DNA of 64,000 bases from Parachlamydiales bacterium (GTDB lineage Bacteria > Chlamydiota > Chlamydiia > Chlamydiales > CALOCV01). The position numbers and the translations under genes were made by a program. The notes under the pieces are model-generated. The model had not been told where the DNA came from. It saw only the letters and a list, made by a program, of their open reading frames with translations, and made no database searches. Of the stretch, positions 1 through 64,000 are shown piece after piece; the first letter of the stretch is position 1, and every line of letters starts with the position of its first letter. The DNA is taken from contig CALOCV010000027.1 in the NCBI GenBank assembly GCA_942491955.1, positions 250-64,249 of the forward strand. The letters run 5' to 3'.

Positions 1-10055: not shown

Positions 10056-11912
10056 TTACAACTGGAGATCAAGAAATAGATTCTTATCGTTTAAAAAGTG
10101 CAGAATAATTTTTGCTCGCTCCTTATGCCATTCTGGAACTGTTTTGCTAGCTTCGATGTATTCTTTAAATATTTTCTTAAAGGCCTCCGTATCCATGATG
10201 CTCCGCACAAAGGTTTCATATTCAGTAAATGCCTTTTCTGCTTCGTCTCTTTCATTGTTTAGCAAATGAGCAAAAAATCTAAAATGGAATCGAGTAAGAG
10301 CGATTAACTCAAATGGGTGAAGCGGTTCTTTGCTATAATGAATGCTAGACATCATGCGAGAAACAAAAACACCTAATCCCACACTCACCAAGCTCCCCAA
10401 CCATTTACTCATGTCCACTACCGTTTGGACGACTTGTTGAGAGCCTGTTTGTTGTGTCAACATAACTACTTTTTCCACTTTTAGGGTTTCGTAAAATACC
10501 CTAGCACTTTCCCTTGCCATCGTCGCCATTACTTCTATTTTTTCCTTCTCCAGAGCCCCTTTCCCTTGCAATTCACTTATATGCTTAACGCACCCACTCG
10601 CCATTTTCATAGAACCTTCCATTACCATTTCTTGTACCTTCTTCACTGAGCCTTCTCCTATCATTTTTGGTACATTCTTAGGATTCTGAATAATTCCACT
10701 AAAACTGTATACGAGAATACCAGCAGCAACAGCCGATCCTCCTGCCAGAAGAAATGTCGTGCCCCACCCATCAGGGTTGTAGCCTATTTCGGCAGATAAG
10801 AGTTGTTCGGCAATTTTTTCAATAAAATTCTTACATTCCTCAGGATCATCCAGGGCAAGTCTTGCTAATTGCTCGTTAAATTGCTGGAAATGTTTTTCCT
10901 TTTTGGGAGAATTTGCGTGATGAGTAAGATAGCGAAACCATGCATACTGAATCGATAAACCAGCTCCAGTCGCAAAAAAGACTCGAGTTGGCAACTTGGG
11001 AAAAAGAGCTTTAAAAAAACTAGGTTCTGTTAAAAAATTAAGTTTCTGTACAGTCTCATAGCCCTGTCCTGGCTGTATTTGAGAAGCGCGCCTTCTTGAT
11101 CGCCCTGTGTTTTGATAATTGGGATCGGTTTCATAATCTCTATTCCCTCGTATCAATATTCCTATCACTTTTTTATGAACTCGATGATAAACAGGTGACC
11201 CGGAATTACCACTAAAGGCGTCTACGTTCGTTTCAAAATGGCAAGAGTCCTCCCCCTTAATTTCTGCATTTTCCACAAATTTCAATGGTAGCCCAGAAGG
11301 GTGTCCCAACATATACAAAGGTGTTGCTAGCGGTAATGTTTTAACGGGAAGAAGGGGAAGCGGTTTTCTTCCTTTCACCTTCCTATCCAATTTGATTAAG
11401 GCCCAATCGTTGCCCTGATCGGAAAAAAAGTGGGCAACGACTTTTTTGATCGTATATACACTATCTTCCCCAAAAGATACCGTTGTTTGATCTGGTTGAT
11501 TCTGTTGGAAATCAAAAATCACCTTTGTGTTCTTGATTCGCTGTTGATGTAATTGATTCACCCCCTCTTCACATACACAATGGCCGGCTGTTAACATCCA
11601 GCGGTCTGTGACTAAAAAAGCCGTTCCCCATCCTGGAACAGGTTCATCGCAAAACGCTTCGTTTTCTCCAAAAGGCATTTTTCTCCCTACCTGTGTTTTT
11701 AAAGTCGGCACCTGTGAAGAAAAATGATAATTTCCGTTCGGACCTTGTTGTAAGCACCCCTTCGAAACCAGACAAGCCACGCTCTTTGCTTGTTCTTGTA
11801 TGGTTTGGGCAAATGCGTGACCCGCTATTTCATGCATATTCTTTCGCTCGTCTACAGCACCGTAAATGGCTTTTGGTACTTGGAGAGAATAGCTTGCGCC
11901 TGATATATCCAT
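10056..11912 (-). CDS. Trypsin-like (V8-type) serine protease with a C-terminal helical/hydrophobic extension
   Basis: Triad motifs TAGHC, DWALIKLD, GNSGSP; no signal peptide; two hydrophobic segments in the C-terminal half. Confidence 0.85.
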   Translation of the reverse strand: MDISGASYSLQVPKAIYGAVDERKNMHEIAGHAFAQTIQEQAKSVACLVSKGCLQQGPNGNYHFSSQVPTLKTQVGRKMPFGENEAFCDEPVPGWGTAFLVTDRWMLTAGHCVCEEGVNQLHQQRIKNTKVIFDFQQNQPDQTTVSFGEDSVYTIKKVVAHFFSDQGNDWALIKLDRKVKGRKPLPLLPVKTLPLATPLYMLGHPSGLPLKFVENAEIKGEDSCHFETNVDAFSGNSGSPVYHRVHKKVIGILIRGNRDYETDPNYQNTGRSRRRASQIQPGQGYETVQKLNFLTEPSFFKALFPKLPTRVFFATGAGLSIQYAWFRYLTHHANSPKKEKHFQQFNEQLARLALDDPEECKNFIEKIAEQLLSAEIGYNPDGWGTTFLLAGGSAVAAGILVYSFSGIIQNPKNVPKMIGEGSVKKVQEMVMEGSMKMASGCVKHISELQGKGALEKEKIEVMATMARESARVFYETLKVEKVVMLTQQTGSQQVVQTVVDMSKWLGSLVSVGLGVFVSRMMSSIHYSKEPLHPFELIALTRFHFRFFAHLLNNERDEAEKAFTEYETFVRSIMDTEAFKKIFKEYIEASKTVPEWHKERAKIILHFLNDKNLFLDLQL

Positions 11913-12173
11913 ATGACACCTTTTGCTTCTTGTCTAAATAAGGGGGATCCCACTATATGTCCTTCGCTGTTTTGTAGGCAAAAGATATTTTATACCAATA
12001 TGACGAAAGGGAAAGAATCGTGGAGATGCATAAATCGATCAAAGCAAATGCCTCGGACGCATCAACTTGGGCAAGCAGTGCGCGGGTCGTTTGTTTACAA
12101 TTTCCAAAGAAAATGAGAGAACTGTTCTTGAATCGGCTCGCATTATTTCCGATGGTGCCGATAATCGTCTATG

Positions 12174-12632
12174 CTACTGCTGTGTGAGTTCTTCGATCGA
12201 TTTTTTCGATCGGTGGGTGACGAACCAGAAGGCCAATCCCACGGATGCAATGATGGCAGCGATGCCGAAGATATGGAGGGGGCTTGTCTGTTGGTAATCG
12301 AGAATAATCACCTTTCTTGCGACTGCTGTTAGTGCGGTAGTTAGTACAAGCGTCACGTAAATTTGATCTTTTTGCAGGTAGAAGATGATATTGAGGAAGA
12401 TTTCGATGGCGATCAATACTGCTAAAAAGTCTCCGAGCGTAGCGATGAGGTATTCTACGCTAAACATCGAAGGGAAAGAGATCTCGATTCTTTGATAAAA
12501 GTGGACAATCACATCGATCAGTGCAAGCCAGATAACGAGTACCATAAAGAAGGCGAGCACTTTAACGCTGAGTATGACGCATTGGTGGAGAAACTCGACA
12601 TATTTGCCTTCATTGCCCTCTTCTTTTTGCAT
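12174..12632 (-). CDS. Phosphate-starvation-inducible PsiE-family membrane protein
   Basis: 152 aa, about 4 TM segments, LIAIEI...ALTAVARKVIILD pattern. Confidence 0.75.
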   Translation of the reverse strand: MQKEEGNEGKYVEFLHQCVILSVKVLAFFMVLVIWLALIDVIVHFYQRIEISFPSMFSVEYLIATLGDFLAVLIAIEIFLNIIFYLQKDQIYVTLVLTTALTAVARKVIILDYQQTSPLHIFGIAAIIASVGLAFWFVTHRSKKSIEELTQQ

Positions 12633-12851
12633 ATTACAACCTCTTTTCCAAGATACTATTTATTGGTATAACATGTTGCTCGTCAGCAAAACAAGTAAAA
12701 AGGAATCGTTCAGATTTTCTGCCTGACAAAATATGACACCAATATTTTGCTCAAAACAAAGAAAATGTTGTTTTGAGCAATTTATTTTGACATCAATTTT
12801 TGCTCATTTTATAATAATATTTGATTTTGAGCAAATATTTATGGTGTAGCA

Positions 12852-14279
12852 TTGCAATTATTTATTGGACGTAAGAAAGAACTCAAACATTTACAAGACC
12901 TGCACAAGAAGCAGACGCCGAGTTTAGTGGTTATCAAAGGGAGGCGAAGGATTGGAAAAAGTCGTCTTATAGAAGAATTTGCTACTCAAAATCCACAACA
13001 TCAACTTTGGAATTTCGTAGGTCTTGCACCGCAAGATGGCATGACTACTCAAAACCAAAGAGATTATTTTGCGAAACAACTTGCTTGGCAATTAAAAATT
13101 CCCCCTTTCTCATTCGACGATTGGAGCGATGCTTTTGAACACCTATCGCTGCATGTCCATCCAGGTGATATTGTTTTATTCGATGAAATTTCTTGGATGG
13201 GTGCTAAAGATCCCAGTTTTATTCCAAAACTAAAAGCTTGGTGGGACAAACAGAAGCTATCGATCATGGTTGTTTTTTGCGGATCGATATCCACTTGGAT
13301 TGAGGAAAATATTTTAAAAAGCACCGCATTTTTTGGAAGAATTCATTTAACAATCACTTTAGAACCGCTCACGATCCCTGAAAGCAGCCATCTATTAAAA
13401 GCAACGAGCTTTCAAGGTTCCACCTACGACATCTATAAACTTTTAAGTATTTTAGGAGGTGTTCCCTGGTATTTAGAACAAATTTCGCCAGTATGCACTG
13501 CTGAAGACAATATTAAACAGCTATGCTTTGAAAAAGACGGTTTACTTGTTTTAGAATTTGAACGCATTTTTCATGACCTTTTCAATGGAAAAGGGGCAAC
13601 ATACAAAAAAATATTGAATACACTTAAAGATGGCATGAAACTACTTGCCGAAATGCGCAAAGCCATTGGTTTTGCGCATAGTGGAACACTTAGTGCTCTG
13701 GTCGAACATCTCATCATAGCAGGTTTTATACAAAAACAAAATTTGTGGTCCTTTAAAACGATGCATCCTCTCAAGCAGAGTTTATATCGCATTTGTGATC
13801 CATATATTCGTTTTTACTTAAAATTAATCGAACCGATGCGCAATAAAATCGATTTAAATGGTTTTAAAAATGCTCCACTCTCACAACTCCCCGGATTTGA
13901 TGCACATATTGGATTACAACTCGAACAATTACTATTACAAAATCGTCCACTATTGTTAGAAGCAATGGGAATTTCAAGCAGCGATATTGTGGCAGATGGC
14001 CCCTATCGACAATCAAAAACAACGATGCAAAAGGGATGTCAAATTGATTACCTCGTGCAAACCCGTACTAAAAATTTATTTCTTTGTGAATTCAAATTGA
14101 AGCGGCGAGAACTAGGTGTGGATATCATTGATCAGATGAAAGAAAAAACAAAGGCTCTTAAGGTACCAAGAGGTTTTGCAACAGTTCCGGTACTCTTTCA
14201 CCTAAGTGGAATTTCTTCCTCTGTTGCAACGGATAGTTATTTCTATCGCATTATTGATATTGCTGATTTTTTGTATTAG
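12852..14279 (+). CDS. AAA ATPase (archaeal-ATPase/DUF234 type) with winged helix and C-terminal nuclease-like domain
   Basis: FIGRKKEL, Walker A GRRRIGKS, Walker B LFDE, C-terminal QIDYLV...LCEFK. Confidence 0.85.
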   Translation: MQLFIGRKKELKHLQDLHKKQTPSLVVIKGRRRIGKSRLIEEFATQNPQHQLWNFVGLAPQDGMTTQNQRDYFAKQLAWQLKIPPFSFDDWSDAFEHLSLHVHPGDIVLFDEISWMGAKDPSFIPKLKAWWDKQKLSIMVVFCGSISTWIEENILKSTAFFGRIHLTITLEPLTIPESSHLLKATSFQGSTYDIYKLLSILGGVPWYLEQISPVCTAEDNIKQLCFEKDGLLVLEFERIFHDLFNGKGATYKKILNTLKDGMKLLAEMRKAIGFAHSGTLSALVEHLIIAGFIQKQNLWSFKTMHPLKQSLYRICDPYIRFYLKLIEPMRNKIDLNGFKNAPLSQLPGFDAHIGLQLEQLLLQNRPLLLEAMGISSSDIVADGPYRQSKTTMQKGCQIDYLVQTRTKNLFLCEFKLKRRELGVDIIDQMKEKTKALKVPRGFATVPVLFHLSGISSSVATDSYFYRIIDIADFLY

Positions 14280-14399
14280 TAACATTTATTAGAAAAAATC
14301 TTGAAAATCTTCAAGGTTATTTCTACCCAACAAGGGTTGTGCCTTTGGCACAAATTGATGACGTTTTTTGGGAGAGACTGGACTCCCCCAAAACTAAAG

Positions 14400-14437
14400 C
14401 GTCATCAACATGCGCAAAATCAAGCGCACGTTTGATG
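14400..14437 (+). repeat. 38-bp hairpin repeat, copy 1
   Basis: CGTCATCAACATGCGC-AAAATCAA-GCGCACGTTTGATG; 36/38 identical to the reverse complement of 24261-24298. Confidence 0.8.
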
Positions 14438-14553
14438 ACTGGGCGTCAATTCATCTGCATCTTTTTCCATAAAATCGATTTTCAATAGAAATTTTTAATT
14501 TAATCTATGCATGGCTTTTTAGTTATTGGTATAACGGTTTATTTACTAAATTA

Positions 14554-14713
14554 TACCAATTCCGGTAAGAAAATGCATAAAGTGGATTCAGGATTTTTTT
14601 GCGAAATTTGTTTTGGAGATCTCAGCAAACTCTTGTGAGTTTGCAAGATAGAAAAATAGATTGCGCAAAGAAAGATGAAGATCAATTTGTGCACTTTCTT
14701 ACCGGAATTGGTA
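14554..14713 (+). mobile_element. MITE family A, copy 2 (160 bp)
   Basis: Perfect TIR TACCAATTCCGGTAAGAAA; TTA at 14551-14553 and 14714-14716. Confidence 0.9.
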
Positions 14714-14844
14714 TTACAACCGCTCGACCGAAGGGAGAGGCGTATCGCGCGAACGGCACGTTCGTGCGAGTGCATTCTTTTGAGAAAGCGGTAGCTTTCT
14801 CAAAAAAAATAACAAGCCTAGCAAGACTGACATCATAAGCCAAA

Positions 14845-14960
14845 GACAAATGCAAGGCAGCGAAGCTGCCGTATAGGGGTCTGGGGAGCCATGCTCCCCA
14901 GCGGGGTGCAGGGGCAGAGCCCCTGCCAGCCCCTGCCAGCCCCTGCCGGAGCCCAGCCTG
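14845..14960 (-). repeat. GC-rich three-hairpin element, full copy, directly after the tatD stop
   Basis: Minus strand: CAGGGGC-TCT-GCCCCTG, CACCCCG, CTGGGGAGC-ATG-GCTCCCCAG, ACCCC, GGCAGC-TTC-GCTGCC, TTGCATTTGTC; preceded by a 10-bp tandem repeat (GGCAGGGGCT) x3. Confidence 0.75.
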
Positions 14961-15737
14961 CTAGATACGGAAAAGCGTTCGTGCATTCGTTGTTGTTGTT
15001 TGGGCGAGTATTTCGAGTGGGACGTTGCGTTCTTGGGCGATGCATTTTGCTGTATGGATGAGGAAAGAGGGTTCGTTGCGTTTACCGCGGTGGGGTATTG
15101 GGGCGAGGTAGGGCGTATCGGTTTCTATTAGGAGTTGATCAAGGGGGACTTCGCGAGCTATTTTGCGAAGTTCTTCACTTTTTTTGAAGGTGACGATTCC
15201 GCTGAGGGAGAGGTACCAGCCTCGTTGGACGACTTCGCGTGCCTCTTCGGGGGTTCCTGTGAAGCAGTGGAGGACGCCGGGTAGGTATTTTCCGTTTGTT
15301 TGGTATTCCTCATCGAGGATGGAGAAGAAGTCGTTGAAGGCATCGCGGCAGTGGATAACGACGGGGAGGTTGAGTTCTTTAGCGAGGTGGAGGTAGCGAC
15401 GGAGGAAGTCGCGTTGGAGGGAGGGGTTGGAGTGGTTGTAGTGGTAATCGAGACCGGTTTCGCCGATGGCTTTAAGGTATTTGTTTCTTGCGGCCTTTTC
15501 GATGATGGGGAAGGCGTTTTCTCCCTCTTTTTCGACGTCATGGGGAGTTGTTGCTGCGGTATTATGGATCCATGGGTGGGCATGGGCTAGCGAGATGCCA
15601 CGTTCGAGGGTTTTTGGTGAGGTGCAGATATTGACAACATCGGTGATACCCGCTTGTTGAGCTCGGGAGAGCAACTCTTCGACTTCGGGGTAGGCGTCAT
15701 CTTCTGTGAGGTGGGCGTGGGAGTCGATCCATTTCAT
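14961..15737 (-). CDS. tatD: TatD-family deoxyribonuclease
   Basis: DSHAH, IGETGLDY, HCR, HCF, IETDTPYLAP. Confidence 0.95.
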   Translation of the reverse strand: MKWIDSHAHLTEDDAYPEVEELLSRAQQAGITDVVNICTSPKTLERGISLAHAHPWIHNTAATTPHDVEKEGENAFPIIEKAARNKYLKAIGETGLDYHYNHSNPSLQRDFLRRYLHLAKELNLPVVIHCRDAFNDFFSILDEEYQTNGKYLPGVLHCFTGTPEEAREVVQRGWYLSLSGIVTFKKSEELRKIAREVPLDQLLIETDTPYLAPIPHRGKRNEPSFLIHTAKCIAQERNVPLEILAQTTTTNARTLFRI

Positions 15738-17872
15738 GAAGGATTTTTTACAGCTTGTATAACGATATCTGGTGTGAGTACTTGAGGCAAAATTTGTGGT
15801 TCTTTGTGATTGGATGTGTAGAGGACATAGAGAGGGATGCTATTGCGTCCATATTGTCGAAGAGCTTCTGTGACGATGGGGTCACGTTTTGTCCAATCGG
15901 CTTTCATCTTAACCACTCCTTTATCTTTGAAAGCTTGTTCCACGGAGGGGGCCGATAGGACTATATGATTGGCTTTGCAAGAGAGGCACCATTCCGCTGT
16001 GAAGTCGATCAAGACGGGCGTTCCTGCCTGGCGGAGTTCTTCGACTTTTTCTGGGGAGAAGGGGGTCCATCCGTGGGAGCGATCGGCTTGGGTGATGATG
16101 CCGTTCTCGGATCCGCCTGCCCATTCATCGGTTGTTGAGGTGTAGGTGAGGTAGCTGCCGGCGAGGAAGAAGAATCCGGTAAAGAGGTAAGCGAGGTTAC
16201 GGGAGAGTTTTTTCGACATGGGTGTGCTGAATTTGCCGTAGATCCAGGAGCCTACAGCGAAAGCAAGGAAGGCGACCATGAGGACGACGACGGCGCTGAG
16301 GTTGGTTTCGGCACCGAAGACCCAGATGAGCCATAGTACGGTTGCGAGGAGTAAGAAACCCATGATTTCTTTGAAGACGACCATCCAGGTGCCTGGCTTG
16401 GGCATGAAGCGGAGGAGTTTTGGGAAGGCGGCCAATAGGAGGTAGGGGAAGGCCATTCCTGCGCCGAGAAAAGTGAAAACGAGCATCGCTTTGGGGGCGG
16501 CGACGGTAAAGGCAAAGCCAACGGCGGTACCTAGGAATGGGCCGGTACATGGGGTAGCGATAGCGGTGGCTAAGACGCCGCTCAAGAAAGAGCTGAGATA
16601 TCCCGTTTGTTTTGCTGAGACTTGGCCTTGACCGGCAATGGATGCAACGGAGGTGCCGAGTTCGAAAACACCAAAAAGGCTTAAGCTGAAGACGAAGAGG
16701 ACTCCAGCAAGGATAGCGACAAAGAGGGGGTCTTGGAGTTGGAAGCCCCAGCCGACAGCGCTTCCGTAGGCTTGGAGGGTGAGCATGACACCAGCAAGGG
16801 TCCAGAAGGAAAGGAGGACACCGAGGGAGAAGAAGAGGCCGTGTTTAAGAGTTAGGGACCGGCTTTGTCCAGACATCTTCATGAAGCTCATCACTTTAAA
16901 GGAGAGAACGGGCAAAACGCAAGGCATGAGATTGAGGAGCATTCCTCCTGCGAAGGCAAGGATGAGGATCCAGGCGAAGCTTTCTTCGGCGACGGAGATG
17001 CCTGCACGATCGATAGTTCCTATGGCATTTTCTTGTTGGAGAAGAGAAGAGATTTCGAGGCTCTTTTGATTCCCTAGGACAAGCACTCCTTTAATTTCTT
17101 CGAGATGGGCTTTATGGGGAAGATCTTTCAGGACGATAGCTGTTTCGTTGGCATCGCTATCGTGATACGTTTCTAAGGTAGCGGCAGTTGGATCGGTAGG
17201 ATCCTCTCCTTCGGGGATGAAGACCACTTCATGGGGTTGTACGAGAGGGAGTCCATTACCGCGTAGGGTAATTCTTCCTTCAGATCGTGTGGCGTGGACG
17301 GCATCATTTTTCTCTGGGAGTTTGGCTCGCATGGTATTGAATGTGGTTTTATGTGCTTCGTGAGGGGTGGGGGTATTGGGAGAGAGGGCGATAGCGAGAT
17401 CGGCATGCGATTCTCCGGGGAGACAATTCGTATCGGAGCAGATGAGCCATCGGATATCGGCACCGATCGTTTCTGCGACACCTAATGGGGCTTCTTTGGG
17501 TGGTGTAAGCTGGGCAAGGAGGAAGGTTTCGCCACTATAACCGTATCCGATAGCGGCATCCGAGGTGAATTTTTCGGGGGTTGGCCAGTAGATGGGACCT
17601 GCTTCCCATCCTTTAGGGAGTTGCCAATCGATGGTGAGGGGCATACCGGTTTCTCCGGGATTTTTCCAATAGGTATGCCAAGATGGGGGGACTTGTATCC
17701 GTACAGCGACCCAGAAGGGGCGACCGGGTTGGGCGGTATTTTCTTCTTGAACAATTTCGATCGGAACAGATGTTTCGTTAGCGGTATTGGCGGAGAGAGG
17801 CAGGGTTGCCACGATGCCGATGAATAAAAAGGCGCAAAGAGTTAATGAAATCCATTGTTGAATTGAACGCAT
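15734..17872 (-). CDS. dsbD: Thiol:disulfide interchange protein DsbD
   Basis: WHTYWKNPG N-domain, LNLMPCVLPV and ATPCTGP TM cysteines, C-terminal thioredoxin WCLSC. Confidence 0.9.
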   Translation of the reverse strand: MRSIQQWISLTLCAFLFIGIVATLPLSANTANETSVPIEIVQEENTAQPGRPFWVAVRIQVPPSWHTYWKNPGETGMPLTIDWQLPKGWEAGPIYWPTPEKFTSDAAIGYGYSGETFLLAQLTPPKEAPLGVAETIGADIRWLICSDTNCLPGESHADLAIALSPNTPTPHEAHKTTFNTMRAKLPEKNDAVHATRSEGRITLRGNGLPLVQPHEVVFIPEGEDPTDPTAATLETYHDSDANETAIVLKDLPHKAHLEEIKGVLVLGNQKSLEISSLLQQENAIGTIDRAGISVAEESFAWILILAFAGGMLLNLMPCVLPVLSFKVMSFMKMSGQSRSLTLKHGLFFSLGVLLSFWTLAGVMLTLQAYGSAVGWGFQLQDPLFVAILAGVLFVFSLSLFGVFELGTSVASIAGQGQVSAKQTGYLSSFLSGVLATAIATPCTGPFLGTAVGFAFTVAAPKAMLVFTFLGAGMAFPYLLLAAFPKLLRFMPKPGTWMVVFKEIMGFLLLATVLWLIWVFGAETNLSAVVVLMVAFLAFAVGSWIYGKFSTPMSKKLSRNLAYLFTGFFFLAGSYLTYTSTTDEWAGGSENGIITQADRSHGWTPFSPEKVEELRQAGTPVLIDFTAEWCLSCKANHIVLSAPSVEQAFKDKGVVKMKADWTKRDPIVTEALRQYGRNSIPLYVLYTSNHKEPQILPQVLTPDIVIQAVKNPS

Positions 17873-17960
17873 TTTTTCTCCTTCTCTTGACGAAGCACTA
17901 GCTAAAACGATATCCTTTTCATTTTCAACGAAAAGTTGTCATATTATAAAGGTTTTTATA

Positions 17961-18707
17961 ATGTTTGTAAAGGGCGTTTTTTTCGCAAGCCACCCGCTTT
18001 TTTCTGCCTATTTCCAGTCGGATTCTCTAGGAAAAGGAATTTTTCTTCTTCTTTTTGTCCTTTCCATACTCACCTGGTCATTATGTGTATATAAATTTTT
18101 CCTTACAAAAAGGCTGAAAAAGCGTTCGATGCATTTTCAGGAAATTTTTCTACAAGAGAGGGGGCACCCTCTTTCCGTTGAATGGGTCTTAGCGCCGAAG
18201 GAGCTTACTCAGAATCCTTTTTACCACCTCTACATGGTTTTACGGAAGCAGACTCGCGAACTTTTGCAAAAAAACCACCATTTTTCTAAAAAAGCGGGTT
18301 TGGAACACGACGCGATGCTCAATCCCGATGACATTGCCTATGTCGAAAGCCATCTAGTGAATACGGTACAATGGCACACTCGAAGACTTGAAAAAAACCT
18401 ATTTCTTCTTTCCACTGTTGTCACTCTCGCCCCTTTTTTAGGATTATTGGGAACCGTGTGGGGGATTTTTTGTACCTTTAGTGCGATGCAGGGTGGCAGT
18501 ATGGCTTCCCAGGGGAGCCAGGCCATTCTTTCTGGACTTTCTCTAGCGCTAGCGACCACTATTTTTGGTTTGATTGATGCCATTCCCGCGCTCATTGGAT
18601 ATAATTATCTACGCAATGCCATTGGTTCTTTTGGCAAGGAGATGGAGCACTTCTCTCATGAGGTGTTATCGGCTGTGGAATTACAATACCGTCGTGTAGA
18701 TCTGTGA
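17961..18707 (+). CDS. exbB: MotA/TolQ/ExbB proton channel protein
   Basis: APFLGLLGTVWGI...ALATTIFGL..AIPA. Confidence 0.9.
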   Translation: MFVKGVFFASHPLFSAYFQSDSLGKGIFLLLFVLSILTWSLCVYKFFLTKRLKKRSMHFQEIFLQERGHPLSVEWVLAPKELTQNPFYHLYMVLRKQTRELLQKNHHFSKKAGLEHDAMLNPDDIAYVESHLVNTVQWHTRRLEKNLFLLSTVVTLAPFLGLLGTVWGIFCTFSAMQGGSMASQGSQAILSGLSLALATTIFGLIDAIPALIGYNYLRNAIGSFGKEMEHFSHEVLSAVELQYRRVDL

Positions 18708-19129
18708 TGTCTCGTCTTCGTCTATCGCCTCCCCCTACTAGTGAAGATCCACTGATCAATTTAACCCCATTGATCGATGTTGTTTTTGTGATTCTCATTG
18801 CCTTTATCCTCATTGCCCCCTTGCTTCAAGTGGACAATGTCTCTTTATCCAGTGGAAAAGCGCAGAATAGTGAAGTAGCTACGCCAGCGGAGAGCCCGAT
18901 TGTCATCATGCTAACAGCTGACGCCACCCTTTTATGGAATCGACAACCCATTGCCATCCATGACCTACCCCGTTTCATGCAGCAGGCACGTCTGGAGCAC
19001 CCAGAAGCCATCCCTCAGGTTTTTCCCGATCAAAAAGCTCCCTTTGGTATGTACCAGTTGATCAAGAATAGTGCTGAAGAGGCGGGTTTTTCGGAGATTC
19101 ATGTTCTTTTGCAGCCAGGAAAAGAGTAA
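18704..19129 (+). CDS. exbD: ExbD/TolR biopolymer transport protein
   Basis: INLTPLIDVVFVILIAFIL; overlaps the exbB stop. Confidence 0.9.
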   Translation: MMSRLRLSPPPTSEDPLINLTPLIDVVFVILIAFILIAPLLQVDNVSLSSGKAQNSEVATPAESPIVIMLTADATLLWNRQPIAIHDLPRFMQQARLEHPEAIPQVFPDQKAPFGMYQLIKNSAEEAGFSEIHVLLQPGKE

Positions 19130-19132
19130 TCC

Positions 19133-19813
19133 ATGGAGAAGTCGTTTTCCTCGCTCTTCTTCATGGTTATTGTTTTCCATCTTCTTTTCCTTTTCTTTCT
19201 TTGGTACACCCCTTCTTCCCCCTCTGTTTTACCTGATTCTACTCCTTTGATTGTCCAAACCATCGCTTTACAGGAATCTAAACCAAAGCCACCTGTTCCT
19301 CCATCTACCCCTCATAAAGAACGGCCTTTTCCGCCCAAGAAGGAAAAAGCCATTGAAAAAAGAGAACCGGCGCCACAAAAAAAGCCTCTTAGGGAAGAAA
19401 GTCCTACTAAGCCTATTCAAAAAAAGAAATCGGCAAAAGAGGCGTTGCAGAAAGCAAAAAAACAACTCCCTGCATCATCTTCATCCCAAGCCATTGCCAC
19501 ATCCTCCAACGAGGATTTATCCACCCCTACTCTCTCTTCTTCCCTTTCTTCTCACTCCTCAGAAGAAAAAAACTATCGCTCCCTTATTGCCGAACAAATG
19601 CGTCTCTTCTTACGTCTTCCTGAGGAGGAAGAGGTTCGTCTCACCATCACTCTATCTCGTGAAGGCACCATCCATAACATCGATATCCTCTCTTCAAAAA
19701 GCCCTCTCAATCGACAAAAAATCACAGACAAACTCCATACCCTCCACTTTCCTCCTTTTGACAATCTCTTCCCTGACGAAGAGGTGCACACCTTCTCCAT
19801 TTGCTTGTATTAG
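19133..19813 (+). CDS. TolA/TonB-like protein
   Basis: N-terminal TM anchor, Pro/Lys-rich linker, TonB-C-like end; directly follows exbBD. Confidence 0.7.
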   Translation: MEKSFSSLFFMVIVFHLLFLFFLWYTPSSPSVLPDSTPLIVQTIALQESKPKPPVPPSTPHKERPFPPKKEKAIEKREPAPQKKPLREESPTKPIQKKKSAKEALQKAKKQLPASSSSQAIATSSNEDLSTPTLSSSLSSHSSEEKNYRSLIAEQMRLFLRLPEEEEVRLTITLSREGTIHNIDILSSKSPLNRQKITDKLHTLHFPPFDNLFPDEEVHTFSICLY

Positions 19814-20138
19814 GGCGTGTCATCAATTGGATGAATTTGTAGATCATGGTAGATGATTTGACGATGGATCGTGTGGAAGCCGAAGCCAACTGTAATCAGT
19901 TAGCGAGGCTGAACACGATTTATTGTCAAATCAGATACTGTGAGATGCAATTTTAGACGATTGATGACACGCCCTAGGGCATGTCATCAATTGGATGAAT
20001 TTGTAGATCATGGTAGATGATTTGACGATGGATCGTGTGGAAGCCGAAGCCAACTGTAATCAGTTAGCGAGGCTGAACACGATTTATCGTCAAATCAGAT
20101 ACTGTGAGATGCAATTTTAGACGATTGATGACACGCCC
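19813..20138 (+). mobile_element. MITE family B, two tandem 162-bp copies (19813-19974, 19977-20138)
   Basis: TIR GGGCGTGTCATCAA/TTGATGACACGCCC; TA before, between and after; copies differ at about 2 positions; GGGCG follows at 20141. Confidence 0.9.
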
Positions 20139-20168
20139 TAGGGCGGGATTTTTTAGGGGATTTGCGAA

Positions 20169-21155
20169 TTAGCTTTGGGTGAGAGCTTGTAAGAAGGGTG
20201 TGATGCCTTCACCTGTTGTTGCGGAGAGGAGGAAGGTATGGGAGGTTTTTTCTGGGAAGCGGGAGAGAAATTGTTCGGTATGTTGTTGGGCTTCTTCGGC
20301 ATCTTGTTTATTGAGGATGATATGGAAGGGGCGTTGGAGGAGGGTCGGGTTATAGGCGTTGAGTTCTTGTTGTAGGGTGAGGTAGTCATCGATGGGGTTG
20401 CGTCCGTCGATACCGCTGGCATCGAGGATGAAGACGAGGTGTTTTGTTCGTTCGATATGGCGTAAGAAGTCGAGGCCGAGGCCGCGATTTTGGTGAGCAT
20501 CAGCGATAATACCAGGGATATCGGCAAGGAAGACCCGTTGTTTTTCTTTGGTTTCGATAAAGCTGATGTGGGGTTTGAGGGTGGTGAAGGGATAGGCGCC
20601 GATTTTTGAGGAGGAGCGGGTAAGGTGGGAGAAGAGGGTGGATTTTCCGGCATTGGGGAATCCGACAAAGCCGACATCGGCGATGAGTTTGAGTTCGAGT
20701 GCAACGGAGAGTTCTTTCCCCATTTTTCCTGGGGTAGCGAAGTGGGGTGTTTGTCGGGTTGGTGTGGCAAAAAAGGCGTTACCAAGGCCACCTTTTCCTC
20801 CTTCGCAGAGCAGAATCCGTTCACCATCTTCTGTTAAATCGGAGAGGAGGGTACCTGTTTCGGCATCTTTAATAAGAGTACCGCAAGGGACATGGATGGT
20901 GAGGTTTTCTCCTCTTTTTCCTTGGCATTGATTGGTTCCGCCATCTTTTCCATTTTGGGCTCGGAGAAAGCGGGCATTGCGGAAGGAATCTAGACAGAAG
21001 AGTTGGGCCGAGGCTTCGACAAAGATGGAGCCTCCTTTACCACCGTTACCTCCGGAGGGACCGCCTTTGGGGAGATATTTTGCGCGGTGCCAAGAGACGA
21101 CACCGTTACCTCCTTTACCAGCCTTTAGAGTGATGCGGACGTAATCGGTAAACAT
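20169..21155 (-). CDS. obgE: GTPase ObgE/CgtA
   Basis: Gly-rich Obg fold, GFPNAGKST, YPFTT, DIPG, NKQD. Confidence 0.97.
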   Translation of the reverse strand: MFTDYVRITLKAGKGGNGVVSWHRAKYLPKGGPSGGNGGKGGSIFVEASAQLFCLDSFRNARFLRAQNGKDGGTNQCQGKRGENLTIHVPCGTLIKDAETGTLLSDLTEDGERILLCEGGKGGLGNAFFATPTRQTPHFATPGKMGKELSVALELKLIADVGFVGFPNAGKSTLFSHLTRSSSKIGAYPFTTLKPHISFIETKEKQRVFLADIPGIIADAHQNRGLGLDFLRHIERTKHLVFILDASGIDGRNPIDDYLTLQQELNAYNPTLLQRPFHIILNKQDAEEAQQHTEQFLSRFPEKTSHTFLLSATTGEGITPFLQALTQS

Positions 21156-21161
21156 AAATTA

Positions 21162-21404
21162 TCATTGTATAGAGACAAACGTCTTTTTCCCTTTACGGAA
21201 AGCGACGGTGCCATCGACAAGAGCAAACAGGGTATCGTCTTTTCCTCGACCGACATTGATTCCGGGATGCCATTTGGTTCCGCGTTGACGAACGAGGATG
21301 CTACCTGCTCGTACGGGTTCTCCGGCGCCGACTTTAATACCGAGTCGTTGCGAATGTGAGTCGCGTCCGTTGCGCGATGATCCTTGACCTTTCTTATGTG
21401 CCAT
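21162..21404 (-). CDS. rpmA: 50S ribosomal protein L27
   Basis: [22 protein letters not shown]. Confidence 0.98.
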
Positions 21405-21410
21405 AGGACA

Positions 21411-21758
21411 TTACTCCCCTTTTGCTGCTTGCGTTGTTTTCTTTGTTTTTGCTTGAATACCTGTGATTTCGACACGATTATAGTGTTGTCGATGGCCGAG
21501 GTGGTAGCGTTCGTTTTGTCGGCGTTGGTATTTCATGCTTTTGACTTTTTTTCCTCGGGAGCGGCCGAGAACTTTTCCTTTTACTTTAAAGGAAGAGAGC
21601 GTTGGTGCTCCGATGAATGTCGTGGTTCCGTCATGGACGAAAAGGACTTCGGGAAAATCGACTTCGCTGCCTTCTTCTTCGTTTAGAAGTTCAACATCGA
21701 TGACATCGCCTTGTTGGACGCGTTGTTGTTTACCACCGGTTCGGATAATTGCGTACAT
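21411..21758 (-). CDS. rplU: 50S ribosomal protein L21
   Basis: MYAIIRTGGKQ...GHRQ; start placed at the MYAII Met after GGGGG. Confidence 0.97.
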   Translation of the reverse strand: MYAIIRTGGKQQRVQQGDVIDVELLNEEEGSEVDFPEVLFVHDGTTTFIGAPTLSSFKVKGKVLGRSRGKKVKSMKYQRRQNERYHLGHRQHYNRVEITGIQAKTKKTTQAAKGE

Positions 21759-21864
21759 GAACCCCCCTAAAGGAATCATTAAAATGTGAAAAGGAGAATG
21801 GTATCGCAAAACTCATTTGAAATCAATTACAAAATATTCATACTCGAATTCGTAACAGGAAGAG

Positions 21865-22839
21865 TTGTCCATGAGTACCATTTGGATCAAAAGCCCGGTT
21901 GATTATTGGACTGTTGAGGGGTGGAAGAAACGATTTTTCCAGCATTCGTTTTTTGTTCAGGAAGACTCTCTTCCCGAGGAGCTTCTTGAAACGGTGGAAG
22001 TTATTTTCACCAATGAAATATCTCAAGATATTTTCCATCAATTACCCCAACTTCATTGGATCCATACCCCTTCTCCTGATTTACACAGCCTCCATTGGCC
22101 TTCGATTGAGAAAAAAGAAAACCTTCTTATCACAACAATTCCTGAGGAAAATATTGTTCAGCAGGCGGAATATATCGAAAGTGCTATCCTCTATTTTGCC
22201 AAAAATCTCTCGTATTGGTGTGGTCACAACGAGCAAAACCGCAAGCTCGAGAACGAAGAGATCTACCGCTCTTCGATGTGGTGCATGAAAGGAAAGATCC
22301 ATTTACAAATAGGTCTCTCTCCTCTTGGTGAAATGGTAGCTAAAAGAGCAAGGGAGATGGGGATGGTCGTATGGGGGGTACAAAACAAGCGTTCCTTTCA
22401 TCCTCTTTGCGATAAAACGTTTGGATGGGACGACCTTCATTCGATTCTTCCATCGGCTCATGTGGTCTGTTTTCATCCACAAATCAGTCATCCTCTGTTC
22501 CATTTGTTTGAAAAAGCCGAGTTAGACCTCATCAAAGAGGGTGCTATCCTTGTATTGCTCGATGGGTGGAATATCGTGGATCGCGAAGCATTGCAAAAAC
22601 TTTGTGAAAAGGGAAAATTCCGTGGGGTCATTTGGGATGGTCCTCAAGAGGGGGGGCCTCGCGAAGAGGATCCTCTATGGAAGCTTTCATCTTTACTCTT
22701 AACGCTCGATGTCGCCTCTTTACCCAAAGAAGAATCGAGACAAGGAGCTTCTATATTCGCTTACAATTTGAGGCAGTGGTCGAAGAGAAATTGGAGAGAC
22801 ATGAAGTATCTTGCCTATCCTATAGGCCCTTCTTTATAG
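21865..22839 (+). CDS. D-2-hydroxyacid dehydrogenase-like protein with degenerate motifs
   Basis: Family-like layout (LHWIH, QQAEY, IGLSPLGE...AKRAREMGM) but the catalytic Arg/His positions read LDGW and TLDVA. Confidence 0.6.
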   Translation: MSMSTIWIKSPVDYWTVEGWKKRFFQHSFFVQEDSLPEELLETVEVIFTNEISQDIFHQLPQLHWIHTPSPDLHSLHWPSIEKKENLLITTIPEENIVQQAEYIESAILYFAKNLSYWCGHNEQNRKLENEEIYRSSMWCMKGKIHLQIGLSPLGEMVAKRAREMGMVVWGVQNKRSFHPLCDKTFGWDDLHSILPSAHVVCFHPQISHPLFHLFEKAELDLIKEGAILVLLDGWNIVDREALQKLCEKGKFRGVIWDGPQEGGPREEDPLWKLSSLLLTLDVASLPKEESRQGASIFAYNLRQWSKRNWRDMKYLAYPIGPSL

Positions 22840-22924
22840 AAAAACAGCCACTAAAGTGGCTGAAATTTGCTAAATATAGCCAGTCTCGTGTACTATTTTG
22901 ATATACCGGGGAAGAATCAAAATC

Positions 22925-24049
22925 ATGCATATACCACGTCTCCAATTAAAAAAATTACATTCTCTTTCAACAAAAAAAGTAACCGTTCTCTACGGACCTC
23001 GAAGAGTGGGTAAAACCACTTTATTAAAACATTTTTTGGAAGACAAAGAAAATTACCTATTTGTAACAGGAGAAGATATTTTTGTAAGCAACGCTTTATC
23101 TGAGCTATCCATAGAGAAATTAAAAAATTTTATCGGTGAATATAAACTTCTTATTATTGATGAAGCTCAATATATTCCATCTATTGGAAAAAGTTTAAAA
23201 TTGATCATCGACCATATAGAGGGAGTACAAGTCATTGTTACCGGCTCATCTACCTTTGATCTAACAAAACAAGTGGGGGAGCCGTTGACAGGCCGGCAAA
23301 ATACAATCCAGTTGTTCCCCATTTCTCAGATGGAACTCATGCCGATAGAAAATCGAGTCGAAACCCAAGCCCATCTAGAAACGCGATTGATCTACGGTTC
23401 TTATCCCGAAATATTTACCTTTTCTGGGAATAAAGAGAGGGAAGAATATCTTCACGAACTCGTCGCTTCCTACCTTATTAAAGACATTCTTGCTTTTGAA
23501 GGGGTTCAAAAATCAAAAAAAATGACCGATTTATTGATTCTTCTCGCCCTACAAATTGGAAAAGAAGTTTCGCATAGTGAGCTTGCTACACAGCTTTCTA
23601 TGAGTAAAACAACGGTGGAAAGATATTTAGATTTATTGGAAAAAGTATTTGTTTTAGTCAATATTCGCGGTTTCAGTCGCAATTTACGGAAGGAAGTGAC
23701 CAAAACATCACGTTATTATTTTTATGATAATGGTATTCGGAACGCATTAATTAACAATTTCAATCTTTTAAACCGCCGCAATGACATAGGCGCACTATGG
23801 GAAAATTACCTCATTATGGAACGGATCAAAAAACAAAAATACCAGTCGCTTTGGAGTAGCAATTATTTTTGGCGAACGTATGACCAAAAAGAACTCGACT
23901 GGGTTGAAGAGCGGGAAGGCTCACTCCACGGCTATGAATTTAAATGGAATAAAAAGCATGCCTCCGCTCCAAAACTATGGACTGAAACGTATGCAAACGC
24001 TTCATTCACGTGTATTTCACAAAACAACTACCTATCTTTTATTACCTAA
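22925..24049 (+). CDS. ATP-binding protein (AAA_14 + DUF4143 type)
   Basis: GPRRVGKTT, IIDEAQ, VTGSS, YGSYPE, YFYDNG, GALWEN, YFWRT...ELDWV...EFKW. Confidence 0.85.
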   Translation: MHIPRLQLKKLHSLSTKKVTVLYGPRRVGKTTLLKHFLEDKENYLFVTGEDIFVSNALSELSIEKLKNFIGEYKLLIIDEAQYIPSIGKSLKLIIDHIEGVQVIVTGSSTFDLTKQVGEPLTGRQNTIQLFPISQMELMPIENRVETQAHLETRLIYGSYPEIFTFSGNKEREEYLHELVASYLIKDILAFEGVQKSKKMTDLLILLALQIGKEVSHSELATQLSMSKTTVERYLDLLEKVFVLVNIRGFSRNLRKEVTKTSRYYFYDNGIRNALINNFNLLNRRNDIGALWENYLIMERIKKQKYQSLWSSNYFWRTYDQKELDWVEEREGSLHGYEFKWNKKHASAPKLWTETYANASFTCISQNNYLSFIT

Positions 24050-24260
24050 ATAGTGTCGTCATAAGACTTTGGGTGGTCCAGGTTTGCTTGAAGGGGTTTA
24101 CGAAAGCTGTCTTTATACGAATTATAAAATTTCTTTGCGTCTTAGCGACTTTGCGTTTCAATTTTTTTAGGCAAAACTTCCCCGACAAGACCTTGCTTCA
24201 ACCAATTTTTGAATTTACTTCGGTATAGATGGAGATCCATTTGTGTGTTTGTCAAAAGGA

Positions 24261-24298
24261 CGTCAAACATGCGCTTGATTTTGCGCATGTTGATGACG
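24261..24298 (-). repeat. 38-bp hairpin repeat, copy 2
   Basis: Reverse complement matches 14400-14437 at 36/38. Confidence 0.8.
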
Positions 24299-24342
24299 TT
24301 TTTCAATCGCACTGGGTGCGGAACGTGGGTTGAAAACAAAAA

Positions 24343-24415
<73 letters not shown>

Positions 24416-24530
24416 GAAAAAAAGCGAACAGCAAAATGGGGTAGAAAACCCTTGTTTGCTTTTGTTTGGATATAAGGATACCTTTCTTCTGAATTTCGAG
24501 CAACTTGATCTGAGTATTTTGATAGAGCGG

Positions 24531-24546
24531 TTGATGACACGCCCTA
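24531..24546 (-). repeat. Solo MITE-B terminus
   Basis: TTGATGACACGCCCTA, exact match to the MITE-B right end. Confidence 0.8.
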
Positions 24547-24626
24547 ATGCAATTAAAAATTAAATATTTACTTAAAATATCTTATTGTGTACAATTTGTT
24601 TTCTAATCAATAGGAGTTGGCTATAC

Positions 24627-25568
24627 ATGGATCCTCTAAACACAAAGCACACCCAAGGCAATAATCCTTCAAAAGAGGAGAAACCGGCCTTAACACCTGA
24701 AAACATTGCTGTAGCCAAAAAAATTCTCCAAGAAATGGATAAACCGACGTTCCATCAATATCTCGATAAAGGGCGTGTTGGCCATATTGTCCATACTGCT
24801 CTTTTTTTGTTTTCTAAACGCATCTATCTATTTATTTTTAAACAAGATGCGGTAACTATCGCCTTCCGTCACGTAAAACACACTCCCTCTTCCTCAAATT
24901 TCACGCCACCAACTAAGAACACCCCTTCTTCTCCCTCCTCGCCAACGCCCTCTTCCCCAATAAATCATGGTGAAATCCCTTCTTCTCCTCTCAATGATCA
25001 AGCAGCAGAGCTCTTAAAAAACACCTTCAACCACGACCTAGCTTCGTGGGTTGTTGAACGCCTTCTCCTCCAATCCAATCATCCCAACTTCCCCAAGCTT
25101 GCGCAACTTCCCCAAATAGAACCTCAATCCGATGGGAGAACAAAAATCACCCTGAATTTTGACCGCGAAGGATTCATGAATACGGCAAAAACAATCGAGA
25201 AAAAAGAGATGCAAGACCTCATGGGACAATGGTTTCCACCTTTGCAACTCGGATTTGCCATGCAAACTCTAAAAAAATTTACTCAGGGAAGAAAAGCTAA
25301 GTGCAATCAAACAGTAGAGATAACCTGGAACTCTAGAGCTCAAGAAATCGAATTTAACAATCAAGGTTTTTGGTCTGAAGATTCCAAGGGAAACACAGGC
25401 ATTGTCGTCACAAAAATCGGATTCAAGAATGGTAAATTTATTTTCGAAAAAAGAAATGTCAATCAGCCTAATTTCATATTTAAGTCGATCATGTCGATTG
25501 TTGATAAACAGAATGTATGGGCTAAAGAAGACCTCGAAAAACTTCTCCCTCTACTCGTCTGGGAATAA
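24627..25568 (+). CDS. Hypothetical protein, effector-like architecture
   Basis: AGGAG upstream of MDPLN; hydrophobic/basic segment, PSSPSSPTPSSP linker, unknown C-terminal domain. Confidence 0.65.
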   Translation: MDPLNTKHTQGNNPSKEEKPALTPENIAVAKKILQEMDKPTFHQYLDKGRVGHIVHTALFLFSKRIYLFIFKQDAVTIAFRHVKHTPSSSNFTPPTKNTPSSPSSPTPSSPINHGEIPSSPLNDQAAELLKNTFNHDLASWVVERLLLQSNHPNFPKLAQLPQIEPQSDGRTKITLNFDREGFMNTAKTIEKKEMQDLMGQWFPPLQLGFAMQTLKKFTQGRKAKCNQTVEITWNSRAQEIEFNNQGFWSEDSKGNTGIVVTKIGFKNGKFIFEKRNVNQPNFIFKSIMSIVDKQNVWAKEDLEKLLPLLVWE

Positions 25569-26188
25569 TTTTCCCAACGTCGAGCAAATCCGACAATTCT
25601 CCTCGCGATGCCCCCTGGCGGGACAGTATTCTCGTGCATAGTAGATGATTTGAAGATGGAGGCGATTCCAAACTTTTTTGGGAAAACAAGCTTTAAGGTC
25701 TCTCTCCGTCACTTCAACGCTTCTTCCCTCCGATAAGCCCCATCGCTTTGCGCAACGGTGAATATGGGTGTCTACAGGAAAGGCCACTTGATGAAACGCT
25801 TGGGAAAGGACGACCGACGCCGTCTTGTGTCCCACACCTGGTAGTACCTCCAATTCTTCAAAGGTAGTGGGCACCCCTCCTTCATGTTTTTCTAATAACT
25901 GTTTCGAAAGCTCCCAAATTGCCCTCCCCTTGCGAGGCGCTAAGCCGCATGGTCGAATGATCGAAACGATCTCGTCAACAGAGAGCATGACCATTTCCTC
26001 AGGCGTTGCCGCTCGGGCAAACAAAAGAGGCGTGATGGTATTCACTCGTGCATCGGTGCATTGAGCCGAGAGAACGACGGCGATGAGCAGAGTATAAGGG
26101 TCGCTGTGCTGCAATGGAATGGCGGGCTTAGGGTAGAGCTCCTGCAAAATTTTTTGGATAATAGAGGCTCTTTTTTCTTCTCTTTCAT
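25551..26188 (-). CDS. nth: Endonuclease III; 1-nt frameshift near the start
   Basis: LLIAVVLSAQCTD, LPGVGHKTA, VDTH, C-x6-C-x2-C. ATG at 26188 is 1 nt out of frame across an A6 run (T6 at 26171-26176); correcting it gives MKEKKKRASIIQKILQELYP. Confidence 0.95.
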
Positions 26189-26214
26189 GGATTCTCCACG
26201 CATTGGGGTCAGCA

Positions 26215-26277
26215 TTGGGGTCAGGCCTGACATTCGGACATTTGGAACAAATGTCCGAATGTCAGGCCTGACCCCAA
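26215..26277. repeat. 63-bp perfect palindrome (REPIN-like), dispersed copy
   Basis: 30-bp arms TTGGGGTCAGGCCTGACATTCGGACATTTG, GAA loop; identical to 43061-43123 and 44077-44139. Confidence 0.95.
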
Positions 26278-26280
26278 ACA

Positions 26281-27645
26281 TTATTTCCCTATACACAATT
26301 GCGAAAAGATCGATTTGAGAATATCTTCTGTTACATCCGCTCCGGTAACACTTCCAAGATGCTCCAACGATTCTCGAAGGTCCATGAGCAATAGTTCTGG
26401 AGAACGCTCCTCTTCCATTCCTTCAACGACCTTTTGCAAAGCCTCCACAGCGGCTACGAGTGCTTGATAGTGGCGTACCTGGGTCAATACAACCTCTTCT
26501 TTCGATGGAGGCCCCTTTTTCCACAAGAGCTTTTCCATCTCGGCTCGCAACGCATCCAATCCTTGTTTTTCTTTTGCCGAAAGAGCCACGACATGGGGCA
26601 ATGCAAGAGAGCAAGTCGTATTTTGGATGTCGATTTTATTCCATATGGCAATCGTTTTCTCTGGAGATACCTCTTGTAACAACGTCTCTTCTTCTTGACA
26701 AAGAGGTCGGCTCGCATCAAGGACGAGAAAGAGGAGATCGGCCTCTTGAATCACCTCTTTTGTCCTCCTTATCCCCTCTTTCTCAATCTCTTCCTCAGAG
26801 TGGCGAATCCCCGCTGTGTCAATCACTCGAAAGTGGAATCCTTGAAAACGCATGTGATCCTCAACCAAATCGCGCGTCGTCCCTGCTACTGAGGAGACAA
26901 TCGCACGCTCCTTGTCAAGCAACGCATTCATCAAGGACGATTTCCCTACATTGGGCGCCCCAACAAGACAAAGAGAGAGCCCTTCATGAAGAACCTTCCC
27001 TTGATCAAAGGTGGCTACCAACGCCTGTATCTCCTGTTGTATATTCTGAAGAGAGGTAACCACCTCCTCAAACGAAGCAAAAGCCAAGCCCTCTTCAGGA
27101 AAATCAACCCACGCCTCAAAAAGAGCTGCTGTCTTGGTAAGTGCTTGCTGAAACCCTGTGACTCTTTCTGATAAACGTCCATGTAATTGTTGTTCCGCAG
27201 CAATGAGTGCTTCGTCGCTCCGCGCTCCGATAAGCGCCTGCACTGCCTCCGCTTGAGCCAAGTCGATCTTCCCATTGCGGAAACTGCGGTAGGTGAATTC
27301 TCCTGGACGAGCTGGACGGGCACCAGCAGATAACACGACCTCTAATACGCGCCGAGAGATCAAGCTCCCTCCGTGGCAATGGATCTCAATGGTATCTTCT
27401 CCGGTGTACGATCGCGGCGCTTTCATAACGAGCAACAAGACGCGATCGACACTCTCTCCTTCTAAGGTGCGTACTTCTCCATAATGGACCGTATGCGTAA
27501 CAAAAGAGGAGATAGAACCAGAGAAAATGCGATCGGCAATAGCGATGGCTTCTTTGCCAGAAATGCGAATGACAGCGATCCCCCCTTCTCCTGGAGGAGT
27601 GGCGATAGCAGCTATCGTTTCTTGATCAGAAAAAAACAATCCCAT
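26281..27645 (-). CDS. mnmE: tRNA modification GTPase MnmE (TrmE)
   Basis: TIAAIATPPGEGG, GAPNVGKSS, GTTRD, DTAG, NKID, C-terminal CIGK. Confidence 0.97.
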   Translation of the reverse strand: MGLFFSDQETIAAIATPPGEGGIAVIRISGKEAIAIADRIFSGSISSFVTHTVHYGEVRTLEGESVDRVLLLVMKAPRSYTGEDTIEIHCHGGSLISRRVLEVVLSAGARPARPGEFTYRSFRNGKIDLAQAEAVQALIGARSDEALIAAEQQLHGRLSERVTGFQQALTKTAALFEAWVDFPEEGLAFASFEEVVTSLQNIQQEIQALVATFDQGKVLHEGLSLCLVGAPNVGKSSLMNALLDKERAIVSSVAGTTRDLVEDHMRFQGFHFRVIDTAGIRHSEEEIEKEGIRRTKEVIQEADLLFLVLDASRPLCQEEETLLQEVSPEKTIAIWNKIDIQNTTCSLALPHVVALSAKEKQGLDALRAEMEKLLWKKGPPSKEEVVLTQVRHYQALVAAVEALQKVVEGMEEERSPELLLMDLRESLEHLGSVTGADVTEDILKSIFSQLCIGK

Positions 27646-27748
27646 AATTACAAAAAATTTTACTCGAATATTTTTTTACTGTCAAAGAGCAGAAAAAATG
27701 ATTTCTCAGATGATTGGCTTTTTTTATCATCTTCTCTAAAATGATCCC

Positions 27749-28765
27749 ATGGCCATTTCCCCTTTATCTCATCGATGTCCGTTCCATATCTGCTCCTGTC
27801 ATAGATTCTCTCCAAACCAACCACTTTCTCCTACCCAAAAGCAATGGCTTGAAGACCATTGGAAGAAAACCCAAGAAATTGTCGATTGCAAAAAGAAGCT
27901 GTCAACCACAGCAACTATTCTTGAAAAAAAACAAACATGGATGCTTTTTTCCAGAATCCCTGTTCTACGAATAATCCTCAGAACGTTCCTGCAACGATGG
28001 AATAAAAAATCGATTGTGTCGTTGCAACGACAACAAACCACCTATGACGCAGAACTTGGAAAAATCAAACGACGACTCCGCGAGGAAGCCTTCTCTTCTG
28101 CAACACACCTACCCCGGCCTCTACCCTCCTCTCAACCCTCAAAAAACGATCCCACGCACCCCTCTCTACCCTCTTTCTTTCTCCCTTCATACCGTCCAAC
28201 CACTCCACCTCAGCCCAAATCCATTTTAGACGATTTTGTTCCTAAGGACGTCATCCACCAAGATCTCCACAATCTCTTCGCCACTTTCTGTCGCCACCTT
28301 GGAAACCCCACCATAGAAAAGAGTGCCGACAAAGTAACACTTACCTTTCCTGAAAGAAAAAAAATTACGATGCATGCAGGTGTGTGCAAAGAAATTTTAG
28401 AAAAGAAACAAATCCAGCAGATCGTTTTTTCTATGAAGAGCAATACCATCTCTCTTTGTAGATGCAAAAATAACCGTAAGTGGTTTGCTTTTTCTCCTAA
28501 AGAGGTCGAAGTCCAGATCGATGTTGTGGTACCGGTATTGGGCAAGCAAACCACCATCCTCGATTTTGGTGATCTCTACCTGAAGCCAGAACACATGCCA
28601 AATGACGGAAAAGACATGTTAACCGTGCAACTCAATGAAGAACTTCCCCGATTGATTCGAACCGCTTTTGCAGTCATTACAAAAATTATTGGTCACTCTG
28701 TTCGTCTTTACAAAATGACGGAGCTTGCCGACCATCCCCAAACAGAATGGAAAACCCTCCCGTAA
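27749..28765 (+). CDS. Hypothetical protein, effector-like architecture
   Basis: 338 aa; basic amphipathic FSRIPVLRIILRTFLQRW, coiled coil, Pro-rich linker, unknown domain. Confidence 0.65.
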   Translation: MAISPLSHRCPFHICSCHRFSPNQPLSPTQKQWLEDHWKKTQEIVDCKKKLSTTATILEKKQTWMLFSRIPVLRIILRTFLQRWNKKSIVSLQRQQTTYDAELGKIKRRLREEAFSSATHLPRPLPSSQPSKNDPTHPSLPSFFLPSYRPTTPPQPKSILDDFVPKDVIHQDLHNLFATFCRHLGNPTIEKSADKVTLTFPERKKITMHAGVCKEILEKKQIQQIVFSMKSNTISLCRCKNNRKWFAFSPKEVEVQIDVVVPVLGKQTTILDFGDLYLKPEHMPNDGKDMLTVQLNEELPRLIRTAFAVITKIIGHSVRLYKMTELADHPQTEWKTLP

Positions 28766-28778
28766 AAAATCTTCATCA

Positions 28779-29114
28779 TTACTGCGGACGATAAGGATAT
28801 TGTCTTCCTGTGGGCGGTTCATACTCGCTGCGATGAGAGCGCCGTCGGAAGTTGTTAGCACGGATGCGCGTGTTTCCCTCAAGATAGGCTCTTTTTTGGT
28901 ATTGCCAGTTCTCGCGAACATCCCAGTTCGCTCGATCGCGGTTTCTCTCGTACAAATCGAGCCGATCACTTCGCCGAGTCAACAACCCCTCTCCTTCTTC
29001 TTTAGGCCACCACAATGTGGAAAACACGAGTGAAGGGATCAACACAACCCCTACTACCAAGAAGAGAAAATACCATTGCAACCGTTGTTGCGTGATCGAT
29101 TCCAACATATTCAT
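28779..29114 (-). CDS. Small membrane-anchored hypothetical protein
   Basis: One TM segment then an Arg-rich tail; no family recognised. Confidence 0.45.
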   Translation of the reverse strand: MNMLESITQQRLQWYFLFLVVGVVLIPSLVFSTLWWPKEEGEGLLTRRSDRLDLYERNRDRANWDVRENWQYQKRAYLEGNTRIRANNFRRRSHRSEYEPPTGRQYPYRPQ

Positions 29115-29170
29115 ATATCATCAGGAAATTTTTTTCTTGTCAATTCACTGGAATGTGTTAAAAAAAAAAT

Positions 29171-30647
29171 ATGAAAACGTCTCATACGATGGTTCAACAT
29201 CCTCGGACAGAACAAAAGCTAGCCCTGACTACCCAGGTACAAAAAGGGCTCCATCTGCTCCAACTCCCCACCCATGAACTCATCTCTTTCATTGAAATGG
29301 AAATCACCAACAATCCCCTTCTCGAATTTTCTGAGGAGATAACCCCTTCTGAAGAAATCGATGAATCCTTCCAGTATGAAGATCAAGAACTCGATTTTTC
29401 TCAAGACGATTTTGCTCTGCTCACCCACCTCGATGAAGAGTACGATGATTTCTTCTTCCAAAAAGAATTGTTTCAAGACCCTTATATTGCAAAACCTCCT
29501 TACGAAGAACAGTTTCCGTCCCATGACACACTATACGAACACCTCAAAAAGCAACTCCTCGAAAAATGGGATGAATATTCTCCCCAATACATCATCGCCG
29601 AACAACTCATCGGCTATATCTCTCCCCAAGGTTTTTTCGATGATTCCATCACGACCATGGCTCAAGAAAACCACTGGAACCCTCATACCGTTGCACAAAT
29701 CATCGCCACCATCCAACAATTGGATCCCCCCGGCATCGGCGCAAGAACCCTGCAAGAATCCCTCCTCATCCAATTGCAGCGGCAAGGAAAAAAAAACCAC
29801 CCTCGCCTATACAATCCTACAACACCACTATGATCTCCTTCTCAAAAATCGCCTTCCCGAAATCGCAAAACACCTCCATATTCCCCTCCATCACATCACG
29901 CACACGATCCAATATGATATTGCCCCCCTCAACCTCCACCCAGGTTATTCCTTTTCCTATCAACCCAACCCACACGAAATACCCGACCTCATCATTGAAG
30001 AGAATGAAGAAGGACTCCTCATCGCAAAACTTCCCGCCGAAGGAACCCCTGCCATTGCCTTCCATAAAGACTACACCTCAGCGCTCCTCTCTTCCCCATG
30101 GAAACGCTATATCAAAAAAAAAATGAGAGAAGCAGAATGGCTCCTCACCATGCTCCATACACGACAAAGACTCTTACTCGAAATCGGTGAAGCTTTTATC
30201 CAAGCCCATAACACCTACTTCTCCGAGCGAACAGGAGAACGCACCCCACTTACCCAACAACAACTTGCAAAAAAACTGCACGTCCATCCATCAACCATCA
30301 CCCGTGCCGTCATCAATAAAATCGTTCTTACTCCTCAAGGTCTCTTCCCCATGCAAGACTTCTTCTCCTCCAAATACATCTCCCCCGAAGGGAATGAAAT
30401 CTCCTCCCACACCATAAAAGAACACCTCACCACCCTCATCCAACAAGAAGACCCCCTCCACCCCCTATCCGATCAAACTCTCTCCCAACAACTCGACTCC
30501 CTAGGATACTCCTGCTCCCGAAGAACCGTCGCCAAATACCGCCACCAACTCGCAATCCCCAATACGCGCCAACGCAAACGCTTTTTGGGGGACCCGTCCC
30601 CCAACCCCCCTGCTGGGGCCCAAGGCCCCAGACCCCGCGGCCGCTAA
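29171..30647 (+). CDS. rpoN: RNA polymerase sigma-54 factor; +1 frameshift at A9 (29788-29796)
   Basis: QKGLHLLQLP..EL...NPLLE, DPPGIGARTLQESL, VHPSTITRA, RpoN box RRTVAKYR; ORFs 29171..29833 and 29361..30647 join at QGKK/TTLAY. Confidence 0.93.
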
Positions 30648-30660
30648 CGCGGCCTTGTAT
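30582..30660 (+). repeat. GC-rich three-hairpin element overlapping the rpoN 3' end
   Basis: GGGGGAC-CC-GTCCCCC, AACCCCCCTG, CTGGGGCC-CAA-GGCCCCAG, ACCCC, GGCCGC-TAAC-GCGGCC, TTGTAT. Confidence 0.75.
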
Positions 30661-30827
30661 ACCCAAACAACTTCAAACCCAAGTTGCGCCCTACATCCTG
30701 GCCACAGCTCGGGCAAACCATTGAGATGGCGGAGACCGTGATGAAGCCAAGGGTTCCCCTTGGCGAATCGCGGAATACGCCAGATCGGTTGTTTGCTTGA
30801 GCCTGTGGTTTCAAGAATGGGTATAGG

Positions 30828-32006
30828 CTAATCGATGTGTAAAACGTGTTTGCACGCATCGACAACGCGGTCGACATCTTCAGGGCGCATATCGTAGAAG
30901 AGAGGGAGGGAGAGGGCTTCGGAGTAGTAGCGTTCCATTTCGGGGAAGTAGGGGGCAAGGTTACTATTATCTCGGAGGAAGACAGGATGGTGGTAGAGGG
31001 GGATATAATGAACCTGTGTCCCAATACCCCGTTCATGGAGGCGTTGCATGACAGTATTTCTTTCGATACCAAAGATGGAGAAATCGATTTGCGCGACGAA
31101 GAGGTGGTATGCGGTGCGTTCTCGTTCTGTGGAGGAGAAGAGGCGGATGGAGGAGATGTTCTTTAGGCGATCTTCGTAGAGAGCAACGAGTTCTCGTCGT
31201 TTCTTGATGAAGCTATCGATTCTTTTGAGTTGGCTTAGGCCAAGAGCCGCTTGAAAGTCGGTGAGGTGGAAATTGTTCGTATAGGAAAGGACTTCGTAGT
31301 AGCCTGGGTAGGGATTTTGTTGGAGTTGAACAGGGTTGTTAGTGATGCCGTTATTGCGAAAGAGACGGAGACGGTCGGCGATATCGGGATCGTTTGTTGT
31401 GACCATACCTCCCTCTCCTGTTGTGATGGTTTTTACGGGATGGAAGCTAAAAATGGTGCATTGGCTCCAGGGGCAGCTGCCCACTTTTTCTCCCGTCGGG
31501 TAGGAGGATCCTATGGCATGGGCGGCGTCTTCAATGATGGCAACGTTAGGGAGGTAAATCGCTTTACTGATGGCTTGTACATCGACGACATTGCCCGCGA
31601 AATGGACGGGGACGACGACCCGTTTTCCTCGAGACATAGGGTTATTGATCGCGCTTTTGACTTGAGTAAGATCCATATTTCCCGTAGCGCCATCGATATC
31701 GACAAAAACAGGCCTGGCTCCCCGTTGGATGGCGGTTCCTAGTGTAGAAACAAAGGTATTTGGGGTTGTCATCACTTCATCGTGGACCCCGACATCAAGA
31801 GCAAAGAAAGCAGCGGCAAGGGCGGTGCTACCGCTTGAGAAGGCAACAGCAAAGGCAGCACCACAATATGTAGCAATGGCTTGTTCAAAAGCTTCTACAG
31901 TATCTCCTCGTGTAATGATCCCTTTTTTTAGTGCTTTTGTCACAGCACGGACATCATCTTGATGGATAGATTGTTTCCCGTAAGGGAGGAATGAAGTGTC
32001 ACTCAT
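30828..32006 (-). CDS. DegT/DnrJ/EryC1/StrS sugar aminotransferase (PseC-like)
   Basis: FLPYGKQSI, SSGSTAL, IEDAAHAIG, FSFHPVKTITTGEGG, GTQVHYIP. Confidence 0.9.
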   Translation of the reverse strand: MSDTSFLPYGKQSIHQDDVRAVTKALKKGIITRGDTVEAFEQAIATYCGAAFAVAFSSGSTALAAAFFALDVGVHDEVMTTPNTFVSTLGTAIQRGARPVFVDIDGATGNMDLTQVKSAINNPMSRGKRVVVPVHFAGNVVDVQAISKAIYLPNVAIIEDAAHAIGSSYPTGEKVGSCPWSQCTIFSFHPVKTITTGEGGMVTTNDPDIADRLRLFRNNGITNNPVQLQQNPYPGYYEVLSYTNNFHLTDFQAALGLSQLKRIDSFIKKRRELVALYEDRLKNISSIRLFSSTERERTAYHLFVAQIDFSIFGIERNTVMQRLHERGIGTQVHYIPLYHHPVFLRDNSNLAPYFPEMERYYSEALSLPLFYDMRPEDVDRVVDACKHVLHID

Positions 32007-32361
32007 CAGTTTCCTTTATGCGTAAAATATCTTTATCGCGAATCTTTCCCCTTTTTTTTAGGGAGGTAAACAGGGGGATTTTTCGCAAATCATCTCCTTC
32101 GGTATTGGGAAGGAGAGGAAGGCATCCGATCACCTCTCTTCCTGACACGATAAGAGTATTGAGGACTCTTTGTTTTGTATTTTTGGAAGAGGGAGGTGAA
32201 AAAAGCCCTTGCTCTGAAGAAAAAGAGAGATCTTCATCAGCAAGGGTATAAGAAGAGCGATAGTGTGTCATTGCCGTGATGCCAAGAAGCACTACAATAA
32301 TGGTGATAACAGCCTTTCGCTCGAATGGTTCCAAGCAAACAACCGTTTCTTTTGCTGTCAT
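31999..32361 (-). CDS. Hypothetical membrane-anchored protein
   Basis: MTAKE..., one TM segment; stop overlaps the aminotransferase start. Confidence 0.55.
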   Translation of the reverse strand: MTAKETVVCLEPFERKAVITIIVVLLGITAMTHYRSSYTLADEDLSFSSEQGLFSPPSSKNTKQRVLNTLIVSGREVIGCLPLLPNTEGDDLRKIPLFTSLKKRGKIRDKDILRIKETDE

Positions 32362-33306
32362 TAGACAGGGATTCTGTCGTTGTCCACTCAATATAGTTTT
32401 GGACCTTCAGCAATTCTCCACTGTATTTATCGCGTTCTTGGATTTCTTTAACGTAGAGGTTTTTCTCTGTTTTCGCATTGATTCCACGGAGAGCGTCATT
32501 TTTCTCTTGAATCTTCTTGGTAAGGTGTTCGATTTCTTTCTGTTTTGCTTCTGCATTGCGGATTTTGACGTGATTGTCAACGAGCAATTTAGCAATCACA
32601 AAGATACCCGTACCAATCGATAGAGCCATAAATCCGGCCGTAACTTGAGGTCCGACGATAATGATACACGCTATCTTTCCTATGTTGGCAGCAATGGAGA
32701 GCATGACTTGGAAAATGTCGCCTGAATGGACGTGTTGTTTTTTGTAGACTTTCTTTGCCAAATCGACAATGCGAATTCCTGAATCAATAGTACCAAGCAG
32801 GCATCCCAAAACGACGCAGGTATTTTTGGCAGTAAGCACAGAGACTTCCGCGACGACACCAAACACTTTGATCGTTGCTGTTGTATTCGAGATCAAACCG
32901 AACCAACTGAGGAATCCAACGGTATCGGCTACAGCACTTCCCGTTAAGAAGACACGGCTCGCTTTTTTGATAAAGCTTCCTTATTGAATTCTTCCCTCTT
33001 CTCCTTAACAGCGAGCATATGCGCAAATTCAAAGATAGGAAGGGGATTGATCACTTTCCGAATGACGGAAAATTTCTTACAGAGTTCGAGCGCTCCCGCA
33101 GAGCTACTGGTCACGTATTTGGCAACGGACTCGATAGTAAGAGTGAAGTTTGCCAAACTTTTTAGACCGGGAATGTGACAAAAATTCAACTCTAGTTGTT
33201 TGATAACATAAATAATTTTGCCACGAATGATTTGCGCAATATGCTCAACTCGAGAACAGCTCTTATTTTCATAAGCCGAAGCTGTTAGATTGCAGAGACT
33301 ATTCAT
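32237..33306 (-). CDS. Multi-TM plus coiled-coil Inc-like protein, split by a probable 1-nt indel near 32972
   Basis: ORF 32944..33306 joins the frame of 32237..32896 if GCTTTATC is read as GCTTTTATC; two long hydrophobic lobes then a coiled coil. 3' end uncertain because it overlaps the next ORF. Confidence 0.55.
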
Positions 33307-33968
33307 ACTCCTCCCAGAGATGGTTTAAGGTTTAATTTCTCCTCTTTCTTCCAAGGCCCCCACATGGTTTTGACAACGCCCAAACCTGCGGCCATGATTC
33401 CCAATCCGACAAGAACTCCTGCTGGAGTGAGAGGAACGATACAACCGATATAAAATACGACAGAAGCAACGGCATGGGCAATATGAACCCATCGAGGTGG
33501 ATGATTAGGATTCTTTCTTGGGGCGTGTTTGGCACCATGAATCGCGTGCTTGATGGCAGAAACTCCGTATCCGCCAGCAGCCAATCCACAGGTGATGGAA
33601 CCTATCGCAAAGGCCGCTTTTCCTAATTGGATCAGAGCAATTTGGTGGGCAAAGAGGACGATACCACCAACACAAGCTGATAGAAACAACCATCTTTTTA
33701 ACGAAAAGGGTTTGCGATTCACGCCACGAGCGCAAGGGAATATCAAGGCCGTATCGAGTGCCGTATCGACATGGGTAAGGATGGTAAATACATTCGCTAA
33801 GGGTGTAGGCAGCAAACGCAAAACAAGAGAGAGCATTTTGAGCGCTTGAATCCCGAGCTTTGTCGTGTAGTAAGACACGTCGATGTTTCCCCGCATGATG
33901 CCAAATGGTTTGGTTACGGTATCAAAAATAATTCTTGGATGATAACTCGTAGAGAACGAAACAGTCAT
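33303..33968 (-). CDS. Multi-TM hypothetical protein, Inc-like
   Basis: 221 aa with paired hydrophobic segments; stop overlaps the downstream ATG. Confidence 0.65.
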   Translation of the reverse strand: MTVSFSTSYHPRIIFDTVTKPFGIMRGNIDVSYYTTKLGIQALKMLSLVLRLLPTPLANVFTILTHVDTALDTALIFPCARGVNRKPFSLKRWLFLSACVGGIVLFAHQIALIQLGKAAFAIGSITCGLAAGGYGVSAIKHAIHGAKHAPRKNPNHPPRWVHIAHAVASVVFYIGCIVPLTPAGVLVGLGIMAAGLGVVKTMWGPWKKEEKLNLKPSLGGV

Positions 33969-34110
33969 TTTGCCTCCGATTGTCTCCGATGCTTTTGTAA
34001 AAATAACTAAAATTTGATGGGCAGGTTCATAAAAAAGAGATCTTTTTTAATGGCCAAGAGAAAGAAAGCTACCATAGCTCCGAATTGCTTGCAAGCAACC
34101 AAAACGAAGG

Positions 34111-35049
34111 CTACAAAAATCTCTCAGCAGCCCTCCCCTGCATGAAAGCATTCGCATCGACCCGTTTTTTTCCTTCCATCTGAAGTTCACACAATTGAAG
34201 AATATAATCAGCGCAACAAATCCCCCACTTTTTGTTTGGAAGGGGGACTAGCGTTCCCACTGGTTGTGTTACTGGAAGACCTGTGATCCGCGACACCCAA
34301 ATTTTGCAGCGCTTTTTTTTCTCTTTTTGTTCCCACCAACACCACGCACCGGGATAGGGATTGACGCCTCGAATGAGGTTGTGGATCTCTTCTGCAGATC
34401 GAGACCAATCGATTTGACAATCTTCTAACTCCACTTTTGGTGCCAGAGTGGCGTATTGAGGGTCTTGAGGTTTTCGTTCTTGTGCCTCCCAATGGGAGAG
34501 TACTGTGTGGAGCAAAGGAGCTCCGATAGCAAACAGTGCGTTTTCCAGATCGGCAAACGTCCACTCTTTTGGAATACCAACGGACGCTTGAGCGATAATA
34601 TCGCCAGCGTCCATTTTAGGTGCCATATGCATGATCGTCACTCCCGATTCCGTTTCTCCTGCCATGAGTGCTCGCTGAATAGGGGCAGCTCCCCGATATT
34701 TGGGTAATAGGCTGGTATGCACGTTGATGCATCCCAGAGCTGGCATGTCGAGAAGGTGTTGCTTGATGATCTCACCGTAAGCGACAACGACAAAAAAGTC
34801 GGCTTCCATGGAGGCAAGAATGGATGCCCATTCAGGAGAAGAGGCTTTCTCTGGTTGCAACAAAGGCACGTCAGGGATAAGAGCTTCCGCTGTGGTTTTC
34901 ACAGCGGGTGGTTGCATCCGTTGCGAGCGCCCCTGAGGACGATCGGGACGGGTCACAATGGCGACGATATTGTGTTTTTGTTCCACTAGGACTGTAAGGA
35001 CGCGAGCCGAAAAAAGGGGTGTCCCAAAATAGACAATTCTTGGTGGCAT
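34111..35049 (-). CDS. fmt: Methionyl-tRNA formyltransferase
   Basis: IVYFGTP, VVAYG, INVHTSLLPKYRGAAPIQRA, MDAGD. Confidence 0.97.
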   Translation of the reverse strand: MPPRIVYFGTPLFSARVLTVLVEQKHNIVAIVTRPDRPQGRSQRMQPPAVKTTAEALIPDVPLLQPEKASSPEWASILASMEADFFVVVAYGEIIKQHLLDMPALGCINVHTSLLPKYRGAAPIQRALMAGETESGVTIMHMAPKMDAGDIIAQASVGIPKEWTFADLENALFAIGAPLLHTVLSHWEAQERKPQDPQYATLAPKVELEDCQIDWSRSAEEIHNLIRGVNPYPGAWCWWEQKEKKKRCKIWVSRITGLPVTQPVGTLVPLPNKKWGICCADYILQLCELQMEGKKRVDANAFMQGRAAERFL

Positions 35050-35054
35050 AGGAG

Positions 35055-35918
35055 CTACAATTTTTTTGCAGAAAGGGTTTCAAGAGGAGAGGTTTCATCA
35101 CTGTTTTCGTTCTTACTCTGTCGTGTCACTCCTTGCATTCCCAATATTCCTCGTTCTGTTGCGGCACAAAAAGCGATGAATTCCTCTACTTCGGGATAGG
35201 GATGCAGTTGTTCTTGCATTGCTGTCAACGCCTCTTCAAGTTTCATCTTCGAACGATAAAGGAGTTTATACGCTTTATTGAGCTCGGTACGCACTTCGAG
35301 CGGGAATTGGTGCCTTGTTAAACCGACGCGATTCAGACCACCAAATTTATAGGGAATCCCCGCACCGATGGTATAGGGAGGGATATCATGCGTGATACGG
35401 CTCATTCCCCCTACCATAGCATAGGCACCAATCCGCACAAATTGGTGAACGGGCGTCATCCCTCCGATGATCGCATGCCTTTGCACAAGGACATGTCCAG
35501 CAAGAGTGGCATTATTACTCATGATCACATGGTCTTCGACCTTACAGTTGTGCGCGATGTGGCAATAGGCCATGATGAGACAATGATCCCCCACCTCAAC
35601 AACGGTATTTTCTTGACAAGAGGCGTTGATCGTGACGCTTTCTCGGATTTCGCAATGTTTCCCAATGTTAACAAAGGTCGTTTCTCCACGAAATTTGCGG
35701 TCTTGGGTCTTGGTTCCGATACTTGCAAACGGATAGATTGTCGTATGTTCCCCTATTGTCGTATTGCCATCGATATAGGCAAAAGACTTAACCGTCACTC
35801 CATCACCTACGACGACTCCTTTTTTGATTACAGCATACGGTTCTATTACCACACCACATCCTATCTCAGCTCCCTCTTCGACAATGGCCGTAGGATGTAT
35901 GAATGTTTCTCTCTCCAT
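35055..35918 (-). CDS. lpxA: UDP-N-acetylglucosamine acyltransferase
   Basis: IHPTA, hexapeptide repeats, HIAHNC, LAGHV, VHQFVRIG. Confidence 0.97.
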   Translation of the reverse strand: MERETFIHPTAIVEEGAEIGCGVVIEPYAVIKKGVVVGDGVTVKSFAYIDGNTTIGEHTTIYPFASIGTKTQDRKFRGETTFVNIGKHCEIRESVTINASCQENTVVEVGDHCLIMAYCHIAHNCKVEDHVIMSNNATLAGHVLVQRHAIIGGMTPVHQFVRIGAYAMVGGMSRITHDIPPYTIGAGIPYKFGGLNRVGLTRHQFPLEVRTELNKAYKLLYRSKMKLEEALTAMQEQLHPYPEVEEFIAFCAATERGILGMQGVTRQSKNENSDETSPLETLSAKKL

Positions 35919-35925
35919 AAAACCC

Positions 35926-36363
35926 CTAAACTTGATCTTTATCGACTAAAGCAAAACCGATGATGGCTTCTGCAACGACCTTCTCTTCGACACGAGCTTC
36001 TGCCTGCACTTTCCCTCCTTTAGAGCTAAAGCGAATCCCCTTGCAATGGAGATGAAGGACATCGCCTGGCCATACCGGACGCCGAAATTTGGCTTGATCG
36101 ACGGTAAGTAAAACGGCAATCTTATCGGTATTGGATCTTTGATGAACGAGAATCCCTCCTGTTTGTGCAAGAGCTTCAATGATAAGCACGCCAGGCATAA
36201 TAGGCGCTCCAGGAAAATGCCCTTGAAAAAAGCCCTCGTTGATGGTGACGTTTTTCTGTGCAACAATGGTCCCCTTCTCAATATCCATCTCTAAGACACG
36301 ATCGATCAAAAGGAAGGGGTACCGATGGGGAATTTTTTTCAAAATTTCTTTAAGTTTAAACAT
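35926..36363 (-). CDS. fabZ: 3-hydroxyacyl-ACP dehydratase
   Basis: IPHRYPFLLID, FFQGHFP..PIMPGVLIIEALAQ. Confidence 0.97.
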   Translation of the reverse strand: MFKLKEILKKIPHRYPFLLIDRVLEMDIEKGTIVAQKNVTINEGFFQGHFPGAPIMPGVLIIEALAQTGGILVHQRSNTDKIAVLLTVDQAKFRRPVWPGDVLHLHCKGIRFSSKGGKVQAEARVEEKVVAEAIIGFALVDKDQV

Positions 36364-37216
36364 AGGCTCCTCGTTGACTCGTCTCGTACAACATTTTTGC
36401 AAAAGCAATGTTGGTTCCATGTCCCGAACGAATGGCAATGATATGCGCTGCAAGATCCATCTGCATCAGAGCAAAATCACCCATTAAATCGAGCACCTTA
36501 TGCCGCGCCATCTCATCGGGAAAACGCAGCCCCCCTTTGCTCAACACGGCATCTCCTTTGATAACAACAGCATTGTCCAAACTCCCCCCTTTAATCAACC
36601 CTTGATCCATCAAAAAACGGACCTCTTCGTACATCGAAAATGTGCGACAAGGAGCAATTTCGTTACGGAAAACATCCTGACTCATATCGCTAGAGAAATA
36701 TTGTGCTAGAAGTGGAGGCGAATGGGGATAGTGCAGCGTATAACTCACCTTCCATCCCGAGTAGGGAAGGGCAACGAGATGGACATCACCATCAGAATAA
36801 TACATCGGCTCTTGCAAAACAAAAGGAGAGACCTCCGCCTTTTGAGAAGCAACGCCTGCCTCTTCAATCATAGCAACGAAGACATCAGCACTCCCATTAC
36901 CCACAGGAGGCTCCTTATTGGAAATTTCGATCAAAAGGTTATCCACTTGATACGCCTTGCAAGCAGATAGGACATGCTCAACAGTATGAATGACCACACC
37001 ATCCTTCCCAATGGTCGTGCTCCTCGATGTATCGACGACATAATCGAGATGGGCAGGGATGATCGGCTTTTCGGGAAGATCAACCCTTTGAAAAAAAATC
37101 CCGGTATTGGCCTTCTGCGGAACAAAACGAAGAGAGACATCAACGCCAGAATGGATGCCAATGCCCGAAAAGGAGACATCCTTGCGCAGAGTATTCTGTG
37201 AACGGCTTAAAATCAT
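36356..37216 (-). CDS. lpxC: UDP-3-O-acyl-GlcNAc deacetylase
   Basis: GIGIHSG, TVEHVLSA, RTF, HKVLDLMGD. Confidence 0.97.
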   Translation of the reverse strand: MILSRSQNTLRKDVSFSGIGIHSGVDVSLRFVPQKANTGIFFQRVDLPEKPIIPAHLDYVVDTSRSTTIGKDGVVIHTVEHVLSACKAYQVDNLLIEISNKEPPVGNGSADVFVAMIEEAGVASQKAEVSPFVLQEPMYYSDGDVHLVALPYSGWKVSYTLHYPHSPPLLAQYFSSDMSQDVFRNEIAPCRTFSMYEEVRFLMDQGLIKGGSLDNAVVIKGDAVLSKGGLRFPDEMARHKVLDLMGDFALMQMDLAAHIIAIRSGHGTNIAFAKMLYETSQRGAYV

Positions 37217-37318
37217 GGTATTATACAGAATGGTAAAGAGAAATCTTCTTTTTTGACAACCCCTTGGTAAAGGGTATACCCAAACAACAAAGCCTAAAAG
37301 ATTTTTTATTGCTATTAA

Positions 37319-37350
37319 TAGGGAGCGCCATCCATTGATGACAAGCCCTA
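37319..37350 (-). repeat. MITE-B-like terminus (mini-palindrome) at the lnt TAG stop
   Basis: Minus strand TAGGGCTTGTCATCAA...CCCTA. Confidence 0.6.
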
Positions 37351-39090
37351 AACTTTTAGATCACGAAAAGAAAACGAGAAAAGGAGCATCATGGCACAAA
37401 AGCCAATAATGAGTCCATCTCCTACACGAGAATAGAGCGTTCTGTAGTGGTAGAGAGGGACATCGACCAAAAGGGCCGCTGAGAGCCATTCCGAAGAATA
37501 GCGATCATCTCCCAGCGTCTTCACCACTCTGCCCAAGCTGTCAACAGCTCCAGTAAGACCGGTGTTGCATGCACGAACGAGCGGAACGCCACTTTCTACT
37601 GTTCGAAGACGAGCATGATCAAAGTGTTGTTGCGGAAGACGGGAGTTCGGATACCAGACATCGCTTGTCAAATTCACGAGTAGTTGTGCCCCCATCATTC
37701 GATTTTCTCGGGTGAGGTCTCCAAACGTCTCTTCATAACAAATGGCGACACCGAACGGGACCTTACCTTGAAATACTTTCGCTTCGGTGCCTGGGCTGAA
37801 AGAGGAAGCAACGCCGTATTGCTCAGCGAGATCTTTACAAAATGCAAAGGGGAGGTATTCTCCCATAGGAATCAAAACGCGCTTCTCATACCTCTCTTGT
37901 TCCTTACTAACAGGACGAAAATAGAAAGCAGCATTGAATACCGATCGTTCCATTGTCGGACTATGGGCGACATCTTCGAGTCCTACAACGACATCAGAAT
38001 GAAAAAGATTCGCCACTGCTTGTACCCAATAGGCATTGGAAACCATGGCCATGGGACCATAAACCGTCTCGACAAAGCCTGCAAGGGGCTCTTCGAATGG
38101 AGGAAGAGCCTTTACCCCATCTTCTCCAAACATCTGTCGGAATGTCGTTTCCACCACTTCATAGGGGAACACCAGAAAATAGGTTCCGTAAGGGACGACA
38201 TATTCGGGAAAGGCAATCAAGTCGATCGACTCTCCCACCTCCGTTTTCAAAATATGCAGAATTTGCTTCCATTCGCCGATAACGAAGTGCAAGACATCTT
38301 GTGTATCGCGGAAGACCATCTCTTCTTCAATAGGAAAGGCAGGTTGAACAAGGAGAGTCCTCAATTTAGCATCTGGATGGTGGATTCCCTGTTGCATCAA
38401 TCGTTCGTGGATATGAAAATGGAACATACCGTAGGCATAAGGAATAGCAGCACAAATTACCCAAATGAAAAGGGATTTTTTCCATCGATAGGCAACAGAA
38501 GCACGAAGAGCTAACAAGTTCACAAGGATCACCCAAAACGTCAGACCATATACGCCCCATAAAGAGGCCATTTGCAGAGAATAGATGCTTCCAGTGAGGG
38601 AAAGCCCTGCCGGGTTCCATGTGAATCCTGAAAGAAAAAAAAGGCGAGCCCACTCCATCAACGTCCACATCGAAGCAACAGCAACGATGCACGAGGGACG
38701 AGAGAGGGTACGACGGTTGACAAAGAGACAAATGATGCCAAATTGGATGCCTGTACCGAGAGCGAGGAAGACAAAAACGACAAAGACAGCCGAATAGGGG
38801 TGAGCGACCATCCAGGAGAGTTGGACCAGCTGGATTCCCGTATACCAGATGATTCCTAGGATGAATCGATGAAAACGTCGCTCCCAACACAATGCTGCCC
38901 GCCAAAATAGCGCATAGCCGAGCATTGCTGTGACGAGCCCTCCCCACCAATTCCATGCCGGCTGCCCAAAGGCAACTAGAAAAAAGGAGAGTGAGAGGAG
39001 AACACAACGATACGAATAGGGCAAGAAAGCCCATTCTATGGCATACTTATTTTCCATTTTTAATTGCGTCGCATTCTCGTGAGTGTTCAT
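37348..39090 (-). CDS. lnt: Apolipoprotein N-acyltransferase (start codon uncertain)
   Basis: Multi-TM N-half; nitrilase-fold motifs FPE, YEK..L.P.GEY, ICYE; first gene of the lnt-lpxC-fabZ-lpxA-fmt run. Confidence 0.93.
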   Translation of the reverse strand: MNTHENATQLKMENKYAIEWAFLPYSYRCVLLSLSFFLVAFGQPAWNWWGGLVTAMLGYALFWRAALCWERRFHRFILGIIWYTGIQLVQLSWMVAHPYSAVFVVFVFLALGTGIQFGIICLFVNRRTLSRPSCIVAVASMWTLMEWARLFFLSGFTWNPAGLSLTGSIYSLQMASLWGVYGLTFWVILVNLLALRASVAYRWKKSLFIWVICAAIPYAYGMFHFHIHERLMQQGIHHPDAKLRTLLVQPAFPIEEEMVFRDTQDVLHFVIGEWKQILHILKTEVGESIDLIAFPEYVVPYGTYFLVFPYEVVETTFRQMFGEDGVKALPPFEEPLAGFVETVYGPMAMVSNAYWVQAVANLFHSDVVVGLEDVAHSPTMERSVFNAAFYFRPVSKEQERYEKRVLIPMGEYLPFAFCKDLAEQYGVASSFSPGTEAKVFQGKVPFGVAICYEETFGDLTRENRMMGAQLLVNLTSDVWYPNSRLPQQHFDHARLRTVESGVPLVRACNTGLTGAVDSLGRVVKTLGDDRYSSEWLSAALLVDVPLYHYRTLYSRVGDGLIIGFCAMMLLFSFSFRDLKV

Positions 39091-39184
39091 GGCTTGTTTT
39101 CTTAATACAAAGAAAAACCTTTAACAGGCAAGAGGAAATATGATACGACAGAAGTGTAATGGATCGTAAAGGAAAAGTACAGGA

Positions 39185-40225
39185 ATGCGATTGGAACCAG
39201 AAAACATTTATGACCCATCGATCCTAGAGAAAATCAACGAATTGATTCTTCTTGCAGGAGAAAATCCCGATACGTTTGAATCGGATCTCGTGAAGCAAAT
39301 CATCCAGACCAGTCTCAAGCTTCTCACCCAACAGCACGATACTGCTCAATTGAAACTGATCACAGCAACCATCAAAGAGATGCGCTATGCTTACGGTATC
39401 TTTAACAAGTATAAAGGATCTCCCTGCATCAGTTTCTTCGGCTCTGCTAGAACTCCTCCTGAACATCCCGACTACATAGCTGCTAGGCATTTTGGTCGTA
39501 CGATGGCCGAGCATGGATGGATGGTCATCACAGGAGGAGGAGAGGGTTTGATGCGAGCAGGATTAGAAGAGATTCCTCCCGATGCACGTATTGGGCTTTC
39601 GATTCGCCTACCTTTTGAAGAAAACGCAAGTCCTGCTTTTGCTGGAGACCCCAAACTCATCACTTTCCGTTATTTCTTTACGAGAAAGGTGATGTTTTTA
39701 ACCCATTCCAACGCGATTGCTGTTTTTCCTGGTGGGGTAGGCACCCATGATGAGCTTTTTGAGGCATTGACTCTTTTACAAACGGGAAAAGCGGAGATGG
39801 TGCCTCTTGTCCTGCTAGAAGGAGAGGGAGGAGATTATTGGAAAAACTGGTGGCATTATTTTGAAAAAAATCTTATAGATCGTGGAATGGTGAGTCGCGA
39901 AGACCGCTCTTTTTTTTACATTGCTCCCTCTGTTGCAAAAGCTGTCGAGCACATCCAACACTTTTATCTGCGATACCATTCGAGCCGTTATGTAAAAGAC
40001 ACGATGGTCATTCGAATGCTTCAACCCCTTTCTCCCGATCAGATCGAAACATTGAATGAACGGTATTCCGCTGTTATCAAAAGTGGAATGATTACCCCGT
40101 CATCGGCTCTTCCTGAAGAAAATGACCACCTCGATCTCCCTCGGATCATCTTCCATCACACGCGATCGCGCTATGGCATCATTCGAGAATTGATCGACAC
40201 CATTAACAGCTTTCCTTTGGGGTAA
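39185..40225 (+). CDS. LOG-family (TIGR00730-type) nucleotide-binding protein
   Basis: FFGSART, TGGGEGLM, FPGGVGTHDE. Confidence 0.88.
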   Translation: MRLEPENIYDPSILEKINELILLAGENPDTFESDLVKQIIQTSLKLLTQQHDTAQLKLITATIKEMRYAYGIFNKYKGSPCISFFGSARTPPEHPDYIAARHFGRTMAEHGWMVITGGGEGLMRAGLEEIPPDARIGLSIRLPFEENASPAFAGDPKLITFRYFFTRKVMFLTHSNAIAVFPGGVGTHDELFEALTLLQTGKAEMVPLVLLEGEGGDYWKNWWHYFEKNLIDRGMVSREDRSFFYIAPSVAKAVEHIQHFYLRYHSSRYVKDTMVIRMLQPLSPDQIETLNERYSAVIKSGMITPSSALPEENDHLDLPRIIFHHTRSRYGIIRELIDTINSFPLG

Positions 40226-40227
40226 TC

Positions 40228-41241
40228 ATGAGCATCCGTCTCGATAACGGTTTTACAAAAGAAGATCTAAAAAAAGAAGTACGCGAGTTCACCCATCCTG
40301 TTGATACTCTGCTTCCCATCGACAAGAGCGTTCATGAAGCATTAGCAACATTACGCCACAAGGAAATCCGTCACCACGCCAACTACTACTATGCTGTCGA
40401 TCAGCAAAACCATTTGGTCGGTATCGCCTCGACACGACAGCTTCTCTTTGCCGATCCCGATGCTCCTATTCGCGACATCATGTCGCAAAAAGTCATCAAG
40501 ATCGAAGAGGGGGCTCCCCTTGCCGAAGCATTGCACCGGATTGCAGAAAAACAATTGTTAGCTCTTCCCGTTGTTGATAAGGAGAATATTCTCAAGGGAA
40601 TTTTTGAAGTCCATACGGAACCGATGGTCTTTTCCGAAGAGGAAGCCATCCCTAGCAAAATCGATCAAGAAATTTTCCAACTCATTGGATTTTCTCTTGA
40701 ACAGAGTAAGATGTCGACCAGTTTACAAGAGTATCGTTATCGGATGCCTTGGCTCCTTTGTAATATGATTGGAGGGTTTGCATGTGCGGCAATAGCCGGC
40801 ATCTACCAGGAGACATTGGATTCTATCGTTATTCTCGCCCTTTTCATTCCACTGGTACTTGCTTTAAGCGAATCGATTTCAATGCAATCGATGACACTAA
40901 GTCTGCAATTTTTGCAGCAGAAAAAAATGGCGTGGAACCAAATTACTCGAAGGGTATGGACGGAGTGGAAAACAGGTCTTCTATTGGGGTTGACGAGCAT
41001 GGTATGTGTTGCTGGAGGATATCTTCTTCTTGAGCGGGAATGGTCTCCTTTAGTTGCTGTCGGAGTGAGTGTTTTTCTCTCGATGTTTTTAGCAGCTACC
41101 ATTGGTACGATAACTCCTATCATCTTTCACGCCCTCCGCTGGGATCCGAAGGTAGCCGTAGGCCCTATTGTACTCACCCTTTCTGATATCGTGGCCACAT
41201 CGATCTACCTAAGTTTTTCGACTTGGTGGTTGATTGGTTAA
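40228..41241 (+). CDS. mgtE: MgtE-family Mg2+ transporter (CBS pair plus membrane domain)
   Basis: CBS motifs, RMPWL, FIPLV, DPKVAVGPIV.TLSD. Confidence 0.85.
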   Translation: MSIRLDNGFTKEDLKKEVREFTHPVDTLLPIDKSVHEALATLRHKEIRHHANYYYAVDQQNHLVGIASTRQLLFADPDAPIRDIMSQKVIKIEEGAPLAEALHRIAEKQLLALPVVDKENILKGIFEVHTEPMVFSEEEAIPSKIDQEIFQLIGFSLEQSKMSTSLQEYRYRMPWLLCNMIGGFACAAIAGIYQETLDSIVILALFIPLVLALSESISMQSMTLSLQFLQQKKMAWNQITRRVWTEWKTGLLLGLTSMVCVAGGYLLLEREWSPLVAVGVSVFLSMFLAATIGTITPIIFHALRWDPKVAVGPIVLTLSDIVATSIYLSFSTWWLIG

Positions 41242-41305
41242 CCTTTTCTTTGCTCAAATTTCTTACATGATATACGTTAAGAGAAACGATTCGTAAGGAG
41301 AACCT

Positions 41306-42361
41306 ATGTCATTGCAACAAATCGAGAAAATTTTGGGAGAAAAGGCCGACCCCCTACTATCTCACACCTGTAAAACGATCAGCAAAGATTCCCTACACAC
41401 CCCACATGCCGACTGGGTCTCCGATATCTTCGGCCCTTCCAACCGGAACATCTCCGTCTTGCGCAACTTGCAAGCTCTCTTTGGTCATGGACGCCTTGCC
41501 AATACGGGGTATCTTTCCATTCTCCCGATCGATCAAGGGATTGAGCATTCTGCGGGAGCCTCTTTTGCACCCAACCCCATCTATTTTGACCCAGAAAATA
41601 TCATCCGCCTCGCAATAGAAGGGGGGTGCAACGGTGTAGCAACGACATCCGGCGTTTTGGGAATGATAGCGAGAAAGTATGCTCACAAGATCCCACTGAT
41701 TCTCAAAATCAATCACAATGAGCTTCTTACTTACCCGAATAAGTACGACCAAATTTTCTTTGCAACGGTACAACAAGCCCATGAGATGGGGTGTGCTGCG
41801 ATTGGAGCGACGATCTATTTTGGTTCTAAAGAAAGTTCTCGCCAAATTATGGAGGTGAGTAAAGCCTTTGCCCATGCTCATGAGCTCGGCATGGCAACCA
41901 TCTTGTGGTGTTACCTGCGAAACCCTGGCTTTAAAGTCGATGGAACCGACTACCATGCGGCAGCCGATTTGACCGGACAAGCCAACCACTTAGGAGCAAC
42001 GATTGAAGCCGACATTGTGAAACAAAAGCTTCCTACGAACAATGGTGGCTATCCCGCAGTAAAATTTGGCAAGTACGTCGATGCGATGTATGACAAGCTC
42101 TGTTCTTCGCATCCGATTGATCTTTGTCGGTATCAAGTCGCCAATGGATATATGGGTCGATGTGGCTTGATTAATTCGGGGGGTGCATCGGGACAAAATG
42201 ACTTGCAGCAAGCCGTTGAAACGGCCACAATCAATAAAAGAGCTGGAGGCATTGGCCTCATTTCAGGAAGAAAGGCCTTCCAAAAGCCTATGGTAGATGG
42301 GGTTAACCTCCTCCATGCAATCCAAGATGTTTATCTTTGCAAAGAGATCGGACTTGCCTAA
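41306..42361 (+). CDS. fbaB: Class I fructose-bisphosphate aldolase (DhnA type)
   Basis: [35 protein letters not shown]. Confidence 0.95.
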
Positions 42362-43041
42362 AAGAAGGCATGGATATCACTCCATTGCCAATCGGATAGA
42401 GAAGAGACGATGCGATCGGCACGGGAGAAATTCTGTTGAGCTGTCAATGCGTGGGGCACAGCGACACAGACCATTCCTGCGCTTTTTGTCGCTTCGACTC
42501 CAGCAAAAGTGTCTTCAAAAGCGATGCAGTGTTGAGGTGACACTCCCGCTTTTTTGGCTGCATGGAGATAGATATAGGGCTTTGGTTTATTGAATCCTTC
42601 AGGGTCGTGGATATAATGGAGATCATCTTCTCCTGACACAATAGGATCGAATACACCCTCTAATCCTGCATGCCGAAGATTCATGCCGATCTCATGATGT
42701 CCTCCACCAGAGACAAGCCCCAAAACAAAAGCCTTCTCTTTTTTTAGAGGGATGAGTCGTCGTATAAAGGCAATGGTATCGTGAAAAAGAGGCACCCCTT
42801 CGTCTTGCATTGCATGGTAGCAATCCTTAAACGCCTTTCCCACCCCGTCTGATAAGGGTCGCTTGTGTTTTTGTGCGATGACATGAAGGATGTAGTACAT
42901 GGGTTGCCCCACCAAAGAGGCATATTCGTCTCGAGAAAAGGGGATCCCTTCTTCTGCGAGAATGGTTTGCCACGCATGGTATTTCAATGCTTCGCTATCG
43001 ACAATCACACCGTCGCAATCAAAAAATATTCCTCTCATCAT
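42358..43041 (-). CDS. HAD-superfamily phosphatase (beta-PGM/CbbY-like)
   Basis: [23 protein letters not shown]. Confidence 0.9.
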
Positions 43042-43060
43042 TCTCCAATTGGAGTCAACT

Positions 43061-43123
43061 TTGGGGTCAGGCCTGACATTCGGACATTTGGAACAAATGT
43101 CCGAATGTCAGGCCTGACCCCAA
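43061..43123. repeat. 63-bp perfect palindrome at the 3' side of the transposase
   Basis: Identical to 26215-26277; encodes the transposase C-terminus WGQA*. Confidence 0.95.
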
Positions 43124-44055
43124 ACGACTTCCCGCAAATCAGCTATTTCTTCTGAAAGGATTTGTGAGGAATAACACTTTTGTTCTAGCCGATAGGCTAA
43201 CTTACTTAATCCACTAGAATCTCGAGAAAGGAATGCAGCAAGTTCTTCAAGAGACAAGTTATCCGACTCTCGTACAAATAGAGCTAATACTGCACGCGCT
43301 TGTGCTGTTACTCGATTCTTTCCTGGCGCGCGTACAGCTTCCGGTAAAAGATCGAAACGATTGCAAACAAGAGTAACAAGTTGTGACAAATCAATTTTTC
43401 GTTTTTGACATCCATTTCTATGGATTCCTTCCATGCATTCTCCCACAAATTTTTCATCGCCGAGAATCCCTTCCACGAGCCCTCTATTTACAGAACAATC
43501 TTTTTTAAAATTTTCTTTTTTTAAAATGAAATGATGATACATTTTAATCGCTTCATTTTTCGTCTCTCCAAATTTTTTTAAAATATGATTACATGTCAAC
43601 CATACATAATAATCTAAAAGCAAATACGCTCTATGGCTGCTCCACATATATTGTTCTGCTGATTGTACTAAACGGGCTCGAACAGGATTGAGATGAATAT
43701 ATCGAATCAACTCCGTAAGATACCGATTTTCATCAATGAGAACAGATTTAAATCGACCTTGAAATAGATGCCCAATACGAGCATATTTTCTATTGATATA
43801 CCGCGTATACCGGAAAGAAAGATGTTGTGCGATTTGTGAAACACTCATCTGATTAACCTGAACGGCAAGATGCACATGATTTCTCATAAAACAAAAAGAA
43901 TGAATACGATGACCAAACCGCTCCACTCCTTCTTGTATCAACAAACACATGCGGCAACGGTCCTCATCCGAAAAGAAAATAGGCTGTTTATCGTTGCCTC
44001 TTAGTATGACATGATAAAAAGCAAAAGGAAGATGAAAACGTCGTTTTCGTGCCAT
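43108..44055 (-). mobile_element. REP-associated tyrosine (Y1/HUH) transposase with DnaA-domain-IV-like C-terminus
   Basis: YHVILRGN, NHVHL (HUH), GHLFQGRFKS, YIHLNPVRA, WSS; tail ...AQARAVLALFVRE..LSLEELAAFLSRD resembles the DnaA C-terminal HTH. Confidence 0.9.
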
Positions 44056-44076
44056 AGAACGAAAAGATTTTGGTGT

Positions 44077-44139
44077 TTGGGGTCAGGCCTGACATTCGGA
44101 CATTTGGAACAAATGTCCGAATGTCAGGCCTGACCCCAA
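44077..44139. repeat. 63-bp perfect palindrome at the 5' side of the transposase
   Basis: Identical to the other two copies; 21 bp upstream of the ATG. Confidence 0.95.
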
Positions 44140-44143
44140 TGGA

Positions 44144-44770
44144 CTACATGCCGTAGCGATCGTGTCCTTCATTCCTTGGGACATAGGTAATTAACGCATC
44201 GACAAAGGCATTCCAATTTTGCTGTTGTACATGATGGAAAAGGTAATCGGGATTGATTTGTAACCGCTTTGCAAAATCCCTTACCATGTCGGGTGTGATG
44301 TTGTTACGCAAGCTTTCCGATTGAAAGGACTCCCCCATACTGCTGATGAAATTATCCCAAACAAAGGGCTTTTTCCGCATATTGTGAATGCCCACTTTAA
44401 GCTTTTCATCCGTAAAAATGCAAAGCATAAATCGCAAAGGGTGGACATGTCCAACCCGGTTTCCCGCCCTTTCAAGAGATCCTTGCGTTAACAAAAGCTT
44501 TGCATGGGATTTATCGGCAAGAGTGGTAACAATATAAGTGATTTCTTTCTTTTCTTGCGGCGTCACTTCCACATAATATTCGCGTGGACCATCATTAGAA
44601 TCGGGAACATTCGCCCCCCTCTGGTATCTCACCACTTGGACAGGCATAGAAAAAGATCGCTCGATCAATCCTGTATCTCGCCACACCGAGGGCTCCAGAG
44701 CAAAAAGAAATGGATGGACAACAATCATGACCATCGTAAAGAATCCCTTCATCGTCGTCGAGTTTACCAT
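44144..44770 (-). CDS. Exported hypothetical protein
   Basis: Signal-peptide-like start, helical domain with an HPLRF..IF motif; GGAG RBS. Confidence 0.7.
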   Translation of the reverse strand: MVNSTTMKGFFTMVMIVVHPFLFALEPSVWRDTGLIERSFSMPVQVVRYQRGANVPDSNDGPREYYVEVTPQEKKEITYIVTTLADKSHAKLLLTQGSLERAGNRVGHVHPLRFMLCIFTDEKLKVGIHNMRKKPFVWDNFISSMGESFQSESLRNNITPDMVRDFAKRLQINPDYLFHHVQQQNWNAFVDALITYVPRNEGHDRYGM

Positions 44771-44858
44771 AGATAGCTCCTTATTTTACCACTTGACACT
44801 CCACCCTTTCTTCCTTATAAGGCAAAACTGGATCGCTTGTATAGGGATTTTTTCCTTA

Positions 44859-45019
44859 TACTAATGGAAAGAAATAAAGAGACACATTGAATTCAAAATT
44901 TTTTCGAGAAAATTGTTTTTGGAGATCGATGCGAACTCTTATGAGTTTGCGAGATCGAAAAATCGATTTTAAGGAAAAAGATGAATATGAATTTGTCTCT
45001 TTATTTCTTTCCATTGGTA
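44859..45019 (+). mobile_element. MITE family A' (161 bp), diverged relative of family A
   Basis: TIR TAC(T/C)AATGGAAAGAAATAAAGAGA (1 mismatch), TTA on both sides; interior aligns with 14554-14713. Confidence 0.85.
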
Positions 45020-45024
45020 TTACT

Positions 45025-45801
45025 ATGAAAAAAACGGTTTTCCTTTTCTGCCTCTTCTTTGCTCCACTTACAAGCATAGAATGGAATATCCTCACAGGCC
45101 CACGTACGGTCTCTTTAGGTCCTGAAGTCTACTCCATGCATAGAAATCGTGCCAATGGAAGTAAGCAACACGGATGGCTTTGGGGCGTTCACGCCATCTT
45201 TGAGCGAGAAAGAGAGAATGCCCTCTATTGGGGCGTAGAGGGGCGCTGGGCCGAAGGGGATTTAGATGGTCATCTTGCGAATGCAATGAAACTCCACTCT
45301 CGTCTATCGGAAGGAGATATCGAAGGACGTGTTGGTTTCTTTGGCTCCTTTACTTATGGCTACCCCATTGCCATTATCCCCTTTGTTGGAGGAGGATATT
45401 ACTGGGGAACGAACGATTTTCACCATCCTTCCCCGATGCGCGTGAAATTCCACGATCGCTATAGCTTTTGGTCGGTCGGTTTTCTCACCAAAATCACTCT
45501 CACCCCGTGCTTACAAACAGGGCTCCGTTTCTTTGCGCGAAGAATGGGCCACGGCTATACCCATGTCTCTGACGATCCCGAATTTTCTTCCGTCAATATC
45601 GAGATGAACAATAAATGGCACTTCCTCATCGATATCCCGATCATCTATTCGTTCACTTTGTGCGAAAAAACATTCGGGATTAATATTAATCCTTTTTTTG
45701 AATATCGACGATTAGGAGGACGGGAAAACTTCCCCTTCGACTTCATCGATACCCAATTCCAAAATTGGGGTGTCCGTCTTCTTCTCACACATTCATTTTG
45801 A
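45025..45801 (+). CDS. Outer-membrane beta-barrel protein
   Basis: Signal peptide MKKTVFLFCLFFAPL, alternating aromatic strands, C-terminal Phe. The longer ORF from 44887 is MITE-derived. Confidence 0.8.
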   Translation: MKKTVFLFCLFFAPLTSIEWNILTGPRTVSLGPEVYSMHRNRANGSKQHGWLWGVHAIFERERENALYWGVEGRWAEGDLDGHLANAMKLHSRLSEGDIEGRVGFFGSFTYGYPIAIIPFVGGGYYWGTNDFHHPSPMRVKFHDRYSFWSVGFLTKITLTPCLQTGLRFFARRMGHGYTHVSDDPEFSSVNIEMNNKWHFLIDIPIIYSFTLCEKTFGININPFFEYRRLGGRENFPFDFIDTQFQNWGVRLLLTHSF

Positions 45802-45855
45802 CAAAAATGTTATGTCTATGATACACTTGTGGAAAAATAAATTGTCGAGAAAATC

Positions 45856-48303
45856 ATGGGTTTTTTGTTAACCAATATCCGCCCCGGCGGGGATGTGCTC
45901 CTTTTTTCACTTCACGGGAAAAATTACTCTCTAAAAAAAAGTTGGCGCCAATGGAATGTCCTCTACTTCACGTACAATGACAAAACAAAAGAATTTGGTA
46001 TCCGTCGTCTCAACTCGATTCAGCGCATTCTTCGACGCGCATTTCGCTTCTACGCTCCTACACATGCAAAAAACCTCCAAAAGGGTTTGACCCACTACAA
46101 TATCTCATGGGATGCCAAAACGCGCCGCTCCCTAATTCCCCTCTGCACCACAAATTCTCCCTCTCCCTCTACACCAACAGAGCCAGAGCCCGGCACCCCC
46201 ATAAAGAGACACCCTCCTATTCTCCCTTGGTGCCAGCAACTTGCGGCTAGTGGAAATCAAGCTGCCCATCTGAAATTGGGTCGAATGCATGAAGAGGGTG
46301 ACGAAGTACCCGTCGATCTTACAGCCGCAGAGAACTGTTATCAAACGGTGATCGCAAACGACCGTCATCTACAGTATGAAGCGTATGTTCGCTTGGGAGA
46401 CCTTTACTTAAAAAAAGCGAAAGGAAATGAGAAAAAGGAAGATCGTCTCTTTTTCCTCAAGAAAGCTTTCTTCTCTTACCAACAGACTGAAGCCCACCCT
46501 CCATCTAACAAAAAATTCATTGAAACATTTTTGAATATCGTCTCTGAAGAATCTGACAATTCGATCAAAAAAACTCATTTTCGAGATGTTTTTGCAAAAA
46601 CTTTTGAAACCCTATTTCGTCATTTTATCGAAACGGGATCGCTCCCAGAAGATGATGTTGTTTACCATCTTCTTACATGGGCAAAAGACTTACCCGACGA
46701 TTTTCCTAAAAAGCGATTATCTCTTGTCTTTTTTATGCTCCTGTTGTTGTGGAAAGGTGGAGACCAATCGCGCGCAAAAACACTTCTCGAGTCTCTCCAT
46801 TCTCGACAAGATGCCATTGCTGCAGGGTTTCCTTCAATGGATGCATTAACGAAAGAAAATTTTCTAGAAACACCCTTTTTTGAGGATCACTTAAAAAAAG
46901 GAAATAGCAATTCCATCTTTATTAAACGCGCCTGTTTCGCTCTCCTTGAAGAAATCAACCAAAAACAGGAAACCTTTTTTTCCTCTTATCAACGTTCTTT
47001 AAATCACGTTAATGGAGGCCCATTCGAATATTTATTGCTCTGGAAGCTGGGAACCTTATGCGAAGAAGGTGCGGGGACAGAGGTAGACCTACAACGAGCT
47101 AAGCAACATTTTGAAGAGGCAAGGGATGCGCCTGATTATCCTTCTTCTTTTGTTTTACGTTGCTTTCCCGCTAGTAAAACAGCAAAAGACATCCAAATCA
47201 TGAAGAAAAAGGCCAAGTATGGCGATCAAGAAATACTGCAAGCAGTCATTACTTCTCTCCAAGCAGAAGGAAAAGATACAACAAAATACAAAAAAAGGCT
47301 TTTCTTGCTCCACGGAGGCATTCCATGGGAAGAATGTTTATTCAAAGCATCCACAGAGTTTGATTTTACATGGCTTGATGAAGGAGATCCCCTTTTACCC
47401 AATGAGTTCTATGAGAAACTCAATATGTACCAGCATTCTGTTATCCAGGAGCAATTCGAACACATTCAAAAGAAAATTGCCGACAAGCCTCTTGAAGAGG
47501 CAAAACGCATTCTCTTGGCATGGCATCAAACAGTTGCGACCCCATATACAGAAGCGCATGAAAAGCAAGGGAAACGTTTCCAAATACTCCCATTCAAGAT
47601 AGGCCAATGTCTCTCACAGCACGGGCTTGACGAAGAGGCTTTTACCTGGTATGCACAATCTTCCTCTCATCTTTACCCTCCAGCCTCAGCACACGCGAAT
47701 ACCGCTATTACATTATTTCAAGAAGGGAACACGCAACATTTTCTAACTGCTTTTATCAACTTTACATACGCTTGGATCTTTGAAGAAAATGAAGAACGGA
47801 AGAAAGAATACAAAACGCAACTGACTACCCTGTGGAACGACCCCAAACGTCCACAAGATTTTTCCATTGCCGATCTCGACGATTGGTTCAAGGACATAGC
47901 ACAGCAAAAAACATTTATTCAAACAACATCTTTTAAGAACTCTGCCATCGTCTTAGGCAAATTGGATGAACAAAGTGGTATGACGGAGTCCCAGAAATAT
48001 CAGGAATTTCTTCAGCGCAAAGAAGTATGGGATGTAGGTCAAAAAAAATCCTTCGAAGAATTGAAAACAGAACTTCGACAACAGGAAGAATCCGACAACA
48101 TCCCTGAAAGCAATCGATGGAAAGAAACAGACTCTCTTCAAAATTTTTTCTGCCGTCTTGCAGAATTCGAGCAACAACGACAGCTGCCTAATCAAGTAAA
48201 GATAGTCACATATTTGTTTACTGCCATTACTTTAGGTTATCGACCGAAAGGGGATGACTTACAAAAAACAAAATTATTATTGCAGTTTGTTTTATACCTT
48301 TAG
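45856..48303 (+). CDS. Sel1-like repeat protein, candidate effector
   Basis: LGRMHEEGDEVPVDLTAAENCY and LGTLCEEGAGTEVDLQRAKQHF; Pro-rich linker after the N-terminal module. Confidence 0.8.
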   Translation: MGFLLTNIRPGGDVLLFSLHGKNYSLKKSWRQWNVLYFTYNDKTKEFGIRRLNSIQRILRRAFRFYAPTHAKNLQKGLTHYNISWDAKTRRSLIPLCTTNSPSPSTPTEPEPGTPIKRHPPILPWCQQLAASGNQAAHLKLGRMHEEGDEVPVDLTAAENCYQTVIANDRHLQYEAYVRLGDLYLKKAKGNEKKEDRLFFLKKAFFSYQQTEAHPPSNKKFIETFLNIVSEESDNSIKKTHFRDVFAKTFETLFRHFIETGSLPEDDVVYHLLTWAKDLPDDFPKKRLSLVFFMLLLLWKGGDQSRAKTLLESLHSRQDAIAAGFPSMDALTKENFLETPFFEDHLKKGNSNSIFIKRACFALLEEINQKQETFFSSYQRSLNHVNGGPFEYLLLWKLGTLCEEGAGTEVDLQRAKQHFEEARDAPDYPSSFVLRCFPASKTAKDIQIMKKKAKYGDQEILQAVITSLQAEGKDTTKYKKRLFLLHGGIPWEECLFKASTEFDFTWLDEGDPLLPNEFYEKLNMYQHSVIQEQFEHIQKKIADKPLEEAKRILLAWHQTVATPYTEAHEKQGKRFQILPFKIGQCLSQHGLDEEAFTWYAQSSSHLYPPASAHANTAITLFQEGNTQHFLTAFINFTYAWIFEENEERKKEYKTQLTTLWNDPKRPQDFSIADLDDWFKDIAQQKTFIQTTSFKNSAIVLGKLDEQSGMTESQKYQEFLQRKEVWDVGQKKSFEELKTELRQQEESDNIPESNRWKETDSLQNFFCRLAEFEQQRQLPNQVKIVTYLFTAITLGYRPKGDDLQKTKLLLQFVLYL

Positions 48304-48310
48304 GTTTTTC

Positions 48311-64000: not shown

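Follow-up and report, generated by a model that had tools for sequence, protein, structure and literature searches.

RAYT-like genes that are flanked by terminal inverted repeats (TIRs), not by REPs, have been described under the names TIRYTs and TIRtrons (Di Nocera 2013, BMC Genomics 14:522, PMC3733652). The accessible part of that paper states that the motif GGGGWSAS is common to many TIRs and that some TIRs reach into the 3′ end of the gene, and it records TIRs that are self-complementary or double palindromic and that are present as singles, dimers, or groups. In the classification of TnpA_Y1 enzymes, 20 of 26 TIRYTs fall in subclass 2.1, which comprises 291 of the 292 group 1 RAYTs of Bertels and is found in 14.9% of strains (Quentin 2018; PMC6006769). 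The same study found that the C-terminal region of subgroup 2.1.2 is Bac_DnaA_C-like and that the TIR consensus is unlike a DnaA box, did not find REP-like structures near subclass 2.1.2 genes, and proposed either a new DNA target or targeting to the replication fork via the DnaA-like domain. Group 1 is the largest and most widespread group of RAYTs and the one with the most IS-like traits (Bertels 2017; PMC5581495). REPINs have been tied to groups 2 and 3 only, and group 1 RAYTs have been viewed as co-opted single-copy genes (Bertels and Rainey; 10.1101/2021.07.10.451892). A full-text literature search turned up no subsequent studies of TIRYTs or of Bac_DnaA_C in transposases, the accessible part of the supplement text of Quentin 2018 (PMC6006769) names no chlamydial genera, and we could not find an explicit earlier record of the TIRYT class in Chlamydiota.

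The window, i.e., the whole 64,000-nt stretch of DNA analyzed here, holds a single TIRYT gene and three copies of a 63-bp palindrome, referred to below as doublets (Table 1). A preliminary description of the locus had assigned it to a chlamydial genome, and this agrees with the neighboring gene for a class I aldolase, the best named relatives of which come from Rhabdochlamydiaceae, Simkaniaceae, Chlamydiales, and Anoxychlamydiales MAGs at 74–79% identity; an origin in an environmental member of Chlamydiota is supported by these matches. The GC content of the transposase gene is 38.1% relative to 45.4% for the window, which places it at the 7th percentile of windows, and this is too weak a signal to claim recent horizontal transfer of the gene. 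A protein search recovered 5281 homologs at E≤1e-5, with a best non-self identity of 63%. Among the best 120 of these 5281, nearly all are 300–330 aa in length, and PF01797 and PF08299 occur together in most; for some of them the annotation reads ‘REP element-mobilizing transposase RayT’ or ‘transposase’, and Simkaniaceae and Verrucomicrobia MAGs are among the sources.

At the level of sequence, the window element displays every feature by which the TIRYT/group 1 class is recognized. As in the TIRYTs/TIRtrons presented in the accessible part of PMC3733652, a Y1 gene lies between inverted arms, the tip of the arm (GGGGTCAG) fits GGGGWSAS, and the 3′ end of the gene is overlapped by the repeat, whereas the window element differs in being chlamydial and in having perfect head-to-head doublets at both ends. 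Shared with subclass 2.1.2 and group 1 are a protein of ~315 aa, the Y-x3-NP motif that marks class 2, a C-terminal helix-turn-helix, which in the class is similar to Bac_DnaA_C, HTH_23, or HTH_28 and here to Bac_DnaA_C, a patchy distribution across many phyla, and the occasional presence of near-identical duplicates, as at the related locus L035; the window gene is set apart from these by its hairpin-forming flanking doublets and by the additional solo doublet. Judged by these shared features and not by a tree, the window element very probably belongs to the class known as TIRYT, group 1 RAYT, or TnpA_Y1 subclass 2.1, and to this classification taken together with the anatomy of a TIRtron we would assign a probability of roughly 0.8. 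The preliminary description knew of no characterization of this class in a chlamydial genome or of the role of the tail; the class itself is described in PMC3733652, PMC6006769, and PMC5581495, and the point stands for its biochemistry and for the role of the tail.

Table 1. Positions of the element, its parts, and the related repeats in the window.
Feature	Position	Strand	Basis or context
Partial copy of the outer tip of the arm (cattGGGGTCAG)	26201..26212	+	Direct repeat preceding the solo doublet
Solo doublet, third identical 63-bp palindrome	26215..26277		mnmE (stop 26281-26283)/nth gap, transposase not adjacent
Doublet B, 63-bp palindrome identical to doublet A: arms 43063-43090 and 43094-43121	43061..43123		
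Probable TIRYT/group 1 RAYT gene, 315 aa	43108..44055 including stop	-	ORF list, Pfam, NCBIfam
DnaA domain IV-like helix-turn-helix tail, ~aa 204-313	43117..43446	-	TIGR00362, fold match
Y1/HUH catalytic core, aa 14-121	43693..44016	-	Pfam, alignment, fold match
Catalytic Tyr119, in the Y-x3-NP motif	43699-43701	-	Invariant alignment columns
HUH motif H60-V-H62	43870-43878	-	Invariant alignment columns
Doublet A, perfect 63-bp palindrome: arm 44079-44106, 3-nt loop, inverted arm 44110-44137	44077..44139		

The open reading frame of the transposase begins with MARRxRFH, as do those of its homologs; the gene caller instead begins its product (P0001, 280 aa) at Met36, which probably truncates the protein. 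Pfam recognizes Y1_Tnp at aa 14-121 (E 1.4e-15). When aligned with 39 homologs (40 sequences in all), the window protein retains 29 of the 29 invariant columns, and the tyrosine motif reads Y119-I-H-L-N123-P124, in which Y, N, and P are invariant. An AlphaFold model built on this alignment of 40 sequences has a mean pLDDT of 90.7 and a pTM of 0.72. Compared to the PDB, the N-terminal half of the model has as its top match the E. coli TnpA_REP (4er8_A; E 5e-8, TM 0.75 on the target), and the next fold matches of the core are the transposases of IS608 and ISDra2 (2a6m, 2xma). The preliminary description had spoken of an intact HUH/Y1 transposase and of a RAYT-family enzyme: both statements hold, with H60/H62 and Y119-x3-N123-P124 all intact. 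The catalytic fold and residues are also those of the IS200/IS605 TnpA enzymes (IS608, ISDra2) and, by analogy with these, single-strand peel-and-paste chemistry is a likely model for the window enzyme. IS200/IS605 elements differ in having unlike left and right subterminal hairpins, no TIRs, and enzymes of 130–150 aa without a helix-turn-helix tail. With 315 aa, an extra domain, and ends that are identical inverted repeats, the window element falls outside this group, and the NCBIfam model transpos_IS200 scores 23 bits, short of its cut-off of 55.

Doublets A and B are identical and in the same orientation, with arms of 30–31 nt round a 3-nt loop. Doublet A is located 21 nt upstream of the transposase ATG and 4 nt past the stop codon of an upstream gene of 208 aa, while doublet B holds the transposase TGA (43108-43110) and is located 19 nt upstream of the ATG of a HAD hydrolase gene. 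Two identical palindromes round the gene and a stop codon placed within the repeat had both been noted in the preliminary description, and the positions agree with this. The solo doublet, 17 kb away from the two that flank the gene, had been overlooked. From the outer end of doublet B the transposase gene reads inward to the same TGA, which gives it a C-terminus of VVWGQA where relatives have ..FQMSECQA. The 12-mer GTCAGGCCTGAC occurs six times in the window (0.09 expected), the central 29-mer of the doublet three times (0 expected), and GGGGWSAS seven times (1.27 expected), in the last case always within the doublets or the tip repeat. As single-stranded DNA, the doublet is predicted to pair perfectly along a stem of 31 bp (–39.6 kcal/mol, z –16). 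A promoter and terminator scan found no sigma-70-like site from doublet A to the ATG and no terminator-like site. Given this layout, i.e., doublets on both sides, a 31-bp hairpin 21 nt ahead of the ATG, and the absence of a promoter-like site between the two, expression of the gene might be low or nil.

Comparison with relatives centers on a unit shorter than the palindrome. The arm of 28 nt, GGGGTCAGGCCTGACATTCGGACATTTG, can be written as GGGGTCAG-GCC-TGACATTC-GGACATTT-G, and the same 28-nt arm is found beside RAYTs that are ~60–62% identical to the window enzyme as proteins (loci L003, L004, L008, L017, L026, and L032). Between the window and these relatives the arms are identical at 28 of 28 positions, whereas the gene DNA is only ~67% identical. 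In the layout seen in relatives, one arm lies 40–100 nt upstream of the gene and an inverted arm lies over the stop codon; at the loci just named, the distance to the ATG is ~40–80 nt. The overlap with the stop codon accounts for the C-terminal peptide MSECQA of many homologs. This pattern of conservation points to the 28-nt arm, a terminal inverted repeat, as the conserved and functional unit, and not to a REP hairpin or a palindrome. The preliminary description had taken the REP hairpin or palindrome as the repeat unit, and this does not hold, since relatives carry a single arm per side and a lone arm as single-stranded DNA (–1.7 kcal/mol, z 0.2) folds no better than shuffled sequence. It had also placed a 12-bp palindrome, GTCAGGCCTGAC, within each arm; this is present in the window but is not kept in relatives, being broken in L038 (GTCAGGCCGGAC), L041 (GTCAGACGGGAC), and L039 (GTCAGGCTTGCG). 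With a single-stranded stem of only 4 bp in addition, the 12-bp palindrome was rejected as a candidate recognition hairpin.

These properties of the arm bear on whether the locus is a classical REPIN-RAYT system of groups 2 and 3, i.e., a domesticated enzyme with a vertically inherited population of REPINs in which each REP forms its own hairpin. Such a system would be expected to form a stable hairpin from the lone arm and to preserve the inner 12-bp palindrome, neither of which is observed, even though it would account for a single RAYT gene flanked by hairpin-forming inverted doublets, for an identical solo doublet elsewhere, and for a core fold nearest to the E. coli TnpA_REP 4er8. The E. 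coli TnpA_REP and the Pseudomonas REPIN-RAYT systems do share with the window the core fold, the flanking inverted repeats, and the hairpin-forming doublets. They are distinguished from it by their tags, the GTAG and CGTC tags both being absent from the window repeats (for GTAG, as had been stated earlier), and by the protein, which in the window is twice as long and carries an extra DnaA-like helix-turn-helix domain as is typical of subclass 2.1. The NCBIfam model REP_Tyr_transpos matches with 64.8 bits, under its cut-off of 80, and the relative at L035 has been duplicated as a whole unit. A genome with a group 2 or 3 system holds dozens to hundreds of REP/REPIN copies and a single-copy RAYT, and the 64 kb of the window has three doublets and one gene. 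Taken together, these points make a classical REPIN-RAYT system an improbable description of the locus.

A metagenome scan with the 21-nt core of the arm yielded 28 loci, and a 23-nt pattern from the arm, run against a collection of genomes that is without the source genome, hit two loci only, both of them foreign. At about two-thirds of the 28 arm loci, a RAYT homolog was not seen in the available flanking DNA. Solo arms exist, since L005, L023, and L029 have an arm with kilobases of DNA on both sides that is RAYT-free for several kilobases. Tandem direct arms are present at L010, L017, L026, L027, and L032, while head-to-head doublets are rare among the arm loci and were seen in the window, at L001/L031 (another chlamydial MAG), and at L009, L022, and L023. 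The 63-bp palindrome is such a head-to-head doublet, consisting of an arm, 3 nt, and an inverted arm with the inner ends facing. Because this layout is that of the whole element minus its interior, the doublet is read as a MITE/REPIN-like non-autonomous derivative, and we read both ends of the gene in the window as having been converted to doublets of this kind. The identity of the three doublets at 63 of 63 positions argues for recent copying. In form, the three would provide a small counter-example to the association of REPINs with groups 2 and 3 only. Dimers of TIRs are already on record in the accessible part of Di Nocera (PMC3733652).

Mobility of the whole unit is illustrated by L035, where two arm-gene-arm copies lie within a span of 5.4 kb and have 99.45% identity across 1095 nt; beyond ~17 nt from each arm the similarity is lost, and the sequences on either side are unlike. 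A near-identical pair in different flanks indicates that the arm-gene-arm unit can be copied whole, in an IS-like manner. Short direct repeats of the form ‘4–5 nt plus GGGGTCA’ are located immediately outside the arms at L033, L035, L038, L039, L041, and L042 and at the solo doublet of the window. Slippage could have produced them, or they could be marks left where the tip was cut and rejoined more than once. The accessible part of PMC3733652 makes no mention, for TIRs, of such repeats outside the tip or of the co-varying 8-nt units considered below.

The C-terminal tail was compared with DnaA by profile, sequence, and fold. The TIGR00362 model of DnaA matches through its last ~105 positions only (aa 204-309, E 1e-6, 28.2 bits relative to a cut-off of 343.9), and the Pfam family Bac_DnaA_C matches at aa 226-281 (E 1.4e-6, 28.7 bits, slightly under the gathering score of 31.5 bits) and is matched by 38 of the 40 aligned family members. 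A sequence search with the tail alone retrieved the M. tuberculosis DnaA-DBD (E 7.8e-5). The fold of the tail superposes on complexes of DnaA domain IV with DNA, i.e., 3pvp_B with TM 0.91 and an rmsd of 1.5 Å over 95 columns and 1j1v_A with TM 0.86, so that the likeness to DnaA domain IV asserted in the preliminary description is upheld, and well beyond the sub-threshold Pfam match. The likeness extends over the fold of the whole domain, with the basic loop PGK..R and the signature Arg-Asp retained, and RDHTTV of DnaA aligns with RDSSGL in the tail (recognition helix of the window protein, RDSSGLSKLAYRLE). His-Thr-Thr are the base-reading residues of DnaA. Together, the fold match and the change of RDHTTV to RDSSGL mark the tail, as modeled, as a true DnaA domain IV fold in which the base-reading positions are altered. 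Unlike DnaA, the window protein is without an AAA+ domain, and its target is without a DnaA box.

The arm itself is built from the tip GGGGTCAG, a 3-nt spacer (GCC, ACG, or GCT), and two tandem units of 8 nt. The tip is invariant and is constant also in the distant relatives L033-L042 (47–51% identity), while the two 8-nt units carry matching substitutions in five arm types. Units 1 and 2 are, respectively, TGACATTC and GGACATTT in the clade of the window; TGACACTA and TGACACTT in L033, L034, and L040; TGGCATTC and GGGCATTT in L035, L036, and L037; TGCAATTC and TGCAATTT in L027; and TGCGTAAT and TGCGTTTT in L039. The helix equivalent to RDHTTVLHA of DnaA varies with the type of unit: RDxSGLSKLAxRLE (SKLA) is found with GACATT, RDASSLSKQVARLN (SKQV) with GGCATT, REASG[IM]SKAAARLE (SKAA) with GACACT, and RDLSTLSRLSYAIE (SRLS) with GCGT... 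Two proteins that are 58% identical, P0113 and P0099, have one common TIR type (GACACT). These patterns are suggestive of a division of labor, in which the conserved core would read the invariant tip and the variable tail would read the variable units. The correlation between helix and unit is only suggestive because phylogeny confounds it and only four or five lineages contribute, and the matching units could have an alternative source in the concerted evolution of a tandem duplication.

The same observations weigh on the proposal that the enzyme is a domesticated host gene acting at the replication origin or fork, with a tail that targets DnaA boxes or replication proteins and with palindromes that are leftovers. 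A scan for DnaA boxes found none within or beside the element, and the window as a whole has 8 boxes relative to 5.65 expected, i.e., the level of chance. The His-Thr-Thr of DnaA is replaced, the recognition helix varies with the units of the arm, conservation is much stronger in the arms than in the gene, and the three identical doublets point to recent copying. A host function would be in keeping with the single copy of the gene in the window, with the fork targeting via the DnaA-like domain that was raised in PMC6006769, and with the view of group 1 as co-opted single-copy genes (10.1101/2021.07.10.451892), but relative to the evidence above we give it little credence. The least probable account takes the palindromes for regulatory or RNA features of the host that have nothing to do with the transposase, such as terminators or mRNA stabilizers, with the gene having landed between two of them, and it is largely refuted by the association of arm and gene. 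In its favor, each doublet starts 2–4 nt beyond the stop codon of a co-directional upstream gene and is predicted to give a highly stable hairpin as RNA or DNA. Against it, a U-tract and a terminator-like site are absent, no Rfam family was found over the repeats, and RAYT homologs on many contigs unrelated to one another are flanked by the same arm in a constant layout, with the stop codon overlapped.

Returning to the reading of the locus as a TIRYT, we propose the following mechanism. The enzyme combines an IS200/RAYT-type HUH/Y1 core, a nuclease-ligase for single-stranded DNA, with a DnaA domain IV helix-turn-helix tail. The tail would bind the pair of tandem 8-nt units as a duplex, either in normal double-stranded DNA or in the stem that forms when inverted arms pair in single-stranded DNA, which in a doublet would be a local stem. 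At the foot of that stem the conserved Y1 core would then recognize and cut the invariant GGGGTCAG tip, and single-strand cutting and rejoining would move the element or its doublets. Hairpins of single-stranded DNA are the substrates of known Y1 enzymes, and this counts against recognition of a duplex. We consider this mechanism tentative, at clearly less than even odds. A little more doubtful again is the combined proposal that the tail serves as a specificity module on the duplex of paired arms, that the core acts on GGGGTCAG, and that a chlamydial population of REPIN-like doublets exists.

As a catalogue entry the window element is ordinary, being one more TIRYT/group 1 RAYT. Its value is as a clean and compact example of the class, in which the anatomy of the arm and the tail gives a direct and cheap experimental handle. 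What appears to go beyond the earlier papers is the identity of the arm at 28 of 28 positions relative to ~67% for the DNA of the gene, the division of the arm into a tip and co-changing units, and a recognition helix that seems to follow the units. These features bear on how a single-strand transposase uses a domain that binds double-stranded DNA, and on whether group 1 RAYTs drive REPIN-like repeats. If a population of REPIN-like doublets is indeed present here, it would be contrary to the statement that REPINs belong to groups 2 and 3 only.

P0001, the 280-aa product on record for the window's transposase gene, begins at Met36 (window positions 43951-44055). Because all homologs begin with the motif MARRxRFH, and the 315-aa ORF does likewise, this comparison of sequences indicates that the recorded start of P0001 is probably wrong. 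An imperfect inverted repeat at window positions 44858-45020 (71 nt on each side, 72% complementary, spacing 21 nt) overlaps the start of a 304-aa ORF at 44887, for which no Pfam match was found.

The nth gene, which adjoins the solo doublet (the 63-bp palindrome without a transposase), appears to lack its natural start (window 26171-26188, minus strand). The ATG at 26186-26188 is one base out of frame; with one further A in the A6 run at 26171-26176, MKEKKKRASIIQKILQELYPKP.. is regained and reads through into Nth. The shift is either an assembly error in the homopolymer or a genuine frameshift; failing these, nth begins at the TTG at 26147. A tRNA gene, the sole match to Rfam in the window, is located 1.8 kb from the solo doublet.

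In many unrelated loci, full arms are directly flanked by short direct repeats of the form '4-5 nt plus GGGGTCA(G)', i.e., the outer tip of the arm, and the solo doublet of the window is also adjoined by such tip repeats (see the table). These could be scars left where the tip was cut and rejoined time after time, or else could have arisen by slippage.

Coordinates of tip repeats and of other features in the window and in loci of other contigs
Feature	Locus	Position	Strand	Remark
tRNA gene	window	24343-24415	minus	Rfam RF00005, 73 bits
Tip repeat	window	26201-26212		at solo doublet
Tip repeat	L033	10983-11020		immediately outside full arm
Tip repeat	L035	about 10959-10995		immediately outside full arm
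Tip repeat	L038	about 260-305		immediately outside full arm
Tip repeat	L039	about 2860-2930		immediately outside full arm
Second repeat family	L003	1904-1972 and 3309-3377; also 1500-1535

A doublet of the window's arm type is present in another chlamydial MAG (L001, 7235-7296, on a contig shared with L031), where it separates a type III secretion ATPase-like gene from its next neighbour. There, unit 2 is altered in both arms (GGATATT) and the centre is 6 nt; the changes in unit 2 are compensatory, such that the hairpin is kept. A single arm identical to the chlamydial arm at 26/28 nt was found on a contig labelled as a Dehalococcoidia MAG (L002, 777-802), which reflects either spread of the arm type across phyla or a binning error. 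At L003, the TIRtron (the TIRYT gene with its terminal inverted repeats) is enclosed, just beyond its arms, by a second and unrelated repeat family of ~50-70 nt, whose sequence (GGAAATGTCTGGGGCCAGTTCTTGCG...) is likewise palindromic, though imperfectly.

In the contig of locus L035, a solo arm of another unit type (GACACA/GACACT) lies at 14758. The whole arm-gene-arm unit is present twice in L035, at 9882-10975 and 15310-16403, and encodes a protein with 50% identity to that of the window. The two copies, separated by 5.4 kb, share 99.45% identity over 1095 nt, and their flanks differ. This pair is a group 1 RAYT duplicated in an IS-like manner.
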